This document shows positions 1 through 64,000 of a stretch of DNA of 64,000 nucleotides, piece by piece. This DNA is from an uncultured Candidatus Saccharibacteria bacterium. Its GTDB lineage: Bacteria > Patescibacteriota > Saccharimonadia > Saccharimonadales > AWTP1-31. Numbering within the stretch: position 1 is the stretch's first letter; every line of letters begins with the position of its first letter. Below the pieces are notes generated by a model. That model was not told the DNA's origin and did no database searches. It worked only from the letters and a program-made list of their open reading frames with translations. A program made the translations under genes and the position numbers. The DNA lies in assembly GCA_964536985.1 (NCBI GenBank), contig CAZIBG010000001.1:49017-113016 (forward strand), in the 5' to 3' direction.

Positions 1-1133
1 GGCTTGTTCTTAAGAAGTGGAGAGACTGCCATTTTAACTGGTGCAAGATCTGGATGAAGCTTAAGCACAGTACGTGATTCACCGTTTTCTAATTGCTCTA
101 TGGTGTAAGCGTCGCTAATCACCGCTAAGAACATTCGTCCCAATCCAACCGATGTTTCCACTACCCATGGAATATACTTTTCGTTAGTGATTGGATCTTG
201 GTAGCTCAAGTCCACGCCAGAGAATTTAGAGTGCTGGGTCAAGTCGTAATCGGTTCGATCATGAAAACCTTCCAGCTCGTCAAAACCAAGTGATGGGAAA
301 TTGTATTCAATGTCCCAAGCATCTGCCGCATAAAAGACGAGGTTATCATGCTGCTTCCAGCGGAGGTTCTCTTCTTTGATGCCAATATCCAGATACCATT
401 TCCAGCGGTTCTCTTTAGCTTGTTCGTAGGCAGGCTTATTCTCATTAGGTTTTACGAAAAATTGAGTATCGGCTTGCTCTAATTCTCGAGTTCGGAACAG
501 AAAGTTTCGTGGACTAATCTCATTTCTGAAGGCTTTGCCTATTTGGGCAATACCAAATGGTATTTTCATTGGGGTTGTATCTACGACATTTTTGAAGTTA
601 AGGTAAATACCTTGGCATGCTTCACCAGGAAGATAGACTGGGCGGTCACCCTCACCAGTAAAATCTCCAAGATTAGACTTTACCAATAAGTTAAAAGCTT
701 TGGATTCAGTAAAATCTTTGGCGCCACATTTGGGGCATTTGATCTTGCTACGATTATCGTCAAAGAGTTTGTTTATTTCCTCTTCAGTCATCTTTTCGTC
801 AGCCGTTACTCCTACTGCTTCGAGTTCTTTGTCTACACGAATTCGAGTATGGCAGACTTTGCACTCTGCTAAGGGGTCAGAAAATCCTGTTGCATGACCT
901 GATGCATCCCATACGGTTGGATGCTTAAAGATCGCCGAATCAAGACCTACAAAATCATCGCGGTCTCGTACATTTGCCTTCCACCAAGCTGCCTTAAGAT
1001 TATTGAGCAACTCGACTCCATAAGGGCCGTAATCAAATAGCCCGGCTTCTCCACCATAGATTGATGAACCTTGGTATACAAAACCCCGGCGCTTACATAA
1101 TGAAACAATGTCTTCTAGTTTTACGTCACTCAT
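1..1133 (-). CDS. glyQS: glycine--tRNA ligase, homodimeric class II type (N-terminal ~377 aa; C-terminus beyond window edge)
   Basis: Own translation of minus strand from ATG at 1131-1133: MSDVKLEDIVSLCKRRGFVYQGSSIYGGEAGLFDYGPYG...GKAFRNEISPRNFLFRTRELEQ...; open to position 1. Missing from ORF track because no stop lies in the window. Confidence 0.85.
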   Translation of the reverse strand, partial: MSDVKLEDIVSLCKRRGFVYQGSSIYGGEAGLFDYGPYGVELLNNLKAAWWKANVRDRDDFVGLDSAIFKHPTVWDASGHATGFSDPLAECKVCHTRIRVDKELEAVGVTADEKMTEEEINKLFDDNRSKIKCPKCGAKDFTESKAFNLLVKSNLGDFTGEGDRPVYLPGEACQGIYLNFKNVVDTTPMKIPFGIAQIGKAFRNEISPRNFLFRTRELEQADTQFFVKPNENKPAYEQAKENRWKWYLDIGIKEENLRWKQHDNLVFYAADAWDIEYNFPSLGFDELEGFHDRTDYDLTQHSKFSGVDLSYQDPITNEKYIPWVVETSVGLGRMFLAVISDAYTIEQLENGESRTVLKLHPDLAPVKMAVSPLLKNK

Positions 1134-1142
1134 ATTGTCGCA

Positions 1143-1151
1143 ATTATAACA
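1143..1151 (-). promoter_or_regulatory. extended -10 TGTTATAAT, 9 nt upstream of glyQS ATG
   Basis: Reverse complement of 1143-1151 reads TGTTATAAT; no Shine-Dalgarno sequence between it and the ATG. Confidence 0.4.
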
Positions 1152-1182
1152 GATGTGCCCCTGTTAAGGCTAGGTACTAACC

Positions 1183-1878
1183 TCAGGCCGCCGACTGACG
1201 CTGGGTAAGCATTGCTTTAGTTAGCTGCACTAACGAAGGCAGAAGTTCCGAGACGTCAGTTATTTGCATGAGCTGACGTGGACTACTGGCACGCTGGACG
1301 AGTCGTAGAAGTTTGACTGATCGTGCTTCGAATAAGCCGGCAGGATGTTGAGCAAATCCCATATCATCAAAACTAAAGGTAAACTTACTCCCACTCTGCA
1401 GTGCATTGCCTTCTTGATCTGTCTCTAAGTTCGGACTATACCCCGCGAGCCGAAGTAATTGCATATTGAGCCATAGCCTTAATAAATCCAGATCGAGACC
1501 AGGGTTATTTACAGATTCCAGGCAGATCTGGAGCAAATCAAAGTAGTCCGAACCTGGAGCATCTTCTGTTAGTTTGTGGACCGTCTTTAAAACATCATAC
1601 ATATACATTGTGCGGTCAACATTCTTAACAATCTCGCTGTAGTTTGTGATCAGTCGAGAGGATATTAAAGTCCCCAAGTCGCCCTTCCCTTGGATATAAG
1701 TAATGTCATTAACACTGAACAATTCGATACCGCCAGCTAGTCGACTTTTTATACGCCGGACACCTTTTGCAACAAGCCGGATCTTTCCTTGGTCCGAGGT
1801 AAGAATTGTGATAATTCGATCTGCCTCGCCAAAGTTAGTTCGAGTAAGGACAATACCCCTCGTTACAATTTGTTTCAT
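1183..1878 (-). CDS. recO: DNA repair protein RecO
   Basis: N-terminus MKQIVTRGIVLTRTNFGEADRIITILTSDQGKIRLVAKGVRR is typical of the RecO OB-fold; 231 aa; TGA stop. Confidence 0.85.
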   Translation of the reverse strand: MKQIVTRGIVLTRTNFGEADRIITILTSDQGKIRLVAKGVRRIKSRLAGGIELFSVNDITYIQGKGDLGTLISSRLITNYSEIVKNVDRTMYMYDVLKTVHKLTEDAPGSDYFDLLQICLESVNNPGLDLDLLRLWLNMQLLRLAGYSPNLETDQEGNALQSGSKFTFSFDDMGFAQHPAGLFEARSVKLLRLVQRASSPRQLMQITDVSELLPSLVQLTKAMLTQRQSAA

Positions 1879-2258
1879 ACACTGACCGTTGCATTTACTT
1901 TTTGCAACGCCGATACCATCGACTGCAGGCTAGATCCTGATTTCACAATATACTCAGTAATACCAATCTGCTCTTTCAACATTTTGACATCAATTCGATC
2001 TGCTCTTATTACCGTATGAATAACTATGGGAAGTCTTTGCCAATCTTGGTAAGATCTGATTTCGTACAGCAACTCTAGGCCATTGTGTCCTGCCATTTGA
2101 AGCTCAAGGATAACTACATCTATAGGATTATTGTCAAGTGCTTGCACGGCCGTCTCTGCCGTCTGACGCCACTGGACGACGTGCCCCTTATGGACAAGAA
2201 AGTCTCGATATGTCTCTCCGAGCAGAAGGTCTGGCTCTACGAGTAAAACTTTAGCCAT
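1875..2258 (-). CDS. CheY-like receiver domain protein, phospho-acceptor Asp replaced by Glu (pseudo-receiver)
   Basis: Receiver fold pattern VLLVEPD...DVVILELQMAGHNGLELL...IVIHTV...EYIVKS. The T and K positions are kept. The D57-equivalent is E and the DD pocket reads EPD. Overlaps recO by 4 nt. Confidence 0.7.
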   Translation of the reverse strand: MAKVLLVEPDLLLGETYRDFLVHKGHVVQWRQTAETAVQALDNNPIDVVILELQMAGHNGLELLYEIRSYQDWQRLPIVIHTVIRADRIDVKMLKEQIGITEYIVKSGSSLQSMVSALQKVNATVSV

Positions 2259-2261
2259 AGT

Positions 2262-2990
2262 TTAGACCAGTGACAGTTGTTGACTGGGAGTAAAGGTCGC
2301 AGCCAAGCCATTAAGTTTTTGGTAACGTGCTGAACGCAAACCACTAGTCATTGTGGATAGTAATGAATTGGCGATGTAGATTTCTGCTCCCGATGCAGAT
2401 GTTAATTGAGCTAGTGGTTGTGTTGCATTGCCATACAAATTCTTTGAATTATTGAATGATTTAGTATCAATACCTGCAACATCGCTAAACATCCCAGCCA
2501 CAATTCCGTACCTAGTCCGGTGGGCTGCCAGTGTTATGACCTGTCGTTTAGGCTTTTGCTGCTGATTCTGGGCGTCGATTAACACTGTGCCGATACTAAC
2601 AAGTGCAGCACGTAGTCCTGCGGGATGTGCCAAAACAGGTCCGTACTTACCGGCAATTGTCAGTTCGATATCGCATGAGTATTTACGCGCTTTCTTATCC
2701 AGTGCATGTGCCACGTCATCTAGTGCAGCCCCTAGCGAAATTGGACTCAGTACTAACTGATCCCCTTCGGCCTGTAGCTGTAAACTTAATAGATAGTTAT
2801 CAATCATGTTTTCGAGCGTGTCTGCTGCTATAGCAAGGTTCTGCAAAGGCTTAACATCTCCGCTCTCGTAGCTCAATTCTGCGCTCCGGGCAATCTGCAT
2901 TAGGGGTAATTTCATTGATTCTGCAAATGATTTAAAGAGTCTAAATTGATCGTCACTAGAATAAATTTTGTGCTCAATATTTGACTTCAC
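2262..2990 (-). CDS. histidine-kinase-like protein with degenerate H-box and ATP-binding boxes (pseudo-kinase)
   Basis: FAESMKLPLMQI aligns to the HisKA SHELRTPL box with H replaced by E. The N, G1 and G2 boxes are only vestigial (TVLIDAQ, SDVAGID, SGAEIYIANSL). No TM segments; GTG start. Confidence 0.5.
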   Translation of the reverse strand: MKSNIEHKIYSSDDQFRLFKSFAESMKLPLMQIARSAELSYESGDVKPLQNLAIAADTLENMIDNYLLSLQLQAEGDQLVLSPISLGAALDDVAHALDKKARKYSCDIELTIAGKYGPVLAHPAGLRAALVSIGTVLIDAQNQQQKPKRQVITLAAHRTRYGIVAGMFSDVAGIDTKSFNNSKNLYGNATQPLAQLTSASGAEIYIANSLLSTMTSGLRSARYQKLNGLAATFTPSQQLSLV

Positions 2991-3084
2991 TGCAACTAAT
3001 TACCCTCGCTATATCTTTGGTAATTATAGCATGCGTGAACAGCCACATTAGCATGCTGATGTGGAGATTACATAGTATGGGATG

Positions 3085-3795
3085 TTACGGTATAAATGTT
3101 AGCTCTGGAAGAATGATGGTGTTGAAATCACCAACGTATTGAGATGCTTCAGTCCATATTTTGAGTGTTTTATCACGTAATGGCAGGATGACCATAGCGC
3201 CCTGCTTCTTGTTTACAATTTCCCCGTCGAGCCTTAGACCGACAGCTGCTGGAACTTTTGGAACGGTTACCGGTACCGCCGTAACCTTGCCGTTTTTGAC
3301 AAGCGACTCGGTAGTTTTAGCAACGTCAGCATATGCAGTGTCTACCACTTGAACTCGAAGCGCCACGTTGTTTCCTGACACCAACCCAGGAACAAAGCCG
3401 GGATTAAATGACCCATCCAGTGGTGCACTACCTTTGGTGGATTCGTCCATATAAACGCTCCACGTTTTAGGGTAACTTACGGTTACACTTCCATATGGAG
3501 CTGGTCCGGTGTAAATACGCAGTGGCTGCTTTTCTTTCTCTACAAATTCAGCATCTTTCTTTGCCTTTGTGGCTTCTTCTGCAGTAGCAACGGCAGCAGC
3601 AATTTTTGGCTCAACGTTATTCTTATAGTCTTGCATCCCCATAAATGCCCAGATGCCAAAACCTGCAGCCCCAATGAACAGCACCAGCACGCCAATAAAA
3701 GACATAAACCATACATCCACCAGACCTGACTGGTCGTTCGAGAGATCAATTCGCTTCATACTGCTCATGGTACCATACCCCTCCCGCTCAAGCAT
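3085..3795 (-). CDS. membrane-anchored hypothetical protein
   Basis: Single N-terminal TM (WFMSFIGVLVLFIGAAGFGIWAF) followed by a soluble domain; no recognised motif. True start may be the internal MSSMKR. Confidence 0.4.
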   Translation of the reverse strand: MLEREGYGTMSSMKRIDLSNDQSGLVDVWFMSFIGVLVLFIGAAGFGIWAFMGMQDYKNNVEPKIAAAVATAEEATKAKKDAEFVEKEKQPLRIYTGPAPYGSVTVSYPKTWSVYMDESTKGSAPLDGSFNPGFVPGLVSGNNVALRVQVVDTAYADVAKTTESLVKNGKVTAVPVTVPKVPAAVGLRLDGEIVNKKQGAMVILPLRDKTLKIWTEASQYVGDFNTIILPELTFIP

Positions 3796-3798
3796 AGA

Positions 3799-3984
3799 CT
3801 AGCTGAGCTTGGTAATCTTATTTTGAGCGTCTTGCAAATACTTATGTAGCTCTTTAGCTAACTTCTTTGCCTGTTCGTACTTGCTTATTGCCTCGTCTAC
3901 GTCTAGGTCATCATTTTCGAACCACGATAAAAGCTCATCTAGATCTTGCCTGAGTTGTTTATACGATTTTTCATTTTTAACCAT
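3799..3984 (-). CDS. xseB: exodeoxyribonuclease VII small subunit
   Basis: 61-aa helical protein (LDELLSWFENDDLDVDEAISKYEQAKKL) directly downstream of xseA. Confidence 0.8.
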   Translation of the reverse strand: MVKNEKSYKQLRQDLDELLSWFENDDLDVDEAISKYEQAKKLAKELHKYLQDAQNKITKLS

Positions 3985-3991
3985 GTCAGTA

Positions 3992-5128
3992 TTATACCTT
4001 TTTAACTTTTATTACTGTTGCTTCGGCCGTGCCATCCGTAAAACGCAAGTCAATAGCGCTGCCAATGTTTAGGTCAGCGACACTCCGTACAGTGTTGCCC
4101 CCGGTTTTTACTGCAGCATATCCGCGTCTTAGAATTTGCCGTGGATCATAACTATTTAGCAACAAAATACTAGACTGCAACTGCGTTGATAAAGAATCAA
4201 GGTATTGGCGCATTCGTTGATCTACAAATTGCATCTGGTGGGTAACACGTTGTTGCCTGTCGTTTACCTGGTTTGTAATTGTCTGCAAAGCCCGCGCCAC
4301 TTCTTGATCGATACCCTGGTTAACGCTAGCCCTGTCGGGGACCAACAATTCTGCGGCATTGCTAGGTGTGCTGGCTCGTACATCAGCTGCCATTTCCGCT
4401 AAACAAGTATCTACCTCATGGCCAATGGCTACCATTGTCGGAGTACGACTGGCGGCAACAGCTCTAATGACTTGTTCGGCATTGAAGGCTTGTAGGTCGT
4501 CAGCACTTCCGCCGCCCCTGGTAACTACGATTACATCAAGTTCTTCGCTAAGATTTAGCCGTTCTATTGCAGTAACGATTTGTGCGGGTGCGGCCTCACC
4601 CTGCACCTGCACATCAACATGCACTATCTCAACCCCGCCCCATCTCTGGGCAAGTATTTTCATAAAGTCTGCATAGGCCGCTGATTCTCCTGATGCCACC
4701 AGCCCGATCCTGGAAGGCGGATATGGTAGTGTTCGTTTCCGCTCCGGGTCGAACAAGCCTTCGGCTTGAAGCTTGGCCTGAAGTAGTTGAAATGCTTTCT
4801 TTATCGAACCTTCGCCAACCGGCTGAATTTTCTGAGCAGTTACCGAAAAACCAAATTGCTGATGAAGTCGAGGCACACCCGTAACCTGGAGCTTCATACC
4901 ATCTTCAAGTGGACCAGGCAGTGCGTAAATAGTGCCAAAGAATCGTACGCTGGATTGCTCGTCTTTCAGATCAAAGTATACCCACTTACCCTTACTAACT
5001 TTGAAGTTACTTAGCTCGCCTACAATTGTTACCGATGGGTAAGCATAATCTAATGTCTGATTTAAAACAGTAACAAAGTCACTTACCGATAGGATCAGTT
5101 GCTCATTCATGTGCAGTTGTGCGCCCAC
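3992..5128 (-). CDS. xseA: exodeoxyribonuclease VII large subunit
   Basis: N-terminal OB fold (ILSVSDFVTVLNQTL..VTIVGELSNFK) and catalytic core (RIGLVASGESAAYADF, VIVVTRGGGS). Confidence 0.85.
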   Translation of the reverse strand: MGAQLHMNEQLILSVSDFVTVLNQTLDYAYPSVTIVGELSNFKVSKGKWVYFDLKDEQSSVRFFGTIYALPGPLEDGMKLQVTGVPRLHQQFGFSVTAQKIQPVGEGSIKKAFQLLQAKLQAEGLFDPERKRTLPYPPSRIGLVASGESAAYADFMKILAQRWGGVEIVHVDVQVQGEAAPAQIVTAIERLNLSEELDVIVVTRGGGSADDLQAFNAEQVIRAVAASRTPTMVAIGHEVDTCLAEMAADVRASTPSNAAELLVPDRASVNQGIDQEVARALQTITNQVNDRQQRVTHQMQFVDQRMRQYLDSLSTQLQSSILLLNSYDPRQILRRGYAAVKTGGNTVRSVADLNIGSAIDLRFTDGTAEATVIKVKKV

Positions 5129-6137
5129 GGTGATAGTAGAAGTAATAACCTGGAGCTAGCTGAATAATCATACTTACTACGCGGTACATAACAGTCACCG
5201 GGATACTGACGGCAGGTGAAATTCCACCAAGTGCCAGTACTGCAGTCATCAGAGCTTCGTATACCCCCACTCCGCTTGGTAGAACCGATAAGAATCCTGC
5301 AAGATTGGCAATTGCATAAGCCAGAATAATCGCCCCTGGATTAACAACATGTCCGAACGCCAAGTACACCGTGTATACCGTAAGTATCTCTGTTAAATTA
5401 GCGACCAAAGACCAAACTAGCGGCCATTTTAATGCAGTGTAGTTGTTCTTGATAATTTCGTAGTTCTGGTGAAGATCGGTAAAGGCATGTCTGGCGCGTT
5501 CGATGTTGATTGTTTCAGGGTGCTTCGGCCTTACTACGTGGATGAGCTTATTGATTGATTTGGTGACGAATCCAAAAAACGCATTAATGCGTTTTTCGCT
5601 GCCAATAATATAGGCAATTCCTACCGTACCAACAACAATGAGTGTGGAAATTGAGCCGCCCGCCAAAAGCACGAAACGATTAACATTTCCGCTAAAACTA
5701 AGTAAGAACAGCGCGATCAACAGTAATACGAGGAAAGCCACGTACACTAGTACGAATCTCATCAGTTGTACCAATGAAGCCTTTGCGCCACTTACCCCTT
5801 TTTGTTTGAGCCGGAGACTAAAATAAGAAAATCCCGACACGCCACCACTTGGAAATACATGATTTACAAAATTGAGCTCCAGGTTAACGCGGTATAGATA
5901 CTTGTAACTGATTTTACTTCCCAGAATCTGAAAAAGGTCTTTATTTTGCCGAGCATAAGCGTCGTAGTTAAGGACCTGCCAGATTGGTAGCAGCAACAAC
6001 CACCACCAACGGATATGGCCGATGGTCTTAAAGCTCTCAACTATCTGATTGCGAATAGCAAATATGAGTAAGGCGAAGCCTACAAATGTGGCGATATTAA
6101 GGATTATCTTCCATTTTGATTTTTCACTCTGGCTCAT
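5103..6137 (-). CDS. polytopic membrane protein, lysylphosphatidylglycerol-synthase-TM / flippase-like (UPF0104) family
   Basis: About 8 TM segments with the general pattern of the LPG_synthase_TM family; family assignment is from memory. Confidence 0.55.
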   Translation of the reverse strand: MSQSEKSKWKIILNIATFVGFALLIFAIRNQIVESFKTIGHIRWWWLLLLPIWQVLNYDAYARQNKDLFQILGSKISYKYLYRVNLELNFVNHVFPSGGVSGFSYFSLRLKQKGVSGAKASLVQLMRFVLVYVAFLVLLLIALFLLSFSGNVNRFVLLAGGSISTLIVVGTVGIAYIIGSEKRINAFFGFVTKSINKLIHVVRPKHPETINIERARHAFTDLHQNYEIIKNNYTALKWPLVWSLVANLTEILTVYTVYLAFGHVVNPGAIILAYAIANLAGFLSVLPSGVGVYEALMTAVLALGGISPAVSIPVTVMYRVVSMIIQLAPGYYFYYHRGRTTAHE

Positions 6138-6186
6138 AGAATAATGCTCATATACTCGGCATATTATACCCGACCGACGGTTAACT

Positions 6187-6195
6187 TGATATACT
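6187..6195 (+). promoter_or_regulatory. extended -10 TGATATACT, 7 nt upstream of ATG 6203 (leaderless-type)
   Basis: Sequence tgatatact followed by acccctt then ATG; no SD. Confidence 0.45.
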
Positions 6196-6202
6196 ACCCC
6201 TT

Positions 6203-7405
6203 ATGAGTCAATCCATTCCATCCGAGAAATCGCTATTTATACTTGGTCGCCAGCCGGCACTTGGCTTGGCGGAATTAGAAAGCTTATTCAGTGCCGAACA
6301 ACTTTTGCCGATTGGAACTATTGCCGCTCTACTTGATGCCCCTGCCGAGGCAGTACGGTTCAATAGATTGGGCGGCAGTATAAAACAAGCCATTCTTTTG
6401 GATGAACTCCCTACAACGGACTGGGATAAAATTACAAAGTACATCGCCAAAGCATTGCCAGGACACTTGGCTAGTGTTCCTGAAGGAAAAATTAAGTTTG
6501 GCATAAGTGCCTACGGACTTAAAGTAGATGCCGGTACCGTTAATCGCAGCAGTTTGTGGCTCAAGAAAACCATCAAAAACAGCGGTCGTTCAGTCCGTAT
6601 CGTACCCAACAACGAGCCTGCACTGAGCAGTGCTCAAGTCATTCATAATCAACTGACCTCTCCTGTTGGTATAGAGATTGTAGTAGTAAGTGATGGCCAG
6701 AAATCGTATATTGCTCAAACTGTTGCCGAGCAGAATATCGAAGCCTACGCAGCCCGAGACCAAGAACGCCCAAAGCGAGATACCAAAGTAGGCATGCTGC
6801 CGCCAAAGCTAGCTCAAACCATCATTAATCTTGCTAACCCTACATTTAAATCAACTGTAGTAGATCCGTTCTGCGGAACCGGCGTAGTGCTGCAAGAGGC
6901 AGCCTTGATGGGCTATGGCATATTTGGAAGCGACCTGGAACAACGTATGGTCGACTACTCTAAGGAGAACGTCCAGGAATGGCTACCAAAGAACTTTGCT
7001 ATTGAACTCGGTAATGCCGGCTTTGAAAAAGGCGACGCCACTGCAATGCAATGGGGCGACTACCCCTACGGCTTTGATTCTATTGCCTGCGAAACATATC
7101 TTGGACGTCCCTTCTCTGCCTTACCCGACGCTGCAATACTTCAGGATGTGATGCAAGATGTTAACTTAATTCATAAACGATTCTTGCAAAATGTTGTCCG
7201 ACAGACCGAACCAGGCTTCCGAATGTGCATAGCCGTTCCCGCCTGGAGCACACCGCAAGGATTCAAACACCTTAAAGTTCTTGATAACCTCGAGGATATG
7301 GGGTATAATCGTATTGAATTTGTTCACGCACGCATGGAGGATCTAATCTACCACCGCGAAGGCCAAATTGTCGGCCGTGAACTAGTAATATTAGTAAGAA
7401 ACTGA
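6203..7405 (+). CDS. class I SAM-dependent methyltransferase, Trm11/UPF0020-like putative RNA methylase
   Basis: SAM motif I VVDPFCGTGVVLQEAALMGY..GSDLE; the N-terminal half is THUMP-like in size. The catalytic (D/N)PPY box is degenerate (CETYLGRPF). Confidence 0.5.
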   Translation: MSQSIPSEKSLFILGRQPALGLAELESLFSAEQLLPIGTIAALLDAPAEAVRFNRLGGSIKQAILLDELPTTDWDKITKYIAKALPGHLASVPEGKIKFGISAYGLKVDAGTVNRSSLWLKKTIKNSGRSVRIVPNNEPALSSAQVIHNQLTSPVGIEIVVVSDGQKSYIAQTVAEQNIEAYAARDQERPKRDTKVGMLPPKLAQTIINLANPTFKSTVVDPFCGTGVVLQEAALMGYGIFGSDLEQRMVDYSKENVQEWLPKNFAIELGNAGFEKGDATAMQWGDYPYGFDSIACETYLGRPFSALPDAAILQDVMQDVNLIHKRFLQNVVRQTEPGFRMCIAVPAWSTPQGFKHLKVLDNLEDMGYNRIEFVHARMEDLIYHREGQIVGRELVILVRN

Positions 7406-7419
7406 GTTAAGGATATAAA

Positions 7420-7692
7420 ATGTCACATGTCAAAGCTGGCGGTACCAGTAAAAACAACCGAGATAGTCCCGGCCAACGATTAGGCGTTAAGCTCTTCGGT
7501 GGTGAAAAAGTCAAACTAGGACAAGTTATTGTCCGACAAGTTGGCCTCACAAAGCGATCAGGCGTTGGCACCATGCTAAGCCGTAACTTCACTATCCACG
7601 CCGCCAAAGATGGCGTCGTAGCTTACAAGTCACGAAAAGTTCGTCTCTTCAGCGGCAAATCAGTTCGCCGTACCGAAGTTACTGTCGAATAA
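7420..7692 (+). CDS. rpmA: 50S ribosomal protein L27
   Basis: MSHVKAGGTSKNNRDSPGQRLGVKLFGGE is the classic L27 N-terminus; SD AAGGA upstream. Confidence 0.9.
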   Translation: MSHVKAGGTSKNNRDSPGQRLGVKLFGGEKVKLGQVIVRQVGLTKRSGVGTMLSRNFTIHAAKDGVVAYKSRKVRLFSGKSVRRTEVTVE

Positions 7693-7693
7693 A

Positions 7694-9349
7694 CTACTTA
7701 CCGACCCAGCTCGCCGTCTCAGCAGATATTCTATTCATGCGACTTGTATCGCCTAGCTGTTCTAGTATTTGCTGGGTCATGCGGACAACGTACGTTCCGG
7801 CCTCGGCATCAAGTCTTCCCTGTCGCTGTCGTACTTGATCAAAGTCACCAATTGCTTGCTGTACAGTACCTAATGTTCTCAGCACGCTACTATCTCCGAG
7901 ATTCTTTCCGCTCTTTTTGGCACGGAAGGTAAGCTCCTCGATATTACGAACGATACCCTTCCATCCTGTAAATTTAATCTGGTCCTGAATGGCCTGAGCA
8001 GCTTCGCCTAATTGCTTTCTCTCTGTTAGTTTCATGGTATTAGCAAGGTCAGCAACCATCTTCTCGGCGTCTTCAGGTTCGATAGTACCATCAATTTTGC
8101 GAGTTAACTTTCGAACCATCATATCGGCGTCTTCGGTATCTAATCCAAGAGCACGTGTTGCACGATCGATCGTATCATCGTTAGCGATAGTTTGAAATTT
8201 TGACTTCAGCTGTTCTACAGCTTCAACGCCCATAGTACCTGTCTTAGATCGTATAAAGCCACCAATCTCATCCATATGACCATCATAAATACGATTTACT
8301 AAGCCTCTCCAGTTATCACTAAATCCAGCAATTTCTTGCTTAAGTTCATTAAGTGCCCTTGCCTGTTCCTGTAGGCCTATGCCTTCAAGGTTCTTTAAAC
8401 GTGGCTGAACTGTTTCAGTCCATAGCCGTTCGGCCAGCTTACTATGCTGCAATTCCTGCCAAGACACAACGACACTTCGAAGTTCGGATTTCAACTTGTA
8501 GTCAATTTCTGGGTCTCTAAGAGCATTCGACAAGGCCTCGCCAGATTCGAAGAACCCACTAATATCTAGTTTTCCGGGATCATCTTCTGTAGCTTCCACC
8601 ATGTCTTCGGCAACTTCTTCAGGCACTGGTTCGATAACAACTTCCGTTGGTACAACAAGTTCGGCAACTTCTTCTGCAACTTCCTGCAGTTCTGAGCTAT
8701 CCGAAATAACTTCGGCTGAAGGAATAGTTGCATCAAGGTCGACGGCAACAGTCAAATCATCATCAGTCTCAGTATCTGTCAGTTCCAACTTTCGTGAAAT
8801 GACCGATGTGCCGTTCTTTGAGTTCTTATCGGTAACTATCACATTACCTGTTTCTGCATCAACTCGAATACCAAAATGCTTACCTGAAAAGGCCTTGTCG
8901 GTCCCATCACTTGCAATATCCTCAAGTCCAGGAGTTAAGTTCTTAGCCTTAGCACCCATCACTTGCTCTTTTGTCGCGTCAGCAATTACCGCTCCACGTA
9001 GCAACCCTTCTTCGTTTCTCTGTACTTCAACTCCAGAAAAATCTCCGCTATGCATATCTTTCCCTTGAAGTTTAACCAATGCATATCTGTCCTCTGTTGC
9101 AGGATCGACACTACCCGGATCAAGATCTACTAAGCCCAACTGTTGGCTGTTTCCGGCTTCAACTATCAACATTAGATCACCACGGAGAGTATCCGTAAGC
9201 TCCATGCTTGTAATAAGTGGTCCAGCGGAAACATCAACGGTGTACTCACCGCCTAAGCGCTCCTTGGCTTCGTTGGTCCCGCCAATAGACTCTACGGTTG
9301 GCACGCCAAGCTGTTGATTTCGATTTAACTCATTGTTTGATGCTGTCAT
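7694..9349 (-). CDS. FHA-domain protein with acidic linker and long helical C-terminal region
   Basis: FHA signature FSGKHFGIRVDAETGNVIVTDKNSKNGTSV (SxxH ... NG[TS]); acidic PEEVAE-type linker; C-terminal ~300 aa with no recognised motif. Confidence 0.5.
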   Translation of the reverse strand: MTASNNELNRNQQLGVPTVESIGGTNEAKERLGGEYTVDVSAGPLITSMELTDTLRGDLMLIVEAGNSQQLGLVDLDPGSVDPATEDRYALVKLQGKDMHSGDFSGVEVQRNEEGLLRGAVIADATKEQVMGAKAKNLTPGLEDIASDGTDKAFSGKHFGIRVDAETGNVIVTDKNSKNGTSVISRKLELTDTETDDDLTVAVDLDATIPSAEVISDSSELQEVAEEVAELVVPTEVVIEPVPEEVAEDMVEATEDDPGKLDISGFFESGEALSNALRDPEIDYKLKSELRSVVVSWQELQHSKLAERLWTETVQPRLKNLEGIGLQEQARALNELKQEIAGFSDNWRGLVNRIYDGHMDEIGGFIRSKTGTMGVEAVEQLKSKFQTIANDDTIDRATRALGLDTEDADMMVRKLTRKIDGTIEPEDAEKMVADLANTMKLTERKQLGEAAQAIQDQIKFTGWKGIVRNIEELTFRAKKSGKNLGDSSVLRTLGTVQQAIGDFDQVRQRQGRLDAEAGTYVVRMTQQILEQLGDTSRMNRISAETASWVGK

Positions 9350-9394
9350 GTTTTTTTTGTTTTAATAACCTTATACATACACTAGCATGATGTA

Positions 9395-9429
9395 TACAAA
9401 AAAGCAATAGCGTTATGTGCTATTGCTTT
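9395..9429 (-). terminator. intrinsic terminator after the response regulator gene
   Basis: Minus strand reads AAAGCAATAGC-ACATAAC-GCTATTGCTTT followed by TTTG: an 11-bp stem plus U tract. Confidence 0.65.
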
Positions 9430-9452
9430 CTGCGTTTTGCTAAGTTGGAGTG

Positions 9453-9857
9453 TTAGCCAGCGAGGTGGTGCTTGATGCGTTCTACGACATCAGCTATAAC
9501 TACCTGGGATTTAACTAGGTAGTCGTCCGCTCCGAGTGATTTTGCTCGCTCTTTGTCGCTATCTTGGCTCAATGCTGTAAGCATGACTACCTTAACCTTA
9601 GCGGTCTCTGGAGTGTTGCGGAGGATGTCGAGGACATCAAAGCCGCTAACTTTTGGCATCATAACGTCCAATACAATAAGGTCTGGGCGATATTCGAGCG
9701 CTCCTGCAAGTGCGTCTTCGCCGTTTGGTACTCGTTTTACATCAAAGCCTTCTGCTTGAAGTCGGGTTTGGTAAACGCTTGCGAGAGCGTCGTCATCTTC
9801 TACAAGTAGGATCTTGTATTGTTTTGTCGGGCTTGCGGTAGTTGTTGCTTCTTCCAT
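9453..9857 (-). CDS. stand-alone response regulator receiver (canonical)
   Basis: KILLVEDDD...DLIVLDVMMPKVSGFDVL...VVMLTAL...DYLVKS; all phospho-acceptor and pocket residues present; no output domain. Confidence 0.8.
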   Translation of the reverse strand: MEEATTTASPTKQYKILLVEDDDALASVYQTRLQAEGFDVKRVPNGEDALAGALEYRPDLIVLDVMMPKVSGFDVLDILRNTPETAKVKVVMLTALSQDSDKERAKSLGADDYLVKSQVVIADVVERIKHHLAG

Positions 9858-9909
9858 ACTGCTAATGGTAGAGTATTTTGCCGTTTATGGCAACTTTGTC
9901 TAGGAGTTA

Positions 9910-11508
9910 TTACCCTGCAAGAGCTTTAATAAATCCGGTAAACATTGGATGTGGTACATTTGGTCGCGATAGGAATTCTGGATGGAACTGACTTGCTACA
10001 AAATATGGATGATCAACGCCTTCGATAATCTCTACTAGTTCGTTACTTGGTGACTTACCAACAGCTTTGATCCCCCATGTCTCATACTGACCGACGTAAG
10101 CATTATTTGCTTCGTAGCGGTGGCGGTGGCGCTCGGTAATCTTCTGAGTACCATAAAGCTTCGCAGCCTTACTTCCCTTTTGAAGTACGCAAGGATAATC
10201 TCCTAGTCGCATTGTCCCGCCGGTGTTCTCTTTGCCAGTCTGATCGACCATCGTATGGATAACGAGGTTGCTTGATTGAGGATTAAACTCTGCAGAGTTA
10301 GCGTCGCTAATGCCTGCGTTTCGAGCCGCAGCAATAACACCAACTTGCATACCCAGACACAACCCAAGGTAAGGCATTTTTGTAGTTAGGGCATGTTGGG
10401 CGGCGATAATCTTACCCTCTACGCCTCGCGACCCGAATCCGCCTGGAACAACTATGCCATCAAGACCTTTAAGGTGCTTCTTGATGTCTTTGTCATCCCC
10501 GAGCTTTTCTGCGTGAACCCATTTGATCGCGATACCAACGCCTTGAGCCCATGCTGCCGCTTTGAGTGCCTCAAAGACCGACATATAGGTGTCCTGATTG
10601 TCCATATACTTGGCGACGACTCCGACGGTGACAGTCTTCTTTGGAGTGGCAAGTATCGATTTAACCATTTTCTCCCACTCAGCTAGTTGCGGCTTTTTCG
10701 CCGGTAATTTAAGACGGTCGACGATATATTCGCCGATACCTTGATTCTCGAGTGTAAGTGGCACTTCATATACTGTTCGGGCATTAGGCAAAATAGCTAT
10801 TCCAGCTTCTGGCACACCACAAAAGGCACTCAATTTTGCTTTTGTTGATCCATTTGTTGGAACTTCACTACGTGCAACCAGTACATTCGGAATAATCCCT
10901 AAGCTTCTTAGATCACGTGTTGCATTCTGTGCAGGCTTGGTTTTAATTTCTTTACTTGTCGATAGATACGGAAGATATACCACATGGACATACAAGCAGT
11001 TCTCGTATCCAACGACTGCGCCAAGTTCTCGAATAGCCTCGAAGAATGCAGGACTTTCGTAGTCGCCCACGGTACCACCAATTTCAACAATATGAACATC
11101 GAACCCACGCGCAGCAGTTACAACCGCCTGCATAATGGCATTAGTAAAGTGTGGTATCACCTGAACAGTTTGACCGAGGAATTTACCGGCACGCTCATCG
11201 TCAATCAACCCTCTGAGGATCCTGCCACTCATAACCGAACTGGAGCGAGTAAGTTGAGTATTCAAGAATCGTTCGTAATGTCCTAAATCTAGATCTGTTT
11301 CAGCACCATCCTGAGTAACAAAACATTCTCCGTGTTCTGCTGGATTTAATGTCCCGGCGTCGACATTTAGATAGGGGTCTAGCTTCTGCATATTCACCCG
11401 AAGCCCGCGAGCTTTTAGAATATTCCCCATTGAGGCGCCGGTTATTCCCTTTCCTAAGCCAGAAATGACTCCGCCTGTAACAAATACATACTTAACAGGT
11501 TTTCCCAA
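9910..11508 (-). CDS. pyrG: CTP synthase
   Basis: KYVFVTGGVISGLGKG, the GATase motif LGLCLGMQ, and HRHRYE; TTG start preceded by GAGGGG. Confidence 0.95.
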   Translation of the reverse strand: MGKPVKYVFVTGGVISGLGKGITGASMGNILKARGLRVNMQKLDPYLNVDAGTLNPAEHGECFVTQDGAETDLDLGHYERFLNTQLTRSSSVMSGRILRGLIDDERAGKFLGQTVQVIPHFTNAIMQAVVTAARGFDVHIVEIGGTVGDYESPAFFEAIRELGAVVGYENCLYVHVVYLPYLSTSKEIKTKPAQNATRDLRSLGIIPNVLVARSEVPTNGSTKAKLSAFCGVPEAGIAILPNARTVYEVPLTLENQGIGEYIVDRLKLPAKKPQLAEWEKMVKSILATPKKTVTVGVVAKYMDNQDTYMSVFEALKAAAWAQGVGIAIKWVHAEKLGDDKDIKKHLKGLDGIVVPGGFGSRGVEGKIIAAQHALTTKMPYLGLCLGMQVGVIAAARNAGISDANSAEFNPQSSNLVIHTMVDQTGKENTGGTMRLGDYPCVLQKGSKAAKLYGTQKITERHRHRYEANNAYVGQYETWGIKAVGKSPSNELVEIIEGVDHPYFVASQFHPEFLSRPNVPHPMFTGFIKALAG

Positions 11509-11578
11509 AACATACCCCTCATTAATACTATTGATACTATCACGAGGGGCGACTAAAACTAAAGCGGGATACTAAGAA

Positions 11579-12799
11579 CTACAACGTTTTTAGTTTTGAT
11601 ACGGCAGCGTCAAGCTGGGGGTCTTTACCGGCCTTGTAATCATCTACCGTTCGTTCGACTTTCTGATCAGGTGTAATGCCTTCTTTATCGATATTCTTTC
11701 CTGCTGGGGTAAACCATCGTGCAATGGTTACCTTTAGTAAGGCGCCATCGCTTAACTGCTCTGGCTGCTGAACGCTGCCTTTTCCAAAGCTCTTCACCCC
11801 AAGCAATGTAGCGACTTTGTTATCGCGTAGCGCACCAGCGGTGATCTCACTAGCACTTGCACTACCCTCATCGACGAGCACTACGGTTGGCACACCTAGT
11901 AATGTGGCGGTACCTCTAGATTTGTAAGTCTTGATTACCGTTCCGTCGCGACGTTCTGTTAGGATAGTCTTGTCCTGGAGCCAAAGACTCGAGACATCGA
12001 CAGCAGACTCTAGATAGCCGCCAGGGTTGCCTCGCAAGTCTAAAACTACGCTCTTAACTCCTGAACTCTTAAAACCAGCTGCCGCCTTCTGTGTTAGCCC
12101 GGCGGTATCTTCCGAGAAGCGACTTATCTTTATGTAGCCGACATTCCCTTCCAGTGTTTTGCTTTCTACGCTTGGGATATTGATGGTATCGCGAGTAATC
12201 TTGAATGTTAGCTCTTCTTCACCTCGAATAATGGTGAGCGTAACTTGCGTAGCCTTGGGGCCTCGGATCTTGTTGCGTGCCTCTTCTACACTGAGGCCTA
12301 TGGCGCTTTTGCCATCAATCTTTGAAATGATGTCTTTGGGCATTAAGCCAGCTTTAGCGGCAGGCATGTTAGCAATTGGAGCCACGATAATAACAGCGTC
12401 CTTATCTTTACCCAATTCGGCGCCAATTCCCTCGAACGAACCACTGAGCTGTTCGTTGAATTCTTTGGCCTCTTTAGCCGACATAAACTCGGTATAAGGA
12501 TCGCCACTTGCAGCGACTAGACCTTTTTTGAGTCCATCCATAAGCTTATCTACCTCTAGATTGCCGTCATACTTAGCGCGAAGTTCATCGTATACCGACT
12601 CTACGCTGGTGTAGTCTAGATTTGCCGGAAGATTCTTCTGACTATCGAATTTGGTCGTAACAGGCGAGAAATTGCCTTTACCGGCCTGCACTCCCGCAAC
12701 AAAGATCAGGCCAGACAATAATACGGCTGCTGATACTTTTTGGAATGAAAGTCCCTTGTTCTGGCCATTAGAAAATAGTTCAATACGCTTTTTAGACAC
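11579..12799 (-). CDS. ctp: S41 family C-terminal processing peptidase
   Basis: PDZ region plus LDLRGNPGGYL and LVDEGSASASEI motifs; N-terminal TM anchor. Confidence 0.85.
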   Translation of the reverse strand: MSKKRIELFSNGQNKGLSFQKVSAAVLLSGLIFVAGVQAGKGNFSPVTTKFDSQKNLPANLDYTSVESVYDELRAKYDGNLEVDKLMDGLKKGLVAASGDPYTEFMSAKEAKEFNEQLSGSFEGIGAELGKDKDAVIIVAPIANMPAAKAGLMPKDIISKIDGKSAIGLSVEEARNKIRGPKATQVTLTIIRGEEELTFKITRDTINIPSVESKTLEGNVGYIKISRFSEDTAGLTQKAAAGFKSSGVKSVVLDLRGNPGGYLESAVDVSSLWLQDKTILTERRDGTVIKTYKSRGTATLLGVPTVVLVDEGSASASEITAGALRDNKVATLLGVKSFGKGSVQQPEQLSDGALLKVTIARWFTPAGKNIDKEGITPDQKVERTVDDYKAGKDPQLDAAVSKLKTL

Positions 12800-12845
12800 A
12801 CGCCCTCCAGGCTTTTACTTGTAGATCTATTGTACCTTATGCTTA

Positions 12846-14090
12846 TTAGAAGTGGATGAACTTCATGCCAAGACTTGTGTATTTTGATACGCTCATCTCA
12901 TACATACGATATGCACCATCACCGCCAAGATTGTAATCGCTAACAACAATTGAACCGTCACTATTTACCGACTCAATGAATCTAACGTGGCCATAAGTAC
13001 CAGTAGTTATGCCAACTACTACTCCCCCGCTTGGATTGCCATTAACTTCGGCAGATGTACGATCATCCCAGTACTTGGCGTGACCTAGGCCGGAAAGTCC
13101 AGCGGGTGTATAGCCCTTAACTTGTGCTACACGGAATGCAGCCCAGCTAGTACAGTTACGGTAGCCGTAGGCCCACTCATCATATAAGTTTCGTGGACTG
13201 CTAGCACTTGGGTATCCCCAATCATACTCACGACATGGAGGATCGGCCGATCCGGGCCACAAACAAACGGCATTACCATACTTATAGCCGCCGCCACCTG
13301 CCACTCCCTTTGGGATTGAGCCTCCGAGGGCCCGCATGTTCTCTTCTACTTGCTTGCGGTTTAACTCTGATACGCGTGCACTATTATCCTTAATCTGAGC
13401 AGTCAGGGCGTTCTGCTGGTCCTGGTTGAGTGACAGAAGTCTATTCTGCTCTGATTTTTGCGAAGCGACCTGGTCTTTAGCCTTTTCCTGATCTTTCAAA
13501 AATCTTTCGACTTCTTCTTTTTGGCCACGTAACTGGAATTTGAGTTCAGTTATCTTCTCTAGTGTTGTCTTGATCTTATCTTGGACGGAGTTACGATACT
13601 GCTGTTTATCTACGAATTCGCTTAAATCCTTGCTAGAGGCCAACATTTCGAGTGTAGATATCTTACCTTCTAGGTATGATGCTTTTATGTTCTCGCCTAA
13701 AACATTCTTTTGTCGTGCCAGCTCTGCCTCAGCCTCATTGATTTGACCCTGGATAACTTCGATCCTAGTCTGGCTTTCGGCGATTTGTGATTCAAGGAGT
13801 GATATCTGCGCCTGAAGCTCAGCCACCGCTTCGCTAATAGAAGAAGCCTCTACTCCAAGAATATTCTTGGCTTTTTCTTGATCCTTAATTGCTTTTTCGA
13901 GCTGCTGTTTTTCTTGTATCTCTGTTTGGGTAAGTGCCCTGACTAAAGGCATGCCAATAAGAGTAGCGCCAAACACTAAACTAAACAGAAGGAAGGCAAT
14001 TCGCTTGCTGCCCGGTAACGTCTTAGTTTTTAGTGTTTTTATTTTTAGCATTTGTATATTCATAATATCATACCCCGCTAGTGCTTGCAA
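12846..14090 (-). CDS. PcsB-like cell-wall hydrolase: N-terminal coiled coil plus C-terminal CHAP domain
   Basis: Signal/TM segment, about 230 aa of heptad-rich coiled coil, then CHAP Cys (YRNCTSWAAF) and His (YGHVRFIESV). Immediately downstream of ftsEX. Confidence 0.7.
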   Translation of the reverse strand: MQALAGYDIMNIQMLKIKTLKTKTLPGSKRIAFLLFSLVFGATLIGMPLVRALTQTEIQEKQQLEKAIKDQEKAKNILGVEASSISEAVAELQAQISLLESQIAESQTRIEVIQGQINEAEAELARQKNVLGENIKASYLEGKISTLEMLASSKDLSEFVDKQQYRNSVQDKIKTTLEKITELKFQLRGQKEEVERFLKDQEKAKDQVASQKSEQNRLLSLNQDQQNALTAQIKDNSARVSELNRKQVEENMRALGGSIPKGVAGGGGYKYGNAVCLWPGSADPPCREYDWGYPSASSPRNLYDEWAYGYRNCTSWAAFRVAQVKGYTPAGLSGLGHAKYWDDRTSAEVNGNPSGGVVVGITTGTYGHVRFIESVNSDGSIVVSDYNLGGDGAYRMYEMSVSKYTSLGMKFIHF

Positions 14091-14108
14091 TAAGTAGGTT
14101 TTATTGCT

Positions 14109-15059
14109 TTATTTGCTAGTTTTAAACTTTAAGTACCGTCGAGTTGCAATCAGTGACGACACCGCACCAATTAGCATTCCGACCCCAAGCTGAAGACCTA
14201 AAAACATCCAGAACCGGTCGGTAAAGTACTTATTTGAAAAACTAATATCAAGCAGACCCAGGCTACTTGCCTCGAATGTACTGGCCGAGATACTAAATAG
14301 ACTTCGAATAATTAGCAATGACACTATTCCCGATACCACTCCATACATAACACTCTCTACAATAAAGGGACCCCTAATAAAGTTAGTACTTGCACCAAGT
14401 AGCCGCATAATTGTTAGTTCGTCACGCCGATTAAATATAGCCATTTGTATAGTGTTAAAGATAATCAGCATTGAAATAATAGCAAACGTTATGACACCCA
14501 CCACACCGACCCTTCGGAAGAGACTGGTGGCGCTAGCAATCTTATCTATGGCTTTTTTCCTGTCTCCCGAATACGATGTCTTGTCGGATTGAAGTGCCTT
14601 TATGTCTTCTTTCTCAAGAAACACCTTTATTGACTCGATCTTGTTTGGATCACGCGGTTTGATCTGTAAACTTGCAGGTAATGGATTATCTGTTTGGGTT
14701 ACGGCCTGAAGTAGATCTGGATTATCGGCGTTCTGTTTTTTATATAATTCGAGGGCTTCTTCTTTAGTAACAAATCCAACTGATTTAACGTTTTCCAGAT
14801 TCTTGATTTTATCAACGAGCTGATCGCGTTGCTTAGCTGTGACCGTATCCTTAAGATATACCGAAATATCTATACGGTCGGTTATCGACTGGACGGTGTT
14901 GGAAAAGGTTGCATTAGCAATAATAGAAAAAAGGATGATAGTGAGAGTTATGACCATAACAGCAATTGCTGCCATACCCAGCCAAGCGTTACGTACAAAG
15001 TTGAGCGCCCCTGTTTTAAAGATCCGCTGCCCCATTATTATGCTGCGACGTGCGTTCAC
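14109..15059 (-). CDS. ftsX: cell division permease FtsX
   Basis: 4-TM FtsX topology with a large extracytoplasmic loop; overlaps ftsE by 4 nt. Confidence 0.85.
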   Translation of the reverse strand: MNARRSIIMGQRIFKTGALNFVRNAWLGMAAIAVMVITLTIILFSIIANATFSNTVQSITDRIDISVYLKDTVTAKQRDQLVDKIKNLENVKSVGFVTKEEALELYKKQNADNPDLLQAVTQTDNPLPASLQIKPRDPNKIESIKVFLEKEDIKALQSDKTSYSGDRKKAIDKIASATSLFRRVGVVGVITFAIISMLIIFNTIQMAIFNRRDELTIMRLLGASTNFIRGPFIVESVMYGVVSGIVSLLIIRSLFSISASTFEASSLGLLDISFSNKYFTDRFWMFLGLQLGVGMLIGAVSSLIATRRYLKFKTSK

Positions 15060-15736
15060 TGACGATACTCCGCATTTGCACGGTCACTGACGATACCACC
15101 GTCTTGTATGGTGATGACCCGGCGTTTGAGTTTGTTTACAATCTCTTGATTATGGGTAGTCAGAATAACTGTAGTTCCGAAACGATTAATTTTCTCTAGG
15201 ACCCGAATAACATCCCAGGCGTGTTTAGGGTCGAGGTTACCTGTTGGCTCATCGGCAATAAGAATTCGTGGTTGACGGACAATGGCTCGAGCTATTGCTA
15301 CGCGTTGGCGTTCACCACCGGATAGTTCACGTGGCATACGCTTTTCCTTGCCTTTTAGGCCAACGATGTCCAATACCCGTGGAACGGTGTGGTTTATTTC
15401 TTTGTTACCCATTCCAACAATTTCTAAGGCAAAGGCTACGTTCTCGAATACTGTCTTGTTGGGCAGTAGCTTGAAATCCTGAAAGACAACCCCGATTTTT
15501 CGGCGCAACAATGGGATCTCACGGTCTTTAAGGGTCTCATAGTCAATGCCGCCTACTATTATCTTTCCACTGGTCGGTTTTTCTTCTCTGGTAAGCAGTT
15601 TTAGAAGTGTTGATTTACCAGCGCCACTCGGGCCGACGATAATAACGAACTCTTTTGGTTCAACGTGTAAACTGATCCGCTCTAACGCTGGACCATTATG
15701 ACTATACTTTTTTGTTACCCTATCGAGAAGAATCAT
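15056..15736 (-). CDS. ftsE: cell division ATP-binding protein FtsE
   Basis: Walker A GPSGAGKST, signature LSGGERQR, Walker B ILIADEPT. Confidence 0.9.
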   Translation of the reverse strand: MILLDRVTKKYSHNGPALERISLHVEPKEFVIIVGPSGAGKSTLLKLLTREEKPTSGKIIVGGIDYETLKDREIPLLRRKIGVVFQDFKLLPNKTVFENVAFALEIVGMGNKEINHTVPRVLDIVGLKGKEKRMPRELSGGERQRVAIARAIVRQPRILIADEPTGNLDPKHAWDVIRVLEKINRFGTTVILTTHNQEIVNKLKRRVITIQDGGIVSDRANAEYRQ

Positions 15737-15744
15737 GTTTACTC

Positions 15745-15753
15745 ATTATAGCA
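15745..15753 (-). promoter_or_regulatory. extended -10 TGCTATAAT, 8 nt upstream of ftsE ATG
   Basis: Reverse complement reads TGCTATAAT then gagtaaac then ATG; no SD. Confidence 0.45.
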
Positions 15754-15808
15754 AATAGCTAACGCTTTGACAGTAAACGGTTCAATAATGTACAAATATG
15801 TATTTTTA

Positions 15809-15817
15809 TGCTATAAT
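15809..15817 (+). promoter_or_regulatory. extended -10 TGCTATAAT, 7 nt upstream of ATG 15825
   Basis: tgctataat then tagcttt then ATG. It lies inside the ORF-track N-terminal extension, which I therefore reject. Confidence 0.45.
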
Positions 15818-15824
15818 TAGCTTT

Positions 15825-16667
15825 ATGTTACACCGTGATTTTGGATCTGAGATTGAGTATAACCAGGGTAATCCTGCCCTCACTGAAGTGGCAGGCATTG
15901 AGCTACCACTAGTTGGGTCTCTCGCTATCCGATTACAGGGCGGCTTTGTAACCCGCTGTGTCTTAACGAGTCCATCCTTGGGCGAAGCTATACCAGTACT
16001 TTATGCTGATGATGACCTGACGGACCCGAAACTAACTGCCACACATATCATGTCACCGGTTGGACCCGACAATGACGGTTTTGGCGGCAACCACGGTTTC
16101 CCTCGATTCGCCAACTACCATGCTTTTGCAAAATGGGTCGATAAAGACTCCGGAGCAGTTACCCTGCCCCTGCAAGCCAAACGCTCCGATATGGGGCTTG
16201 GATTAAGCAAGAAGTTTAGCCTGGTAGCAAATAAACTGGTAAGCACTACTGTTCTGCGCAATAACGGTGAAGATCCTGAAGAAACTAGTCTTGGAGAGCA
16301 CAACTACTTTACGCTAAAAGATGCGAATCCTACTGGCATGACGGTTAACGGGAAGAGTCTAGATGTCATCCTGGGTGCCGGAGCGACCGATAAGATAATG
16401 AGTGGCAATGCACAGTACTGGCCATCGTTTCCAGGGATTGCTCGTATAGCCTTTCCTGCTGGCTATGGAGTTGATTTGAGCGCCGTAGCATTACGTAACG
16501 GCGCAGCCTCTGAAGATAACGTAGGAATGCTTTTCTGGCATAAAGCAGGCAGTCCATCTATTTGTTTTGAACCAACGGTAGGATTCGATATGCCGGACAG
16601 AAACAAGGGCGCCGTTATCCCCGGCTACTCAGCACTTGGACTCAAGACCGAGATCGAACTGCTCTAG
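15825..16667 (+). CDS. aldose 1-epimerase / hexose-phosphate mutarotase-like protein
   Basis: GNHGFPRF and ICFEPTVGF resemble the HGF(A)R and C(I/V)EP boxes of the aldose-epimerase fold. Start moved to ATG 15825 (MLHRDFG). Confidence 0.45.
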   Translation: MLHRDFGSEIEYNQGNPALTEVAGIELPLVGSLAIRLQGGFVTRCVLTSPSLGEAIPVLYADDDLTDPKLTATHIMSPVGPDNDGFGGNHGFPRFANYHAFAKWVDKDSGAVTLPLQAKRSDMGLGLSKKFSLVANKLVSTTVLRNNGEDPEETSLGEHNYFTLKDANPTGMTVNGKSLDVILGAGATDKIMSGNAQYWPSFPGIARIAFPAGYGVDLSAVALRNGAASEDNVGMLFWHKAGSPSICFEPTVGFDMPDRNKGAVIPGYSALGLKTEIELL

Positions 16668-17746
16668 CTGATTGTATGTTCTAGATAGGCGTTGATGAGT
16701 GGCTCTAGATTGCCATCCAGCACGGCATCGGGGTCGCTTGTTTCATATCGAGATCGCAAGTCTTTTACCTGCTTATACGGATGGAGCACGTAGCTTCGAA
16801 TCTGATTACCCCACTCTGCCGACTGATTAGGTCCTTTAAGATCACTGAGGTGCTCTTTGTGCTGTTCTAACTGCAGAGCTGCTAATCGTGACCTCAAGAT
16901 AGTCATGGCAGTTTCTTTATTCTGTAGTTGTGAGCGCTCATTCTGGATAGCTACTACTACGCCACTTGGAATATGGGTTATGCGTACCGCTGAATCGGTT
17001 GTGTTAACGCTCTGGCCACCATGCCCACCGGCACGGTAGACATCAATCTTTAGCTCTGCTGGATCGATCTGAAGTTCGTCTGGTCGATCAATCTTAGGCA
17101 TCACCTCCACTTTAGCAAAACTAGTCTGGCGAAGATTATCAGAGTTAAAAGGACTCAATCTGACCAGGCGGTGAACGCCTACCTCTGATGCTAAACGACC
17201 ATATGCAAATGGACCACTTATCTCTATAGTTGCGCGCTTGAGTCCAGCTTCCTCGCCTGCAGATTCTTCAATCAAACTAACGCTCAGGTTCTGCTGCTCG
17301 GCCCATCGGGTGTACATACGGAGAAGCATTGCAGTCCAGTCTTGAGCATCCGTTCCGCCAGCACCGGCCGAAAGAGTTAGAACAGCATCATGGTCATCAT
17401 ACTTGCCATTAAATCGGAGATCTTTCTTGAGCTTTTCGAAGGCTGATTCTACAGCATGTAATTGTTTAACGAGGTCCTCCTTGATTGAAACGTCGTTCAT
17501 TCCGATAAGTTCCTGCAGTTCCGATAGCTCCGTTCCGAGCGACTGCCATGGTTCTGTTCGAGCTTTTAGCGCGGACTGTTGCTTCATAGCCGCTTGGGCA
17601 GTTAAATTGTCACTCCAAAAGTCAGCAGCTTTTGTTTTGCCTTCAATGATATCCAATTCATCGATTAAATCATCTAGTTTAAGCTTCTTAATTGCCTTTT
17701 GGTATTGCTCTTTAAGGCTTGCTAATTGCTTAGCGATGTCGTCCAT
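16664..17746 (-). CDS. prfB: peptide chain release factor 2 (uninterrupted, no +1 frameshift site)
   Basis: SPF tripeptide (VRLSPFNS) and GGQ (GGHGGQSVN); single continuous 360-aa frame. Confidence 0.9.
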   Translation of the reverse strand: MDDIAKQLASLKEQYQKAIKKLKLDDLIDELDIIEGKTKAADFWSDNLTAQAAMKQQSALKARTEPWQSLGTELSELQELIGMNDVSIKEDLVKQLHAVESAFEKLKKDLRFNGKYDDHDAVLTLSAGAGGTDAQDWTAMLLRMYTRWAEQQNLSVSLIEESAGEEAGLKRATIEISGPFAYGRLASEVGVHRLVRLSPFNSDNLRQTSFAKVEVMPKIDRPDELQIDPAELKIDVYRAGGHGGQSVNTTDSAVRITHIPSGVVVAIQNERSQLQNKETAMTILRSRLAALQLEQHKEHLSDLKGPNQSAEWGNQIRSYVLHPYKQVKDLRSRYETSDPDAVLDGNLEPLINAYLEHTIS

Positions 17747-17755
17747 ACAGCTATA

Positions 17756-19048
17756 TTAACTACGTTCCCAGAGGGGTGCAACTTGCTTGTGAAGATCATC
17801 GAGAAATGTATCGGCTGCGTTTCCAAGCACACCAAGTCCCCAGACTTTATCGGCAAACATCACGCGGCTAACATCAATAATCCCTTCACGGGTAATGGCG
17901 TCAATGCGTTCAGGTATTTTGTAGTAGTCTTCGATAACATCATCGAAGAAGTATCGGAAGCTATATCCACTGGCAGTTCCGCCAACGGTCTGGCCGCTGC
18001 GCTGATATCTTCCAAGGGCGTATTGTTTAGCGGATTCGATATCTTCAGCAGAAATTTGGCCGTCGAAAACCTCATGAAGTTCTTTGGTGATAATTCCAAA
18101 CAATGCCGTGGCATTTGCAGGCATAACTTGGGCACCGAACCACCAGTTTGCACTACTCTTTGTCTGCCCCATTCCAGAACTCATATTGTAAACCAAGCCA
18201 CGTTCACGTGCCGTACCGAAGATTCGAGAATACAATGTCTCGGTAAGCATGGTATTGATAAGGCTCAAGTTATCGGATTCTGGGTCGCTTAGACGGTGCT
18301 TGGCGAATGTGTCGAGGTAAAAATATAGATTATCAACGCTATCGTTATGTAGATACAAGGGAGTGCCGATACTCTTTGGTTGTTCTTGAGGCAAAGCGGT
18401 TCTACCCTTGCCCTTAGGAAGCTCGATTGAACCGAAGAGCTGTTCCACGGCTTTTCGCCTTGTTGCATTTAGATTTCCAGCAATAACAAAGCGCATATTA
18501 CTGCTAGTATGAGTCGTCTGGTAGTGGCTAGTTACATCATCAATTGTGACGTTATCCATCAAGCGCACTCGTTCTTGATCCGTTAAGACAAAGAACCCGT
18601 ATTTCTCGCGTAGCGCTAAACTAAGATGCCGGAAGTGGTTGTTCGATCGAGCGGTAAGTTCTTCTCGGACATTGCCGAATTCTGCGTCGAACTCTTCTGT
18701 CAAGAATAGTGGTTTCGTTATTGATGTCAGGAGAAGTCCAAGTACTCGATCCCACTCAAAGTCGGCACATTCTGCTTCGTATATAACATCATAGCTACCA
18801 GTCGAAGCATTAAAGTATGCTCCGTTCTTCTCGAATTCGGCTTGGAAAGCACGCGCCTTGGGAACCAACTGGTTTGCACCAAGCATCATATGCTCCATTA
18901 GGTGAGCTGTTTCCCACTTCTTCTTTTCTACCAAGTAGTCTCCGGCTCGGAAGTTAACCTCATAGCTCATTACACTAGCATCTGGCACATGAATTAATAA
19001 GCCTTCGGCTCCATTTGCAAGTTTTACCTGATGGACGGTGTGTTTCAA
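17756..19048 (-). CDS. M16 family zinc peptidase (insulinase-like)
   Basis: Inverted zinc motif HLMEHMMLG (HxxEH) near the N-terminus. Confidence 0.8.
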   Translation of the reverse strand: MKHTVHQVKLANGAEGLLIHVPDASVMSYEVNFRAGDYLVEKKKWETAHLMEHMMLGANQLVPKARAFQAEFEKNGAYFNASTGSYDVIYEAECADFEWDRVLGLLLTSITKPLFLTEEFDAEFGNVREELTARSNNHFRHLSLALREKYGFFVLTDQERVRLMDNVTIDDVTSHYQTTHTSSNMRFVIAGNLNATRRKAVEQLFGSIELPKGKGRTALPQEQPKSIGTPLYLHNDSVDNLYFYLDTFAKHRLSDPESDNLSLINTMLTETLYSRIFGTARERGLVYNMSSGMGQTKSSANWWFGAQVMPANATALFGIITKELHEVFDGQISAEDIESAKQYALGRYQRSGQTVGGTASGYSFRYFFDDVIEDYYKIPERIDAITREGIIDVSRVMFADKVWGLGVLGNAADTFLDDLHKQVAPLWERS

Positions 19049-19049
19049 A

Positions 19050-21647
19050 TTACTTTTTGCCTTTTTTGCGTCGTTTTCGCTCAGCCTTACGAGCTTTCTT
19101 GCGCTGATCGGTTGATGTAACTTTTTTGGATCCGCCCTTTTGTTGGCCGGCGGCTACAAAGTCCTCTTCGTTAAATTCGTCGACCTGAATAATCTTGTCG
19201 GCGTTATCCACTGACTGCCGTGCTGCCAAGGTGAGTTGTGTTTCGACGGGCTTGTCTGACTCGTCACTAGGTTCGGCATTAAAAACGGCACGCATAACAT
19301 CGTGGCGAAGATCATTCTGCATTTCTTCGAACATATGTTGTCCCTGGCGACGATACTCCACTAGCGGGTCTCGCTGTCCAACACTAATCCAGTGAATACC
19401 TTCACGCAAGTGATCCATATTCTCTAGGTGCTGCATCCATAAGTTGTCGAGCAGCTGGAGATAGATGTCTCGCTCAACCTTGCGCATTACTTCTGTAGTG
19501 AACATCTCTTCTCGCTCTTTATACAACTGATTAGCTTGCTCTAATAGCGCAGCTTCGAACTTTTCTGCAGGTGCGTCAAAGAGTTCGTCTAAAACTTTCT
19601 CACTGAAAGGAAATACTTCACGGAGTAATGTTTCGTAATGCTCGGTCGTCGCCAAATCTGATTTTGCTAAGACTTTAACTTCTTCCTCTATAAATAACTT
19701 GATACGCTTACTGATATCCGGCTGATTAAGGATTTCTCGGCGCATGGTGTAGGTAGCTCGTCGATGGCGGTTCATGACGTCATCGTACTGTACAACGTTC
19801 TTACGTTGATCAAAGTTATGACCTTCGACCTTCTCCTGGGCACCCTCAAGGCTCTTACTAATAATCCGGTTTTCGATTGGGGTGTTGTCGTCTACTTTCA
19901 ATCGCTCCATAACACTAGCGATTCTTTCGCCACCGAATATGCGCATCAGATCATCTTCGGTACTAACAAAGAATTGAGTCACACCAGGATCACCCTGACG
20001 TCCAGAACGTCCTCGAAGTTGATTATCGATACGTCGTGACTCGTGTCGCTCGGAACCGAGCACGAATAGTCCACCGAGCTTTTTAGTCTCATCATCCAAC
20101 ACGATGTCCGTACCACGACCGGCAATGTTAGTAGCCAGTGTTACGCCACCACTTTGTCCAGCCTTAGCGACGATAGCAGCTTCTTTCTCGTTATTCTTGG
20201 CGTTAAGAATCTGGTGAGGCACACCCTCTTTTTTAAGAAGTCGAGACAGTTCTTCGTTCTTTTCAATCGATACGGTACCGATGAGGACTGGTTGGCCTTT
20301 TTGATGAAGCATCTTAACTTCTTTAGCTATGGCCTTAAATTTGCCAGACTCGGTCTTGTAGATGCGGTCAGGGCGATCTTCTCGAGCTAACGGCATATTG
20401 GACGGGATCTGAAGTACATCCAATTTATAGATCTGGTGGAATTCTTCACTTTCGGTCTCGGCTGTACCTGTCATACCGGACAACTTTTCGTACAGACGGA
20501 AGTAGTTCTGGAAACTGATTGTCGCCAGCGTCATAGACTCTTCCTGTACTTCCACACCTTCTTTTGCTTCGATAGCCTGGTGAAGTCCTTCGTTATAGCG
20601 ACGTCCCTTGAGTAATCGCCCGGTGAACTCATCAACAATAACCACTTCGCCGTCACTGCTGACAACATAGTCTTTGTCACGTTTGAATAATGCTTGCGCT
20701 TTAAGCGCTTGATCTAAGTGGTAGATATTACGGATATTATCGCTAGCGTATAGCCGATCAATGCCTAGCAACTTCTCTACAAATTCAACACCTTCGTCAG
20801 TAAGCACGGCTGCTTTTCGTTTTTCGTCGATTTCGAAGTGCTTTTCTGCAACAAGCTGTCGAGCTACTTTTGCGAACTGTGAGTATGCCGATCCGCTCGT
20901 AGCAGCGGGCGCAGAAATAATCAGCGGCGTACGAGCTTCGTCAATGAGGATGGAGTCTACTTCGTCAACGATTGCAAAGTGCAAATCACGTTGTCGCAAC
21001 TGATCAAGCTCCCGAACCATGTTGTCGCGGAGGTAATCAAAACCGAATTCGTTATTTGTGCCATAGGTTACATCAGCTGCGTAAGCATCCTGTCTGGTGC
21101 ACGGACGAAGGTTTCGGAAGCGCTTATCTTCGTGATCTTTATTTATAAATTCGGGATCATAAATGTATGACTCATCGGCGATGATAACACCAGTAGAAAG
21201 GCCTAGGAAGTGAAAGACTTGTCCATTCCAACCTGCATCACGCTGAGCAAGATAGTCGTTAACCGTAACAACGTGGACACCCTTTCCTGTCAGGCCATTA
21301 AGGTAAACAGGTGCAGTCGCAGTAAGTGTTTTACCTTCTCCCGTTTTCATTTCGGTAACGTTACCTTCGTGAAGAGCCATTCCACCAATCAACTGAACAT
21401 CGAAGTGTCGTTGTCCAAGTGTTCGAGTTGCTGCTTCACGCACCACCGCAAAGGCATCGGGAAGAATCTTATCAAGCGACTCTTTTTGGAGTCGTTGCTT
21501 TAGAATTGCAGTCTGTTCCTGCAGTTTCTTATCTGACAACTTCTTATATTTATCTCCAAGTGCATTGATGTCTTTGACACGCTTTGCCATCCGTTTAACG
21601 GTTTTTGCCTGGGGATCACCCAATATCTTCTTAAACACCTTCTTCAT
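19050..21647 (-). CDS. secA: preprotein translocase ATPase SecA
   Basis: MKTGEGKTLTA Walker A, DEVDSILIDEARTPLIIS, and a basic C-terminal tail. Confidence 0.95.
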   Translation of the reverse strand: MKKVFKKILGDPQAKTVKRMAKRVKDINALGDKYKKLSDKKLQEQTAILKQRLQKESLDKILPDAFAVVREAATRTLGQRHFDVQLIGGMALHEGNVTEMKTGEGKTLTATAPVYLNGLTGKGVHVVTVNDYLAQRDAGWNGQVFHFLGLSTGVIIADESYIYDPEFINKDHEDKRFRNLRPCTRQDAYAADVTYGTNNEFGFDYLRDNMVRELDQLRQRDLHFAIVDEVDSILIDEARTPLIISAPAATSGSAYSQFAKVARQLVAEKHFEIDEKRKAAVLTDEGVEFVEKLLGIDRLYASDNIRNIYHLDQALKAQALFKRDKDYVVSSDGEVVIVDEFTGRLLKGRRYNEGLHQAIEAKEGVEVQEESMTLATISFQNYFRLYEKLSGMTGTAETESEEFHQIYKLDVLQIPSNMPLAREDRPDRIYKTESGKFKAIAKEVKMLHQKGQPVLIGTVSIEKNEELSRLLKKEGVPHQILNAKNNEKEAAIVAKAGQSGGVTLATNIAGRGTDIVLDDETKKLGGLFVLGSERHESRRIDNQLRGRSGRQGDPGVTQFFVSTEDDLMRIFGGERIASVMERLKVDDNTPIENRIISKSLEGAQEKVEGHNFDQRKNVVQYDDVMNRHRRATYTMRREILNQPDISKRIKLFIEEEVKVLAKSDLATTEHYETLLREVFPFSEKVLDELFDAPAEKFEAALLEQANQLYKEREEMFTTEVMRKVERDIYLQLLDNLWMQHLENMDHLREGIHWISVGQRDPLVEYRRQGQHMFEEMQNDLRHDVMRAVFNAEPSDESDKPVETQLTLAARQSVDNADKIIQVDEFNEEDFVAAGQQKGGSKKVTSTDQRKKARKAERKRRKKGKK

Positions 21648-21741
21648 GTGCTAATGGTCCTCCGGTCTAGTCTCGGTCATTTGTTGAATATCACCATTTA
21701 TTGTAGCGCAACTACAGATAAAAGGCATGGTAATTTTTACG

Positions 21742-22113
21742 TTACTGCATTCGGGCAGATGAACGTTTGAACTTTGACAGAATACGCTGGTGAAGCCGGC
21801 CTGTACCATGGGTCTGTTTGTATTTTTTAATCTGGTTTTTAAGCTTCTCTTCTACTACGTCAATTGCAGCAAACATATTGACTGTCGTTTCTTTGACCGT
21901 GATGGTTTCTTGAGGCAGGTGTAGTATGACCTCACAGGTACATTCCACTCGAGCTTTGATTTTTTGCTCTTTCAGTTTGACCTCAACATGTGCTGACTCT
22001 TTTGAATGAGCAGGCATGTATTGATCAAGTTTTCCGATTTTACGAGTAATATACTTTCGAAGATCGTCTGTAACTTCGGTATGAACGCCATTAACCTCTA
22101 GTTTCTTGATCAT
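21742..22113 (-). CDS. hpf: ribosome hibernation promoting factor (short HPF/RaiA)
   Basis: VTDDLRKYITRKIGKLDQY...AAIDVVEEKLKNQIKKYK is the pattern of the sigma-54 modulation/S30EA family. Confidence 0.8.
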   Translation of the reverse strand: MIKKLEVNGVHTEVTDDLRKYITRKIGKLDQYMPAHSKESAHVEVKLKEQKIKARVECTCEVILHLPQETITVKETTVNMFAAIDVVEEKLKNQIKKYKQTHGTGRLHQRILSKFKRSSARMQ

Positions 22114-22116
22114 GCA

Positions 22117-23403
22117 TCATCCTTTCATGTAACTTTTAAGAACATCGGGGATACGGTTTGTCCCGTCGGCATTTTGATAGTTTTCAAGTACCGCCTTAAT
22201 GATCCGTCCCAATGCAAATGCAGTGGCATCATTGGTGTGCACGAGTTCAACGCTTGCATCAGCCCGACGGATTCGAGTTTTGAGTCGGCGCGCCTGATAG
22301 TCGGTCATGTAATCTGCAGTATGAGTTTCTCGATATGCTCCCTGCGCCGGCATCCATACATTGATATCAACTCCTGTGGCATTAGGTCGGCCTATGTCTG
22401 CCGTGCACTTGCGGATCAACTGATATGGTAGCTCTAGTGCCGCTACTAAGTATTCCTGGATTGCAACCAGAAGTTTGTGTTCATCAAGGCCCGTTTCTGG
22501 CGTGCTAAAAACTTCCATTTCCAGTTTATCGAACTGATGCATGCGAAATAGCCCCTCAGTGTCCTTGCCATATGTTCCGGCTTCCCTTCGAAAACTCGTG
22601 GAGTATCCAAGGTAGCGTATTGGTAGACTTTTTTCATCGATTATCTCGTTCATGTACATGGTGCAGAGACTGTGTTCTGCGCTAGCATTCATCCAAAGTT
22701 CGTCGTCAGCCAGCTTATACGTCACCTCTTCGGCATCAAGACGAGCCGAGGCTTCGTAAGGCACTGTGGCAACCATGGCAGGTGGGATGACCGGGGTAAA
22801 CGCTTTTGGTACTACATTAAGATTATTTTCTTTAATAAGTTTGGCAAGCAATGTTTCATCGCTTAGCGTGTCTAGAACAAATTGGATGATTGCAAATTGC
22901 AATCGAACAACATCACCCTTTATATACGCAAACCGAGCACCTGCCACTTTAGCAGCACGCTCCTTATCAATTGTGTCATTTTTGAGTCCAAGCTCTCCAT
23001 CGTTGAGTGGTTTAAAGTCAAACTCAGGAATCTTTCCGACAGTCTTAACAACGACATTCTCATCCTCAGAGGCCCCGACCGGTACATCATCAAGTGGCAT
23101 ATTAGGAATTGCCTTGAGCATCTGAACTACATCTAGTTCAAGTGGAGCTAGCTTGTGCTCAAGCAATGTGACTCTTTCCTTGAGATCCTTGCCTCTCTCT
23201 ATTTGCTCGTCTGTCGGCTTGCCAGCGCTCAAACTTGAACTATGAGCATTTCGCTCTGCGCGTGCATCTTCTAGCTCCACTAAAACATTTCGACGGTCTT
23301 CGTCTACTTTCAATAGCTCGCTAATGTCAATGACATAGCCTTTTTGGGCGGACTTTTCTTGGACTAGTTCGGGATTATCTCGGATAAATTGGATGTCTAA
23401 CAT
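22117..23403 (-). CDS. serS: serine--tRNA ligase
   Basis: N-terminal coiled-coil arm (MLDIQFIRDNPELV) and class II core (FRREAGTYGKDTEGLFRMHQFDKLE). Confidence 0.95.
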   Translation of the reverse strand: MLDIQFIRDNPELVQEKSAQKGYVIDISELLKVDEDRRNVLVELEDARAERNAHSSSLSAGKPTDEQIERGKDLKERVTLLEHKLAPLELDVVQMLKAIPNMPLDDVPVGASEDENVVVKTVGKIPEFDFKPLNDGELGLKNDTIDKERAAKVAGARFAYIKGDVVRLQFAIIQFVLDTLSDETLLAKLIKENNLNVVPKAFTPVIPPAMVATVPYEASARLDAEEVTYKLADDELWMNASAEHSLCTMYMNEIIDEKSLPIRYLGYSTSFRREAGTYGKDTEGLFRMHQFDKLEMEVFSTPETGLDEHKLLVAIQEYLVAALELPYQLIRKCTADIGRPNATGVDINVWMPAQGAYRETHTADYMTDYQARRLKTRIRRADASVELVHTNDATAFALGRIIKAVLENYQNADGTNRIPDVLKSYMKG

Positions 23404-23426
23404 ACAGTTAGTATACCGTAAGTCCG

Positions 23427-24215
23427 TTACAATTTCTTCTTAGAGATGTGCTGCAAAGTTAACTCTGTTCGACGGCGAGCATAGGTACAGTAATCACAGT
23501 CGCCGCCCATGGCTGCCTGTCCAACAGCTGGCATGTCACCTTCTATGCATTCTTTCATGGCCAACAACGTCTTCTCGACCCATGCATCGTTACCGTGATG
23601 AGGAAAAACATTTGTTCGAAATTCCACCACATCATTAAAGCCGTCTTTACTAGCATCACCATTGGCATATACAAAATAGCCGGTGTCGCTGACTTTATGA
23701 CCATTGGCTCGAAGCAACCATTGGTATGTTTCCATCTGGCGTCGATAGCTATCTTGCCAACCTCCAACAGGACCAAGACTGGTGATTTCCTTGTCTTTTG
23801 CGGTAGCTTTGTAGTCTACAACGATCAATTCCCCGTCATCATTTACCCAGACATCATCAACCGCCCCAAAGACATGAAGATTAGTGGGCTGATGCACGGT
23901 AAAGACGCCAACAAAATTCTCTCGCCAGGTGTCCATGTCTGGATGAACAAAAGGTTTAGCCGCTATGTTGAATTTTATCTGCAAAGGATGCTGCGTACCT
24001 GCGGCACGATGAACATCAAATTCTTTTTTGAACAACTCGTCGATTGCTTTATTGATGTTGAATGGTGGAGTGTTTGGGCGAGTAATTTTATGGCGAACGT
24101 CTAGCCAGAAGCAACGCGGACATTGCGTAAACAATTCTATCTTACTTCGGCTAACCTTAAACGGGGCTGTTTGCCCAGGCGAATACGGCTGACTTCGTTC
24201 CCTCCAATAATTCAT
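23427..24215 (-). CDS. PD-(D/E)XK nuclease, Cas4/RecB-like with Cys cluster
   Basis: D..ELIVVDYK (D-ExK core) plus Cys pairs CPRCFW and CDYCTY, consistent with an Fe-S cluster. Confidence 0.6.
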   Translation of the reverse strand: MNYWRERSQPYSPGQTAPFKVSRSKIELFTQCPRCFWLDVRHKITRPNTPPFNINKAIDELFKKEFDVHRAAGTQHPLQIKFNIAAKPFVHPDMDTWRENFVGVFTVHQPTNLHVFGAVDDVWVNDDGELIVVDYKATAKDKEITSLGPVGGWQDSYRRQMETYQWLLRANGHKVSDTGYFVYANGDASKDGFNDVVEFRTNVFPHHGNDAWVEKTLLAMKECIEGDMPAVGQAAMGGDCDYCTYARRRTELTLQHISKKKL

Positions 24216-24233
24216 CTGCTTATTGTAACAGCT

Positions 24234-25106
24234 CTAGTTGGTGAAGCTTCGGATAATAGCTCGGTATAGTCGCGGGTGTTTGCGTTCCAAATATTCTAAA
24301 ACCAATACTACTGAGAATGGTATGGCAAATGATATGACGACCCCCAAAAGTCGTATCCAGTCGGTTATACCATGTAGCTCTACAAATTCCGATCCTGGCT
24401 CTGTTGCCAGCATCCAAGAAAATGAAATGAATAGGCCAATAAAGATACAAATTATCCAAGCAAGTCGAACCATATGGCCGCCGATCTTTGCAGTTTGCTC
24501 AGGGATTATATCCATCATCCGAGAATCAATAACTTCCTGATGTCCTTTATCCTTCCATGACTTTAACCTGTGATCAATCTCGGCAAGTAGTACCTGTGCT
24601 GCGTCGAGTATTGCCTGTTCTGCTTTTGGCTTCTTAAATACTCTTTTTTGACTGATTAGCCTAAGATGCTGTCCTCTTATCTCTACATCGTAGTGCCTAG
24701 ATGAATCAATGAGTGTTTGCATTACATCGGGTGAGATAATACTAAGTGCCAACTGCTTTGAGCCGTCAGCTGCATACAACTGGAAATACTTATCAAAGTT
24801 TCCTTCTAAAGAAACTTTATATTTTTTGGGGAAATAGAACCGCGGCCCAGACATTCTTGAGTCTGCATGACTATCGAGGTATATATGTGGAAGGTGCTTA
24901 TCAAGTGTAATATCGATACCTCGAAACTTGATCATCCGACCGGTTTTAACCACTACCTCCGATTCAATGTCATCGCCAAACTTGTAGTCATAGACTTTCT
25001 TACCGATATATAGCCTGCCGCTCTTTACGCGAGTCTGCATGAACCACCACAAACAGTAAAGTGCACCGAGTGTTAATAGGGTATTGATAATGTTCTGTGA
25101 GTTCAA
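24234..25106 (-). CDS. hypothetical membrane protein
   Basis: One N-terminal and about 3 C-terminal TM segments flanking a soluble middle; no recognised motif. Confidence 0.4.
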   Translation of the reverse strand: MNSQNIINTLLTLGALYCLWWFMQTRVKSGRLYIGKKVYDYKFGDDIESEVVVKTGRMIKFRGIDITLDKHLPHIYLDSHADSRMSGPRFYFPKKYKVSLEGNFDKYFQLYAADGSKQLALSIISPDVMQTLIDSSRHYDVEIRGQHLRLISQKRVFKKPKAEQAILDAAQVLLAEIDHRLKSWKDKGHQEVIDSRMMDIIPEQTAKIGGHMVRLAWIICIFIGLFISFSWMLATEPGSEFVELHGITDWIRLLGVVISFAIPFSVVLVLEYLERKHPRLYRAIIRSFTN

Positions 25107-25786
25107 GACATAACCTTCATGACCGAAGCGATGCTTGCCGTCTCGGCCCTTAGCGTAAAGTCATGAAGAGCTAAATGTTTTATGTCGTGTTGGATAAATA
25201 GTTGTTTCTCGGCATCACTCCAGCCGCCCTCTGGTCCAATCAGCAAGCCGATCTTTTGATCTGATGCCAATGCCGACTCACTACCTTGTTCACAGATGTA
25301 GAGCGTTATATCTTGGCCATATTGTTCTATCGCCTTCGACACATGCATAGCATCGCGCACCTTTGGGATATCACTTCGTTCACATTGTTCAGATGCCTCG
25401 ATCACAATCTTTTGGGCTCTTTCTAAATTAAAGCCGGTTTTTTCTGAACGGTCAGCAATCAGTGGAATAAAGTGGCTGACCCCAAGTTCTGTGCACTTTT
25501 GCAGAACCCAGTCGTTCTTATCTTTCTTGAGCAGAGACCAAAATAAATAGATGTTCTTGGTAGGTAGTTTCCTTGTATATTCAGTAATCAGCTCCAGGTG
25601 AGCTTCCCCTGGGTTCATCTCTGTGATCTTATATAGGCGATCCTGTGTTTTACCGTCGAACAAGACCAGCTCCTGCCCCGCCCTAAACCGCAGCACCTTT
25701 GTCCACTGATGCAGTGTCTGCTCATCCTTAAACCAAAAATCACGATCAAGATTGATATCGGGCGTATAAAATCGATGGATCTTCAT
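25103..25786 (-). CDS. rsmE: 16S rRNA (uracil1498-N3)-methyltransferase
   Basis: MKIHRFY start and LLIGPEGGWSDAE motif of the RsmE family. Confidence 0.85.
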   Translation of the reverse strand: MKIHRFYTPDINLDRDFWFKDEQTLHQWTKVLRFRAGQELVLFDGKTQDRLYKITEMNPGEAHLELITEYTRKLPTKNIYLFWSLLKKDKNDWVLQKCTELGVSHFIPLIADRSEKTGFNLERAQKIVIEASEQCERSDIPKVRDAMHVSKAIEQYGQDITLYICEQGSESALASDQKIGLLIGPEGGWSDAEKQLFIQHDIKHLALHDFTLRAETASIASVMKVMS

Positions 25787-26424
25787 TAACTATCCGATAC
25801 GCTATGCGACTCTGCCCAATAGTAGCTAAAAATACCGCCGAATATAAGGATGGTACAGAACCACGAGATTAACTGCTGGGCCATTGTGTCGCTACCGTCA
25901 ACAAACTGAAACAGTGCAAATATCGTGTGGACGAGCAGCACTATGAAACACAATCCTTGCGTAGTCTGCACCAGGTGAACTCTTGCGGCCACCCGCTTCA
26001 CGTCAGGATCCTTTGCTTCTACACGACGGATTCGAGCAAACAAGATCAAGAATAGTGGAAGTGTTACCATCAAGGCCGTTAACGGAAACTTAACCACGTC
26101 AGCATCGGTAGTGAATAGAAAGGCGTTAAATATCCAGAAAGTGGCAAATGCTGCCACCCAAAGATTCAAAAACATGATGTTGTATTCAAATACTTTGGCT
26201 TTCAAACCCTGCTCTCTGCTATCCAAAAGATCAGAAGAGTTGCGAGTCTGCGTACTTTTTGACTTACCGTTAGTTGGCGGTTTTGGAACCTCCAAGTCAC
26301 CAAGAGCTTCATTTATGTCGCTATCCGGCCAACCTTGGGCACTCAGTTTTTGTAGAATATCCTCATCGGATAGTTTTGCGCCTCTTGCCTTCTGAACAAA
26401 TGAATCTAAATCTGAGTTTGCCAT
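25786..26424 (-). CDS. hypothetical membrane protein (soluble N-terminal helix-rich head plus 4 TM)
   Basis: Hydropathy only; 1-nt overlap with rsmE. Confidence 0.4.
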   Translation of the reverse strand: MANSDLDSFVQKARGAKLSDEDILQKLSAQGWPDSDINEALGDLEVPKPPTNGKSKSTQTRNSSDLLDSREQGLKAKVFEYNIMFLNLWVAAFATFWIFNAFLFTTDADVVKFPLTALMVTLPLFLILFARIRRVEAKDPDVKRVAARVHLVQTTQGLCFIVLLVHTIFALFQFVDGSDTMAQQLISWFCTILIFGGIFSYYWAESHSVSDS

Positions 26425-26445
26425 TATGAGCTCCTTATCTCTTTA

Positions 26446-27720
26446 CTATAACGCATTCTTCTTTAGTTTAAGCACTACAAGTGATTCAATATGTGGCGTC
26501 CGTGGGAAAAAGTTATAGCCCTCAATCAACGATATATCATAAACTTCAGCCAGGTGCGCGACATCCCTTGCCTGAGTAGATGGATTGCACGAAAGATAAC
26601 AGATTAGAACCGGTTTTTTATCTAATATGTGGTCGACCACACTATGGTGCAGTCCGCTGCGAGGAGGATCAACGATTAGGCAGGTATCGGATTGTATGTA
26701 GCTTAAAGCCTCTTCCGAGCTGGCGTGAACCACCTCTATGCTGCGTCCCTCGGTGTTATGCTTTGCCATGGCGATATTTGCCGGGTCCAACTCTATCAAG
26801 GCTTTGGTGCCTGATATTGGTATACCAATGGAACCGACACCGGCATACATATCGATAATGTTTTTACTACCCGCCACCTGCTTGTCGATCTGCTTTAAGG
26901 CCATTTCAAAGACGGGTATATTTACCTGGAAGAACCCTGATACATCATATTGCATTGATGTGCCAAGTAACTCATCACTAAGTCTGGTATCACCAATAGC
27001 ATAGATCAACTTGGTAGGTACCGAGGCTGGGCTCTTAGGATTTGAGTGATACACCTTCATGCCTTGTACGCCTTCTGGAATATCAATCTTTGGGAAAGAT
27101 TTTGGCTTTACATACAACGCTACTGTAACGCTCCCCTGTTGGTCACATCGCAAAACAAGTGATTTTAAGTCACTCGCGCGAACACCTATTTTGTTCAATT
27201 CGGCAAGAATATTGCCTGCAGCCGTATTGATGGCTGGAAGCGCCAAAGCACTTCCTGTAACAATCTGTTTTTGATGAGTTCCTCGGTTATAAAATGCAAA
27301 GTGTAAGCCGTCGTCGTCTCCATAGAAGGAAAATTCAATCTTATTTCGGTAGGCAAAGGGCTTATCGTCGGATCGCATAGTAATATCGCCGACCGTAACA
27401 CCTTCCCGCCTAAATGCATCGGCAAGAATTTGCGTTTTATACATGTTCTCGGCTTGAAGTTCGATAATTTGCCACGGCGATGTCGCCAGGTATATGCTTT
27501 CTTCCGGCTCGATACGATACTTGGAGGCAATTATAATATCCTCTGCTACAGCCTCGGCAAAGTCTTTCTTGCTGCGGGTTATACGAGCCTTCACTTTCTC
27601 ACCAGGCAATGAGTTCCAGACAAAAACCTTGCGTCCATCATCCAATACGCCGAGTCCTTGTCCGCCATGAACAAGCTTATCAATTACAGCCTCTTCGTAA
27701 ACAATTTTTTTCTTTGTCAT
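26446..27720 (-). CDS. TRAM-domain RNA (uracil-5-)-methyltransferase, RlmD/RlmCD/TrmA family
   Basis: N-terminal TRAM (HGGQGLGVLDDGRKVFVWNSLPGEKV); DMYAGVGSIG SAM motif; YLSCNPSTQARD catalytic Cys box. No Fe-S cysteines. Confidence 0.8.
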   Translation of the reverse strand: MTKKKIVYEEAVIDKLVHGGQGLGVLDDGRKVFVWNSLPGEKVKARITRSKKDFAEAVAEDIIIASKYRIEPEESIYLATSPWQIIELQAENMYKTQILADAFRREGVTVGDITMRSDDKPFAYRNKIEFSFYGDDDGLHFAFYNRGTHQKQIVTGSALALPAINTAAGNILAELNKIGVRASDLKSLVLRCDQQGSVTVALYVKPKSFPKIDIPEGVQGMKVYHSNPKSPASVPTKLIYAIGDTRLSDELLGTSMQYDVSGFFQVNIPVFEMALKQIDKQVAGSKNIIDMYAGVGSIGIPISGTKALIELDPANIAMAKHNTEGRSIEVVHASSEEALSYIQSDTCLIVDPPRSGLHHSVVDHILDKKPVLICYLSCNPSTQARDVAHLAEVYDISLIEGYNFFPRTPHIESLVVLKLKKNAL

Positions 27721-27729
27721 TAAGATCGA

Positions 27730-28539
27730 TTACGGACGCAGAGCACCAAAGAACACTTGCCACGCCAATGCCGACTTGGCGACTAAGCTTAGAATCATAT
27801 ATACGCGCTCACCGTAAAGGTAGTCCGCCCACTTACCCTTCTTGGTGTATTGCAGATACATGTTGAGTGCAAAACTGTTAAAGAATACGAAGATGCTGGC
27901 ATAGATAAAGTAAACGAATGTCGGAACGCCTTCTACTCCGTAGACTTCTGCTCCAATAAAGTAAGCCGCCAAAACAATCCACGGAACAATGCCTGCGATA
28001 CAGCCGATCCAATATGGAAGCCAGTTAATTTTCTTGGCACCTGAGTTTTGAAGCTCCATCACCAGTCCTGTCAGGTTCATCACCAGAGTAAGAGCAAAGA
28101 TCATGAGTAAGCTTGAGAAGTCATAGACTCCGCTCAGAAGTGCTATTGCGATCATCATGGTGCTGGCGCTAAATCCATACTCAATCCATCGAAGCTTATT
28201 TATTCCCTTCTTCAGGTTAGACTCATATGTTTTTCGGTATCTAGTTGCAATAATAACGTGGGCCAATGCCGACATGAACAGGAACGCGGCCACTAAATAG
28301 GCGATATTAACACTAAATAAGGTGTGTTGAGCAGATGCCAATACAGGCTTGCCTGCTACCTTAGAGGCAATACTGTCGATCGTCAGGAATGACGTAGTTA
28401 TTGGCCAAGTAATACCCTTGGCAAGCACCAATATTATGACGCCTTGTACGAAGTGCAAAACAGCCAGGTTGCGATTCCATTTATGCAGATTCTCGATCTT
28501 GATATTTTGTTTTCTATTGAAGAATTGTAGTAATTTCAT
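27730..28539 (-). CDS. heliorhodopsin (7-TM retinal protein, HeR family)
   Basis: 7 TM. Blocks LRWIEYGFSASTMMIA, YWIGCIAGIVPWIVLAAYFI and FFNSFALNMYLQYTKKGKWADYLYGERVYMILSLVAKSALAWQVFFGAL match the remembered HeR-48C12 sequence almost residue for residue. This includes the TM3 Glu and the TM7 Schiff-base Lys (SLVAKS). Confidence 0.85.
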   Translation of the reverse strand: MKLLQFFNRKQNIKIENLHKWNRNLAVLHFVQGVIILVLAKGITWPITTSFLTIDSIASKVAGKPVLASAQHTLFSVNIAYLVAAFLFMSALAHVIIATRYRKTYESNLKKGINKLRWIEYGFSASTMMIAIALLSGVYDFSSLLMIFALTLVMNLTGLVMELQNSGAKKINWLPYWIGCIAGIVPWIVLAAYFIGAEVYGVEGVPTFVYFIYASIFVFFNSFALNMYLQYTKKGKWADYLYGERVYMILSLVAKSALAWQVFFGALRP

Positions 28540-28546
28540 ACTTGTT

Positions 28547-28555
28547 AGTGTAGCA
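28547..28555 (-). promoter_or_regulatory. extended -10 TGCTACACT, 7 nt upstream of the heliorhodopsin ATG
   Basis: Reverse complement reads TGCTACACT then aacaagt then ATG; no SD. Confidence 0.4.
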
Positions 28556-28584
28556 CATCAAGCCCCTGTTGGTCGCTGTTGAGG

Positions 28585-28593
28585 TGGTATACT
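28585..28593 (+). promoter_or_regulatory. extended -10 TGGTATACT, 10 nt upstream of the sortase ATG
   Basis: tggtatact then acttatagta then ATG; no SD. Confidence 0.4.
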
Positions 28594-28603
28594 ACTTATA
28601 GTA

Positions 28604-29269
28604 ATGAAGTCTTCAATAAAAATTCCAAAACGACATATTTTACAGAATAAAAACATTTCTCGGCCGAAACGTTCCAAAAAATCTAAGGCTTTAATTGGCA
28701 TCCTGCTAACGATCAGTCTCGTCAGTATTGTTTTGCTCAGCCTACCCTATATTCCGCGCATCACGTTTTTAATTAAGAAACCAAAGATCAATCCTGCTGC
28801 TTATCAGGAAGCCGCAAAGTCGACAAAAGCAGGCACTCCGGTCAAGGTGGACCCACAGAAACCAGGAAACAGATTAGTACTCCCTGATATTGGAGTGGAC
28901 ACCCAAGTAATTGAAGGTAAGAATCTTAATGTTATCGGCAAGAACCAAGGCGTCTGGAGAGAGTCCCGAACTATCACGCCAGAAATAGACGGTAACTTAG
29001 TTATTGCTGGGCATCGCTTCTTATATACCGCCACTAACGGTGGCTGGTTTTATAATCTTCCTGAGCTGAAGGTTGGACAGACTATTTATGTACGATGGAA
29101 TGATAAGGTCTATCCGTATGAGGTTTACCGCACACGATCCGTTCTTCCAACGCAGGTTGATATACGTGATGCCGAACCGGGTGTTCCGCGAAAACTAACT
29201 ATGTACACCTGCTACCCATTAGGCAGTACTTCTAAACGATTCGTTATAGAAGCAAAACAGATCAATTAA
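28604..29269 (+). CDS. sortase family transpeptidase
   Basis: N-terminal TM anchor; catalytic His (VIAGHRF), Cys (LTMYTCYP, the TLxTC box) and Arg (KRFVIEA). Confidence 0.8.
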   Translation: MKSSIKIPKRHILQNKNISRPKRSKKSKALIGILLTISLVSIVLLSLPYIPRITFLIKKPKINPAAYQEAAKSTKAGTPVKVDPQKPGNRLVLPDIGVDTQVIEGKNLNVIGKNQGVWRESRTITPEIDGNLVIAGHRFLYTATNGGWFYNLPELKVGQTIYVRWNDKVYPYEVYRTRSVLPTQVDIRDAEPGVPRKLTMYTCYPLGSTSKRFVIEAKQIN

Positions 29270-29794
29270 CTACTTTATGCGGCTAGTAAATTTTGCCCTG
29301 AGCTTAACGAGTTTTGGATTGATAATAACTTGGCAATAGCCCTGTTCGGGGTGTTTCTGAAAGTAGTTCTGATGTTCATCTTCAGCGTCAAAGAAATCAC
29401 CAAGCTTAGCAACTTCTGTTACTACCGGATCATCCCAAAGTTTTGAGACTTTAGTAATTGATTCTTTAATAACAGCCTTCTGTTTGTCGTCGGTATAGAG
29501 AATTATTGACCGATACTCTGTACCTTTATCATATCCCTGGTAGTTTAGAGTCGTTGGGTTGTGCATTGCCCAGAAAATATCCAATACATCATCTAGGGAT
29601 ATGACGCTTGGATCAAAAATAACTTTCACTACCTCAGCATGACCCGTGTCGCCTTCTGCAACTGAGTAGTATGTGGGATTGGTGGTGTGACCTCCAGCAT
29701 ACCCAGAAACAACGTCTTTAACCCCTTGAATAAGCCGGTAGCCGGCGTCCAAACACCAAAAGCAACCACCGCCAAGAACGATCGTTTCTGTCAT
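29270..29794 (-). CDS. msrA: peptide-methionine (S)-S-oxide reductase
   Basis: GGGCFWC active-site motif and GHAEVVKV. Confidence 0.9.
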   Translation of the reverse strand: MTETIVLGGGCFWCLDAGYRLIQGVKDVVSGYAGGHTTNPTYYSVAEGDTGHAEVVKVIFDPSVISLDDVLDIFWAMHNPTTLNYQGYDKGTEYRSIILYTDDKQKAVIKESITKVSKLWDDPVVTEVAKLGDFFDAEDEHQNYFQKHPEQGYCQVIINPKLVKLRAKFTSRIK

Positions 29795-29796
29795 GG

Positions 29797-30099
29797 CTAT
29801 TCCGATACAGTTACGTCTTTCCAGAAAGCAATGTAATCGGTAAAGTCTTTTTTAACCTGATCAATTGCCGTTGGCAATGGATTTGGATAGCTCCAGGCAT
29901 TATCCTCACTACTAGCACCGTCTTTACCAACATTAAAATACTGACAGACACCCTTCCATGGGCAGGTGTACGGGGTTGGACTCTTGGTTAGGTACTCTTG
30001 TTTGACGCTGGCTGGCGGGAAATACCAATTCCCCTCTATATACACAAGATCCTTACGATCGGCTTCGGCAATGACCTCGTCGTTCCATACTGCTTTCAT
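29797..30099 (-). CDS. DUF427 domain protein
   Basis: 100 aa with the pattern IEGNWYFP...CPWKG.CQYF typical of DUF427 (from memory). Confidence 0.65.
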   Translation of the reverse strand: MKAVWNDEVIAEADRKDLVYIEGNWYFPPASVKQEYLTKSPTPYTCPWKGVCQYFNVGKDGASSEDNAWSYPNPLPTAIDQVKKDFTDYIAFWKDVTVSE

Positions 30100-30108
30100 A
30101 CCTTCTCC

Positions 30109-31485
30109 TTAATCTGTTCTTAGTGCTTCGATTGGATCCATTTTGGCTGCTTTACGAGCCGGTAAATATCCAGCGAGCATGGCAACAACGATCAGTCCAA
30201 TGATTAATGATGCGATCTGACCTGGCTCGAAGATAAGTAGACTATTGCCTGCTCCCAGATCAAGTTTCTTGGTTACCCAAGGGTTAAGCGGAATACCCAC
30301 CAATAAGGCCAAGAGAGCCCCAATTGCACCGCCAAGGAAGCCAATCCAACCAGCCTCGAGCATGAATAGTCTTCGTAGATCACGCTTTCTCATGCCTAGT
30401 GCTTTCATTAGGCCAATTTCTCGAATACGCTCTAAAACGCTAATGTACTGCGTGTTAACGATGCCAAATACAGAAGCAATAACCGTAATCAGTCCAAATA
30501 CTCCGACCAAAGCCTGCAGGATATTTACAATTTGAGTAATGGATTGCTGAATCTCTTTACTGCTCATGGTGTAATAGTCCTTACTCTTGAGGTCGGCTTG
30601 AGCAGCGCTAATATTAGCGGCATTTGATCCATCTTTAACCCTGACATTCACGTAGGTGTACTTACCAGCGTTCGAGGTACCATCGGTGGTATAGCTATAA
30701 ATACTCTTAGCATCTAGCTCGGAAACGTAAGTCGGAAGTGCACCAAAGTTGATGCTCGTTGCCGCCTTCTTGGTAACTGCGACAATGGTAAATGTTCTTG
30801 TCTCGGTTGCGGGTTTTAAGTCTTGCAAATCTACTCCATCACGAATAGCCTGTAAAACGGCGTCGCCCGATGTATCAGCAAATGGTTTCTGAATAGCAAT
30901 TTCAACTTTTTGGCCAATGGCAGATTTAACATTCTTGAAGCCTAGTGCTTTTACATAACCATCGGGTATGGTGATTTGGCCTTTCTGTAAGTCACCCTTA
31001 GCCGGGATCTTTCCGCCAGAAATCTCAGGCTTTTGAGCAGGGTTATATGCCTGAGAGCTTAGTGTGTACTTCTTTTGACCCTCACGGGTAATATAGCGGA
31101 GATTGAGCTGGTAATTTGCTCTGACACTTTCTACATACGGGAGCTTCTGAAGCTGCTCAATGTCCTTATCGGTTACCTGCTTTATTTGTAGACTTGAACC
31201 ATCTCCTCCGACAGTAAGTGATGACACCGACTCATCATATTCTTTAGGCTCAGTTATTGGGGCTCCCGTATTAGAGACTTCTTTATCACGACCAACAATC
31301 AATTCTGATGGATCAAAGTTGCTGGCAACAAGCCTGTCGGTGTACTGTCGAATTCCATTTCCTGCGGCCAGTGTAATTGTTAGCGTAAAGCCGCCAACTG
31401 CAATTGCTAGAGAGGTTAAAATGGTTCGGAGCTTAGCGCTTGTAAGGCTGCGGCCACTTCGTCGAATTGTATCTTGTATGCGCAT
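30109..31485 (-). CDS. ABC transporter permease, FtsX/MacB-like with large periplasmic-type domain
   Basis: TM1, a ~270-aa extracytoplasmic domain, then 3 C-terminal TMs; 1-nt overlap with the ATPase gene. Confidence 0.8.
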   Translation of the reverse strand: MRIQDTIRRSGRSLTSAKLRTILTSLAIAVGGFTLTITLAAGNGIRQYTDRLVASNFDPSELIVGRDKEVSNTGAPITEPKEYDESVSSLTVGGDGSSLQIKQVTDKDIEQLQKLPYVESVRANYQLNLRYITREGQKKYTLSSQAYNPAQKPEISGGKIPAKGDLQKGQITIPDGYVKALGFKNVKSAIGQKVEIAIQKPFADTSGDAVLQAIRDGVDLQDLKPATETRTFTIVAVTKKAATSINFGALPTYVSELDAKSIYSYTTDGTSNAGKYTYVNVRVKDGSNAANISAAQADLKSKDYYTMSSKEIQQSITQIVNILQALVGVFGLITVIASVFGIVNTQYISVLERIREIGLMKALGMRKRDLRRLFMLEAGWIGFLGGAIGALLALLVGIPLNPWVTKKLDLGAGNSLLIFEPGQIASLIIGLIVVAMLAGYLPARKAAKMDPIEALRTD

Positions 31486-32186
31486 TATTTCTTTTTCCTC
31501 ACTACCTGCTTAGGCTTTTGAATTGACTCAATGACGCCATCCTTGAGGCGAACTTGTATCTGGCAACGTGAAGCCAGATCATCATCATGAGTGACGATTA
31601 TGATTGTACTTCCAATAGTCTTATTTATATCAAACAGTAGGTCGATAATTTTTTCACCTGTTGCGCTATCCAAGTTTCCTGTAGGCTCATCAGCAAAAAT
31701 CAGCTTGGGTTTATTAACAATCGCCCTGGCAATCGCTAGACGCTGTTTTTGACCACCGGAAAGATTCCGTGCCTTGACGTTGATTTTTTCGCTCAGATCA
31801 ACAGCCTCCAGCGCTTCAATCACTCGTTTCTTGCGGTCCCGTCGCCCTACTTCTGCAATTTCAAGTGGCAACATAACGTTCTGGTAACATGTCTGACTAC
31901 CCTCTACAAAAAACGCCTGGAAAATAAAGCTCATCGATTCTGCTCTAAAGTGATCCATCTGTTTGGTCTTCATCTGACCCAGCTCAACGTTTCCAACGGA
32001 AACATGTCCGTCGCTTGGCCTATCGAGCCCACTCATAATGTGCATGAGCGTGGATTTACCTGATCCACTTTTACCAATAATGGCAACTGTAGATCCCTCT
32101 TTAATACTTAGATTTATATCCTTGAGCGCAGTAAATGCACTATCCTTCTTGCCGTATGTCTTGGTGACGTTTTTAACCTCTATCAT
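31485..32186 (-). CDS. ABC transporter ATP-binding protein (MacB/LolD-like)
   Basis: GKSGSGKST, LSGGQKQRLAIARA, LIFADEPTGNLD. Confidence 0.9.
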   Translation of the reverse strand: MIEVKNVTKTYGKKDSAFTALKDINLSIKEGSTVAIIGKSGSGKSTLMHIMSGLDRPSDGHVSVGNVELGQMKTKQMDHFRAESMSFIFQAFFVEGSQTCYQNVMLPLEIAEVGRRDRKKRVIEALEAVDLSEKINVKARNLSGGQKQRLAIARAIVNKPKLIFADEPTGNLDSATGEKIIDLLFDINKTIGSTIIIVTHDDDLASRCQIQVRLKDGVIESIQKPKQVVRKKK

Positions 32187-32216
32187 GATCTTAGTATAGC
32201 GGGCTGCTACACGTGA

Positions 32217-34193
32217 TTATTTCCAGAGTTGCATACCAGCGGTTAGCTGATCAGCCAATGAGTGACCTGCAATAAAGCTAACACCATAGAACGTAGTATC
32301 TTTAAGTGGTTGCGTCTGAAGCTTCTCGATAATCTCTTGATCGTCGGTAGTATCTTGCATCTCTTTAATGAACACGTGGTGGATCAAATCTGCGGTATTC
32401 ACCTTATCATGTAACTTATGAAGCTCTTTCTCGCTAGCCCGCATCACTATAATTGGGTACTGGCTATTGCGAGGAATGGAACCGTCCTCTGCGGTAAATA
32501 CATCCCCACTCGTTAGCTGCTCTTTTGGTAGTTCATTGCCAATAATCGCATCCATATGTGCTACAGCATTAGCCACTTGCCATGGCTCAAGCTCCTTATT
32601 AACAACCGTTACGATGCGCTTTGAAAAGTCTTGTGGGCGACCGTCAGTTACTTTCTTAGCAGCCTTTGGCGGTTCGGGGACTTTGAAAACTTCTGGGTAG
32701 ATACCCTTCGTTACCTCATCCACTTCCGATCGAAGTTGGGGGAAAGGTACGCCTTCGCGAGCGGTCACGCCCTCGAATATCCAGAAAACGCGCTCGGCGT
32801 ATCCCCAGCCACAAGCTGGCGGCATGCCGTATTCGAGCATCTCGACGTAATCTATATCGAGCATCATAGCCTCGTCATCGCCTGCATCACGCATGTTTTG
32901 TTGCTCAAGGAATCGATTGAGTTGATCGATCGGGTCATTCAATTCGCTAAAACCGTTACCAAGCTCACTACCAGCAATAATCGGCTGAAATCGTTGCACG
33001 GTATTGGCGTCATCGGGGTTAGTCTTGGCTAGCGGGCTAATGAAAAGCGGTGTATTTATAAGCCAAACAGGACCAGCAACGTCCTTACGGATATTCTTCC
33101 AAAGCTTATCAATTCCCCTGGCCTTATTCTCGGTTTGCTCAACTTCAAGCTTATTGTCTTCTAGAGCCTTTTTAACTTCATCCAGAGTACATTCGTAGAC
33201 ATCAATACCGTAACGTTTTTTGATCGTCTCGGCGTAGTCCCACTGTTCCCATTTACCAGAAAGATCGATATCGAACTTGCCTAGCTTAAACTGCAGCTTA
33301 CCGAATGCTTCTTTAATAACATAGCGATACATGTCTTCCATGAAGGACATGCCTTTTCGCCAATCCCAGTAAGCGGCGTACCATTCCATAGCGATGTGCT
33401 CTGGCAGGTGTTCATCGCTATAGTTTTCGTTTCGGAACCGAGGACCTAGATCATAAACCTTAGAGTAGCCGGCACCTATTAATCGCTTTAATGGCAGCTC
33501 GTGGCTGATCCTCAAGTAAAAGTCCTGATCCAAGGCATCCATGTGAGTTACGAATGGGTTGGCATCGGCACCGCCGGTGGTGTGCTCTAGGACTGGAACG
33601 TTGATCTCGATGAATCCCTCTTTGTTTAAGAAGTCGCGAGTTGCTTGCCAGAATTTACTTCGTCGCACAAACCGATCATAGACCTCTGTATTAACATTCA
33701 TGTCTACATATCGTCGTCGTAGCCGTTCTTCCTTGTTGGTAAAGCCATCTTGGGCCGTAGGCATCGGACGAAGGCTCTTAGTAAGCAGGCGGAGCTTATG
33801 AACGGTAACCGAACGTTCACCCGTCTTAGTTGTGGCTGCAACTCCTGAAACCTCAATAAAGTCGCCTGAATCAAGGAGGTTTAGGTGCTCAAATCCAAGC
33901 TCACTATTGGCATAATCTGGCTTTTGGACCTGCTCTTCGCTCAAGAAAAGTTGAATCGTGTCTTGCACATCCCGAATTACCACAAAGGCGATCTTGCCAA
34001 ATTTACGAATGTTGGTAATACGGCCTGCAATAGTTACGGATGAGCCAGATTTCTCAAGTTCTTCGTAACCAGCAAGAACAGTCGCTACTGACTGCTCGCG
34101 GTGCGAAGATGCGGGATAGGGATTAACGCCCAGAGCACGTAGTTCTTCCAGTTTTCTAAGCCGCTCATCGCGGAGTTCTTTTAGTGTCGCCAT
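32217..34193 (-). CDS. lysS: lysine--tRNA ligase (class II) fused to a C-terminal ~130-aa DUF2000/Pth2-like domain
   Basis: OB anticodon-binding domain plus class II core (FIEINVPVLE.., RNENYSDEHLPEHIAMEWY, MPPACGWGYAERV). The core ends near PFPQLRSE, followed by a linker and an extra domain. Likely start is MATLKEL at 34193. Confidence 0.9.
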   Translation of the reverse strand: MATLKELRDERLRKLEELRALGVNPYPASSHREQSVATVLAGYEELEKSGSSVTIAGRITNIRKFGKIAFVVIRDVQDTIQLFLSEEQVQKPDYANSELGFEHLNLLDSGDFIEVSGVAATTKTGERSVTVHKLRLLTKSLRPMPTAQDGFTNKEERLRRRYVDMNVNTEVYDRFVRRSKFWQATRDFLNKEGFIEINVPVLEHTTGGADANPFVTHMDALDQDFYLRISHELPLKRLIGAGYSKVYDLGPRFRNENYSDEHLPEHIAMEWYAAYWDWRKGMSFMEDMYRYVIKEAFGKLQFKLGKFDIDLSGKWEQWDYAETIKKRYGIDVYECTLDEVKKALEDNKLEVEQTENKARGIDKLWKNIRKDVAGPVWLINTPLFISPLAKTNPDDANTVQRFQPIIAGSELGNGFSELNDPIDQLNRFLEQQNMRDAGDDEAMMLDIDYVEMLEYGMPPACGWGYAERVFWIFEGVTAREGVPFPQLRSEVDEVTKGIYPEVFKVPEPPKAAKKVTDGRPQDFSKRIVTVVNKELEPWQVANAVAHMDAIIGNELPKEQLTSGDVFTAEDGSIPRNSQYPIIVMRASEKELHKLHDKVNTADLIHHVFIKEMQDTTDDQEIIEKLQTQPLKDTTFYGVSFIAGHSLADQLTAGMQLWK

Positions 34194-34238
34194 TGGCCTT
34201 AAGTATACCTGACTGAGCACCTAAGCACCAGAGGTGAA

Positions 34239-34571
34239 CTAGTACAGGCTGCCGCCGATTGGCACATCTTTATCGGGAACAACTAACATGCAACCACCGT
34301 TTCCGTCCGGGATACCTAAAGTCAGCACTTCGCTCATGAAGGGGCCGATTTGTCGTGGCTCAAAGTTAACAACCGCCATCACCAGCTTCCCTTGAAGCTC
34401 TTGCTTGGTGTAGTTCGCCGGAAGTTGAGCGCTCGATTTCTTTACGCCAACTTCCGGTCCAAAATCTATCGTCAATTTGAAAGCAGGTTTTCGAGCTTCA
34501 GGAAAGTCCTGCACGTCAATAATTTTGCCAACACGAATATCGACGTCTTCAAACTGTTGATAGGAGATCAT
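34239..34571 (-). CDS. tRNA-binding domain protein (CsaA/EMAP-like)
   Basis: DIRVGKIIDVQDFPEARKPAFKLTIDFG...VVNFEPRQIGPFMSEVL is the typical tRNA_bind OB fold. Confidence 0.8.
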   Translation of the reverse strand: MISYQQFEDVDIRVGKIIDVQDFPEARKPAFKLTIDFGPEVGVKKSSAQLPANYTKQELQGKLVMAVVNFEPRQIGPFMSEVLTLGIPDGNGGCMLVVPDKDVPIGGSLY

Positions 34572-35033
34572 TTAGAAAATATCAGCGATTTTGTAGGTAG
34601 ATGTTTCGGCAGGAGTTACAATTTCAACCTCTTCGCCAAGCTTCTTGCCAAGGAGTGCCTTACCAATTGGTGACTCATCTGAGATCTTACCGTTCATTGG
34701 GTCAGCCTCGACAGTACCGACAACATGGAATTCTTTGGTCTTACCATCGGTGCTCTTTAACTTAACACCGGAACCAAGCTGTACTTTACTATCACCCTTA
34801 GGCTTCTTGATCAGCTCAACATTCTGAAGAATGTTTTCAATCTCAGAAATACGAACTTCTGTTCGCTCCTGCTCCTGGCGTGCTGAGCTATACTCAGCGT
34901 TTTCGGCAAGGTCCCCGAATTCACGGGCCGTCTTAATTCGCTCGGCAATTGGTCCACGCTCAGCAATTAACCCAGCCAGCTCTTGTTCTAGTTCTGCTAC
35001 ACCCTCTTTTGTGAGTAAGAATTGTTTCTTCAT
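34572..35033 (-). CDS. greA: transcription elongation factor GreA
   Basis: LTKEGVAELEQEL...AREFGDLAENAEYSSARQEQ coiled-coil plus a C-terminal FKBP-like domain. Confidence 0.9.
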   Translation of the reverse strand: MKKQFLLTKEGVAELEQELAGLIAERGPIAERIKTAREFGDLAENAEYSSARQEQERTEVRISEIENILQNVELIKKPKGDSKVQLGSGVKLKSTDGKTKEFHVVGTVEADPMNGKISDESPIGKALLGKKLGEEVEIVTPAETSTYKIADIF

Positions 35034-35094
35034 ACTTTTCCCCTATCGTCTCTTGAATTGTCTTTGCTGTGCGTTTTGAATACTGTGGCCTAGT

Positions 35095-36351
35095 TTACTT
35101 GTTTGATGCCAATAATGCTAGTAAATCTTCTACATTGACCATTTTTGTAGTGTCTTCTGTGCGCTTCTTGAGCTCGTGCTCACCACCCGCAACCGTCTTT
35201 GCACTCACTACAACTCGATATGGAATCCCCATCAAATCGGCATCACCAAATTTCTCACCGGCACGTGCATCTCGATCGTCATAGAGCACTTCCACTCCTG
35301 AGTCGGTAAGTTTTTTGTACAGATCGTCGGCAGCTTCCACTACAGCTACGTCGTCGCCAAGTCGAGCAATATAGACCTTGGCAGGCGCAATATTCTCCGG
35401 CCAAACAAGCCCCTTGTCGTCGCTCATCAATTCTGCAATAACACCCATTACTCGGGTAATACCAATTCCGTACGACCCCAAAAATACCGGTTGCTTCTTG
35501 TCGTTCTCGTCGGCGAAGGTTACATCCATTTGTTCAGCTTTTTCGGTACCAAAATTGAATATATTACCAACTTCGGCACTTCGAACTTGCTCTAGCTCTT
35601 CTCGCTTAATACCAAGATTCTCGAGACTTTCGTCGTCTAGAACCTCTTCGTTAATGGCGATATTCTTGCCTTTATGCAAGTAAATCGTATCCTCACCGGC
35701 TTCACAAACTGTCTGGAACTCGTGGCTGAACTTAGTAAATGCTCCGCCACTGGCAAACGTCACGTAGGTAATGTCGCCAATACCAAATCGATCAAATATG
35801 CGGTTATAGGCTTCGATGGTCGCCTGGTAGAACACTTCATGCTGTTCGGCGTCGGTGGACAGTGAATACATATCCTTCATGACAAATTCACGTCCACGCA
35901 TGATTCCACTCTTCGAGCGGAGCTCATTACGTAGCTTAGTCTGGAACTGATAGGCATAGATTGGTAGATCTTTGTAGCTACTGACGAACTGTCGCATCAT
36001 TTCTAGAATGGCCTCTTCATGTGACCATGCCAGTCCAAGCTCAGTATCGTCTTTGAGTTTAGTCTTAAACCAAACGTCAACGACGTCATCATCCCAGCGA
36101 GTCGTTGCGTCCCAGGTTTCTTTGGGCTGAAGATTAGTCATGATCAGCTCTTGCCCGCCTATGGCGTTCATCTCTTCACGTACAATCTGTTTGATATTCT
36201 CTACAACTCGTAGTCCTAGAGGTGTGTAAGCATACACGCCAGCCATAACCTTATAGATGAAACCGGCCTGGATAAGCAGTTGGGCATTCTTGGCCATCTC
36301 ATCTGCAGGAGTGTTTTTGGTTGTTTTAGTAAATAATTGGGTCATTCTCAT
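35095..36351 (-). CDS. proS: proline--tRNA ligase, bacterial-type but lacking the INS editing domain
   Basis: MRMTQLFTKTTKNTPADE..., motif 2 RGREFVMKDMYS, motif 3 GSYGIGITRVMG. Only about 25 aa lie where the ~180-aa INS domain sits in E. coli ProRS. SD GAGGA 7 nt upstream. Confidence 0.9.
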   Translation of the reverse strand: MRMTQLFTKTTKNTPADEMAKNAQLLIQAGFIYKVMAGVYAYTPLGLRVVENIKQIVREEMNAIGGQELIMTNLQPKETWDATTRWDDDVVDVWFKTKLKDDTELGLAWSHEEAILEMMRQFVSSYKDLPIYAYQFQTKLRNELRSKSGIMRGREFVMKDMYSLSTDAEQHEVFYQATIEAYNRIFDRFGIGDITYVTFASGGAFTKFSHEFQTVCEAGEDTIYLHKGKNIAINEEVLDDESLENLGIKREELEQVRSAEVGNIFNFGTEKAEQMDVTFADENDKKQPVFLGSYGIGITRVMGVIAELMSDDKGLVWPENIAPAKVYIARLGDDVAVVEAADDLYKKLTDSGVEVLYDDRDARAGEKFGDADLMGIPYRVVVSAKTVAGGEHELKKRTEDTTKMVNVEDLLALLASNK

Positions 36352-36370
36352 AGCTTTTTCCTCTTTACGT

Positions 36371-36844
36371 TTATTTTACCTTACTTATCCCTATTCTCGC
36401 GATATCAAATCCATCGATACCTAACAACGCCTCCTGAAAGTCTGGAGTACGTTTTCGCCATCCAATGTTTCTGTAATGCTCACGCTTCCTTTCGCTACCG
36501 ACACAGTCCAATGCATCTCTTCCTGCTCGTTGTGCTAGTCTGCCTGCAAGTACAGCTACTCGATCTGCTCGGTGAACGGAGTCGTCCTGTATGTCACCGA
36601 TTAATCGGGCAGCGTATCCGTTATATGCATTAATCCAATGCATCCCCAGTCTTAAATCCTTAGCCGTCAGTCCCCGATCCATAACTGCTTCGATTAACCC
36701 AAGACCCTGGATCTTAAGACCCCGATCAAAGCCATCCTTTGTATCCAAAAGTTGTTCTGCTGTTGCATGCCAACCTTGTTCAATGTGTATAGCCACATCC
36801 TGTAATTTTCTTTGAATTTCCATAGTTTCTTTCATATCAGTCAC
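36371..36844 (-). CDS. hypothetical protein (157 aa), first ORF after the candidate attenuator
   Basis: Open frame with balanced composition and no recognised motif. GTG start abuts the terminator U tract; alternative ATG at 36835. Confidence 0.35.
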   Translation of the reverse strand: MTDMKETMEIQRKLQDVAIHIEQGWHATAEQLLDTKDGFDRGLKIQGLGLIEAVMDRGLTAKDLRLGMHWINAYNGYAARLIGDIQDDSVHRADRVAVLAGRLAQRAGRDALDCVGSERKREHYRNIGWRKRTPDFQEALLGIDGFDIARIGISKVK

Positions 36845-36849
36845 AAGAT

Positions 36850-36871
36850 AAAAAAATCGGCCCAGAGGCCG
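36850..36871 (-). terminator. intrinsic terminator CGGCC-UCUG-GGCCG followed by AUUUUUUU
   Basis: Minus strand reads gagCGGCCtctgGGCCGattttttt: a 5-bp all-GC stem, tetraloop and 7 U. Confidence 0.55.
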
Positions 36872-36936
36872 CTCTTGTGCTGATTTGTGGTTATTTATGG
36901 TAAATCTAGCTAAGCCCCTGGTGACATACCGGGGCT
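36850..36936 (-). promoter_or_regulatory. candidate leader-peptide transcription attenuator (segments 1:2, 2:3, 3:4)
   Basis: Segment 1 AGCCCCGG (36929-36936), segment 2 CCAGGGGCU (36913-36921), segment 3 GGCCUCUGG (36862-36870), segment 4 GGCCG plus U7. The 1:2, 2:3 and 3:4 pairings are mutually exclusive. Confidence 0.45.
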
Positions 36937-36974
36937 GGGGGTGTTATAAAGCTAAAGTGATTTAACATAATCAT
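36906..36974 (-). CDS. candidate 22-codon leader peptide MIMLNHFSFITPPAPVCHQGLS
   Basis: ATG preceded by GGTAGAG at 8 nt. Codons CCC CCA GCC CCG overlap segment 1. The UAG stop begins 5 nt after segment 2. Too short for the ORF track. Confidence 0.4.
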   Translation of the reverse strand: MIMLNHFSFITPPAPVCHQGLS

Positions 36975-36998
36975 AATATATACTCTACCATGTTTTCG

Positions 36999-37826
36999 TT
37001 ATTTGCCAACAGTAAAAACAAAAAGTACTAAGAATGCAATAAAATTCTTGATGGCATGCAAGAATATCGGAGACCAAAGCCTCCCCGTCTTGTCTCGCAA
37101 GTAGATGAGAAAAAGAGATAGTGTGAAGGTATCGATGGCAGCAACCCATAATAATGGAGCATTACTGCCGAACTGCAAGTGCGCCGCTGCAAACATGCAG
37201 CTAGTAATAATAATTGCCACGTATCGAGGCAGCTTACTTTTTAGTCCCGTGTATAGAAAACCGCGCACCAGTATTTCTTCTACTACTGGCGGCAGAATTA
37301 CCAAACTAGCAAACACTAACGGTAACTGCCACTGTGCAACATTCTTGAAGCCGATTTCTTGCTCTTGATCGAGATCAAGTCCTGGGAACCATGATTTAAC
37401 CGTATACAACAATACTAGGTAGGCGATGAAGTATAGAACATAGGCCATACTGGCATATCCAAAATCGCTCAGCTTTGGCCATCCCTTGAGACCAATGGCT
37501 TTAAGGTTAGATTGTCTTAACCTTAAGAATCTTACCAAAGCGGCCACACTAATAGACTCAATCAGCAGTATGATCAAGAACTGCCCAACGGCGTTATCTT
37601 GTAGCCATGTGCTGACTCGAGCTTCATCCCAACCTAGACTGTAGAGCACACTATAAATAATTAAGCCGCCCAACAACTGTCCTACGAAGTAAATACAAAC
37701 GGTAACAGCAATTGACTCTAGTGGCGTCCAGCCGATGCCAGTCTTCTTTTCTTGCTTGCCGATAAAATACCGTGTCAAACCATACAATCCCAGAAGGTAT
37801 ACCGGTGTTGCCCAACTAATATTCAT
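36999..37826 (-). CDS. CPBP family intramembrane glutamic endopeptidase (CAAX protease-like)
   Basis: EEILVRGFLY and FAAAH motifs; polytopic. Confidence 0.8.
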   Translation of the reverse strand: MNISWATPVYLLGLYGLTRYFIGKQEKKTGIGWTPLESIAVTVCIYFVGQLLGGLIIYSVLYSLGWDEARVSTWLQDNAVGQFLIILLIESISVAALVRFLRLRQSNLKAIGLKGWPKLSDFGYASMAYVLYFIAYLVLLYTVKSWFPGLDLDQEQEIGFKNVAQWQLPLVFASLVILPPVVEEILVRGFLYTGLKSKLPRYVAIIITSCMFAAAHLQFGSNAPLLWVAAIDTFTLSLFLIYLRDKTGRLWSPIFLHAIKNFIAFLVLFVFTVGK

Positions 37827-37841
37827 ACAACTCCCTTCTGG

Positions 37842-38969
37842 TTAAAAGAAACGACGCACATCCACGACGGTAATCACTACAAACAGCAGCATTAATAACG
37901 CAAAGCCTGTTCCATGGATCTGCTCTTCCTTATCCTGGCTCAGTGGTTTTCGAAGCACCTTCCTGTAAAGGAGAGTTACAAAAAGTCGCCCACCATCAAG
38001 TGCCGGAATCGGCAAGACGTTCATGATTGCCAGCGTCAATGAGATGATAGCGATTATCATTAACATATATTGGTAGCCTAAACCGCTGCCATCTTTGAGC
38101 AGCACAAATATCCCAACTGGGCCTGATACTTGCTGGCTGGCAGCTTTGCCCTGCCCCCTAATGACGTTCCATAACGCATTGCCTAAGCCTTTAAATGTTT
38201 CGACGGTTAGCTGTTTGATTAATCCGACTGCGACGATCGGTGATGACCATGTTGACCGTTGAACGGTAAGCTCATTCAGTACAACGCCTAAATATCCTTT
38301 GGGTTGATCGGTCTTCTTGCTTGCATTCACCTCTTCCCGACTACGAAGCACTGTACTTATTGATTGCTCTTTACCGTCTCTAGTGATATTCAGTTCGATT
38401 TTTTTACCACTAAATTGCTCAGTACCGTTTTGGAGCGCTGGTATACTGTCGATCTGTACGGTTTTGCTGCCATCACTAATGCTCACTAAGCGATCCCGTA
38501 GTTCTAGCTTTGCCTTATCTGCAGGAGATCCAGGTTCGATATAGCCGGCAAGCACCTGACTGTTCACCACCTTGGTATCACTCTTTACAGTAAACTGGTT
38601 CTCGATAATCTTTGGCATCCCAACAAGAGCAAGCACTGTCAATAAGGCAAAGGCCGTCAAAAGGTTCATAACCACACCGGCTAACATCACCTGAATTTTT
38701 GTCGTTAAAGATGCAGCACCAAAACTGCCTTTGGCTGTCGCAGAATCATGCTCGCCTTTAAGTTTCACGAAACCACCAAGTGGTAGCCAGTTCAGTGTAA
38801 ATAGCATGCCGCTCTTTAATTTCTTAGACCAGGCTCGAGGGGGGAATCCAATTCCAAACTCCTCGACTTCGACACCGCCTCGTCGAGCAGCCAACAGATG
38901 GCCGAACTCATGAACAACAACCAGACCTACAAAGAGTATCAGCCCCACCACAAGTAAGAATATCGACAT
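37842..38969 (-). CDS. rseP: site-2 protease, M50 family (RseP)
   Basis: HEFGHLLAA zinc motif, PDZ insert, NVLPIPALDGG. Confidence 0.85.
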   Translation of the reverse strand: MSIFLLVVGLILFVGLVVVHEFGHLLAARRGGVEVEEFGIGFPPRAWSKKLKSGMLFTLNWLPLGGFVKLKGEHDSATAKGSFGAASLTTKIQVMLAGVVMNLLTAFALLTVLALVGMPKIIENQFTVKSDTKVVNSQVLAGYIEPGSPADKAKLELRDRLVSISDGSKTVQIDSIPALQNGTEQFSGKKIELNITRDGKEQSISTVLRSREEVNASKKTDQPKGYLGVVLNELTVQRSTWSSPIVAVGLIKQLTVETFKGLGNALWNVIRGQGKAASQQVSGPVGIFVLLKDGSGLGYQYMLMIIAIISLTLAIMNVLPIPALDGGRLFVTLLYRKVLRKPLSQDKEEQIHGTGFALLMLLFVVITVVDVRRFF

Positions 38970-39667
38970 TATTTACCTATTCTCCGGTGTCGACTTGCAT
39001 ATTCATCGAGTGCCGCCTGCAAGTCTTGCTCGGTAAATGCCGGCCAGTGCATCGGGGCAAAGTATAGTTCACTATAGCTCATGCGCCACAGCATAAAATT
39101 ACTAATCCTTTGCTCACCAGAAGTACGAATAATTAGATCGACTGGTGGCACCTCCGGATGGTATAAATGCGCCTCAATATCAGCCGGCGTGACGCGTGTA
39201 ACTGCAGGGTTTTCGGCCAATATTGCATTAACAGCACTGGCAATTTCGAGCTGGCCGCCATAATTCATGCATAGCAATAATGTTCCACCGGTATTATCTT
39301 TGGTTAATTCTTCAGCATCACGCATAGCCTTTATGACCTTAGCCTCCAAGCGTTCGTCTTCTCCCATAAAACATACTCGTATATTTTGCTTGTCGAGCTC
39401 TTTCACCTCATTTGTTGCCACCCAAATGAGCAGTTTCATTAAATAGTCGACTTCTTCAACAGATCGCTTCCAGTTTTCTGTAGAAAAAACATAGGCTGAA
39501 ATAAACTTCACACCCTGATCGAACCCATATTTAGCAATGTTCTTTAGGTTCTCATAACCCTTTTTGTGACCATCTAGGGTTGGGAGATTACGGTCAGTCG
39601 CCCACCGACGATTTCCATCAAGTATGAGGCCAAGGTGTGTGGGTACTTGTGCAGTAATTTCAGACAT
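38969..39667 (-). CDS. uppS: undecaprenyl diphosphate synthase
   Basis: HLGLILDGNRRWA, FSTENWKRS, RTSGEQRISNFMLW. Confidence 0.9.
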   Translation of the reverse strand: MSEITAQVPTHLGLILDGNRRWATDRNLPTLDGHKKGYENLKNIAKYGFDQGVKFISAYVFSTENWKRSVEEVDYLMKLLIWVATNEVKELDKQNIRVCFMGEDERLEAKVIKAMRDAEELTKDNTGGTLLLCMNYGGQLEIASAVNAILAENPAVTRVTPADIEAHLYHPEVPPVDLIIRTSGEQRISNFMLWRMSYSELYFAPMHWPAFTEQDLQAALDEYASRHRRIGK

Positions 39668-39698
39668 AAAATCTATTATAACGTACTAACCGCCGTGG

Positions 39699-40262
39699 TT
39701 AGACGGTCATTATCTCTTGTTCTTTTGCTCGTGCAACGACCTCTGCCTGGCCTTTAGCTTTGTTGATTGCGTCTTCAACCTGTGAAGAGTAACGCTTTGC
39801 ATCATCTTCGCTAATGTCCTTATCTTTCTTTGCTGCATCAAAAGAATCTAGTGCATCATGTCGAATGCCCCTCATTCGGACCATGCATTCTTCTAACTTG
39901 GAGCCTACTTGCTTGCTGATTTCCCGGCGTCGATCTTCCGTGAGAGCCGGAATAGGGATTCTGACAACTCGTCCATCATCCGAAGGATTGAGTCCAAGAC
40001 TTTGATTATCTCGGATAGCACTGACAATTGCTTGCAGTGTACTAGGGTCAAATGGGCTGATTTGAATCAACTGTGCTTCTGGGGCAGTAACACTGGCAAC
40101 CTGATTTAGTGGTGTCGGAGATCCGTAGGCCTCTACCATGACACCGTCTAGCATTGCCGCACTGGCACGACCGGTACGTAGTTTCTTCAAATCATCTTCG
40201 AAATGTTTAACGGCATCATTCAACTTTGATATAGCTTGGTCAACAACTTGGGTGGGGCTCAC
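39699..40262 (-). CDS. frr: ribosome recycling factor
   Basis: LKKLRTGRASAAMLDGVMVEAYGSPTPLNQVA...VVRIPIPALTEDRRRE. Start reassigned to GTG at 40260-40262, which has AAGGAG 7 nt upstream. Confidence 0.9.
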   Translation of the reverse strand: MSPTQVVDQAISKLNDAVKHFEDDLKKLRTGRASAAMLDGVMVEAYGSPTPLNQVASVTAPEAQLIQISPFDPSTLQAIVSAIRDNQSLGLNPSDDGRVVRIPIPALTEDRRREISKQVGSKLEECMVRMRGIRHDALDSFDAAKKDKDISEDDAKRYSSQVEDAINKAKGQAEVVARAKEQEIMTV

Positions 40263-40328
40263 TCGATTACTCCTTATTTGGTACCTATAGTATACCATTC
40301 ATAACTCTTACTTTAACGCCCTAGATTT

Positions 40329-40357
40329 TTGACAATAATGTAATATAGTGTTAATAT
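40329..40357 (+). promoter_or_regulatory. sigma-70-type promoter TTGACA-17-TAATAT
   Basis: ttgaca (40329-40334), 17-nt spacer, taatat (40352-40357). Predicts a ~135-nt leader before ATG 40499. Confidence 0.55.
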
Positions 40358-40498
40358 ATTACTTAGTAACCAGTCAGCAAGGACACATATCCCTTATTTG
40401 GTCGCTTGAGATATGTCGAGCTAATAGCGAACCCACGGCTGTTCCTCTTCCGAGAACACTGAGACAGGTACTAATCACTAATTTAATAAGGACCCGCT

Positions 40499-41224
40499 AT
40501 GTCCATAGCTATTGAGCGCCTGTCTGCTCCTGAGTTCTATCCCGAAGAATCTCGCCTACCGATTGAAGCTCCAGCTGAAGTACTGTCGATACCGTCAAAA
40601 TGGGAAGTCACTCGTCTTTTTGGCATGCTCATGATTGCACAATACTTTGAAGAGCGAGGCACATTTGATGGCACAATGCGTGTCATTGGAGCCGACGAGT
40701 ATGGCAATGCAATTGAAAGTCCAAATTACAAGATAGACACCATGGGGATTACCGAGCAGCAAAAGGAAGTCCACAATCAGATGCGTAGGGATGGGACATT
40801 TATTAAGGGCGTGCATGACAAGCGCACCAAGATTGGCCGGTTTTTAGCAGCCTTCCGTATTGATGAAATTCCGACAGCCATCATCTACCCACTCGCCGGG
40901 GTCCACAAATTCTATGGGAATACTCGCGCCCTTTTAGCCTCTGAGCTTGAATCGCCACAATTCTATACCGCTCTTGAACGAAGAGGCGCAACAAAAGAAC
41001 AGTTCCTGCGAAATATTCGGGTCGGCGTTGTAAACGTCACACAGGCATTTGGGGTTACAGAACTTACCACACAAGATGATTTTGAGACTCTCGTTATGTC
41101 AGTAATGCTCGACAAGAATGACCCGAACTACCCTTCAAAAACTCAAATGAATATCGGCACCGCTAAGGATATATTTTCTAAAATCGGACAAGAAATCCGT
41201 AAAGTCGCGCGTCGTGGTAAATAA
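40499..41224 (+). CDS. hypothetical protein (241 aa), opposite-strand insert between frr and tsf
   Basis: SD AAGGA 8 nt upstream. No TM, no P-loop, no motif I recognise. Confidence 0.4.
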   Translation: MSIAIERLSAPEFYPEESRLPIEAPAEVLSIPSKWEVTRLFGMLMIAQYFEERGTFDGTMRVIGADEYGNAIESPNYKIDTMGITEQQKEVHNQMRRDGTFIKGVHDKRTKIGRFLAAFRIDEIPTAIIYPLAGVHKFYGNTRALLASELESPQFYTALERRGATKEQFLRNIRVGVVNVTQAFGVTELTTQDDFETLVMSVMLDKNDPNYPSKTQMNIGTAKDIFSKIGQEIRKVARRGK

Positions 41225-41251
41225 AAACTCCCCGGTTTCCCGAGGAGTTTT
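41224..41251. terminator. bidirectional hairpin terminator between the hypothetical gene and tsf
   Basis: AAAACTCC-ccggtttcccga-GGAGTTTT: A tract and T tract flank the stem, between convergent genes. Confidence 0.55.
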
Positions 41252-41270
41252 AGCGCAACGATTCTTGTTA

Positions 41271-41867
41271 TTAAGAAATTTCGCCCAAAACAAGTCGTTC
41301 GAATCGTCGAACGACCACGTTTTCGCCAAGACGTGCGTTAGCCTCCTTAACCAAGCCGCCAACTGTTAAGTCGGGGTTCTTAATGAATGGCTGGTCAAGT
41401 AGACATAGTTCAGAGAAGTACTTCTTAAGCATGCCTTCAACGATGTTATCGAGCATGTTTTCGGGCTTACCTTCAGCCTTAGCTTTTTCGGTAAACTCGG
41501 CTTTTTTAGTGTCACGGTCTGCTGCGGGGATATCGTCCGCACTTACGTACATTGGTGCCGCTGCAGCGATGTGCATAGCAACATCCTTAACGAGGTCGCT
41601 AAAGCCTTCTGTCCGTGCAACAAAGTCTGTCTCGCAGTTAACTTCTACTAGTACGCCGATACGACCGTCATGGTTGTAAGTGCCAATTGTTCCGGCACGA
41701 GCTTCACGCTCTCCGCGCTTTTCAGCCTTAGTTAGGCCTTTTTTACGCATAGCTTCGAGTGCCTTATCAAAATCACCGTCAGCTTCTTCAAGTGCCTTCT
41801 TGGCATCGGTAAGACCAACGCCTGTTAGACTCTTAAGTCGCTTGATGTCGTCGATAGATACTTTCAC
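41271..41867 (-). CDS. tsf: elongation factor Ts (short form)
   Basis: IKRLKSLTGVGLTDAKKALEEADGDFDKALEAMRKKG (UBA-like N-terminus) and VEVNCETDFVART. Confidence 0.9.
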   Translation of the reverse strand: MKVSIDDIKRLKSLTGVGLTDAKKALEEADGDFDKALEAMRKKGLTKAEKRGEREARAGTIGTYNHDGRIGVLVEVNCETDFVARTEGFSDLVKDVAMHIAAAAPMYVSADDIPAADRDTKKAEFTEKAKAEGKPENMLDNIVEGMLKKYFSELCLLDQPFIKNPDLTVGGLVKEANARLGENVVVRRFERLVLGEIS

Positions 41868-42592
41868 TATTTGTCCCCTTCTTTATCAACTTTTGCCGAT
41901 TTTTGCTTTGCTTTTCCTTCTTCAATAGCCTGTTTAATGTAATCCATGATTAACTGGACAGTCTTAATGGCGTCGTCGTTTGCAGGAATTACGAAGTCGA
42001 TGCCCGTAGGGTCAACATTTGTGTCGGCAATAGCAATAGTCTTGATTCCAAGCTTTTTAGCTTCCTTAATAGCGTTTTGTTCGTTGATTACATCAACGAC
42101 AAATACCGCACCAAAGTTCTCATCAAGATCTTTAATACCGCCGAAAATGAAGTTCAGGTCATCGATTTCCTCTTGGAAACGTTGTACTTCAAGTTTGTTG
42201 TATTTAGCTTCAAGCGCACCTGCAGCCATTCGAACTTCAAGATCCTTGACGTGCTTGATTCGCTCGCCCATAGTCTTTTTGTTTGTCAGCATTCCGCCGA
42301 GCCATCGCTCAACGACATACGGCATGCCAGTTTCGAGGGCAGTTGCCTTAACGATGTCCTTGGATTGCCGTTTAGTGCCAACGAGCAAGATCTGCTTGTT
42401 GCTAGCAACGGTTTTAGTAATAAAGGCTAGCGCCTCATCCAAAGCCTCTGCGGTCTTGGTTAAGTCGATAATATGAACACCTTCACGCTTGCTGTGAATG
42501 TAAGGTGCCATTTTAGGGTGCCATCGGCTGGTCTTGTGACCAAAATGTGCTCCGGCGGCTAATAATGCTTTAACGTCGACTTCAACAGCCAT
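41867..42592 (-). CDS. rpsB: 30S ribosomal protein S2
   Basis: MAVEVDVKALLAAGAHFGHKTSRWHPKM. Start moved to the second ATG (42590-42592), with AAAGGA 9 nt upstream. Confidence 0.9.
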   Translation of the reverse strand: MAVEVDVKALLAAGAHFGHKTSRWHPKMAPYIHSKREGVHIIDLTKTAEALDEALAFITKTVASNKQILLVGTKRQSKDIVKATALETGMPYVVERWLGGMLTNKKTMGERIKHVKDLEVRMAAGALEAKYNKLEVQRFQEEIDDLNFIFGGIKDLDENFGAVFVVDVINEQNAIKEAKKLGIKTIAIADTNVDPTGIDFVIPANDDAIKTVQLIMDYIKQAIEEGKAKQKSAKVDKEGDK

Positions 42593-42694
42593 ATTGTTAA
42601 ATCCTTTCACTTCGGTGATGACTTACCCGGATTGTCCTACACGGAGCAACCAAGGAGGATTAGTATCTTCACCTGCTTAATTGATAGTAAACAT

Positions 42695-42723
42695 ATTCTA
42701 ACAGATTGAGTAGATCTGTTCAA
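42695..42723 (-). promoter_or_regulatory. rpsB promoter TTGAAC-17-TAGAAT
   Basis: Reverse complement of 42718-42723 is TTGAAC and of 42695-42700 is TAGAAT. The spacer ends in CTCAATCTGT. Confidence 0.55.
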
Positions 42724-42733
42724 GTATAAGTGT

Positions 42734-42762
42734 TTGACTATCTCACCCCTGATGTGTATAAT
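42734..42762 (+). promoter_or_regulatory. L31 promoter TTGACT-17-TATAAT
   Basis: ttgact (42734-42739), 17 nt, tataat (42757-42762); ATG 12 nt downstream with no SD. Confidence 0.6.
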
Positions 42763-42774
42763 TCGACTCTGATT

Positions 42775-43128
42775 ATGAAAAAAGATTTACACCCAACTAA
42801 CTACCGACTCGTGGTCTTCAAGGACCTCAACAACAACGAAATGTTTTTGACTCAGTCAACTGTTGCGACAGAAGAAACTGTTAAGTTTACTGATGGCAAA
42901 GAATATCCACTAGTAACAGTACACATCAGCAGCGCATCACATCCCTTCTTTACTGGTCAGGAAAAGATGATCGACATCGAAGGTCGTGTTGATCGCTTCA
43001 AGGCAAAACAAGAAGCAGCCGCTAAGCGCAAAGAAGCAGCTATCGCCAAAGCCAACAAAGTACGCGTTCGCAAGAATGCCGACGAAGTCTCTACTCAAAA
43101 AGTAGGCGCTCCTTCAACCAACCAATAG
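42775..43128 (+). CDS. rpmE2: 50S ribosomal protein L31, type B (no CxxC), with Lys/Ala-rich C-terminal tail
   Basis: MKKDLHPTNYRLVVFKD...HPFFTGQEKMIDIEGRVDRF. The ORF-track start at 42730 lies upstream of the promoter -10 and is rejected. Confidence 0.85.
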   Translation: MKKDLHPTNYRLVVFKDLNNNEMFLTQSTVATEETVKFTDGKEYPLVTVHISSASHPFFTGQEKMIDIEGRVDRFKAKQEAAAKRKEAAIAKANKVRVRKNADEVSTQKVGAPSTNQ

Positions 43129-43144
43129 CTATCGGTTACTAAAA

Positions 43145-43180
43145 ACAGTCAGAATGTTACGTTCTGGCTGTTTTCTTTTA
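43145..43180 (+). terminator. intrinsic terminator after rpmE2
   Basis: ACAGTCAGAA-tgttacg-TTCTGGCTGT (10 bp, one G-U) followed by TTTCTTTTAT. Confidence 0.7.
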
Positions 43181-43194
43181 TACTGAAAGGAACT

Positions 43195-44253
43195 ATGAAC
43201 AAAGAACAAGCCCTCCGCCAAGAACTTACCGACCTACAAGCCGAGTTACAAGACCCGAGTATTTTTAGTTCGCCCCGCTATCCCAAGCTTGCCAAACGTC
43301 AAAACGAACTCGAGAAGACGCTTGCCCTCTTCGACAATCTCGAAAAGCTAAAGGGTCAGGAAGCTGAGGCGACCACCATGAGCCAAGACAGTGACCCAGA
43401 AATGTCCGCTATGGCCAAGGAGGAGTTACAATCTGTTTCCGCACAACGGGATAAGGTAGAGGCCGAACTTACTGAGCTATTAACCCCCAAAGACCCCAAT
43501 GATGAGCGCGATGCTATTGTTGAAATTCGTGGCGCGGCAGGTGGCGACGAGGCCAGTTTATTTGCCGGAGATCTTTACCGCATGTATATCCGTTGGTGCG
43601 AGGCCAAGAACTTTAAAGTAGAGCTCATAGACGAAAGTCCCAGTGAAGTTGGCGGATTTAAAGAAGTTATCTTTGCAGTACGTGGTGTCGATGTCTATAA
43701 GGCACTCAAGTTCGAGGCCGGTGTGCACCGGGTACAACGAGTCCCAAGCACCGAAAGCCAAGGACGAATTCACACCAGCACCGTAACTGTTTCCGTTCTG
43801 CCAGAAGCCGAAGAAACTGATGTCGAAATCAACCCTGCTGATTTGCGAATAGACACCTACCGCAGTAGCGGCCACGGTGGACAGAGTGTAAATACCACCG
43901 ACTCCGCCGTCCGAATAACACACATCCCTTCTGGCCTGGTTGTTACCTGTCAGGACGAAAAGTCACAGATAAAGAATAAAGATAAAGCCATGGGCGTTCT
44001 TCGATCTCGTCTGCTACAGATCAAGATTGATGAGGAACAGAAACAGCTTAGCGAGTCACGTAAGAATCTCATCGGCTCTGGTGACCGCAGCGAGAAGATA
44101 CGTACCTACAACTTCCCTCAGGATCGTATCACCGACCACCGCATTGGCTACAGTCGCAGTAACATACCCGTAGCGTTAAGTGGTGATATTGACGATCTGA
44201 TCGAAGCACTTCAAACATATGAACAACAATTGATTAGTAATGAAAATAGCTAA
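43195..44253 (+). CDS. prfA: peptide chain release factor 1
   Basis: PST tripeptide ([12 protein letters not shown]) and GGQ (SGHGGQSVN). Confidence 0.95.
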
Positions 44254-45049
44254 TTGGCTGAAGTCTAGCCAAGAAAAATTAGAAGCCGCGAGCGTAAGCA
44301 CCCCTCGACTTGATGTCCAGCTGATAGCGTGCAATATACTGGGGCAAACGAGGGCATGGCTACTTGCTCATCCAGATTTCATCATTGAGCCAGCGGTCCA
44401 GGCCAGCCTGGACAATATGCTACAGAGGCGCCTACTTCATGAGCCACTTGCATACATATTCGGGCAAAAAGAGTTCTATGGGCGATCATTTACTGTAAAC
44501 AAGCATGTCCTTGTACCACGCCCCGATTCAGAGGACGTGATTGAACTAGCTCTTGGGATCCCCGATAAAGCAATGCGGATCTTAGATATTGGGACGGGCT
44601 CAGGAATTCTGGCCATCACTATTGCACTAGAACGACCAGAATGGGCCGTTACGGCCAGTGATATTAGCAGCGATGCACTCTTAGTGGCCAAGGCCAATAG
44701 TACTGATCTTGGAGTCAATTCGCAGGTTGAATTTATTCAACAAGATTTACTCACAGAGGACATTGCCCCTTATAACTTGGTAATTGCCAATTTGCCTTAT
44801 GTGCCTGATACGATGGCAACGAATAGCGATCTAGCAGCTGAGCCATCAATTGCGCTGTTCTCTGGACACGACGGACTTGACCACTACCGACGGTTGTTTG
44901 AACAGCTCGGCACAAGAACACCGGCAATACCTAATGTCATTACCGAATCGCTGGTGTCACAGCATTCAGAAATGACTAGGCTGGCATCTGACGCCGGGTA
45001 CACCCTCAACGACAGTAAACACCTTGCTCAACACTTTACGCTTGGCTAG
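44240..45049 (+). CDS. prmC: release factor glutamine N5-methyltransferase
   Basis: ILDIGTGSG and IANLPYV (NPPY-type box); overlaps prfA by 14 nt. Confidence 0.85.
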
Positions 45050-46209
45050 ATTTCAGGTGTGGCTTCTAGTGTTGCGGTAAGCTCGACGGTCTTGCCGCTA
45101 CGGAGTACCTGCAACTTAACCTTGTCCCCAACACTGCTTCGTCCAAGAATTGATGTTAGGCTATTACTCTCATCAATAGACGTACCGTTGATTTTAACAA
45201 TAATATCTTTTTCTTGAAGACCGGCTTTAGAAGCTGGACTATTCTCCAGAACAGCTGATTGACTCTGAGATGGAGCTAGGTAGGCTCCGCGCTTAACTTC
45301 AAGATTGTATTGATATGCATAATCATCGGTGAGCGATACATAGCGGACGCCAAGGTATGGCCGAAGTAGCTTGCCATCTTTTAGCACACTTTTTATCAGG
45401 CCCTGGATATCGTTAATAGGTATAGTGAAACCAATGTTTTCGGCATTACCTGCCACTGCGGTATTTATCCCAATAACTTCACTGCTCGTGTTAACAAGTG
45501 GTCCACCTGAGTTTCCTTTATTAATTGCGGTGTCAGTCTGGAATAAGTTTTGTAACGTTTCACTAGACGTTCCCGAGCCGTCACCAGCCTCAATGCTGCG
45601 ACCGTACCCAGAGATAATGCCACTGGTTACTGTATTCTGGAACTGACCCAAGGCATTACCAATCGCCACAACCTTGTCTCCTACTTGAACCTTGCTTGAG
45701 TCCGCCAGTTTAGCAGCGACCAGCTTCTTCCCTTTTTTGTCAGCGACCTTCAAGAACGCCACATCCAGGGTGTCGTTATCGTTAGTCCTCCCAATGACAT
45801 CGGTGTCCAAAGTAGTGCCGTCTGATAATGTTACCGATACTTTCTCGGTGCCTAGTGGAACTACATGCCTATTGGTAATAATCGTACCTTCTTCACTGAT
45901 AATGACGCCGGTTCCGGCACTTTGGGTCTGTTGTTGAGAAGGCCCAAAAAAACTCTGCGTATTAGTGATGCCTGTAACATTGACTGAAACCACGCTAGGA
46001 CTAACATCTTTGGCTATCTTATTAATAAGCTGACTTTCGCTAGCAATATACTGCTGCTGTGACTTGGTCGAAGTATCAACACCGTTTTCATCGCTGCGCG
46101 AACCTGCCCAGCCGCCAACAAATCCCACACTCAGGCACATCACTAACAGTAATGCCTTTTCAGCAAAGCTCTTACTCATCCTTCTTACCGGTTTAGTTCC
46201 TTGATCCAT
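45046..46209 (-). CDS. htrA: HtrA/DegP family serine protease with one PDZ domain
   Basis: TNRHVV (His), GNSGGPLV (Ser), C-terminal PDZ; N-terminal TM. Confidence 0.85.
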   Translation of the reverse strand: MDQGTKPVRRMSKSFAEKALLLVMCLSVGFVGGWAGSRSDENGVDTSTKSQQQYIASESQLINKIAKDVSPSVVSVNVTGITNTQSFFGPSQQQTQSAGTGVIISEEGTIITNRHVVPLGTEKVSVTLSDGTTLDTDVIGRTNDNDTLDVAFLKVADKKGKKLVAAKLADSSKVQVGDKVVAIGNALGQFQNTVTSGIISGYGRSIEAGDGSGTSSETLQNLFQTDTAINKGNSGGPLVNTSSEVIGINTAVAGNAENIGFTIPINDIQGLIKSVLKDGKLLRPYLGVRYVSLTDDYAYQYNLEVKRGAYLAPSQSQSAVLENSPASKAGLQEKDIIVKINGTSIDESNSLTSILGRSSVGDKVKLQVLRSGKTVELTATLEATPEI

Positions 46210-46217
46210 AACACCCC

Positions 46218-46976
46218 CTATCGTATTGCTTTATCGCCCCACTCCGAAAATGTCAGCACTATTATAGTTACCGCAAATATAACAAACACAATCTGCCTCC
46301 GAAGAACAACCGAAGATCGGTCAGATTTCTCCAGGTAGTAAATACCGCCCAAACCAAAGCCAATTACAGATAACAGCAGCGCCGGCTGAGCAACCGGGCC
46401 ATAGAAGAGTAGCCAATGTGCCAATATCCACGTCAATGCACTAGCAAAATATGCCCACACCGCAGATAGGTATCGGCTGTACGATTCTTCGAAGCTTGCA
46501 AAGAAGTGCCTTGCTGCCATGTATGTTATTACCCATGCACTGATAAGCAGCACATACAATGAGGCGCTACCCCAAGAGATAAACAGCGCACATAGTCCCG
46601 CAGTCTGGGCAATAAGTGCCTGCAGCGACACGCCAAGCGCTCCTGATTGTGGCTTGAGGTACAGTAACCAGAATCCGTAAATGGCAGCCCACATAAGCTG
46701 GAGAGCACCATTGGATGAGTGAATCATAAATATTAGTACCGATAAGCCAACGATAATATCAACTGCGTTAGCCCTAATATTAGCCGGCCAGTGACGTGGC
46801 TTAACTGCAAACATACGCCACTTACTCAATACAATTAGTGCAATTCCGATTGGAAGCTGAGAGAATCTTAAACGCACCAGCACCAACAATAACACCGGTA
46901 GTAAGCACATCAATGCAATGTGGATGAAATGTGAAAAGCCAGCCTTAGGCTTAATTTTTGCAGGTATTTGTCTCAT
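46218..46976 (-). CDS. hypothetical polytopic membrane protein
   Basis: About 7 hydrophobic segments. TGATATAAT (46988-46996, reverse complement) lies 11 nt upstream of the ATG. Confidence 0.4.
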   Translation of the reverse strand: MRQIPAKIKPKAGFSHFIHIALMCLLPVLLLVLVRLRFSQLPIGIALIVLSKWRMFAVKPRHWPANIRANAVDIIVGLSVLIFMIHSSNGALQLMWAAIYGFWLLYLKPQSGALGVSLQALIAQTAGLCALFISWGSASLYVLLISAWVITYMAARHFFASFEESYSRYLSAVWAYFASALTWILAHWLLFYGPVAQPALLLSVIGFGLGGIYYLEKSDRSSVVLRRQIVFVIFAVTIIVLTFSEWGDKAIR

Positions 46977-47064
46977 GTCTTAGATTAATTATATCAAACC
47001 TGCTGAAATTATGCTGAACTGATAGTGCTTATGTATGTCACGTGCACAATAAGCTCGATTAACG

Positions 47065-47070
47065 TATAGT
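47065..47070 (+). promoter_or_regulatory. -10 box TATAGT, 8 nt upstream of lepB ATG
   Basis: tatagt then tataagtc then ATG; no SD. Confidence 0.35.
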
Positions 47071-47078
47071 TATAAGTC

Positions 47079-47777
47079 ATGGATAATACACCTCAAGAAG
47101 AACCAAAACCGATCGGACCTGTAATTGTTGACGCCACAGAAGCGACTGTCGTTGACAACGTAGTCGATCAAGATCAACAACAAACTGAGCAACGAACCAA
47201 AAAAGAAGGCATCAAAAGCATCATATCTACCATCGCCATTCTTATTATTGCCCCGCTTATCGCATTATGCCTGACAGCTTTTGTTTTTCAGTCCTACGAA
47301 GTTGATGGACCAAGTATGGAATCAACGCTGCAAAACCACGATCGACTGATTGTATATAAACTGCCCCGTACCATCGCAAAAATCACTCGAAACCAGTATC
47401 AACCAAAGCGGGGTGAAATAGTTATATTCACACGTAAAGATGGATTAGAATTTGGCAACTCCAAGCCACGTCAGCTCGTGAAGCGCGTCATAGCCGTCGC
47501 CGGTGAGCGAGTGGTAGTAAAAGACGGAATCGTAACTGTATATAATAAAGAAAAACCTGAGGGCTTCAGTCCTGATCAAATAGCAGAATACGGTAAAGTA
47601 ATTGGCCAAACAGACGGAATCGTCGATCTTGTGGTCCCCGAAGGAACTGTATTTGTGTGCGGAGATAACCGGCCAGAGTCACTTGACTCCCGTGCCTTTG
47701 GGCCGGTTAACCTTGATGATCTCGTCGGCAGATTGTCGCTCAGAGTATACCCTTTTAACAAGGGTCAAAGCTTCTAG
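47079..47777 (+). CDS. lepB: signal peptidase I
   Basis: GPSMESTL (Ser box), KRVIAVAGERV (Lys box), GDNRPESLDSR. Confidence 0.85.
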   Translation: MDNTPQEEPKPIGPVIVDATEATVVDNVVDQDQQQTEQRTKKEGIKSIISTIAILIIAPLIALCLTAFVFQSYEVDGPSMESTLQNHDRLIVYKLPRTIAKITRNQYQPKRGEIVIFTRKDGLEFGNSKPRQLVKRVIAVAGERVVVKDGIVTVYNKEKPEGFSPDQIAEYGKVIGQTDGIVDLVVPEGTVFVCGDNRPESLDSRAFGPVNLDDLVGRLSLRVYPFNKGQSF

Positions 47778-47779
47778 AA

Positions 47780-48649
47780 CTACGACTTGATCGACGCCAA
47801 TAGTGCAGTTATTCGTTCAAACTCAGCGTCATCCTTAAACCCAATCTCGAGTTTTCCGCCCTTCGCCATCCGACGAATGGTAACAGCCGTATCCAAAACT
47901 TTTGATAGCTTTACTGTCTGAGGAGAAGTACTTGCCACTTTCTTCTTTGCAGTTACTACCGTGTTAGCACCTTGTTTTTGGGCAGTTACGTATCGTTCGG
48001 CCTGTCGAACCGACCAACCATTGTTCATGATCAAGTTTAGTAGCTGAACCTGCGCCTTCTCTTCCTTGATAGCCAGTATCGTACGCGCGTGCCCTTCGGT
48101 AATTTGCTTATCGCGAAGTGCTTGTTTAACAACTTCCGGCAACTGCATAAGTCGACCGGTATTCTGGACTGTGGTTGGCGCCTTGCCCAAACGTTTACCG
48201 ATTTCTTTGTAATCTAGACTGAACTGGTCATGTAGGTATTCGATAGAGGCGGCCTGTTCAAGCGGTGATAAATTGACGCGCTGTACGTTTTCTACCAAGG
48301 CCAGTTCTAGACGTTGGAGTTGCTTGGTCGTCCGGATAACTGCCGGTACTTTTTTAAGTCCGGCCTTCTTTGCCGCACGCCAGCGACGCTCGCCGGCGAT
48401 AATATAATATGACTTGCCGTTGGGAGTAATTACTAGCGGCTGCAAAATTCCGTGTTGCTTAATGGAGTTCGATAACCCTTCTAGCTCTTTCTCATCAAAA
48501 AACAAACGGGGCTGCTCTGGATTAGCCTGCAATAAATCAACTTCAACCGACGTGATTGCTTCGCCCTCAACTTTTGTCTGTAAAATAGCAGAGTCAAAAT
48601 TCTGCGGTATAAGTGAGTCAAAGCCTCTTCCAAGTTTATTTGTCGACAT
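47780..48649 (-). CDS. parB: chromosome partitioning protein ParB
   Basis: IIAGERRWRAAKKAG box, HTH region and C-terminal dimerisation part. Confidence 0.85.
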   Translation of the reverse strand: MSTNKLGRGFDSLIPQNFDSAILQTKVEGEAITSVEVDLLQANPEQPRLFFDEKELEGLSNSIKQHGILQPLVITPNGKSYYIIAGERRWRAAKKAGLKKVPAVIRTTKQLQRLELALVENVQRVNLSPLEQAASIEYLHDQFSLDYKEIGKRLGKAPTTVQNTGRLMQLPEVVKQALRDKQITEGHARTILAIKEEKAQVQLLNLIMNNGWSVRQAERYVTAQKQGANTVVTAKKKVASTSPQTVKLSKVLDTAVTIRRMAKGGKLEIGFKDDAEFERITALLASIKS

Positions 48650-49397
48650 GTGTAACCACCTCTTTAGCTAAGTTTTTATACGCTCGTGCACCCTTGGACC
48701 ACTTATCGTGTTCAAGGATAGATCTACCAAAACTTGGAGCTTCGGCAAGACGGACGTTTCGCGGAATAATAGTATGCATTAACTTGTCGCCCAAATGTTT
48801 TTTGAGCTCCTGAACAACTTGCTCAGATAACGCTGTGCGGCTGTCATACATAGTCACAACCACACCCAACAATTGCAGATCTTTATTAAGTCCAGAACGT
48901 ACTCGTTGAATAATTTCGAGTAATTGACTGAGTCCTTCCAGCGCATAATATTCAGCCTGAACCGGAACCAAAACAAAGTCGGCTGCAGTTAGTGCGTTAA
49001 TGCTTAGTAAGCCAAGTGATGGCGGACAGTCAATTAATACTAAATCGTAGTCGAGCATTTGTAATGCTTTTTTCAACCTATACTCACGTTCCGTTTCCGC
49101 CGCCAAATCAACTTCCGCTGCAGCAAGCTGCGCATTGGCCGGCAAAATAGAAACATTGGTGATCGCCGTTTCTTTAATGGTTGCTTCGGGCGAGTCGGCA
49201 CTAAATAAAATATCGTACGTCGTGCTTTCAAGATTATGCTTATCAACACCAATGCCACTGGTAGCATTTCCTTGCGGATCCAGATCCACAATTAAAACGC
49301 TCTTCCCCTGTTTGGCCAGGTAAGCAGCAAGGTTAATGGTTGAGGTGGTCTTTCCCACACCACCTTTTTGGTTCAACACCGCAATAACTCTTTTCAT
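48636..49397 (-). CDS. parA: chromosome partitioning ATPase ParA/Soj
   Basis: Deviant Walker A NQKGGVGKTT; overlaps parB by 14 nt; SD GGTAGGAG. Confidence 0.9.
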   Translation of the reverse strand: MKRVIAVLNQKGGVGKTTSTINLAAYLAKQGKSVLIVDLDPQGNATSGIGVDKHNLESTTYDILFSADSPEATIKETAITNVSILPANAQLAAAEVDLAAETEREYRLKKALQMLDYDLVLIDCPPSLGLLSINALTAADFVLVPVQAEYYALEGLSQLLEIIQRVRSGLNKDLQLLGVVVTMYDSRTALSEQVVQELKKHLGDKLMHTIIPRNVRLAEAPSFGRSILEHDKWSKGARAYKNLAKEVVTHVDK

Positions 49398-49593
49398 CTC
49401 CTACCATTTAACCATAAGCCCGTGCCTTTCGCCACTGGTAAAGACGGTGATTCGCGTATTGTGCGACGCACTATTAGCCCTGCGCCGACGCATACTAAGT
49501 CGGTTTTTAAAATCACCCCAAAGAACATCAGGCGATACCGTGTTAATGACTAGCCCTATAATGCTAGTTCAATAGTGCTTATGCTTTAAATAC

Positions 49594-49617
49594 AAAAAGA
49601 GCCCTCTGTGGGGCTCT
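49594..49617 (-). terminator. intrinsic terminator after rplU
   Basis: Minus strand reads AGAGCCC-cacaga-GGGCTCT followed by TTTTGTATTT. Confidence 0.65.
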
Positions 49618-49636
49618 CTCTGTTATTCGAATTAAC

Positions 49637-49945
49637 CTAGGCTATCTTAGTAATAGTAATCTGGGCGCTTCGTTGTCGGTGACCACGTACCTTGCGGACA
49701 CGCTTCTTCGCTTTGTAGCGAATTGATAGGACCTTATCTCCAACGACTTGTTCTTCTGCGACAGTAGCAGTAACTTTGGCTCCAGATACTTCTGGAGTGC
49801 CAACCTTGATGTCTTTGTCATTAATGACCATCAGAGGTACAAAAGTTACAGACTTTTCGTCACCAAGAAGTTCAACGTTAAGGACTTGTCCTTCTTCGAC
49901 TAGATATTGCTTACCGCCGGTAGCGATGACTGCTTTTTTGCTCAT
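49637..49945 (-). CDS. rplU: 50S ribosomal protein L21
   Basis: AVIATGGKQYLVEEGQVLNVE...YKAKKRVRKVRGHRQ. Confidence 0.9.
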   Translation of the reverse strand: MSKKAVIATGGKQYLVEEGQVLNVELLGDEKSVTFVPLMVINDKDIKVGTPEVSGAKVTATVAEEQVVGDKVLSIRYKAKKRVRKVRGHRQRSAQITITKIA

Positions 49946-49976
49946 GTTATCTTTCTTAGAAAAGTTATACCAATAG

Positions 49977-50005
49977 ATCTTAACAGATTGAGAGCACCGT
50001 GTAAA
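49977..50005 (-). promoter_or_regulatory. rplU promoter TTTACA-17-TAAGAT
   Basis: Reverse complement of 50000-50005 is TTTACA and of 49977-49982 is TAAGAT. The spacer ends in CTCAATCTGT, as in the rpsB promoter. Confidence 0.45.
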
Positions 50006-50011
50006 GGGTGT

Positions 50012-53002
50012 TTAAGCCTTCTCAAGGCTAACGCACAACTCATGTCCCTCGACTTTGACCACCTCACTATAGGCATATTCCTTGGTACCGGTAGTAAGCG
50101 AAGTAGCTAACGTCTCGGCCGTAATGTCGTCCTTGAACGCTTCTACGGCCTCAAGAATAGCTTCCACGGATGACCCTAGATCAAGATTGATGCGATCATC
50201 AACATCAAGTCCTGCCTGCTTACGGGCATTCTGTACCTGACGCACGATCTCGCGCATCAACCCCTCTTGTTTCAATTCCGGAGTCAACTCCAGGTCCAAC
50301 TCGACTTTTATGTCGAGCGGGTTATAGCCAGTTTTGCCCTTTTCGATAACCTCACTAAAACTATCACTCGCCTCAACTTTGTATTTCGGAACAAACTCCA
50401 CACTCTTAACATTGAGTTCTTCAGCAATTATATCCGTAAGGTTATCCTGGTCAGACAAGCCAAAGACCTTCACACTCGAAAGAGGCTGACGAACTTTAAC
50501 CCCTGCCTCAGCACGCTTACTTAAGCCCTGATTTATAGCTTCGCGCACTTTAGCCATACTAGCCAGCGCCAACTCGTTGATATGACCGACTTTTGGCCAA
50601 TCGAGCAAGTGAACGGAATCGCCGCCTGTAAGCTTTTGGTGGAGCTCTTCGGCAAGGAATGGCGTAAATGGTGCCAGGATCATCGAAAGTTGCGTCAGCA
50701 CGTAGTGAAGCGTGCGATAGGCATCATCCTTATCCTGATTGTCTCCGCTCTTCCAGAAACGACGTCGGCTTCGGCGAACATACCAGTTGCTGGCGTCATC
50801 TATGAACGGCAATATCGGCTTCATAGCATTTGGTAAATCGTAACCATCCATATGCTTTTCAACCTCGGCGGTCAACTCATGAACACGACTTACAATCCAG
50901 GTGTCGAGTGGATTCCTGCAGAGTTCAGTTGGATCCTCATGTCTTTCATCCCACTCCCAACCATCTACTTCGGCATACATCGTAAAGAAATCGTACATAT
51001 TCCAGATCATAGACAGCTTACGAGCAACGTCACCAACTTCTTTGTCTTGAAGGGTAAAGTCTTCTCCGTTCAGTAGTGGGCTTGAGGCAAGTAAATATCG
51101 GAGGCTATCTGCAGAGAACTTATCCATCAGCTCGTTTGGATCAGTATAGTTACCGTAACTCTTGCTCATCTTACGTCCATCGCTACCAGCAACATTTCCT
51201 GTAACGATAACGTTCTTAAAGGAATTCTTTCCAAAGAGTGCGACGCTCATTGAGTGCATATAGTAGAACCAAGCACGGACTTGGCCGATGTATTCGACGA
51301 TGAAATCGCCAGGGAAATTAGCTTCGAACTTCTCTTTATTCTCGAATGGATAATGGAACTGTGCAAACGGCATACTGCCCGCTTCGAACCAACTATCCAT
51401 AACCTTGTCTATTCGCTGATACGTAACTCCGTCGATCTCGAAAGTGATGTCATCAACCCACGGTCGATGATAATCATTAAGCTCTTTGCCGGATAATTCC
51501 TTGAGCTCAGCATAGCTACCTACAACTTTGACGTGTTCAATACCGTCTTTGTCCGTTCCCTTCCAGACAGGCATTGCAGTTGCCCAGAAACGATCACGGG
51601 AAATGTTCCAATCAGGCGCTTGCTCTACAGTTTTGGCAAATCGACCCTTCTTAACATGGCTCGGGAACCACTCGATATTACCGTTCTCCTCAAGCATTGT
51701 TTCGCGTTGCGAAGCGATATCCATGAACCAGCTTGGGTGCGCCCGATACATAAGCCGAGTACCACAACGATGGCAGTGAGGATAACTGTGTCGGTAATAT
51801 TCGATCTTCCAAACAATTCCCCGCTCTTTCAGCTCTTTAGCGATTGGCTTATTAACTTCCCAGACGTTCTGCCCTAACCAGTCACCCTCGGTGTAGTCAC
51901 CGTTTGCGTCTAGGACATGGACAACAGGGATCTTCTTTTCCTGGGCCAATGCAAAATCTTCTTCGCCGTATGCTGGTGCCAGATGCACAATGCCCGTACC
52001 GCTTTCCGTAGTCACATAGTCAGCATCCCATATCTGATGAGCATTTTCACCGCGATCCTCAAAAAGTGGCACGTATGTTAGGCCTACTAAGTGCCTACCC
52101 TCAAGTGCACCCATTACTTCGGTTTTAAGCGGTTGATGTTTTTCGTCTGTAAATACTTTTGGCACTAGATCCTCTGCCACTACAAAGATCTGATCATCAC
52201 ACTTTACTACGAGATAAAGTAATTCATTGTTTACTGCTACTGCAGTGTTTGCAGGTAATGTCCATGGAGTGGTAGTCCAGGCAAGTAGATTCAAAGTTGA
52301 TTCGGCTGGGATCTTAAGTCCAGATCGCTCTTCAAGCTCTTTTTGTGACTCTTCATTTAGAGCAAAATTAACGTAAACACTTGGGTCGGTAACATCCTGA
52401 TAGGCGCCAGCATCCATGGTAACTTCTGCCTTACTAAGAGGAGTGGCGTCGAGCGTACAATACATAAGTACCTTTTCGCCTTCGTAGATTTTGCCTTTTT
52501 CATATAATTCTTTGAACGCCCACCAGACAGACTCCATGTAATCTTTGTCCATGGTTTTGTAGGCACCCTTAAAGTCCACCCAGCGACCGATACGATCTAC
52601 AGTATCTTCCCATTCACTACTGGTCTGAACCATGTTCTCTCGGCAAGCCACGATATACTTCTCTATTCCATATTCTAAAACCTCTTCGCGGCTATGGATT
52701 CCGAGCTTCTTCTCAGTAAATCGTTCGGCTGGCAGTCCGTGACAATCCCAACCCCAGACTCGTTCAACTCGCTTGCCTTTCATAGTCTGATAACGCGGCA
52801 CCACATCCTTAATGATTGAGCTCAGCAAAGTTCCGTGATGGGGAGAGCCACTAATGAATGGAGGGCCGTCGTAGAAAACATAGGCATTGCTTTTAGGTCG
52901 GTTCTCGACCGACTTCTCAAATGTCTTGTTCTTCTTCCATTGTTCGACGAGATCCTTCTCGTACTCTAGTGCTCGCCGCCGCGTTCCTGCTTTAAACTTC
53001 AT
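50012..53002 (-). CDS. ileS: isoleucine--tRNA ligase (long, type-2-like)
   Basis: HIGH-type box PHHGTLL, KMSKS, CP1 editing insert; 996 aa with no C-terminal Zn-finger cysteines. Confidence 0.95.
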   Translation of the reverse strand: MKFKAGTRRRALEYEKDLVEQWKKNKTFEKSVENRPKSNAYVFYDGPPFISGSPHHGTLLSSIIKDVVPRYQTMKGKRVERVWGWDCHGLPAERFTEKKLGIHSREEVLEYGIEKYIVACRENMVQTSSEWEDTVDRIGRWVDFKGAYKTMDKDYMESVWWAFKELYEKGKIYEGEKVLMYCTLDATPLSKAEVTMDAGAYQDVTDPSVYVNFALNEESQKELEERSGLKIPAESTLNLLAWTTTPWTLPANTAVAVNNELLYLVVKCDDQIFVVAEDLVPKVFTDEKHQPLKTEVMGALEGRHLVGLTYVPLFEDRGENAHQIWDADYVTTESGTGIVHLAPAYGEEDFALAQEKKIPVVHVLDANGDYTEGDWLGQNVWEVNKPIAKELKERGIVWKIEYYRHSYPHCHRCGTRLMYRAHPSWFMDIASQRETMLEENGNIEWFPSHVKKGRFAKTVEQAPDWNISRDRFWATAMPVWKGTDKDGIEHVKVVGSYAELKELSGKELNDYHRPWVDDITFEIDGVTYQRIDKVMDSWFEAGSMPFAQFHYPFENKEKFEANFPGDFIVEYIGQVRAWFYYMHSMSVALFGKNSFKNVIVTGNVAGSDGRKMSKSYGNYTDPNELMDKFSADSLRYLLASSPLLNGEDFTLQDKEVGDVARKLSMIWNMYDFFTMYAEVDGWEWDERHEDPTELCRNPLDTWIVSRVHELTAEVEKHMDGYDLPNAMKPILPFIDDASNWYVRRSRRRFWKSGDNQDKDDAYRTLHYVLTQLSMILAPFTPFLAEELHQKLTGGDSVHLLDWPKVGHINELALASMAKVREAINQGLSKRAEAGVKVRQPLSSVKVFGLSDQDNLTDIIAEELNVKSVEFVPKYKVEASDSFSEVIEKGKTGYNPLDIKVELDLELTPELKQEGLMREIVRQVQNARKQAGLDVDDRINLDLGSSVEAILEAVEAFKDDITAETLATSLTTGTKEYAYSEVVKVEGHELCVSLEKA

Positions 53003-53543
53003 GTTGTACTCCTGGCTTTACCATCTCTATTTCCATTAGCCCACCGCCAAAATCATGTTCAGTTCCTGGTTGCAGCTCAAAACCCAACTTCTCGTAAAAA
53101 TGTATTGCTCGCCCATTATTTACTGCCACGCCCAATAACGTATCACGGCCTGGATCAAGCCAGCCTTGTAGATCTTCGCCCAGTGCTGTTGCCACGCCGG
53201 ACCCCTGGAAGGATTTATCTAGGTAGAAGGCATGGAGCCGCTGCTCTTCCTGAGTCTTTGAGCCCGCCACAAACCCAACAGCCTTACCACTGCCGTCACG
53301 TGCGACCATGTAGTACCTATGTTCTGGGTCTTCAAGTGCAGCGGCGATATGTGACTTGTACCGCTCAATACCCTCCGGCGATTCTTTCGCTGCGGCATGT
53401 TCCTCCACCCATTCATCAGTGATACCCGGCTGTATACCAGGATACGTATCTCTCCAGCTTTGAGCGTGCATATGCGCCAAGTCTTCAGCGTCCTCTAGTT
53501 TTGGTCCGTCGATTGTCCATTGTTGTGGTGGCATTTCAGTCAT
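52992..53543 (-). CDS. GNAT family N-acetyltransferase
   Basis: Acetyl-CoA box FQGSGVATALGEDL; SD AAGGAG; 3' end overlaps the ileS start by 11 nt. Confidence 0.8.
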   Translation of the reverse strand: MTEMPPQQWTIDGPKLEDAEDLAHMHAQSWRDTYPGIQPGITDEWVEEHAAAKESPEGIERYKSHIAAALEDPEHRYYMVARDGSGKAVGFVAGSKTQEEQRLHAFYLDKSFQGSGVATALGEDLQGWLDPGRDTLLGVAVNNGRAIHFYEKLGFELQPGTEHDFGGGLMEIEMVKPGVQHEV

Positions 53544-53766
53544 CTTTTCTCCTTACGTTTTCTATAAAATAGAAAAATCCCTTTTTAGACACTGGAATCC
53601 GCGTGAGCGGACGGTACCATCCAGTTTCTAAAAAGGAATTCTTTTTAGCTCTTATTTATCGCTATTACGGGCTGCCCGGTCGGTTCTACTTGGAATTTCT
53701 CCCGTTCTATCGACTGCCTTCGTGGTTGATAGCCACTCATCTACTTAACGCAGAATGCATTTGTAA
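53544..53766 (-). promoter_or_regulatory. T-box riboswitch leader (tRNA-sensing), probable Ile specificity
   Basis: Minus strand has GAUGAG; hairpin GUGG[CUAUCAA]CCAC (53722-53736); a Stem-III-like hairpin (53628-53648); and discriminator ACUGGA[UGGUACC]GUCCGC-UCAC-GCGGAU-UCCAGU (53591-53625), followed by a U-rich tract and the SD. Confidence 0.75.
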
Positions 53767-53771
53767 TTTTT

Positions 53772-53800
53772 ACTATACCCCAATTAACACCTTATCTCAA
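53772..53800 (-). promoter_or_regulatory. promoter of the T-box leader, TTGAGA-17-TATAGT
   Basis: Reverse complement of 53795-53800 is TTGAGA and of 53772-53777 is TATAGT; exact 17-nt spacer. Confidence 0.55.
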
Positions 53801-53808
53801 GCGTAATA

Positions 53809-54075
53809 CTAATGGTCTTGTGTGTAGTAGGAGATCTCATTCATAAGTGGGAGTACCGGACCCTGCCACAAACGTAGCATCTGTCCGGCATTGTCGAGCG
53901 CCAGGATTGCCGGATATTGGGTGATGTCGTACATGGTGGCCGTTGCTGCACCATCCCTGGATTCCAGGCTGATCAGCTCTATTCTGTGGCCCGTTTGCAT
54001 CGAGAAATCACGAGCAAATCCTTCCACATTTGTGGCATGGTCCGACTTGGGATGGTAAAGGATAACCGCTTTCAT
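53809..54075 (-). CDS. small hypothetical protein, possibly thioredoxin-like fold without CxxC
   Basis: 88 aa with an alternating beta/alpha pattern (KAVILYHP...YPAILALDNAGQMLRLWQG). Weak, pattern-level only. Confidence 0.3.
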   Translation of the reverse strand: MKAVILYHPKSDHATNVEGFARDFSMQTGHRIELISLESRDGAATATMYDITQYPAILALDNAGQMLRLWQGPVLPLMNEISYYTQDH

Positions 54076-54107
54076 TTCCTACAGTTTAGCATACGTAATC
54101 GCATCTG

Positions 54108-54863
54108 TTAGGCTACAAGAGCACTGATATTTTCTGCTTCGCGCTTAAGCACTTCGTCCACTTGCATATATCCGCCATCCACATTCATTGTTATCCCCGA
54201 CACAAAGCTAGCCGCAGACGAAAGAAGAAAACTAACGACACTAGCAATCTCTGCCGGTTCTGCATTTCTGCCCAAAGGAGTCTTTGCTACTGCTTCAGCA
54301 GTTACCCCGCTCGCCTCAGTGCCCATGGCCGTGTTAACCCAACCTGGGGCGACGGCATTTACTCGGATATTTCTATGCCCCAGTTGGACGGCCAAACTTT
54401 TTACAAAGCTATCAAGGGCTGCTTTACTAGCCGCATAAGTTGTACTGGCGTAGCCGCCAGTTTGGGCATCGGTACTGGTAACTACCACCACTGCACCACC
54501 GTCATTAATCATGCTAGAAAGTCTGCCAATTAAGTACATTGGCACCAGGGCGTTCACCCTAAAAGCCCACTCCAACTTACTCGCATCAACAGTACTCATA
54601 TCTTCTTCTTGAAATATACCGGCATTTTGAACAATGGCATCAAACCGATTACCTGAAAGGTCAGTCAGTAGGTTATCCACCTGCTTATAGTCGCCAAGAT
54701 CGCACTCATGGATCTGATAGCCCTTAGACTGGGCAAGATCCTCTGCGGCGCAACAATTCGGGCTATGTAATCCGTAGATCTCATAGCCCTGTTCATGGAG
54801 ATTCTCGGCAATAGCACGGCCGATACCCCTACATATTCCCGTTACCAATGCTTTCTTTTGCAT
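54108..54863 (-). CDS. short-chain dehydrogenase/reductase (SDR)
   Basis: TGICRGIGRAIA cofactor motif, NAG, catalytic YAASKAAL. Confidence 0.85.
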   Translation of the reverse strand: MQKKALVTGICRGIGRAIAENLHEQGYEIYGLHSPNCCAAEDLAQSKGYQIHECDLGDYKQVDNLLTDLSGNRFDAIVQNAGIFQEEDMSTVDASKLEWAFRVNALVPMYLIGRLSSMINDGGAVVVVTSTDAQTGGYASTTYAASKAALDSFVKSLAVQLGHRNIRVNAVAPGWVNTAMGTEASGVTAEAVAKTPLGRNAEPAEIASVVSFLLSSAASFVSGITMNVDGGYMQVDEVLKREAENISALVA

Positions 54864-54926
54864 GTACCCATTTTATTTTATTACTGTTTTATTGTAAAAT
54901 ATGTGTCCAAAAATACGGACAACTAC

Positions 54927-54935
54927 TGATATACT
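54927..54935 (+). promoter_or_regulatory. extended -10 TGATATACT, 6 nt upstream of ATG 54942
   Basis: tgatatact then tatgtt then ATG. Preceded by inverted repeat TGTCC-N8-GGACA (54904-54921). Confidence 0.45.
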
Positions 54936-54941
54936 TATGTT

Positions 54942-55733
54942 ATGACTACCGAAGAACTTACGCTCACTTCCTATCTAATCAACGTTGGATTATCTAAGAA
55001 TGCCGCGAAGTCATACGTTATCCTTTATAAGCTAGGTCCTGCCTCGGCATTACAGCTGTGTCGTAAAACGGGGCTAAGCAGAACTCAGACATATCGTTGT
55101 CTGGAAGAGTTAGAAATTCAAGCACTTGTAAGCTCCGAGCAACTTTCGTACGGAACCATCTACACTGCTCTTCCGCTCTCCGAAATCGAAGGCCTGTTAT
55201 CTTCCAGAGAAGCGGAAACCGCCAAACTCAAGAACAACCTCGGCTCGATGGTAGCATTAGCCCAAAGCTACATTGGTGCTGGAAAGTCGGATGAGGTAAA
55301 GGTTAGACATTACTACGGCATTGCAGGTATTAAACAGGTGAACTGGAATCTTACTCGTGCCGAGAAAGAATACTTTGTGCTTGAGATGTCACACGTAACA
55401 GATCACTTTGATCAAACTTTTGGCAAGCGCTACCGAGAACGAATGCTAGAGCGCGGGATCATCTCTCATGATCTAACCAACTCAACGGCAGTGACCTATG
55501 AGGAACTCGCTCCAGCAGATTTAACAAAAGTCCACTATCGACATATAGACCCTAAAATCCTGGCCATCAACTACGAAATGTACATCTATAACGATGTCGT
55601 TACCCTTATCGATTACGATATCGACGCTAGCTGGGCGATAGAAATACACCACGCTGGGCTCAACACCATGATGCGCCAGATATATACTGCCCTGTGGTCA
55701 CTGGGCAAGCCGATCAAGATATCTGATCGGTAG
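54942..55733 (+). CDS. TrmB-like winged-helix transcriptional regulator (paralog 1)
   Basis: N-terminal wHTH (LSKNAAKSYVILYKLGPASALQLCRKTGLSRTQTYRCLEELE) plus a ~150-aa C-terminal domain shared with the next two genes. Confidence 0.7.
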   Translation: MTTEELTLTSYLINVGLSKNAAKSYVILYKLGPASALQLCRKTGLSRTQTYRCLEELEIQALVSSEQLSYGTIYTALPLSEIEGLLSSREAETAKLKNNLGSMVALAQSYIGAGKSDEVKVRHYYGIAGIKQVNWNLTRAEKEYFVLEMSHVTDHFDQTFGKRYRERMLERGIISHDLTNSTAVTYEELAPADLTKVHYRHIDPKILAINYEMYIYNDVVTLIDYDIDASWAIEIHHAGLNTMMRQIYTALWSLGKPIKISDR

Positions 55734-56514
55734 TGATTTGTTGGGCCTGGTTCCAGAGCAGATCGAAGACCTGCACCTGCTGATCTGCCATATTCTGATT
55801 GTAGATCTCAACGCCCAATATGTCGCCGGCTTCGTAGTTAAACAACGCCACGCAGTTGTTGTATATTGTCATCTCAAAGGCGATCTTGAATACCTCCGGT
55901 GAGATGTACCGTATGTTGAAGTATTTCTTATCCCATACCGATTTGGCTTCTTCACCTCGTTGGGGGTTGTTGGTAAGGTCATAACTAGTGATCTTATTAT
56001 CAATTTGTCGATCATAAAACTTATTATCAAAGTGTTGGCCTAGGTGCCCCGTTAATCGGCTAAGTTCGAAGGTCCGGTACTCGCCCTTTGCCTTCCCTAC
56101 ATTCCAGTTCATCTGCTTTAAACCGTCGACTCCATGGTATTCAATTATCTTTGAGCTTGTGGGGGCATTTAGCTGCATCCCTTTTAGGGCATTAGTAACA
56201 GATCCGAGGCTAGTTCGTAATTGTTCTGCTTTACTCTCGTGTTCGCTTACCAAGAATTCCAACACTTCAGGACGTTGGGCCTCGTATGTCTGGCCGTAAT
56301 GTCGCTCCCGAATTGTTATCAATTGCTTAGCGGCCAGCTTCTCCAGTACGGGATACAGTTTGGTGCGTCCTGTCTTGAGGCCTCTACTAATTGCCAGTAC
56401 AGACTGTCCCCCATTTTGTAGCAGAAATATGTAGATCTGTGCTTCTAATCCATCAAGCCCGAGATGCTTAAGATACCCGATCACCTTTTTCTGGACTTCA
56501 ATACTCTGCTTCAT
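55714..56514 (-). CDS. TrmB-like winged-helix transcriptional regulator (paralog 2)
   Basis: LDGLEAQIYIFLLQNGGQSVLAISRGLKTGRTKLYPVLEKLA. The C-terminal domain aligns with paralog 1 (GLKQMNWN.., DLTNN, IYNNCVAL). 3' ends overlap by 20 nt. Confidence 0.7.
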   Translation of the reverse strand: MKQSIEVQKKVIGYLKHLGLDGLEAQIYIFLLQNGGQSVLAISRGLKTGRTKLYPVLEKLAAKQLITIRERHYGQTYEAQRPEVLEFLVSEHESKAEQLRTSLGSVTNALKGMQLNAPTSSKIIEYHGVDGLKQMNWNVGKAKGEYRTFELSRLTGHLGQHFDNKFYDRQIDNKITSYDLTNNPQRGEEAKSVWDKKYFNIRYISPEVFKIAFEMTIYNNCVALFNYEAGDILGVEIYNQNMADQQVQVFDLLWNQAQQITTDQIS

Positions 56515-56539
56515 GCCGTTAGTATATATCTTGAATGTC

Positions 56540-56553
56540 TGTCTGGCCAGACA
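56540..56553. promoter_or_regulatory. perfect 14-bp palindrome TGTCTGGCCAGACA (candidate operator)
   Basis: Self-complementary; sits in the 79-bp divergent region between paralog 2 and the SRPBCC-fusion gene, 5 bp upstream of the latter's -35. Confidence 0.45.
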
Positions 56554-56558
56554 ACATT

Positions 56559-56587
56559 TTTACATAAGCGTCTCCGTTTCGTATACT
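56559..56587 (+). promoter_or_regulatory. promoter TTTACA-17-TATACT, 6 nt upstream of ATG 56594
   Basis: tttaca (56559-56564), 17 nt, tatact (56582-56587), ttcccc, then ATG; no SD. Confidence 0.5.
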
Positions 56588-56593
56588 TTCCCC

Positions 56594-57433
56594 ATGACAA
56601 ATCCCACCATACACAAGTCAAACAGTATTAAAGATATTATCGAGATAACTAAACGATCCACACAGACAAACGATGTTGTTAGAATAAGTGAGCTAAGTTC
56701 CCTGGGAGATATCATCCCAATTAAAACTGCTGAGTCATTCCGCCGCGAATGGCTCCGCAATGAAGTATCCATCAGACAGCTCACGAACAAGCGAAGCTTT
56801 GAACAATGGACAGAGGTAAACGGATTTGTCGATGCCTGCATGGATGTTAAGTATGTTCCTGGCGATATTCTACCTATACATACCGAGGTGCTGGTCTTTG
56901 ATGATGTGGTTGCCTTCTACCGCGTTGAGCCCGAAGTATCAGTAGTAATTATTGAGGACACAGCTGTTGCCCAGCAGCAAAAAGCCTACTTTGATAGCTT
57001 CTGGTGTATTGCTAACACCTTGTCTCTGCGAGCCGATGGAAGCACAACATATGCCGTAACAATAAAACGCTCTCCCAAAGATGTTTTCGCATTCATATCC
57101 GATCTGAGCAATTGGCCACTTTTTAGCGACTTTGCTGCAGATTTTGAACGAGTAACTGACGAAGAATATATTGCCCACTCCTCACAGGGGGATATTAGAG
57201 TATTAGCCAAGTTCGATACCGAGCGAATGTTGCTTGATACCGAGTGCATACTACCTGACGGTACTTCAGATTTTATCCCCTACCGTGTAGTGCCAAATAA
57301 AGATGGAGCAGAGTTGATGATGACCAACTTTAAACCGCGCAATGCAACGAAAGCCGAATACGAAGAACAATTGGAGTGGATGAACATTGAACTCAAGCGG
57401 GCTAAAGAACTGCTTGAAAAGAAGGCAAAATAA
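56594..57433 (+). CDS. HTH-less TrmB-C-terminal-like domain fused to SRPBCC (START/polyketide-cyclase-like) ligand-binding domain
   Basis: The N-terminal half aligns to the C-terminal domain of the two TrmB-like paralogs (ELS..F..W/YL....I..LTN; VLVFDDVVAFY; FDSFW). The C-terminal half (VTIKRSPKDVFAFISDLSNWPLF...) is SRPBCC-like. Start moved to 56594. Confidence 0.55.
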   Translation: MTNPTIHKSNSIKDIIEITKRSTQTNDVVRISELSSLGDIIPIKTAESFRREWLRNEVSIRQLTNKRSFEQWTEVNGFVDACMDVKYVPGDILPIHTEVLVFDDVVAFYRVEPEVSVVIIEDTAVAQQQKAYFDSFWCIANTLSLRADGSTTYAVTIKRSPKDVFAFISDLSNWPLFSDFAADFERVTDEEYIAHSSQGDIRVLAKFDTERMLLDTECILPDGTSDFIPYRVVPNKDGAELMMTNFKPRNATKAEYEEQLEWMNIELKRAKELLEKKAK

Positions 57434-57461
57434 AAGAACCAGGGCTAAACCTGGTTCTTTT
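57432..57461. terminator. bidirectional terminator between the SRPBCC-fusion gene and nrdJ
   Basis: AAAAGAACCAGG-gctaaa-CCTGGTTCTTTT: perfect 12-bp stem between convergent genes. Confidence 0.75.
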
Positions 57462-57476
57462 ACGTACTGCAACTGG

Positions 57477-60233
57477 CTAGCTACAGCCGGTGGTCGAACC
57501 ACAAGCCGTACAGACATAGCAGCTACCTGCTCGCTGAGTCTGATTGCCGCAGCTGTAACAGAGTGGCGCTGTGTCGTCGGAAGTCTTCTTTGAAGAAGGC
57601 TTTTCGACTGACGGTGCGTTGTCCTGTACCTGTGCTGCAGCCTGGACTGGCTCGCTCTTCACGATCTCGGCCAAGGCAGGCTGATCGAGTAAGCTAGTCT
57701 GCTCATCTGGCATGTCATCTAGGTCTGCAAGGCCAAGCTCAAGACGATCGTCAAAGCTCAGATAGTCCAAGGCTAGTCGGCGAATGATGTAGTCAGTGAT
57801 TGAACTTGCTGTTCGGATCTCTGCATCATCAGTTATGCCAGCTGGCGCGAAGCTTGTGCCGCGCAACGTCTTTACGTAACTCTTTAGAGGCACCCCGTAC
57901 TGCAAGCCATGACTAACACTAATGGCGAAGGAATCCATCAAACCAGATAGAGTTGAGCCCTGCTTAGAGACGTTGATGAATAGTTCGCCAGGAGTTCCAT
58001 CTTCGTATTCACTGACCGTGAAGAATCCACTAAGGTCGGAGATGTGGAACTTGTAGGTGCTACTCTTGCGTCGCTTTGGAAGCATTCGGCGAACAGTGCC
58101 CTTTACAATAATTTTATCTTCGATGGACTTAGCTGGCGCGTCTTCGCTACCCTCTTTTTTAGCCATGCTGAGTGGCTGGCCAACCTTACAGTTGTCGCGG
58201 TACACGGCAACGGCTTTGAGGCCCATTTCCCAAGCGTCCATGTGGAGCTGTTCGATATCTTCGACACTTGCCTCTTCTGGCATGTTGACAGTCTTGCTGA
58301 TTGCGCCAGATAGGAATGGCTGGACAGCTGACATCATCTTAACGTGGCCAAGGTAGTGAATGGAGTTGTCGCCCATAGAACATGCGAATACTGCTTTGTG
58401 CTCGTCCTTTAGATGAGGAGCGCCAATAATTGTCTTCTCGACATCGATGTAAGCTACGATTTCGTCGGCTTGTTTCTTAGTGTAACCAAGAGCGTCGAGT
58501 GCACGAGGCACTGTCTGGTTAACAATATGCATTGTTCCACCACCGACAAGCTTCTTGACCTTAACAAGGCCGAGATCTGGCTCAATTCCCGTAGTGTCAC
58601 AGTCCATCATTAATCCTATGGTTCCAGTTGGAGCCAAAACGCTGGCTTGTGCGTTACGTACGCCGTACAACTGTCCAAACTCTACTGCCTCGTCCCACGC
58701 TGTTGCAGCGGCGCTGAGTAGGTCTTCGGCGACCATGCTGGCGTCGATGTGCGACACAGCTTCGCGGTGCATCTTTAGAACCTTGATCATGCCTTCTTGG
58801 TCTTTATGGTAGCCAGCAAATGGTCCAACTCGACGAGCAAGCTTAGCGCTGGTAGCGTAGCTATGGCCTGTTAGGATGGCGGTAATTGCGGCTGCAATTG
58901 CTCGGCCTTCTTCGGAATCGTATGGAAGACCCATAGCCATCAGAAGCGCACCAAGGTTAGCATAGCCAATTCCAAGTTCGCGGTAAGCCTTAGCGTTCTT
59001 GGTGATGTTTTCTGTTGGGTATTCCGAGTAGCCTACGAGGATTTCCTGGGCGGTGAAGATTAGCTCAACAGTGTGACGGAAGGCTTCGATGTCAAAGCTG
59101 TGATCGTCATTGAGATAGCGAAGCAAGTTGATACTGGCAAGGTTACAGGCCGAGTTATCAAGGTGCATGTATTCGCTACATGGATTACTACCATTGATGC
59201 GTCCAGCGTTTGGCGAGGTGTGCCACTTATTGATAGTAGTGTCGAACTGCATACCAGGATCAGCACATTCCCAAGCTGCTTCAGCAATCTGTCGGAACAG
59301 TTCACGAGCCTTGATAGTCTTGACAGTCTTACCGCTTGTGACTGCTTTAAGATCCCAGTCACCGTCTTCTTTAACGGCCTGCATAAATTCATCCGTTACA
59401 CGGACTGAGTTGTTAGCGTTCTGGTACTGAACAGAGAAGATATCTTTGCCGTCGAGGCTCATATCAAATCCAGCAGCTTGCAAGACATGCGCTTTGCGCT
59501 CTTCGATTGCCTTAGCCCAGATGAACTCTTCGACATCCGGGTGATCAGCATTTAAGATAACCATCTTAGCGGCACGACGGGTTTTACCGCCACTCTTAAT
59601 CGCACCAGCTGAGGAGTCAGCACCGCGCATAAAACTCATTGGACCAGAAGCTGTTCCTGCACTCTTGCCAAGCGGTTCAACTGATGAGCGGATATTGCTA
59701 AGGTTAATTCCTGAGCCGGATCCACCCTTGAAGATCATTCCCTCTTCTTTATACCAGTTAAGGATGGCTGGCATAGTGTCGTCTACGGCCAAGATGAAAC
59801 AAGCACTGGCTTGCTGGGATCGTTCTGGCGCACCAATGTTAAACCAAACTGGTGAGTTAAAAGCAGCACGCTGTGTTGCGAGAACGTACTTAAGTTCTTC
59901 CTTGTAGTCTTCTGCTTCGGCATCGCTCTCGAAGTAACCTTCTTGCAAGCCATGACGAGTAACAGTGTCGACAACGCGGTTAATCAGGTCGCGCAGTGAG
60001 GTTTCGCGCTCTGAGGTTCCGGGTGTACCAGTGAAGTATTTCTGGGCAACAATGTTAATTGCATTTAACGACCAGCCTACTGGAAACTCGACGTCTTTTT
60101 GTTCAAAGACAGGCTTTCCAGTCCCTGGATTCGTGATAATTGAATCTGTTTTTATCCACTCTAGAGCGTCATAGCCCTTTGTGCCCGGCTGCGTAAACAG
60201 GCGACGCTGCCCCAGGATTGTTGTTTGTCCCAT
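57477..60233 (-). CDS. nrdJ: class II (adenosylcobalamin-dependent) ribonucleotide reductase NrdJ with C-terminal Cys-rich tail
   Basis: NAINIVAQKYF, NPCSEYMHLDNSACNLASINL, and C-terminal CYSCGNQTQRAGSCYVCTACGSTTGC. Start placed at ATG 60231-60233 with GAGGGG upstream. Confidence 0.9.
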   Translation of the reverse strand: MGQTTILGQRRLFTQPGTKGYDALEWIKTDSIITNPGTGKPVFEQKDVEFPVGWSLNAINIVAQKYFTGTPGTSERETSLRDLINRVVDTVTRHGLQEGYFESDAEAEDYKEELKYVLATQRAAFNSPVWFNIGAPERSQQASACFILAVDDTMPAILNWYKEEGMIFKGGSGSGINLSNIRSSVEPLGKSAGTASGPMSFMRGADSSAGAIKSGGKTRRAAKMVILNADHPDVEEFIWAKAIEERKAHVLQAAGFDMSLDGKDIFSVQYQNANNSVRVTDEFMQAVKEDGDWDLKAVTSGKTVKTIKARELFRQIAEAAWECADPGMQFDTTINKWHTSPNAGRINGSNPCSEYMHLDNSACNLASINLLRYLNDDHSFDIEAFRHTVELIFTAQEILVGYSEYPTENITKNAKAYRELGIGYANLGALLMAMGLPYDSEEGRAIAAAITAILTGHSYATSAKLARRVGPFAGYHKDQEGMIKVLKMHREAVSHIDASMVAEDLLSAAATAWDEAVEFGQLYGVRNAQASVLAPTGTIGLMMDCDTTGIEPDLGLVKVKKLVGGGTMHIVNQTVPRALDALGYTKKQADEIVAYIDVEKTIIGAPHLKDEHKAVFACSMGDNSIHYLGHVKMMSAVQPFLSGAISKTVNMPEEASVEDIEQLHMDAWEMGLKAVAVYRDNCKVGQPLSMAKKEGSEDAPAKSIEDKIIVKGTVRRMLPKRRKSSTYKFHISDLSGFFTVSEYEDGTPGELFINVSKQGSTLSGLMDSFAISVSHGLQYGVPLKSYVKTLRGTSFAPAGITDDAEIRTASSITDYIIRRLALDYLSFDDRLELGLADLDDMPDEQTSLLDQPALAEIVKSEPVQAAAQVQDNAPSVEKPSSKKTSDDTAPLCYSCGNQTQRAGSCYVCTACGSTTGCS

Positions 60234-60414
60234 ACTACCCCTCACTTATATTGTTTATTGATAATTTTTGTTAGAGTGTGCAGTCACGCGTCTCTCGCAG
60301 TTACGTGACTTGCTGCGCTCCCCTCCAGCACCCTCATGCTTGAAGTAGGATTTCATTGTCCCACTAATGAGTGCCGTAGGCGAGCCGTCAAATTTACAAT
60401 CTTGCTCGCAAAAT

Positions 60415-60885
60415 CTATTTGACGGAGCTGGTTCGTTGGTCCCGAATCTGTGACAATTCTTTTTCAAATCCAGCTATATCGGTGAAGCGTCGATAGACAC
60501 TTGCAAAGCGTACGTAGGCTACATCGTCAAGTTGAGCCAAGCGGTCCATGACCATTTGCCCCAATTTAGATGTTGGCACTTCGCCGTCGCCACAATCATA
60601 GAGTTCTTGCTCTACCTGAGAAACCAACCTATCAAGGTCAAGATTAGTTACCGCAGTCTTTTCACATGCCCGGTATAAACCAGATAGCAATTTCTCGCGG
60701 TTAAACATTTCTCGAACTCCGTTGTTTTTGATAACCACTAGTTGTGGTCGTTCAAGACGTTCGTAGGTGGTGAATCGGTATTCGCAGGATAAGCAGGCCC
60801 GTCGTCGCCGTATGGCTTCGCCGTCTGCTACATCTCGAGATTCTATAACTTTGGTATCTGCCTTTTGGCATTGGCTACACTTCAT
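60415..60885 (-). CDS. nrdR: transcriptional repressor NrdR
   Basis: Zinc ribbon MKCSQCQ...CLSCEYRFTTYE plus an ATP-cone. Confidence 0.9.
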   Translation of the reverse strand: MKCSQCQKADTKVIESRDVADGEAIRRRRACLSCEYRFTTYERLERPQLVVIKNNGVREMFNREKLLSGLYRACEKTAVTNLDLDRLVSQVEQELYDCGDGEVPTSKLGQMVMDRLAQLDDVAYVRFASVYRRFTDIAGFEKELSQIRDQRTSSVK

Positions 60886-60930
60886 TTCACCTCTTTCTGT
60901 TCCCTCTAAAGTACTATATCGCCACTCATA

Positions 60931-60946
60931 TCACTATATATAGCGT
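60931..60946. promoter_or_regulatory. NrdR-box-like palindrome TCACTATATATAGCGT
   Basis: 13/14 match of the core CACTATATATAGCG to the remembered NrdR-box core CACTATATATAGTG; 46-61 bp upstream of the nrdR ATG. Confidence 0.4.
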
Positions 60947-61026
60947 ATATGCTTATAAGCATAACCCCATGTGTAGTGTTTTTCAAGTTTACACATGCTG
61001 TATTATTTAATACAGAATGATCCACT

Positions 61027-62310
61027 CTACCCCTTATTTTCGTCCTGTGAGTCTGATTCTTTGTTGCGACGATTCTTTAAACGTCGTAAGAACGAAGGCT
61101 TTTCAAGTTCGTCTTGTTCTTGTTCCATGTCACTTGCCGACGGTTGATCATGTTGCTGTTCTTCCTGCTGATCGATAGACCAGATATTGGGGATGTTTGG
61201 TTCTGAGTGAAATGACGATTCTTCCCGCTCTTTATCGACACCAAGATCCATATTTATATTTGGTACATCTTCGATCTCTTGTTTCTGTTCTTCCTGCTGA
61301 TCAATGGGGTCTAATGAGGTAGTCACTAATGGCTGAGGGGACTGCTTAGTGAAGTAAGTTGCATCAAATCCAGTGGCCACGACAGTAATAATTATCTCGT
61401 CTTCAAGATCGGGATTAATGGTCGCCCCAAAGATAATGTTGGCGTCTGGGTCGGCGGCTGCGGTGATAGTTTCGGCTGCCGTATTGATTTCGTGCATCGA
61501 AATGTCGTTTCCACCAATAACATTGAATAGTACGCCCCGTGCGCCATCGATTGAAACCTCGAGTAATGGGGATTCGATGGCCTGCTGAGCTGCTTGAATG
61601 GCACGGTTTTCACCGCGTGCCCGTCCAATGCCCATCAGAGCAGAACCGGCGTTGCTCATCACCGTCTTGACGTCGGCGAAGTCGAGGTTAATAAGGCCAT
61701 GTACGGTAATAAGATCAGAAATACCCTGAACGCCTTGTCTTAGGACATCATCAGCAACTTTAAATGCTTCCATGAGAGGAGTTTGTCGATCAATAGTCTG
61801 AAGTAGTCGATCGTTCGGAATAATAATAAGCGTATCAACTGCATCACGGAGATTATTAATAGCGATCTCGGCATTACGTCGTCGCTTCTCGCCTTCAAAG
61901 GCAAATGGCTTAGTTGCAAAGCCCACCACCAAAATGCCTTGCTCTCGGGCGGCTTGTGCGACAACATGGCCGGCTCCACTACCCGTTCCACCGCCAGCAC
62001 CGATAGTCACAAATACCATGTCGGCACCTTCGATAGCCTTTTTAATATCCTCTAGTGATTCTTTGGCGGCACTCTCGCCAACGCTAGGATTAGCGCCGGC
62101 TCCCAGACCACGGGTTGTATCTTTGCCGATGTGGATTTTGGTTGTTGCTTTGGAGTAGTGGAGCGCCTGTGAGTCGGTGTTAACAACAATAAACTCTACA
62201 CCGTCAACACCTGCGTCAATCATGCGATTGACAGCTGCGCCACCTGCTCCGCCTACGCCAACAACTTTTATGCGTGCGAACGTTTCTATAGCTGGTGCAA
62301 CTTGTGGCAT
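61027..62310 (-). CDS. ftsZ: cell division GTPase FtsZ
   Basis: [28 protein letters not shown]. Long acidic C-terminal linker with duplicated IDQQEEQ, and a C-terminal PSFLRRLK peptide. Confidence 0.95.
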
Positions 62311-62447
62311 TCTTTACCCCTCTGGACTCATTCTTTAATGATTAAAAGTATACTGCATTACTTTGTTGGTATCAATGAACAAACCTGTTTTACAAGCCCG
62401 GCTCCAAGCTTTTGGCCTGACATAACTTATGTGCGCAGAACAGTAAA

Positions 62448-63677
62448 TTAGGACTTGAAACGTCTGATAAACCCATCAATAATGCCCGTGACATTGGATT
62501 TACCGGTATTGTCTTGATTAGACGGAAGCGGACCAAGCAACATATCGAGTAGCATTAATCCCACTACGCTCGCGTAGCTTGGGTCCTGAACGGTATCCAT
62601 AAGCCCAGCCAGAGGCTGTAATTTCCCAACTCTTGCCGCAAGTTCCAATCGCTCCTTCGCGTATTCCGCAAGCCCAGGTAGACCCGCAGTCCCACCTACT
62701 AGCACAACACCACCTGGCAGCTTCCGGGACTTCTGGATCTTCTTCAGCTCCTTATCGACATACTCGAATAGTTCTTCGACGCGTGCCTCAATTATCATCA
62801 AGATATCATCGGCATCAAACTCATGGCGAGTTTTATTAATAACAATAGAGAGAGGTCCAGTCTTGGCATACTTACCAAGACCGCCGTGCTGCAACTTAAC
62901 GGCCTCGGCGATATCTAGATCAGTTTTGAGCCCAATAGCCAGGTCGTTTGTAATATGAATTCCACCGATCGGAATAATAGCGACATGCTGGACTTCGCCT
63001 TCCTCCAATACAACCAAGTTTGTTGTACCCGCACCAATATCAAGAAGTACTGTGCCTGATTCTTTTTGCTGTGCTGTCAGTACTGCTTCTGCAGCAGCAA
63101 GACTAGATACCGTGTGATGATTAGGCACAAGATTTGCTTTCTCTAATGCTAGATCCAGATTCCTTAGCGTAGGCGTGGATGCAGTAACAATATGAGTGTC
63201 TACTTCAAGTCGAACGCCTTGCATGCCGACAGGATCCTTGATGCTGCCCTGTCCATCGAGTCGATAGTTCTTAGCAAATACTTGAATAATCTCCCTGTTT
63301 GGCGGGAGTTTTACAATAGTTGCAGCCTCTTCAACACGGATACGATCTTCGTCAGTAATTTCTCTGTTGCCGGCGCTTATAGCAATAACACCTCGAGAAT
63401 CCATACCAAGCACCTGTGGGCCATTTACATTAACCGTTGCTTCAGAGATACGAACACCTGAAACTCTTTCAGCTTCGGTTACTGCCTGGGTAATTGATTC
63501 TACTACGTCGTCGACTCGGACCACAACACCTTTACGCATACCCTTATTTGGGGCGCTTCCGTGGCCAATTACAGATACAATGTTCGATTCTTCGGAGTCC
63601 ATAATACCGATTACGCACCGTACAGTGCTGGTACCAATGTCTAGCCCGAAATAGTGCTGGGCTGGTTGTTCACGCAT
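62448..63677 (-). CDS. ftsA: cell division protein FtsA
   Basis: Actin-fold motifs GLDIGTSTVRCVIG and LDIGAGTTNLVV. Confidence 0.9.
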   Translation of the reverse strand: MREQPAQHYFGLDIGTSTVRCVIGIMDSEESNIVSVIGHGSAPNKGMRKGVVVRVDDVVESITQAVTEAERVSGVRISEATVNVNGPQVLGMDSRGVIAISAGNREITDEDRIRVEEAATIVKLPPNREIIQVFAKNYRLDGQGSIKDPVGMQGVRLEVDTHIVTASTPTLRNLDLALEKANLVPNHHTVSSLAAAEAVLTAQQKESGTVLLDIGAGTTNLVVLEEGEVQHVAIIPIGGIHITNDLAIGLKTDLDIAEAVKLQHGGLGKYAKTGPLSIVINKTRHEFDADDILMIIEARVEELFEYVDKELKKIQKSRKLPGGVVLVGGTAGLPGLAEYAKERLELAARVGKLQPLAGLMDTVQDPSYASVVGLMLLDMLLGPLPSNQDNTGKSNVTGIIDGFIRRFKS

Positions 63678-63683
63678 GCAAGC

Positions 63684-63712
63684 AGTATACCGCTTGTCCT
63701 TCGTACCTACAA
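63684..63712 (-). promoter_or_regulatory. ftsA promoter TTGTAG-17-TATACT, 6 nt upstream of ATG
   Basis: Reverse complement of 63707-63712 is TTGTAG and of 63684-63689 is TATACT, then gcttgc, then ATG; no SD. Confidence 0.45.
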
Positions 63713-63724
63713 TACTCTTGTGTT

Positions 63725-64000
63725 CTAGAGCTGGGTAAGTATTTCGTATCCGTGTTCAGTTACTAAAATTGTGTGTTCAAAGTGGGCTGCAAGTGAACCG
63801 TCATAGGTCTTGACTGTCCATCCATCCTCATCAAGATACACCCGGTCGGTACCTAGTGTCGCCATAGGCTCAATGGCAATTGTCATGCCTGGTTTTAACA
63901 ATGGACCGCTGCCTTTGCGACCATAGTTGGGAATATTGGGCTCCTCATGCATTTCATGACCTACACCATGCCCTACAAGGTCCTTAACAATTCCGTATCC
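63725..64000 (-). CDS. map: type I methionine aminopeptidase (C-terminal ~91 aa; N-terminus beyond window end)
   Basis: The frame stays open upstream of the track's Met: [26 protein letters not shown]...[16 protein letters not shown] (metal-binding H and E residues). Confidence 0.85.

Follow-up and report, generated by a model that had tools for sequence, protein, structure and literature searches.

The window, that is, the whole 64-kb stretch of DNA analysed here, carries on its minus strand a gene for heliorhodopsin (HeR), a membrane protein that binds retinal and senses light. Positions are counted from the first nucleotide of the window, and the features discussed below are the following.

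26446..27720, minus strand: TRAM and U5-methyltransferase gene (RlmD/TrmA-like), 424 aa (Pfam TRAM, tRNA_U5-meth_tr)
27730..28539, minus strand: HeR coding sequence, 269 aa, ATG start (ORF list, PF18761, NF038020, 6is6, AlphaFold model)
27775..27777, minus strand: codon of K255, the retinal Schiff-base Lys of TM7 (S251-L-V-A-K255), aligned with K241 of 48C12
28180..28182, minus strand: codon of E120, the Schiff-base counterion in TM3 (RWIEY), aligned with E107 of 48C12
28540..28603, no strand: divergent intergenic region of 64 nt between HeR and the sortase gene, presumed to hold the HeR promoter (sequence)
28604..29269, plus strand: sortase gene, divergent from HeR (Pfam Sortase, E = 5.9e-23)
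29270..29794, minus strand: gene for MsrA, a peptide methionine sulfoxide reductase (Pfam PMSR, E = 2.5e-59)
31485..32186 and 30109..31485: MacB-type ABC transporter genes, 1.6 kb upstream of HeR (Pfam)

The open reading frame of 269 aa proposed by the initial annotation was recovered in the ORF list at exactly these coordinates. Its product matched the Pfam family PF18761 (Heliorhodopsin) over the entire profile (positions 1-242 of 242, E = 8.5e-92, 307.3 bits against a cutoff of 26.7) and the NCBIfam equivalog NF038020, 'heliorhodopsin HeR', with 311.3 bits (cutoff 100). Since the latter score lies above the cutoff, the NCBI pipeline would name the gene automatically. The name is already found on some close database relatives, and an identical protein sequence is present in NCBI and in Logan assemblies; a search for the SRA runs with the identical gene gave no result. 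At E < 1e-10, 6468 database relatives were detected; the best 120 of these 6468 share 62-81% identity with the window HeR, and all named ones among the 120 belong to Candidatus Saccharibacteria or Patescibacteria. Among solved structures the best match was 6is6 (TaHeR, E = 1.1e-69), and 48C12 (6su3) was matched with E = 4.6e-54. The BLASTP/HMM comparison suggested along with the initial annotation therefore placed the best matches all within the HeR family, and none of them fell outside it.

A type-1 rhodopsin can be ruled out. PF01036 (Bac_rhodopsin) gave no match to the protein at E = 0.01 or better, the TM7 motif reads SxxxK (SLVAK) as opposed to the DxxxK of type-1 rhodopsins, and the distribution of charged residues is biased towards a cytoplasmic N-terminus.

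We analysed the chromophore-related residues in two alignments of 26 and 32 relatives, in which overall identity fell as low as 45%. K255 was invariant in both. The counterion position E120 was occupied by Glu in 31 of 32 relatives and by Asp in the remaining one, while H29 and H94, the His pair, were each kept in 32/32. K255, E120, H29, H94, S251, R117 and W260 all align with functional residues of 48C12, and the same seven were invariant or nearly so in the 26-32 relatives. The initial annotation had pointed to a TM3 Glu and to the Schiff-base Lys of an SLVAK motif in TM7; both residues were found where expected, with E120 opposite E107 and K255 opposite K241 and no misalignment.

Global identity of the window HeR amounts to 51.6% with TaHeR and 45.5% with 48C12, the founding member of the family (6su3, 6su4, 6uh3). 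Three long blocks had been described as nearly identical to 48C12. These blocks exist, but near-identity did not hold: residues 116-131, covering TM3, match at 7/16 positions (44%), residues 176-195 at 14/20 (70%) and residues 219-267 at 36/49 (73%). Equivalent positions (48C12/window) are H23/H29, H80/H94, R104/R117, E107/E120, S237/S251 and K241/K255. At Q213 of 48C12 the window protein has M227, a Met that it has in common with TaHeR. The latter, from the Thermoplasmatales archaeon SG8-52-1 (6is6, 7u55, 7clj), is the closest solved structure. It shares the fenestration residues, and its organism likewise lacks retinal synthesis; compared with this archaeal protein, the loops of the window HeR are longer by 6 residues between TM1 and TM2 and by 5 between TM5 and TM6.

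A recent preprint (10.1101/2025.11.27.691015) argued that 91% of HeRs possess a carotenoid-binding fenestration, for which it gave a residue rule in 48C12 numbering: aromatic residues at 162 and 206, small residues at 166 and 210, Gly169 and Asn207. In the window HeR these positions correspond to Y176 (162), C180 (166), G183 (169), F220 (206), N221 (207) and A224 (210). By residue comparison, the motif of the lateral fenestration and carotenoid site is complete, and the protein falls within the sequence definition of carotenoid-binding ('two-antenna') HeRs, of which it is thus a predicted member.

The fold was modelled with AlphaFold2 from 32 sequences (mean pLDDT 87.8, pTM 0.83). The model comprises helices at residues 15-39, 79-98, 115-135, 141-165, 174-200, 207-232 and 240-266 and a beta-hairpin between TM1 and TM2 (strands 45-54 and 67-77). 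Together with the hydropathy profile, it bears out the seven transmembrane segments of the initial annotation. In Foldseek comparisons, the model superimposed on 6is6 with TM-scores of 0.87/0.93 (rmsd 1.7 A) and on 48C12 with 0.84/0.88. The ten best matches were HeR structures only, with TM-scores of 0.83-0.87, and type-1 rhodopsin structures reached a TMq of 0.68 at most, at 8-18% identity. We counted 19 Lys and Arg residues on the N-terminus and the even-numbered loops and 3 on the opposite side. According to the positive-inside rule, the protein is therefore predicted to adopt the inverted, N-in/C-out topology by which HeRs are defined. Given the curated HMM cut-offs, the fold, K255, E120, the His pair and the N-in bias, the original assignment to the HeR family stands, and we consider it virtually certain that the reading frame encodes a true HeR.

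The gene lies in a setting of housekeeping functions. In the window, 71 ORFs were called, 57 of them on the minus strand; about 95% of the sequence is coding, and GC skew is uniformly negative throughout. Pfam annotation, which covered essentially all of these ORFs, gave housekeeping functions, among them translation and secretion (SecA, RF1, RF2, PrmC, RRF, EF-Ts and the ribosomal proteins S2, L21, L27 and L31), tRNA synthetases of the Ser-, His-, Asp- and Ile-type, CTP synthase, FtsZ/FtsA/FtsEX, ParAB and a class II ribonucleotide reductase with NrdR, as well as UppS, signal peptidase, HtrA, RecO and exonuclease VII. Scans of the window for tRNAs and Rfam families gave no match. Because the window holds no rRNA or tRNA marker, we assigned the host from protein relatives. 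The genome loci with the best HeR matches are Saccharibacteria MAGs and, as described above, the named best relatives are Saccharibacteria or Patescibacteria, which places the host in the Saccharibacteria (TM7, CPR). This assignment fits the reduced genome noted initially, and the housekeeping context applies to all 64 kb. Saccharibacteria have a monoderm envelope, and two gene products of the window, the sortase and an FtsEX-CHAP hydrolase, are in keeping with such a Gram-positive-type envelope.

HeRs in such hosts are not new, although the initial annotation implied that they were. Chiriac et al. 2022 found 115 rhodopsins in 1326 CPR genomes; 98 were HeRs, and 80 of these came from Saccharimonadia (PMC9166423). 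SLVAK was among the commonest TM7 motifs in that study, which also suggested a link to protection from oxidative stress. The window HeR shares host class, family, motif, reduced genome and the suggested oxidative-stress link with these proteins; apart from the fact that PMC9166423 describes neither a syntenic block nor an MsrA neighbour, we see no substantive difference. HeR in Saccharibacteria is thus already known, and each element of the earlier interpretation is already in print.

Where would the chromophore come from? The sole isoprenoid enzyme encoded in the window is UppS. Pfam searches detected no crt, blh or type-1 rhodopsin genes (SacR included) in the 64 kb, which belong to a genome of roughly 0.8-1 Mb. 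Published work is consistent with this result, since blh was found to be absent in rhodopsin-bearing Saccharibacteria (PMC9296517). The initial statement that the organism is unlikely to make retinal fits both observations. According to the same study, the type-1 rhodopsins of Saccharibacteria need no more than 30 s to take up external retinal, a speed comparable to that of HeR, co-occurring Actinobacteria are the proposed probable source, and HeR itself takes up external retinal fast via its fenestration, as shown for TaHeR (PMC9296517). SacR, the type-1 protein described there, resembles the window HeR in host group, in relying on retinal from outside and in taking it up fast by way of a lateral opening, but differs in family, in being a DTS-motif outward proton pump and in its N-out topology. 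Overall, it is likely that the window HeR depends on exogenous retinal.

Downstream of HeR, the co-oriented methyltransferase gene begins after a gap of 9 nt, as the initial annotation had stated; NCBIfam RlmD models match it below their cutoff. It is followed by genes for an unannotated membrane protein and RsmE. Our promoter and terminator scan found no terminator-like site between HeR and the methyltransferase gene, and the two are probably co-transcribed. However, the short gap was rejected as a sign of functional coupling, since 24 of the 48 same-strand gaps in the window measure 9 nt or less. On the other side, the sortase gene diverges from HeR across a 64-nt spacer, again in agreement with what had been noted. 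A consensus scan of this spacer (28540..28603) revealed no convincing sigma-70-like site; the scan yielded 5 promoter-like sites versus 11.9 in shuffled sequence and 7 terminator-like sites versus 5.5, and is therefore of little diagnostic value. Beyond the sortase gene, which is a lineage-specific insertion between MsrA and HeR, follow MsrA, DUF427 and the MacB-type transporter. As the opposite-strand sortase gene separates them, MsrA and HeR are not co-transcribed in the window. In the work of Shim et al. 2024, HeR operons fell into ten groups according to the partner, and light was shown to modulate an ABC exporter (PMC11109279). Among these ten groups, none is adjacent to the window HeR in the same predicted operon, and MsrA, desulfoferrodoxin and the U5-methyltransferase are absent from all ten.

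The initial annotation had recommended a look at conserved HeR neighbours in related genomes. Our survey covered 92 HeR loci besides that of the window, 12 of them genomic and 80 metagenomic, and the ORFs within 5 kb of HeR were clustered blind to annotation. MsrA was the commonest neighbour family: it occurred at 17 of the 92 loci, was always co-oriented with HeR and lay upstream in 16/17. The clade of the window HeR shares a block of the order AspRS ... MsrA-HeR ... PD-(D/E)XK nuclease-SerRS-HPF-SecA. At 14/20 clade loci, MsrA was found within 1 kb upstream of HeR on the same strand; five clade loci lacked it beside HeR (L018, L022, L023, L026, L028). A distance of 100 nt or less was seen at 7 loci, six of them of the window clade plus L033, whose upstream sequence was too short for it to be counted among the 20. 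More variable neighbours in the clade were the sortase (5/22 loci), the RlmD-like gene after HeR (10/19) and a HAD hydrolase (5/20). Since the block is kept while the intervening genes come and go, HeR is an old, vertically inherited resident of these genomes and not a recent transfer. Within the clade, MsrA does not stand out: with a retention of 13/18 versus 9/9 for SerRS, 8/9 for PD-(D/E)XK and 8/9 for HPF, its adjacency to HeR can be accounted for by inherited synteny alone, because the downstream housekeeping genes are kept as well or better. We therefore rejected it as evidence of selection for linkage.

Loci outside the clade are more informative. At one of them (L080), MsrA, desulfoferrodoxin (superoxide reductase) and HeR follow each other in this order, all co-oriented and with gaps of only 6 and 26 nt. 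The HeR of L080 belongs to a distant branch (51% identity to that of the window), its MsrA is 38% identical, and no other synteny is shared. A further distant HeR, that of L090, has MsrA 977 nt downstream. These two make up the non-clade loci with MsrA within 1 kb of HeR (2/69), against a chance expectation of 0.04-0.14 in what was a post hoc test. In the library searched, no paper connects HeR with MsrA. According to a proposal by Bulzu et al. 2021, HeRs of monoderms are sensory switches that counter photo-oxidative stress; it was based on histidine kinases and on neighbouring genes for glutaredoxin, glutathione peroxidase, glyoxalase, catalase and peroxiredoxin (PMC8612252). The MsrA neighbourhood and the L080 locus lend weak support to this published hypothesis and extend it modestly.

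We arrive at the following account, in which we place a confidence of about 0.85: the gene encodes a functional Saccharibacteria HeR. The protein would work with exogenous retinal as a non-pumping light switch, with photo-oxidative defence as the weakest step. All-trans retinal, perhaps together with a xanthophyll, would reach the apoprotein from a host or the surroundings. Entry would proceed via the fenestration, which the inverted topology may expose in a monoderm envelope; this topology has been argued to let monoderms recruit exogenous xanthophylls (10.1101/2025.11.27.691015). Green light would then drive a slow photocycle without net ion pumping, and a long-lived intermediate would act as the switch on cytoplasmic partner proteins. 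The model corresponds to that of the HeR-partner pairs with glutamine synthetase, photolyase and OmrDE, in which the light-activated state of a non-pumping HeR modulates the product of a neighbouring gene (PMC11109279 and papers cited there). A sensory or regulatory role is, in our judgement, rather more probable than one in transport. In the last and weakest step, the output would be protection from photo-oxidative damage or its repair, as the conserved MsrA neighbour may suggest. That the window HeR acts specifically on oxidative-stress repair nevertheless appears rather unlikely. More doubtful still is the wider proposal that HeR forms the light-sensing arm of a protein-repair and ROS-detoxification module in Saccharimonadales and also, independently of them, in one or more further lineages (L080). 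In such a module, light falling on HeR loaded with retinal from the host would either up-regulate methionine-sulfoxide repair or activate it directly.

The switch might instead act on another neighbour, either the MacB-type ABC transporter, by analogy with OcHeR-OmrDE, or the U5-methyltransferase, in which case light would control rRNA or tRNA modification. Control of an ABC transporter by HeR has been demonstrated by experiment for a different species (PMC11109279), an ABC ATPase and a MacB permease recur upstream of HeR in the clade, and in a second clade of Patescibacteria ABC ATPases directly flank HeR (L006, L047, L066, L094). Yet the transporter in the window is of the MacB/FtsX type and not the heterodimeric exporter that was studied; it stands three genes away from HeR (DUF427, MsrA and the sortase on the opposite strand) and is kept at only 7/13 clade loci. 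On these grounds, namely the wrong transporter type and the lack of adjacency, we excluded the window HeR from the published HeR-ABC transporter group. The methyltransferase, for its part, starts 9 nt past the HeR stop codon without an intervening terminator-like site and follows HeR at about half of the clade loci, but a gap of this size is ordinary in the window genome, the gene is missing after HeR in the other half (for example L004, L021, L024 and L010), and a soluble RNA methyltransferase lies outside the ten recurrent partner groups (PMC11109279). We therefore judge a switch acting on either of these genes to be quite improbable.

A further alternative regards the window HeR as an energy or ion device, that is, a two-antenna harvester using retinal and a scavenged xanthophyll, or a proton transporter, that would supplement CPR fermentation. 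CPR cells have few means of building a proton gradient (PMC9296517), the complete carotenoid-site motif would suit a second antenna, and viral HeRs can transport protons, as cited in PMC11109279. However, the HeRs with proven transport are viral members of subfamily 2, a group without the carotenoid site that the window HeR possesses (10.1101/2025.11.27.691015), and in Saccharibacteria the role of proton pump is filled by a separate family, the type-1 rhodopsins (PMC9296517). The window HeR groups with TaHeR and the 48C12-type cellular HeRs. We know of no pumping found for these proteins. An energy or ion device hence has, in our view, little to recommend it over the non-pumping light switch. 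That the protein is an inactive relic, an apoprotein never given its chromophore in a cell unable to make retinal, is barely credible: no retinal pathway was found in the window and none is reported for the group, but both TaHeR and the type-1 rhodopsins of Saccharibacteria have been shown to take up retinal from outside (PMC9296517), the reading frame is unbroken, the residues of the chromophore site (Schiff-base Lys, counterion, His pair, pocket) vary little or not at all in the 26-32 relatives, and the position of HeR is kept across deeply diverged genomes, a conservation of residues and position that is the purifying-selection pattern of a working photoreceptor.

For the biology of Saccharibacteria, our result confirms the automated and published annotation of HeR in this group and corrects the impression that such genes are rare there. 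Its remaining value lies in the hypothesis of MsrA and superoxide reductase as partners and in the reminder that the chromophore probably comes from outside the cell. If the module existed, MsrA and superoxide reductase would represent new classes of HeR partners beyond the ten published groups, and an episymbiont would possess a photoreceptor that relies on a chromophore supplied by its host. The MsrA neighbour and the L080 locus thus provide a concrete partner hypothesis that is cheap to test inside the existing framework of photo-oxidative stress.

Within L080, one of the heliorhodopsin (HeR) loci surveyed, the HeR gene closes a compact co-oriented trio (L080:9033-10768):

L080:9033-9590, co-oriented with HeR, MsrA
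L080:9597-9971, co-oriented with HeR, desulfoferrodoxin/superoxide reductase
L080:9998-10768, HeR

Gaps of 6 nt (MsrA to desulfoferrodoxin) and 26 nt (desulfoferrodoxin to HeR) separate the three genes. The L080 HeR shares only 51% identity with that of the window, and beyond MsrA and HeR the L080 contig has no synteny in common with the window.

The order MsrA-HeR-HAD represents an alternative layout of the syntenic block that characterises the window HeR's clade. Here a gene for a HAD-family hydrolase follows HeR after 10-34 nt (L024:10646-11266; also L010, L021, L033, L071 and L023), whereas in the window's lineage this position is held by an RlmD-like gene. ABC-transporter ATPase genes were found on the same strand as HeR and 25-383 nt from it in L006, L047, L066 and L094, whose HeRs form a second Patescibacteria clade (50-56% identity to the window HeR). 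This pairing is similar to the published HeR-ABC transporter neighbour group.

Variation was also observed in HeR itself. P0025, a relative with 68% identity, is a natural variant in which the counterion Glu is replaced by Asp (RWIDY) and the Ser of the SxxxK motif by Gly; the former is the same substitution as in the engineered E108D mutant of the archaeal TaHeR (PDB 7clj). L076 was the only locus with more than one tblastn match to the HeR query; its two separate matches may represent a split HeR gene or a second copy.

Two predicted membrane protein genes lie downstream of the window HeR, within its co-oriented gene run:

window:25786-26424, minus strand, 212 aa, without Pfam or NCBIfam match
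window:24234-25106, minus strand, 290 aa, without Pfam or NCBIfam match

Neither has a counterpart in the syntenic loci L001-L003. An AspRS-type tRNA synthetase (window:32217-34220, minus strand) carries a C-terminal DUF2000 domain at residues 534-667. This domain is missing in the L001 orthologue (518 aa), and the AspRS tblastn alignments end before it in L002, L004 and L010. Judged from these sequences, AspRS-DUF2000 looks like a lineage-specific fusion.

Two receiver genes and an FHA-domain gene lie in the window:

window:1875-2258, minus strand, stand-alone response-regulator receiver protein
window:9453-9857, minus strand, second stand-alone receiver protein
window:7694-9349, minus strand, 551-aa FHA-domain protein

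No histidine kinase was detected in the 64-kb window. Since the receiver and FHA genes are 18-26 kb from HeR, no link to it is implied. Elsewhere, two TrmB-family regulator genes are arranged tail to tail, their 3' ends overlapping by 20 nt (window:54942-56514), and an adjoining 306-aa protein gave a weak SRPBCC/polyketide-cyclase-like match.

The minus strand carries 57 of the 71 ORF calls in the window (1-64000), and all 2-kb bins but one show negative GC skew. The window appears to lie within one replichore throughout, with co-oriented genes. At window:11579-15736 (minus strand), a run with FtsE-FtsX continues with genes for a CHAP-domain protein and for a CtpA-like peptidase of family S41. 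These genes form a Gram-positive-style division-hydrolase module, consistent with a monoderm envelope.

In two loci the gene for a DUF1295 membrane protein is separated from HeR by 19-28 nt, and in two more it lies less than 2 kb away:

L007:4598-5371, DUF1295 gene
L035:681-1460, DUF1295 gene
L012:2354-3124, likewise
L090:3329-3847, likewise

The protein resembles steroid reductases and isoprenylcysteine methyltransferases and falls outside the ten published HeR neighbour groups (PMC11109279). Its possible role is that of a HeR partner that modifies lipids or isoprenoids.

Follow-up and report, generated by a model that had tools for sequence, protein, structure and literature searches.

Does the short proline-rich ORF that precedes a prolyl-tRNA synthetase gene in a Saccharibacteria genome control that gene by attenuation? 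The sequence studied, called here the window, is a whole 64-kb stretch of DNA from a genome of the Saccharibacteria (TM7; CPR), and the element of interest lies on its minus strand. CPR bacteria such as the Saccharibacteria have tiny genomes and few transcription factors, and they obtain amino acids from hosts; to our knowledge, almost nothing has been established about their gene regulation. A preliminary description had read the element as a Pro-codon attenuator of the trp/pheM type acting on the proS operon, and the comparative tests reported here, which drew on a set of 167 related loci, support that core reading. We conclude, with a probability of about 70%, that the element is a ribosome-mediated (leader-peptide) transcription attenuator that would sense how much Pro-tRNA(Pro) is available or how fast Pro-Pro peptide bonds are formed. 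From these sequence comparisons we infer actual termination, read-through and a response to proline.

The genes are arranged in the order CPBP protease, 22-codon leader ORF, hairpins and terminator, orphan gene and proS (Table 1), with the CPBP gene forming the end of an upstream uppS-rseP-CPBP operon. Pfam and NCBIfam identified CPBP/Rce1-like, ProRS, GreA, CsaA-like and LysRS (fused to DUF2000) proteins, confirming the names CPBP, proS, greA, csaA-like and lysS that these genes had been given previously. The ProRS scored 393 bits against TIGR00409 proS_fam_II (cutoff 307) and contains the Pfam domains tRNA-synt_2b and HGTP_anticodon; its gene starts 19 nt past the orphan gene. No tRNA genes were found in the 64-kb window. 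A minus-strand check matched every coordinate given in the preliminary description for the leader ORF, segments 1 to 3, the terminator and the CPBP stop. The length of the orphan protein, put at 157 aa, required correction: in a 99% relative (L081) a 1-nt indel falls between the upstream ATGs, which moves the start to the ATG at 36823 and leaves 150 aa.

Table 1. Coordinates of the genes, signals and pairing segments of the proS leader region in the window.
Feature	Position	Strand	Basis
CPBP stop, TAA	37001-36999	minus	
Promoter (putative)	36982..37009	minus	consensus scan
Leader ORF, 22 codons plus TAG, MIMLNHFSFITPPAPVCHQGLS	36974-36906	minus	sequence; in-frame orthologues
Candidate sensing codons Pro12-Pro13 (CCC CCA)	36936..36941	minus	conserved PP, synonymous variation
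Hairpin 1:2	36913..36936	minus	MFE folds, free energy, alignment A3
Segment 1, AGCCCCGG	36936-36929	minus	
Segment 2, CCAGGGGCT	36921-36913	minus	
Segment 3, GGCCTCTGG	36870-36862	minus	
Antiterminator 2:3, 36921-36913 with 36870-36862	36862..36921	minus	duplex energy, covariation
Intrinsic terminator, CGGCC-UCUG-GGCCG (36871-36858), A, U7 (36856-36850)	36850..36871	minus	
Outer helix, 36884-36873 with 36848-36836, A36841 bulged	36836..36884	minus	per-sequence folds, RNAalifold
First downstream gene, orphan all-helical protein, 150 aa	36371..36823	minus	start from L081 indel
proS, 418-aa prolyl-tRNA synthetase without INS editing domain	35095..36351	minus	Pfam, NCBIfam

The sequence GGUAGAG, 8 nt before the leader ATG, had been taken for a Shine-Dalgarno (SD) element. 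Its position (36989-36983) and spacing were borne out; the SD reading was dropped, because the motif lies within a promoter element and overlaps an extended -10 box (TGgTAGAGT) whose distance to the ATG is conserved in relatives. This promoter consists of a -35 element, TTGGCA (37009-37004), a 16-nt spacer and the extended -10 element TG-g-TAGAGT (36990-36982), with the leader ATG 7 nt downstream of the -10 box. No credible SD for the leader ORF is present. Among the relatives, a -10 box with the consensus TACAAT was found just past the CPBP stop in 95 distinct loci (in a few, inside the CPBP 3' end), accompanied by TT(G) at -35 and a 17-nt spacer. In most of 73 candidate loci, about 60 of them convincing, 6-9 nt separate the box from the leader ATG, and at 37 loci with no leader it precedes the ATG of proS by 9-12 nt. 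This conserved -10-to-ATG spacing makes leaderless translation of the leader ORF probable. L066 has an indistinct -10 box, and a short untranslated leader may precede its ATG. A further -10-like sequence, GGTAAAAT (36380-36373), is located 21 nt upstream of proS and has no -35 element; it is kept in L066, and its counterpart in L064 is GGTAATAT. Given this box, proS may have a weak promoter of its own and thereby partly escape the attenuator, so that its expression may not depend on the attenuator entirely.

Conservation of the leader ORF and of its Pro codons had been proposed as a check on the attenuator reading, and both are retained in relatives. In-frame orthologues occur in L066, L162, L164, L165, L166 and L001; a 3-nt indel separates the window from L066 and leaves the frame intact, and the two leader ORFs show six synonymous differences (hand count). 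Leaders of the window type are found in six genomes, all of which encode ..PP[AT]P[IVM]CH..L. and end at the same stop. The Pro-Pro codons of these six are CCC CCA, CCG CCA, CCA CCA or CCG CCC; they vary only synonymously and lie mostly 5' of stem 1. A third Pro codon (Pro15, CCG) is present in the window at 36932-36930, and this total of two or three is lower than in the runs of his, phe and thr leaders. The leader UAG (36908-36906) starts 5 nt after segment 2. The Pro and Arg codons are also what the G+C-rich stem reads as in this frame. Scanning the 64-kb window for other leaderless sORF-plus-hairpin leaders returned none.

The free energies of the three helices were -14.2 kcal/mol for hairpin 1:2 (z -2.7), -17.8 kcal/mol for the 2:3 pairing folded in isolation (-14.9 kcal/mol as a duplex) and -9.1 kcal/mol for the terminator hairpin. 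Hairpin 1:2 contains a bulged A36919, a UAUGUCA loop and a lower stem that joins UAGCU (36954-36950) to AGCUA (36911-36907), while pairing of GCU (36910-36908) with AGC (36873-36871) extends the 9 bp of 2:3 by 3 bp. The 91-nt element from 36940 to 36850 folds at -28.2 kcal/mol, as low as none of 200 dinucleotide shuffles (z -3.2). As whole states, the terminator form (-30.7 kcal/mol) is more stable than the antiterminator form (-21.9 kcal/mol), and the default is therefore predicted to be off. A strict terminator scan (stem of at least 5 bp, at least 6 T in 7) found two sites in the 64-kb window, and the leader terminator is the sole intergenic one. Rfam cmscan of 36000-37600, at E up to 10, assigned no family and returned chance matches to Bp1_162 and CrcZ on the opposite strand. 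Mimicry of a tRNA anticodon arm by the hairpin-1 loop, as in a thrS-type operator, was rejected on inspection: the UAUGUCA and UCCGUCA loops have no NGG anticodon, and the relatives have tetraloops.

Compensatory changes, the second comparative check suggested earlier, were present in both mutually exclusive structures: three pairs in 2:3 and one, C-G to U-A, in the terminator stem. The 2:3 antiterminator was paired in 92.9% of alignment cells, compared with 34-60% in slid controls, and its covariation score was matched by 3 of 500 shuffles, a statistic that overstates independence because the sequences are related. An earlier alignment of four sequences had been underpowered for 2:3 (177 of 500 shuffles), and more leaders were added by way of the orphan-protein family. 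One change ties the two structures together, as a U to C in the terminator loop covaries with an A to G in segment 2. The terminator stem was paired in 95% of cells and hairpin 1:2 in 75% (alignment A3). Nine three-stem leaders of unrelated sequence gave the same picture: their cognate segment 2:segment 3 duplexes averaged -12.6 kcal/mol, versus -9.0 kcal/mol for non-cognate combinations (permutation p=5e-5).

We simulated the effect of a translating ribosome by masking its footprint and calculating the terminator probability, at equilibrium, from the partition function. In the window this probability was 0.90 for ribosome-free RNA and 0.72 with a ribosome at the stop; it fell to 0.00 with T11, P12, P13 or A14 in the A site and was 0.90 from P15 onward. 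With the ribosome on Pro12 or Pro13, the MFE structure was the antiterminator. The same stall profile was obtained for L066, L162, L164, L165 and L166, and in each of the six genomes with the window leader type the predicted stall window falls on the Pro-Pro codons. The earlier proposal that a stall at CCC-CCA frees segment 2 thus agrees with the simulation; in this model the only productive stall sites among the Pro codons are Pro12 and Pro13, and not Pro15. Of the nine three-stem loci, three (L001, L071 and L092) retained the terminator in the equilibrium simulation despite a stalled ribosome, and for those loci a kinetic argument is needed.

An attenuator of this kind would operate as follows. 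Transcription would start from TTGGCA-16-TGgTAGAGT at about the A of the leader ATG (36974), and a 70S ribosome would translate the 22-codon ORF from the leaderless 5' end. By default, or with ample Pro-tRNA(Pro), the ribosome would reach the UAG and mask segment 2, and 1:2 would re-form after its release; segment 3 would then pair with segment 4, and the CGGCC/GGCCG hairpin with U7 would stop the transcript near 36850. When Pro-tRNA(Pro) is scarce, the ribosome would stall with Pro12 or Pro13 in the A site, covering segment 1 and not segment 2. The freed segment 2 would pair with the emerging segment 3 through its 9 bp and 3-bp extension and block the terminator, and RNA polymerase would continue into the orphan gene and proS. 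The extra ProRS would raise Pro-tRNA(Pro), closing a negative feedback loop.

The window leader has an additional layer, an outer helix of 10-13 bp that encloses the terminator hairpin, leaves the U-tract as an internal loop and is able to form only in read-through transcripts. MAFFT placed this helix in the wrong register in alignments A1 and A3, and per-sequence folds with RNAalifold were used instead; the resulting consensus has 15 pairs across the outer helix and terminator stem, 8 of them with compensatory changes. G-U wobbles make the outer helix strand-specific. Since this covarying helix has one strand ahead of the terminator and the other past the U-tract, transcripts that read through appear to be under selection.

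The outer helix is tied to the orphan gene. It occurs only in loci with an ORF157-like gene, ends a few nt before the SD of that gene and is absent from the three-stem leaders that lack one. Seven clusters of the orphan family were found; the six with visible surroundings all lie directly upstream of proS, with CPBP upstream wherever the contig reaches that far. A 97% homologue (P0001) adds nothing on the leader, as its contig ends at the gene start. Only a few lineages carry a member of the family between leader and proS. This exclusive location, together with the helix and its compensatory pairs, would also fit a protein factor, for example the orphan protein itself, that controls termination or mRNA stability by binding to the outer helix or the region of the terminator, with the small ORF secondary. 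We regard such a factor as very unlikely to be the explanation. The orphan protein has no RNA-binding domain and matches no other family in Pfam or NCBIfam, its single-sequence AlphaFold2 model (pLDDT 46.5) is unusable, and seven loci (L001, L043, L025, L032, L071, L092 and L079) have the leader ORF and three-stem logic but neither orphan gene nor outer helix. A protein of this kind would, moreover, be compatible with an attenuator.

The same results bear on the simplest account of the region, that the hairpin and U7 are a plain terminator of the uppS-rseP-CPBP operon and the 22-codon ORF arose by chance. The terminator does lie 128-149 nt downstream of the CPBP stop, and short ORFs are frequent in A+T-rich spacers. 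However, a conserved promoter separates the CPBP stop from the hairpins, the ORF stays in frame and shows synonymous changes, the antiterminator covaries, and the outer helix reflects selection on transcripts that cross the terminator. In many relatives, in addition, CPBP and proS are 1-27 nt apart and no terminator separates them. We consider a plain terminator extremely improbable.

A shorter, single-hairpin version of the leader is present in about 45 further species. In a set of 61 distinct leader peptides, Pro makes up 12.9% of the residues, compared with 3.6% in the proteins of the window; none of the 61 lacks Pro, and PP occurs in 22. Where the peptide contains PPP, PPPP or PTPPP, the leader is followed by a proB-like gene and then proS, and the gene directly upstream of proS in L010 is proA. 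Within the proS neighbourhoods searched, all instances were upstream of proS, proB or proA. When the hairpin pattern was located independently of any ORF, at 45 distinct loci, the frame that reads CCG as Pro held an open, ATG-initiated ORF in 44, and each of the other two frames did so in 2 to 3. Between this ATG, which lies next to the -10 box, and the hairpin there are 30 to 60 nt, in every case a number divisible by 3.

These relatives raise the question of whether the Pro codons are sensed at all, or whether they are a by-product of a G+C-rich stem in a general coupling attenuator of the pyrBI/pyrE or ampC type. CCG and CGG serve as stem nucleotides and as Pro and Arg codons alike, and in 27 of the 45 single-hairpin loci the ORF crosses the hairpin and stops immediately after it, which is the pyrBI geometry. 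In the window type, by contrast, the ORF ends 35 nt before the terminator stem and does not run into it as in pyrBI/pyrE, and the conserved Pro-Pro codons, mostly outside stem 1, show only synonymous variation. The fixed frame, the runs of 3-4 Pro codons before proB and the restriction to proS, proB and proA likewise argue against a by-product, and we think general coupling quite unlikely.

The single-hairpin class also bears on whether a stalled ribosome would act on termination or instead remodel the mRNA and so alter downstream translation or stability. The closest leaderless precedent, the mycobacterial poly-Cys sORFs, works by unmasking a downstream RBS (bioRxiv 10.1101/834739). The "terminator" of the single-hairpin class consists only of a 4-bp stem, a tetraloop and an interrupted U-run, and the proS SD in this class often pairs with leader codons or a U/C tract. 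At some loci a Pro-stalled ribosome raised the predicted RBS accessibility (L099, 0.26 to 0.61; L089, 0.30 to 0.54), but the effect was heterogeneous and its mean small (0.42 to 0.48). In the window, U7 follows a G+C hairpin of canonical form, and the covarying 2:3 pairing is in direct competition with this very hairpin. The downstream RBS, that of the orphan gene, is not sequestered: it is 0.51 unpaired in the free read-through transcript and lies outside the alternative pairings. Remodelling in place of termination is therefore an unlikely explanation for the window element, and transcription attenuation remains our preferred reading.

Proline-related genes in other bacteria are controlled by a different device with a similar outcome. 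Firmicutes T-box riboswitches upstream of proS, proBA and proI bind tRNA directly and need no translation. Their logic resembles that proposed for the window, in that antitermination follows when tRNA(Pro) is uncharged or undercharged, and ProRS or proline synthesis rises. Unlike those leaders, the window gave no T-box covariance-model match in the Rfam scan at E up to 10, and a T-box was rejected.

The window element shares its architecture with the E. coli pheM-pheST/trpL type: a leader ORF with cognate codons, alternative 1:2, 2:3 and 3:4 hairpins, an intrinsic terminator, a stop placed so that the terminating ribosome masks segment 2, and an aminoacyl-tRNA synthetase operon as target. It differs in its proline/proS target and CPR host, in a leader that is apparently leaderless and without SD, in having only two sensing codons, and in the extra outer helix over the terminator. 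Leader-peptide attenuators of trpS and leuS have been predicted in Streptomyces (PMC1262725). In Salmonella, the Pro-codon leader ORFs mgtP (mgtCBR) and mgtL (mgtA) link charged tRNA(Pro) to read-through (PMC3641672). Like the window leader, they combine Pro codons in a short ORF with alternative stem-loops; unlike it, they control Mg2+ transport and virulence genes, are SD-dependent and belong to long multi-signal leaders, and they show no sequence or Rfam relationship to the window. The mycobacterial "Cys ribulon" of leaderless poly-cysteine sORFs (bioRxiv 10.1101/834739) is similar in that a leaderless first-cistron sORF rich in one amino acid controls operonic genes of that amino acid by ribosome stalling, at many loci and in many species. 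The Cys ribulon, however, exerts translational control and responds to Cys, whereas the window combines Pro codons with a canonical terminator and a competing antiterminator. The literature searched yielded no proS or proB leader peptide and no CPR attenuator.

The proposed mechanism is a textbook one, and the surprise lies in its target and clade. If it is correct, classical attenuation, transcription-translation coupling and functional leaderless initiation would all operate in Saccharibacteria, and proline/proS would join the synthetases under leader-peptide control (pheST and, by prediction, trpS and leuS). At about 125 nt, the element would also be a compact, testable part with which to study proline starvation or EF-P-dependent stalling. 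A bolder and more doubtful possibility, which we put forward tentatively, is that the window element is one case of a phylum-wide Saccharibacteria "proline ribulon", in which leaderless Pro-codon mini-ORFs act on proS and, in genomes that have them, on proB/proA, and that the helix and orphan protein added in this lineage could together form a feedback or mRNA-stabilising module. Should this broader reading hold, the ribulon would be, as far as the literature searched indicates, the first cis-regulator reported from CPR bacteria to sense an amino acid, and its helix and orphan module would be unlike anything in classical attenuators.

On computational grounds, a classical proline-codon attenuator upstream of proS is the reading we favor for this leader, with a probability of about 0.7. 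The coordinates first read for the leader ORF, the alternative pairing segments, the terminator, the GGTAGAG motif and the CPBP stop matched the minus strand exactly. Pfam and NCBIfam gave the minus-strand gene order as uppS, rseP (M50), CPBP protease, an unmatched ORF (the orphan gene), proS, greA, csaA-like and lysS-DUF2000. The M50-CPBP-proS-greA order was kept in most of 160 fetched loci, and the orphan gene was missing from nearly all of them. Relatives of the window ProRS assign the window to Saccharibacteria (TM7, CPR); the best genome match had 80% identity and one metagenome contig 99%. The window ProRS (35095-36351, 418 aa) lacks the INS editing domain, whereas that of the related locus L162 (2524-4227, 567 aa), which has the window's leader type and an ORF157-like gene, carries a tRNA_edit domain. 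LysRS (32217-34220, minus) has a C-terminal fusion to a DUF2000 domain (residues 534-667).

Features of the window and of related proS loci (L numbers)
Feature	Locus	Coordinates	Strand	Basis or remark
CPBP stop	window	37001-36999	minus	sequence check
GGTAGAG	window	36989-36983	minus	sequence check
Leader ORF, 22 codons, MIMLNHFSFITPPAPVCHQGLS then stop	window	36974-36906	minus	sequence check
Segment 1	window	36936-36929	minus	sequence check
Segment 2	window	36921-36913	minus	sequence check
Segment 3	window	36870-36862	minus	sequence check
Terminator CGGCC-UCUG-GGCCG-A-U7	window	36871-36850	minus	sequence check
Outer helix	window	36884-36873 with 36848-36836 (span 36836-36884)	minus	per-sequence folds, RNAalifold
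Orphan gene, 150 aa, start ATG 36823	window	36371-36823	minus	start from 1-nt indel
Orphan homologue	L162	2001-2426
Orphan homologue	L164	1016-1393
Orphan homologue	L165	234-593
Orphan homologue	L166	345-686
Window-type leader peptide, MSLTKKVFINIPPAPICHRRLR then stop	L162
Window-type leader peptide, MSLAQKVYFNVPPTPICHRRLC then stop	L164
Window-type leader peptide, MSLARKVYFNVPPAPMCHRELC then stop	L165
Window-type leader peptide, MSLAHALLFQVPPAPICHRGLC then stop	L166
Window-type leader peptide, MFLNIFINLTPPAPVRHRRLS then stop	L066
proB-like gene between CPBP and proS	L043	3175-3963
proB-like gene between CPBP and proS	L025	3231-3983
proB-like gene between CPBP and proS	L032	772-1521
proB-like gene between CPBP and proS	L071	3190-3996
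proB-like gene between CPBP and proS	L092	1714-2487
Clear proA	L010	2733-3974		516 bits; only one locus

Evidence that the leader ORF is real came from hairpins located independently of any ORF by the pattern CCG-S-N3-5-S'-CGG. The frame reading CCG as proline was open from an ATG in 44 of 45 distinct loci, compared with 2-3 of 45 for each of the other two frames. The ATG-to-hairpin distance was always a multiple of three, spanning 30-60 nt when taken from the ATG beside the -10 box, and a stop codon directly followed the stem in 27 of the 45 loci. Proline made up 12.9% of 61 distinct leader peptides versus 3.6% of the window's proteins; every peptide had at least one proline, 53 had at least two and 22 had PP. 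Arginine codons were frequent in short leaders and missing from several three-stem leaders, leaving proline as the sole universal residue.

The preliminary description read GGUAGAG as a Shine-Dalgarno element. Promoter match and ATG spacing instead identify an extended -10 box: the window promoter is TTGGCA-16-TGgTAGAGT, followed after 7 nt by the leader ATG, a spacing that points to probable leaderless translation of the leader ORF. In 95 distinct loci a -10 box (consensus TACAAT) lay just past the CPBP stop or, in a few, within the CPBP 3' end, with TT(G) 17 nt upstream. A 10-35-codon ORF began in 73 loci at an ATG 6-9 nt, in occasional cases as far as 12 nt, past the box; about 60 of these loci had convincing leader ORFs of 15-26 codons. 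The proS ATG itself lay 9-12 nt after the box in 37 loci, which implies from sequence that proS mRNAs are leaderless or near-leaderless in many Saccharibacteria; these 37 loci, with a (G)GTACAAT box by the CPBP stop, include L004, L006, L008, L029, L036, L050, L080, L085 and L086. Some CPBP-proS spacers hold arrays of short repeats, either direct or inverted (L009 3835-4000, L056 3648-3900, L093 1586-1740, L149 2311-2500; units GTTTACC/GGTAAAC in L056 and AATTTTCAA in L149), and L112 and L126 have long inverted repeats upstream of the leader. These repeats may represent sets of binding sites or small mobile elements.

Covariation supported the alternative pairings. In an eight-sequence alignment that includes the window, the 2:3 antiterminator with a 3-bp GCU:AGC extension had 92.9% of cells paired, against 34-60% in slid registers; three pairs had changed on both sides, and 3 of 500 shuffles equalled its covariation score. 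A terminator-loop base (U in the window, C elsewhere) covaried with a segment 2 base (A in the window, G elsewhere), which only the 2:3 pairing explains. Pairing held in 95% of cells for the terminator stem, where one C-G pair is exchanged for U-A, and in 75% for hairpin 1:2, partly through shifted registers. Complementarity of segments 2 and 3 (e.g., GGGGUGU:ACACCCC, AGGGGUA:UACCCCU, GAGGCG:CGCCUC, GGGUCU:AGACCC) was kept in all nine three-stem leaders with unrelated primary sequences (the window, L066, L001, L043, L025, L032, L071, L092 and L079); their cognate duplexes averaged -12.6 kcal/mol and the non-cognate ones -9.0 (permutation p = 5e-5).

In the window RNAfold assigned hairpin 1:2 an energy of -14.2 kcal/mol, the isolated 2:3 pairing -17.8 and the terminator hairpin -9.1, and the 91-nt element (36940-36850) folded better than 200 of 200 dinucleotide shuffles (z -3.2). 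A strict scan of the whole 64-kb window (stem of at least 5 bp, at least 6 T in 7) returned two sites, of which the leader terminator was the only intergenic one; the other is intragenic (13855-13870, plus strand). Few operon ends in this genome thus seem to carry a canonical terminator.

A 28-nt ribosome footprint was masked at each codon in turn, and the probability of the terminator was calculated for every position. It was 0.90 without a ribosome and fell to 0.00 when the A site held T11, P12, P13 or A14; from P15 on it was back at 0.90, with 0.72 at the stop. The terminator state had -30.7 kcal/mol versus -21.9 for the antiterminator state, and with a ribosome on Pro12/Pro13 the minimum free energy structure was the antiterminator. 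L066, L162, L164, L165 and L166 gave the same masking profile. Termination would thus be the default state and a Pro-Pro stall would lead to read-through, the trp/pheM logic originally proposed, which the simulation reproduced in six genomes. At equilibrium the terminator persisted in L001, L071 and L092, so a kinetic argument is needed for those loci.

Searching 5.8 billion sequences with a profile of the orphan protein yielded only seven clusters; all six with visible surroundings lay directly upstream of proS, with CPBP upstream wherever the contig extends there. The family is all-helical (113-150 aa) with a conserved motif RRLAHHAGRSAL and had no domain match in Pfam or NCBIfam; an AlphaFold (AF2) single-sequence model was unusable (pLDDT 46.5). 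A length of 157 aa had been given for the window protein; its start was reassigned because, between the upstream ATGs, the sequence of the 99% relative differs by a 1-nt indel. Every orphan-gene locus with upstream sequence available has a window-type leader; the L064 contig is cut within it. The Pro-Pro codons of these leaders varied only synonymously (CCC CCA, CCG CCA, CCA CCA, CCG CCC); the short ORF and its Pro-Pro codons are conserved among these relatives. As these codons mostly lie 5' of stem 1, base pairing cannot account for their conservation. The window and L066 ORFs differ by a 3-nt indel and six synonymous substitutions (hand count).

Every locus with an ORF157-like gene (the window, L066, L162, L164, L165, L166 and L064) also has an outer helix of 10-13 bp that joins the terminator 5' flank to sequence 3' of the U-tract, which itself becomes an internal loop; the helix was not found in three-stem leaders without the orphan gene. 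For helix and terminator stem together RNAalifold gave 15 pairs, 8 with compensatory changes, and G-U wobbles make the helix specific to sense RNA. It can form solely in read-through transcripts, which therefore exist and are under selection; this fits a conditional terminator. The helix could be a 5' stabiliser beside the SD, a processing site or an orphan-protein binding site. A -10-like GGTAAAAT (36373-36380, minus) lies 21 nt upstream of the proS ATG, overlapping the orphan gene stop, with no -35 element; L066 shares it and L064 has the form GGTAATAT. The surrounding 14-mer GTAAGGTAAAATAA is identical in L066 despite 30% identity between the proteins, and GGTAAAAT may be an internal promoter allowing some attenuator-independent proS transcription.

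A shorter version, the single-hairpin leader, occurred in about 45 species or distinct loci (L017, L022, L027, L094, L099, L113, L120, L123, L151, L160 and others). Its ORF of 15-22 codons ends h-P-[PAV]-x-R-(R/P) before the stop (e.g., PPRR, PACR, PARR, PVRR), and these terminal codons themselves fold into a 4-bp stem capped by a tetraloop. The stem's fourth pair covaries, being G-C in some loci and C-G in others. An interrupted U-rich (U/C) run lies downstream. Pairing of the proS SD with leader codons or the U/C tract is frequent, but the simulated effect of a stalled ribosome on RBS accessibility was heterogeneous. The hairpin may act as a weak terminator directly occluded by the stalled ribosome, as a pause site, or within a switch that masks the RBS.

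Among synthetase genes, pheST is known to have a leader-peptide attenuator, and such attenuators have been predicted for Streptomyces trpS and leuS (PMC1262725). Salmonella mgtP and mgtL are proline-codon leader ORFs, but control Mg2+ and virulence genes (PMC3641672) rather than proS; mycobacterial leaderless amino-acid-sensing sORFs sense Cys, with a translational output (10.1101/834739). Firmicutes proS is T-box-controlled (e.g., table in PMC2836559), whereas an Rfam search of the window leader matched no family, which rules out a T-box. Our literature searches turned up neither a leader-peptide attenuator of proS or proB nor any account of attenuation in CPR bacteria. The proS attenuator proposed in the preliminary description was supported, with corrections to the SD, the orphan start and a possible internal proS promoter. 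The window element is probably a classical attenuator in which the amino acid/target pair is new, with an extra helix and probable leaderless initiation.

In several relatives a proB-like glutamate 5-kinase follows the leader and precedes proS. These kinases are short, lack a PUA domain and match TIGR01027 with E-values from 1e-30 to 1e-40, short of the curated NCBIfam cutoff. Their leaders are the richest in proline (VVPPPRS, LPPPPLGE, VPTPPPGV and FPLPPVEA before the stop), and proline-synthesis genes are noteworthy in a phylum of reduced genomes such as the Saccharibacteria.

Follow-up and report, generated by a model that had tools for sequence, protein, structure and literature searches.

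A compact leader of about 195 nt, occupying positions 53768-53573 on the minus strand of a 64,000-nucleotide stretch from a Saccharibacteria (TM7/CPR) genome (the whole stretch is referred to hereafter as the window), is almost certainly a T-box. It can be regarded with high confidence as specific for isoleucine, and it probably controls the downstream GNAT-ileS operon by transcription attenuation. When Saccharibacteria ileS loci, which define the scope of the survey, were searched with a covariance model (R1), one copy per locus was found in 79 of the 80 loci, on the same strand and always 5' of ileS, with E-values ranging from 1e-5 to 1e-20; no copy was found elsewhere in the 1.1 Mb searched. 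In the literature, we found no report of T-boxes for Saccharibacteria or CPR. An earlier reading of the window, named here the original prediction, had placed a T-box leader in the minus-strand gap that the ORF list fills with a 67-aa ORF, and had raised the possibility of a CPR-type host. Both points are confirmed, every string that it quoted is present where it was placed, and the ORF (53603-53806, opposite strand) overlaps the conserved RNA.

The operon, its candidate promoter and its passenger gene

The genes and signals surrounding the leader are as follows.

50012-53543, minus strand: regulated GNAT-ileS operon (ORF list and Pfam)
52992-53543, minus strand: GNAT acetyltransferase, 183 aa (Pfam Acetyltransf_1, 1.6e-13)
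50012-53002, minus strand: ileS, 996 aa (Pfam tRNA-synt_1, 4e-119, and Anticodon_1)
53541-53554, minus strand: Shine-Dalgarno (SD) sequence AAGGAG (53554-53549) and GNAT start codon ATG (53543-53541), from the sequence and the ORF list
53772-53800, minus strand: candidate sigma-70-type promoter, TTGAGA (53800-53795), 17-nt spacer and TATAGT (53777-53772), from a consensus scan

The 3' end of the GNAT gene and the start of ileS overlap by 11 nt. The GNAT protein scores under all curated NCBIfam cut-offs, and no specific subfamily is assignable; a possible function as an aminoacyl-tRNA acetyltransferase was considered, but no evidence points to it. With regard to the operon as originally proposed, the ileS part stands, since this gene is always downstream of the element, but the passenger genes vary between loci (GNAT, CYTH-like, cupin-like and others), and GNAT is an optional passenger without a fixed place in the regulon. 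Its SD sequence lies 3' of the U-tract at the end of the leader, outside the switching helix described below, and is unpaired in the minimum free energy (MFE) structure of the leader.

The promoter suggested in the original prediction was upheld in part. Its two hexamers and their 17-nt spacing are indeed found at 53800-53772, but a single consensus match has no significance on its own (one found versus 1.6 expected). A -10-like hexamer is located 20-55 nt 5' of the specifier hairpin in 77/77 orthologous leaders, which provides moderate support for a promoter, and the promoter string TATAGTAAAAATTACAAATGC is kept in the closest relatives (L001-L003).

Evidence for T-box identity

The leader matches the Rfam T-box profile RF00230 end to end (model positions 1-219) with 35.6 bits, corresponding to an E-value of 2.1e-6 in the local search and of 3e-4 when the 64 kb of the window are taken together. 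This match is significant, as the original prediction would have it, though the score lies far under the Rfam gathering score of 93; a search of the window at gathering thresholds was empty, and 0/10 orthologous loci were called at the same threshold. It is for this reason that standard annotation misses the leader, whose A/U-rich sequence has diverged too far to pass the Rfam threshold.

The structure of the leader points in the same direction. Its folding energy gives a z of -4.05 against shuffles, and scoring the T-box structure on 65 aligned leaders gave 93% pairing, while 28 of the 34 pairs showed compensatory changes. This level of pairing and compensation was reached by 0/500 shuffles, while slid controls gave 33-48%. 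The elements backed by covariation are the specifier hairpin, Stem II, IIA/B, Stem III, A1 and A2, and covariation extends over seven helices in 65 species-level genomes; the scoring did not extend to the upper helix of Stem II or to the pairing at the base of Stem I, since their MAFFT registers differ between subgroups. One helix of the original prediction, ACGGG...CCCGU, has to be abandoned, as it is paired in just 41% of cells, a value equal to that of shuffles, and its bases are parts of upper Stem II and Stem IIA, where covariation is seen.

The decoding module

The 5' half of the leader comprises the following elements.

53715-53759, minus strand: ultrashort Stem I, with basal pairing of UGC (53759-53757) and GCA (53717-53715) and a small inserted 5' hairpin (Rfam alignment)
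53722-53736, minus strand: specifier hairpin GUGG[CUAUCAA]CCAC, found in 78/79 leaders
53679-53714, minus strand: Stem II, with base GUCG/CGAC, S-turn internal loop AUAGAA opposite AGUAGAA (53690-53684) and upper helix GGGA/UUCC (RF00230 alignment)
53661-53678, minus strand: Stem IIA hairpin CGGG-CAG-CCCG, F-box-like CCGUAA and IIB pseudoknot partner region UAGC (alignment)

The very short Stem I that had been expected is borne out, with 54 of the 89 internal RF00230 model positions deleted and the basal pairing kept in the Rfam alignment. The leader lacks the extended Stem I whose distal platform (IDTM) stacks on the tRNA elbow, and the hairpin ends in the specifier loop; this lack is also what sets the actinobacterial subclass apart (PMC7583486). 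K-turn-like GA motifs (53738-53737 and 53721-53720) flank the 4-bp specifier helix; the 5' motif has an invariant A but a variable G (G, A or U), the 3' motif keeps its A in 90% or more of the leaders, and the alignment of the basal C-stem is unreliable. The specifier hairpin, correctly identified in the original prediction, presents the Ile codon AUC (53730-53728) at positions 3-5 of a 7-nt loop resembling an anticodon loop, followed by the purine A. AUC is located in this apical loop in 78/79 leaders and does not vary in the alignment, the A after it is nearly invariant, and the specifier stem pairs in 100% of cases, each of its 4 pairs showing compensatory changes (e.g., UA:34/CG:29).

The base helix of Stem II is 94% paired and harbours compensatory changes in 5/5 pairs, and the motifs GAAGAA and AGUAGA are present in at least 90% of leaders. 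Stem IIA is 93% paired, with an F-box reading CGUAA, and the IIB pseudoknot, of which about 2 bp are possible in the window leader, is 63% paired family-wide with compensatory changes in 4/4 pairs. By analogy with the actinobacterial ileS T-boxes, the view that the Stem II S-turn and the IIA/B pseudoknot would replace the missing tRNA-elbow platform is strongly supported.

Stem III, the antiterminator-like element and the match to tRNA-Ile

The 3' half of the leader contains the elements listed below.

53649-53653, minus strand: linker purine string AAGAG (RRRxG or 'GAG' motif), 5' of Stem III (sub-alignment)
53628-53648, minus strand: Stem III, 8 bp, formed by CUAAAAAG (53648-53641), loop AAUUC (53640-53636) and CUUUUUAG (53635-53628) (covariation)
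53591-53625, minus strand: antiterminator-like element, with A1 ACUGGA/UCCAGU, A2 GUCCGC/GCGGAU and loop UCAC (covariation)
53619-53613, minus strand: T-box bulge UGGUACC (conserved)

The 8-bp hairpin foreseen at the Stem III position is located at 53648-53628, where it is 92-99% paired with compensatory changes in 6/8 pairs. It is preceded by the linker AAGxGC, in which A3, G4, G6 and C7 each reach 90% conservation or more in the sub-alignment; the RRRxG or 'GAG' linker motif is defined in PMC7583486 and PMC12647780. The AA following Stem III (53627-53626) is invariant, as is a G-A-A at this place in the sub-alignment. R1 scores 86.1 bits at the antiterminator-like element (53591-53625), in which A1 and A2 are 100% and 98.5% paired, respectively, and covary among the 65 aligned leaders, the closing pair of A2 being G-U in the window leader. 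In the bulge, UGG and ACC are invariant among these 65 leaders, and five further leaders carry the variants AAC or AUC, which a TGGNACC pattern search skips and the covariance model includes. The bulge and both helices are, as anticipated, maintained in orthologous leaders. The original prediction had spoken of a textbook antiterminator, a term which suits the A1/bulge/A2 architecture but not the putative competing terminator, which is of another type.

From the U of UGGU, a discriminator base A73 had been predicted for tRNA-Ile. The bulge reads UGGU in 72/79 leaders, while the remaining 7/79 carry an N that would mismatch A73. ARAGORN detected no tRNA-Ile in the window or in any of the 80 ileS loci, and a TM7 16S signature of 24 nt, corresponding to a published Saccharibacteria primer (checked in the literature), was therefore used to reach the rRNA spacer. 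On metagenome contigs assigned to TM7 by this primer signature alone, a sample lying outside the window genome and the seven genomes with variant bulges, the tRNA-Ile(GAU) genes adjoining the 16S signature have A73 in 38/38 cases, in line with the prediction, and an anticodon loop reading CUGAUAA. A tblastn search of the window proteins against these contigs, which cover other genomic regions, gave no lineage information. The sequence evidence strongly supports the presence in this RNA of all the parts with which a T-box binds tRNA, AUC-A being presented to the GAU anticodon of tRNA-Ile and UGGU being predicted to pair with its ACCA-3' end. The proposal that the leader senses uncharged tRNA-Ile has gained support from the AUC specifier, the agreement between UGGU and A73, and the invariable presence of ileS downstream.

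An alternative helix that would capture Stem III

The 3' end of the leader can adopt a second structure.

53573-53641, minus strand: candidate OFF-state terminator hairpin (MFE, covariation and RNAalifold)

In this structure, GAAUUCCUUUUUAGA (53641-53627), which begins with the final base of the Stem III 5' strand and takes in the loop and 3' strand of that stem as well as the first linker A, pairs with UCUAAAAAGGGAUUU (53589-53575). The resulting outer helix of ~15 bp encloses the intact A1-bulge-A2 and runs into UUUUU (53577-53573), then CUAUUUU; both helix and U-run are contained in the leader MFE. Of the 65 leaders, 63 share this topology, in which the outer pairs (median, 16) reach or enter a stretch of four or more U, and the mean energy of this form is -33.4 kcal/mol versus -20.6 kcal/mol for Stem III plus antiterminator (12.8 kcal/mol more stable). 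The outer helix covaries (CG:29/UA:24, CG:29/UA:28 and AU:24/GC:18/GU:12), and RNAalifold predicts it when run unguided, with compensatory changes in 19/26 pairs. Alignment columns 201-208, which form one strand, have two conserved partners, namely, Stem III and the outer helix. The alternative pairing of Stem III and the outer helix is very probably a real, selected feature, and it is fairly likely that it acts as a tRNA-controlled transcription terminator.

The outer helix and the U-run had been missed in the original prediction. A simple terminator scan of the window did not call the hairpin either, because its apical part is over the loop limit of the tool and its U-run-proximal stem is A/U-rich in the window.

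Proposed mechanism and alternative explanations

In the mechanism that we propose, Stem III and A1/A2 would form first during transcription. With an uncharged tRNA-Ile docked, its GAU anticodon reading AUC-A and its 3' end paired with the bulge, Stem III and the flanking purines would latch onto the tRNA 3'-end/bulge duplex, Stem III would be held shut, and RNA polymerase would read through into GNAT-ileS. With charged or absent tRNA, Stem III would be unlatched, UCUAAAAAGGGAUUU would zip from the foot of A1 and displace the Stem III 5' strand, and the ~15-bp helix, tipped by A1-bulge-A2 and followed by the U-run, would function as an intrinsic terminator. Since the terminator competes for the Stem III strand, the switch would be read out via Stem III and not by melting of A1/A2; and since A1-bulge-A2 persists in the OFF state, the model depends entirely on Stem III as the discriminating element. 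We know of no T-box expression platform in which Stem III has been shown to be the sole discriminating element. Stem III is indispensable for the binding of the tRNA 3' end (PMC7583486), and, in the ileS T-box of Mycobacterium tuberculosis, it leaves the antisequestrator when the tRNA is charged, whereas uncharged tRNA keeps it stacked (PMC12647780). According to a generalisation in the literature, transcriptional T-boxes need a long Stem I (PMC7583486), which argues that a switch relying purely on the kinetics of transcription could perform poorly when Stem I is ultrashort.

Other explanations have been considered, two of which concern the identity of the RNA. A chance resemblance, i.e., an ordinary promoter region or the 67-aa ORF with no functional RNA behind it, would be in keeping with the Rfam score under gathering and with the presence of an ORF on the other strand, yet it is effectively excluded by the covariation of seven helices across 65 species-level genomes and by the E-values of the R1 matches in 79/80 loci. 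That the leader senses another tRNA, for instance through UCA (Ser) or another triplet of CUAUCAA, is very improbable. UCA is almost as conserved as AUC, but this follows from the near-invariance of the A after AUC; AUC-A fits the rule of a specifier followed by a 3' purine, while UCA would be followed by a variable base, the controlled gene is always ileS, and UGGU matches the A73 found in tRNA-Ile. Bacterial tRNA-Ser has G73.

The remaining alternatives accept an isoleucine T-box and differ as to its output. In the canonical arrangement, described for all characterised transcriptional T-boxes (PMC7583486), the terminator would be built from the A1/A2 3' strands and downstream sequence; this is contradicted by the sequence, as the stretch between the start of the A2 3' strand and the U-run has a mean folding energy of -3.4 kcal/mol, only 1/65 leaders reaches -8, and the bases bordering the U-run find their complement in the strand of Stem III and not in A1/A2, so that such a terminator is hardly conceivable here. 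A translational T-box like its actinobacterial ileS relatives, in which tRNA-Ile would gate ribosome access to the SD and the U-run would be incidental, has more in its favour but is still quite unlikely. The decoding module (ultrashort Stem I, Stem II and IIA/B) is mostly tied to translational control in the literature (PMC7583486), UUCCUU in the Stem III loop and 3' strand could pair with AAGGAG in the window, and a crude scan gave, for 20/57 leaders, some local MFE in which half or more of the SD is paired. Nevertheless, this complementarity is missing in other subgroups (e.g., CUUCUUUUGG), many loci have a different gene and a different SD after the leader, no alternative helix sequesters the SD, which is located a median of 9 nt past the U-run and outside the conserved switching helix, and practically every leader has the U-run immediately after the outer helix. 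An outer helix serving as a constitutive clamp, a stability or processing element or a fixed partial attenuator, with regulation achieved by other means, is likewise unlikely. In its favour, A1-bulge-A2 is the same in both states, which means that the outer helix alone does not destroy the binding site of the tRNA 3' end, and the link between helix and tRNA is one that we infer. Against it, Stem III and the outer helix compete for one strand and both covary, which would serve no purpose were Stem III not to form at all, and no other switch-like alternative structure is present in the leaders.

We retain the attenuation model, and we lean, by a narrow preference, towards a broader reading of the family. 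The leader could represent a third T-box expression platform, in which a terminator captures the Stem III 3' strand, the antiterminator stays intact and charging is read through Stem III docking alone, as well as a transcriptional T-box with an ultrashort Stem I and without elbow contact. It would then be the first T-box family described in CPR, near-universal in Saccharibacteria and confined to ileS, with passenger genes recruited under isoleucine-starvation control.

Significance and comparison with known systems

CPR/Patescibacteria have minimal genomes, lack amino acid synthesis and depend on a host. The present leader would extend tRNA-sensing riboswitches to these organisms, and an isoleucine-starvation sensor placed on their sole IleRS gene would represent a rare concrete regulatory circuit for CPR. 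It would also offer a natural test of two generalisations, namely, that transcriptional control needs a long Stem I and elbow contact, and that switching proceeds by A1/A2 melting. A terminator competing for Stem III would agree with recent single-molecule evidence in which the step that depends on charging is the docking of Stem III and, if true, would provide a simple system to study this docking. Finally, the leader could serve as a native tRNA-responsive control element in the emerging genetic tools for Saccharibacteria.

The closest likeness is to the actinobacterial ileS T-boxes (TBDB 'class II', e.g., those of M. tuberculosis and M. smegmatis), with which the leader shares ileS and the AUC specifier. 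These T-boxes with ultrashort Stem I were reportedly described by Sherwood, Grundy and Henkin in 2015 and by Battaglia in 2019. In a comparison that rests on reviews and on the class descriptions of later papers, they also share a Stem I cut to a K-turn region (K-turn-like in the present leader) and a short hairpin, with an apical specifier and no elbow platform (PMC7583486), as well as the Stem II S-turn, the IIA/B pseudoknot with its F-box, the GAG/RAG linker, Stem III, and the UGGN bulge between A1 and A2. The expression platforms differ, since actinobacterial leaders oppose an antisequestrator to an SD-sequestering hairpin (PMC7583486), whereas in the present leader the switch does not include the SD and the alternative helix is succeeded by a U-run. 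Moreover, this helix uses the Stem III strand in Saccharibacteria and the A1/A2 3' strands in Actinobacteria, and the phyla are different. Given that Actinobacteria are the usual hosts of Saccharibacteria, the likeness of the decoding modules raises the question of shared ancestry or transfer.

The transcriptional T-boxes of Firmicutes (RF00230; Bacillus subtilis tyrS, glyQS and ileS) resemble the leader in their output, as they operate by tRNA-directed attenuation with a hairpin and a U-run, as proposed here. They share Stem III, A1, the 7-nt UGGNACC bulge, A2 (with a G-U closing pair in the window leader) and the specifier-plus-purine rule. However, their Stem I is long and bears a distal platform, which is regarded as indispensable to control at the level of transcription (PMC7583486), whereas Stem I is ultrashort here; and their terminator is formed from the A1/A2 3' strands (PMC7583486), whereas in our model A1/A2 would survive and Stem III would be the strand-exchange element. 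With intrinsic terminators and strand-invasion platforms in general, the leader has in common a hairpin followed by a U-run, an A-rich stretch upstream with which the U-run can pair, and a contested strand. It is distinguished from ordinary intrinsic terminators by the unusual length of its hairpin (about 65 nt) and by a structured apex carrying a 7-nt bulge.

Detection of the T-box leader

The original prediction placed an isoleucine T-box on the minus strand upstream of a GNAT–ileS operon, in the following interval:

between an 88-aa ORF (end 53809) and the GNAT ATG at 53543, minus strand: leader-bearing gap of 265 bp

All the sequence strings on which this proposal was based are present in the gap, on the minus strand and at the positions assigned to them. 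The promoter string TTGAGA-17-TATAGT was also located by a consensus scan, but at a frequency no higher than chance (1 found, 1.6 expected). At gathering thresholds, Rfam returned zero families over the whole 64-kb window. In E-value reporting mode, the T-box model RF00230 aligns end to end (model positions 1–219) to 53764–53590, with 54 of the model's 89 internal Stem I positions deleted. The anticipated T-box match is thus full-length and significant (E 2.1e-6 in a local search, 3e-4 over the whole window), although its 35.6 bits remain below the gathering score of 93. The leader fold is more stable than 200 out of 200 shuffles (z = -4.05).

Of note, the window also contains a match to the c-di-GMP-II aptamer RF01786 at 40369–40443 (plus strand), below the gathering score (36.9 versus 53.5 bits) yet statistically significant (window-wide E 2.7e-4), which spans model positions 1–84 with the outer stem partly missing. 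It is intergenic, with frr (39699–40298, minus strand) on one side and a 241-aa ORF starting at 40499 (plus strand) on the other.

Host and distribution

Downstream of the leader, the 996-aa product is identified as IleS (Pfam tRNA-synt_1, 4e-119, and Anticodon_1). The 80 best-matching relatives in a set of one-per-species genomes come, without exception, from Saccharibacteria/Saccharimonadia MAGs (65–84% identity), and the window therefore belongs to a CPR (TM7) genome, the type of host that had been suspected. A regular expression for the bulge motif matched upstream of ileS in 73 of these 80 loci, whereas R1, a covariance model of the leader 3' domain, found a single copy in each of 79 of them as well as in the window. 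Every R1 match lies upstream of ileS and on the same strand, with no copy elsewhere in the 1.1 Mb of loci sequence, and the lone negative locus offers just 547 nt of upstream sequence. Five leaders missed by the regular expression carry UGGUAAC (L009, L052, L062, L069) or UGGUAUC (L044) bulges, a change of the usually invariant ACC. Since none of 10 orthologous leaders was called by Rfam at gathering, this Saccharibacteria T-box family is invisible to standard annotation.

Conserved structure

The T-box secondary structure was scored on an alignment of 65 leaders. Pairing holds in 93% of all cells, and both partners have changed in 28 of the 34 pairs; none of 500 shuffles reached the observed level, and slid controls were 33–48% paired.

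Paired cells per element in the 65-leader alignment
Specifier hairpin: 100%
Stem II base: 94%
Stem IIA: 93%
IIB pseudoknot: 63%, alignment-limited; about 2 bp at most possible in the window leader
Stem III: 92–99%
Helix A1: 100%
Helix A2: 98.5%

The expected conservation of the bulge and of the A1 and A2 helices is thereby confirmed, UGG and ACC being invariant or nearly so. In contrast, a proposed helix ACGGG...CCCGU has to be abandoned: it is 41% paired, as in shuffles, and its bases are part of upper Stem II and of Stem IIA. The (near-)invariant unpaired positions are known T-box landmarks (as defined in PMC7583486 and PMC12647780), namely, the AUC-A apical loop, the GAAGAA/AGUAGA S-turn, the CGUNA F-box, AAGxGC and GAA, respectively 5' and 3' of Stem III, and the bulge UGG and ACC. 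In four leaders (L010, L024, L033, L075), an additional hairpin of some 40 nt separates the linker from Stem III, and L032 has a large insertion inside Stem II.

Specifier, bulge, and tRNA-Ile

The specifier hairpin, present in 78 of 79 leaders, consists of a 4-bp stem and a 7-nt loop, mainly CUAUCAA, CUAUCAC or UUAUCAG, with AUC at loop positions 3–5. L010 (5753–5974) has the discriminator and predicted terminator, with no recognisable Stem I or AUC specifier hairpin. UGGU is the bulge sequence of 72 of the 79 leaders, the others having UGGA (L014, L020, L061), UGGC (L027, L068, L079) or UGGG (L065), whose bulge base would mismatch A73.

No tRNA gene was found in the window, and none for tRNA-Ile in the ileS loci either. 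Metagenome contigs were consequently scanned with the 16S primer signature TM7-1177R, confirmed as a published Saccharibacteria primer. In 38 contigs, the spacer adjoining the signature-bearing 16S encodes a tRNA-Ile(GAU) with the anticodon loop CUGAUAA. As predicted from UGGU, A73 is present in all 38, in a sample assigned to TM7 by the 24-nt signature alone and lying outside the window genome and the seven variant-bulge genomes. ACCA is encoded in 34; in the remaining four, the ARAGORN call contained one extra base and A73 was read by hand. In these metagenome contigs (L081–L160), tRNA-Ala(UGC) and tRNA-Ile(GAU) follow the TM7-type 16S in the spacer, in varying order, with an additional tRNA-Val(UAC) in about 10. 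Rearranged or interrupted rRNA operons are suggested by several contigs, whose tRNAs are kilobases away from the signature or encoded on the other strand.

Operon and passenger genes

The window's GNAT (52992–53543, 183 aa; Pfam Acetyltransf_1, 1.6e-13) scores under all curated NCBIfam cut-offs, and its 11-nt overlap with ileS indicates that the two are co-transcribed. The T-box lies 62–130 nt from the ileS start in most loci, without an intervening gene, while about 30 contain one or two inserted genes. Of these 30 or so, at least eight have a related GNAT. The other inserts resemble CYTH-like, cupin-like, Tag glycosylase (DNA-3-methyladenine glycosylase I), SGNH hydrolase, CAP/SCP, SDR, NUDIX, HAD, and small acidic proteins, labels given by reading the sequences, the family-library search having covered the window's GNAT only. 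As inserts are varied or absent, GNAT represents a passenger rather than a defining part of the regulon. The slot that separates the predicted terminator from ileS is a hotspot for such genes (L003, L014, L018, L022, L027, L035, L039, L046, L049, L057–L061, L065, L067, L075–L077, and the window). Many of them overlap the ileS start, and all would fall under isoleucine-starvation control. A 251-aa short-chain dehydrogenase is encoded two genes upstream of the window's T-box (54108–54863, minus strand), and an SDR of equal length occupies the passenger slot of L049 (5249–6004).

Expression platform

In characterised transcriptional T-boxes, A1 and A2 contribute their 3' strands to the terminator, as its 5' strand (PMC7583486, PMC10907184), whereas in actinobacterial ileS T-boxes an alternative helix sequesters the SD (PMC1262725, PMC7583486). 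Neither arrangement fits the Saccharibacteria leaders: the stretch between the A2 3' strand and the U-run has a mean folding energy of just -3.4 kcal/mol, with -8 reached in 1 of 65 leaders, and the SD sits downstream of the U-run. Instead, the leader MFE pairs two other segments:

53641–53627, minus strand: GAAUUCCUUUUUAGA, made up of the final nucleotide of the 5' strand of Stem III, its loop and 3' strand, plus the first A of the linker
53589–53575, minus strand: UCUAAAAAGGGAUUU, its partner

This outer helix surrounds an intact A1–bulge–A2 and then continues into UUUUUCUAUUUU. For 63 of the 65 leaders, the MFE has this topology (median 16 outer pairs), with a mean energy of -33.4 kcal/mol versus -20.6 for Stem III plus antiterminator. 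The outer helix covaries (for example, CG:29/UA:24, CG:29/UA:28, and AU:24/GC:18/GU:12), and RNAalifold predicts it unguided, with 19 of 26 pairs compensatory and a covariation term of -6.8 kcal/mol. The Stem III 3' strand thus has two conserved, mutually exclusive partners, and the outer helix is a true alternative to Stem III.

We consider it reasonably probable that this alternative terminates transcription under tRNA control. Stem III and A1/A2, transcribed first, would form the discriminator, on which uncharged tRNA-Ile would dock via AUC–GAU and UGGU–ACCA; latching of the tRNA–bulge duplex by Stem III and the purine string would then protect Stem III and allow polymerase readthrough. Without the latch, the next-transcribed strand would extend helix A1 outward and branch-migrate through Stem III, completing at the U-run a long hairpin acting as an intrinsic terminator. 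Stem III is indispensable for tRNA 3'-end binding (PMC7583486). In the Mtb ileS T-box, it stays coaxially stacked when the tRNA is uncharged, while charged tRNA leads to a flexible linker and moves Stem III off the antisequestrator (PMC12647780). A terminator competing for Stem III would read out this same difference.

Comparison with known T-boxes

Our literature search found no paper combining T-boxes with Saccharibacteria, Patescibacteria, CPR or TM7, and no precedent for a Stem III-based terminator. A 2008 survey listed no T-boxes outside Firmicutes, Actinobacteria, Chloroflexi, Deinococcus-Thermus, and two deltaproteobacteria, and the TBDB search with a short-Stem-I model covered Actinobacteria alone. 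Transcriptional T-boxes generally need a long Stem I, the ultrashort form accompanying translational control (PMC7583486). The Saccharibacteria family would be an exception to this rule. 'Many', not all, actinobacterial leaders are reportedly translational according to Sherwood in 2015, so that Actinobacteria may already have leaders that pair a short Stem I with a terminator.

The leader is real and the original prediction essentially right. With actinobacterial ileS T-boxes, it shares a putative K-turn region, an ultrashort Stem I whose apical loop holds the specifier, the Stem II S-turn and the IIA/B pseudoknot, as well as the lack of an elbow platform, whereas its output half resembles Firmicutes T-boxes solely in using a (predicted) terminator. 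In this CPR-phylum family, a decoding module of the actinobacterial type is thus joined to a predicted terminator of unprecedented topology.
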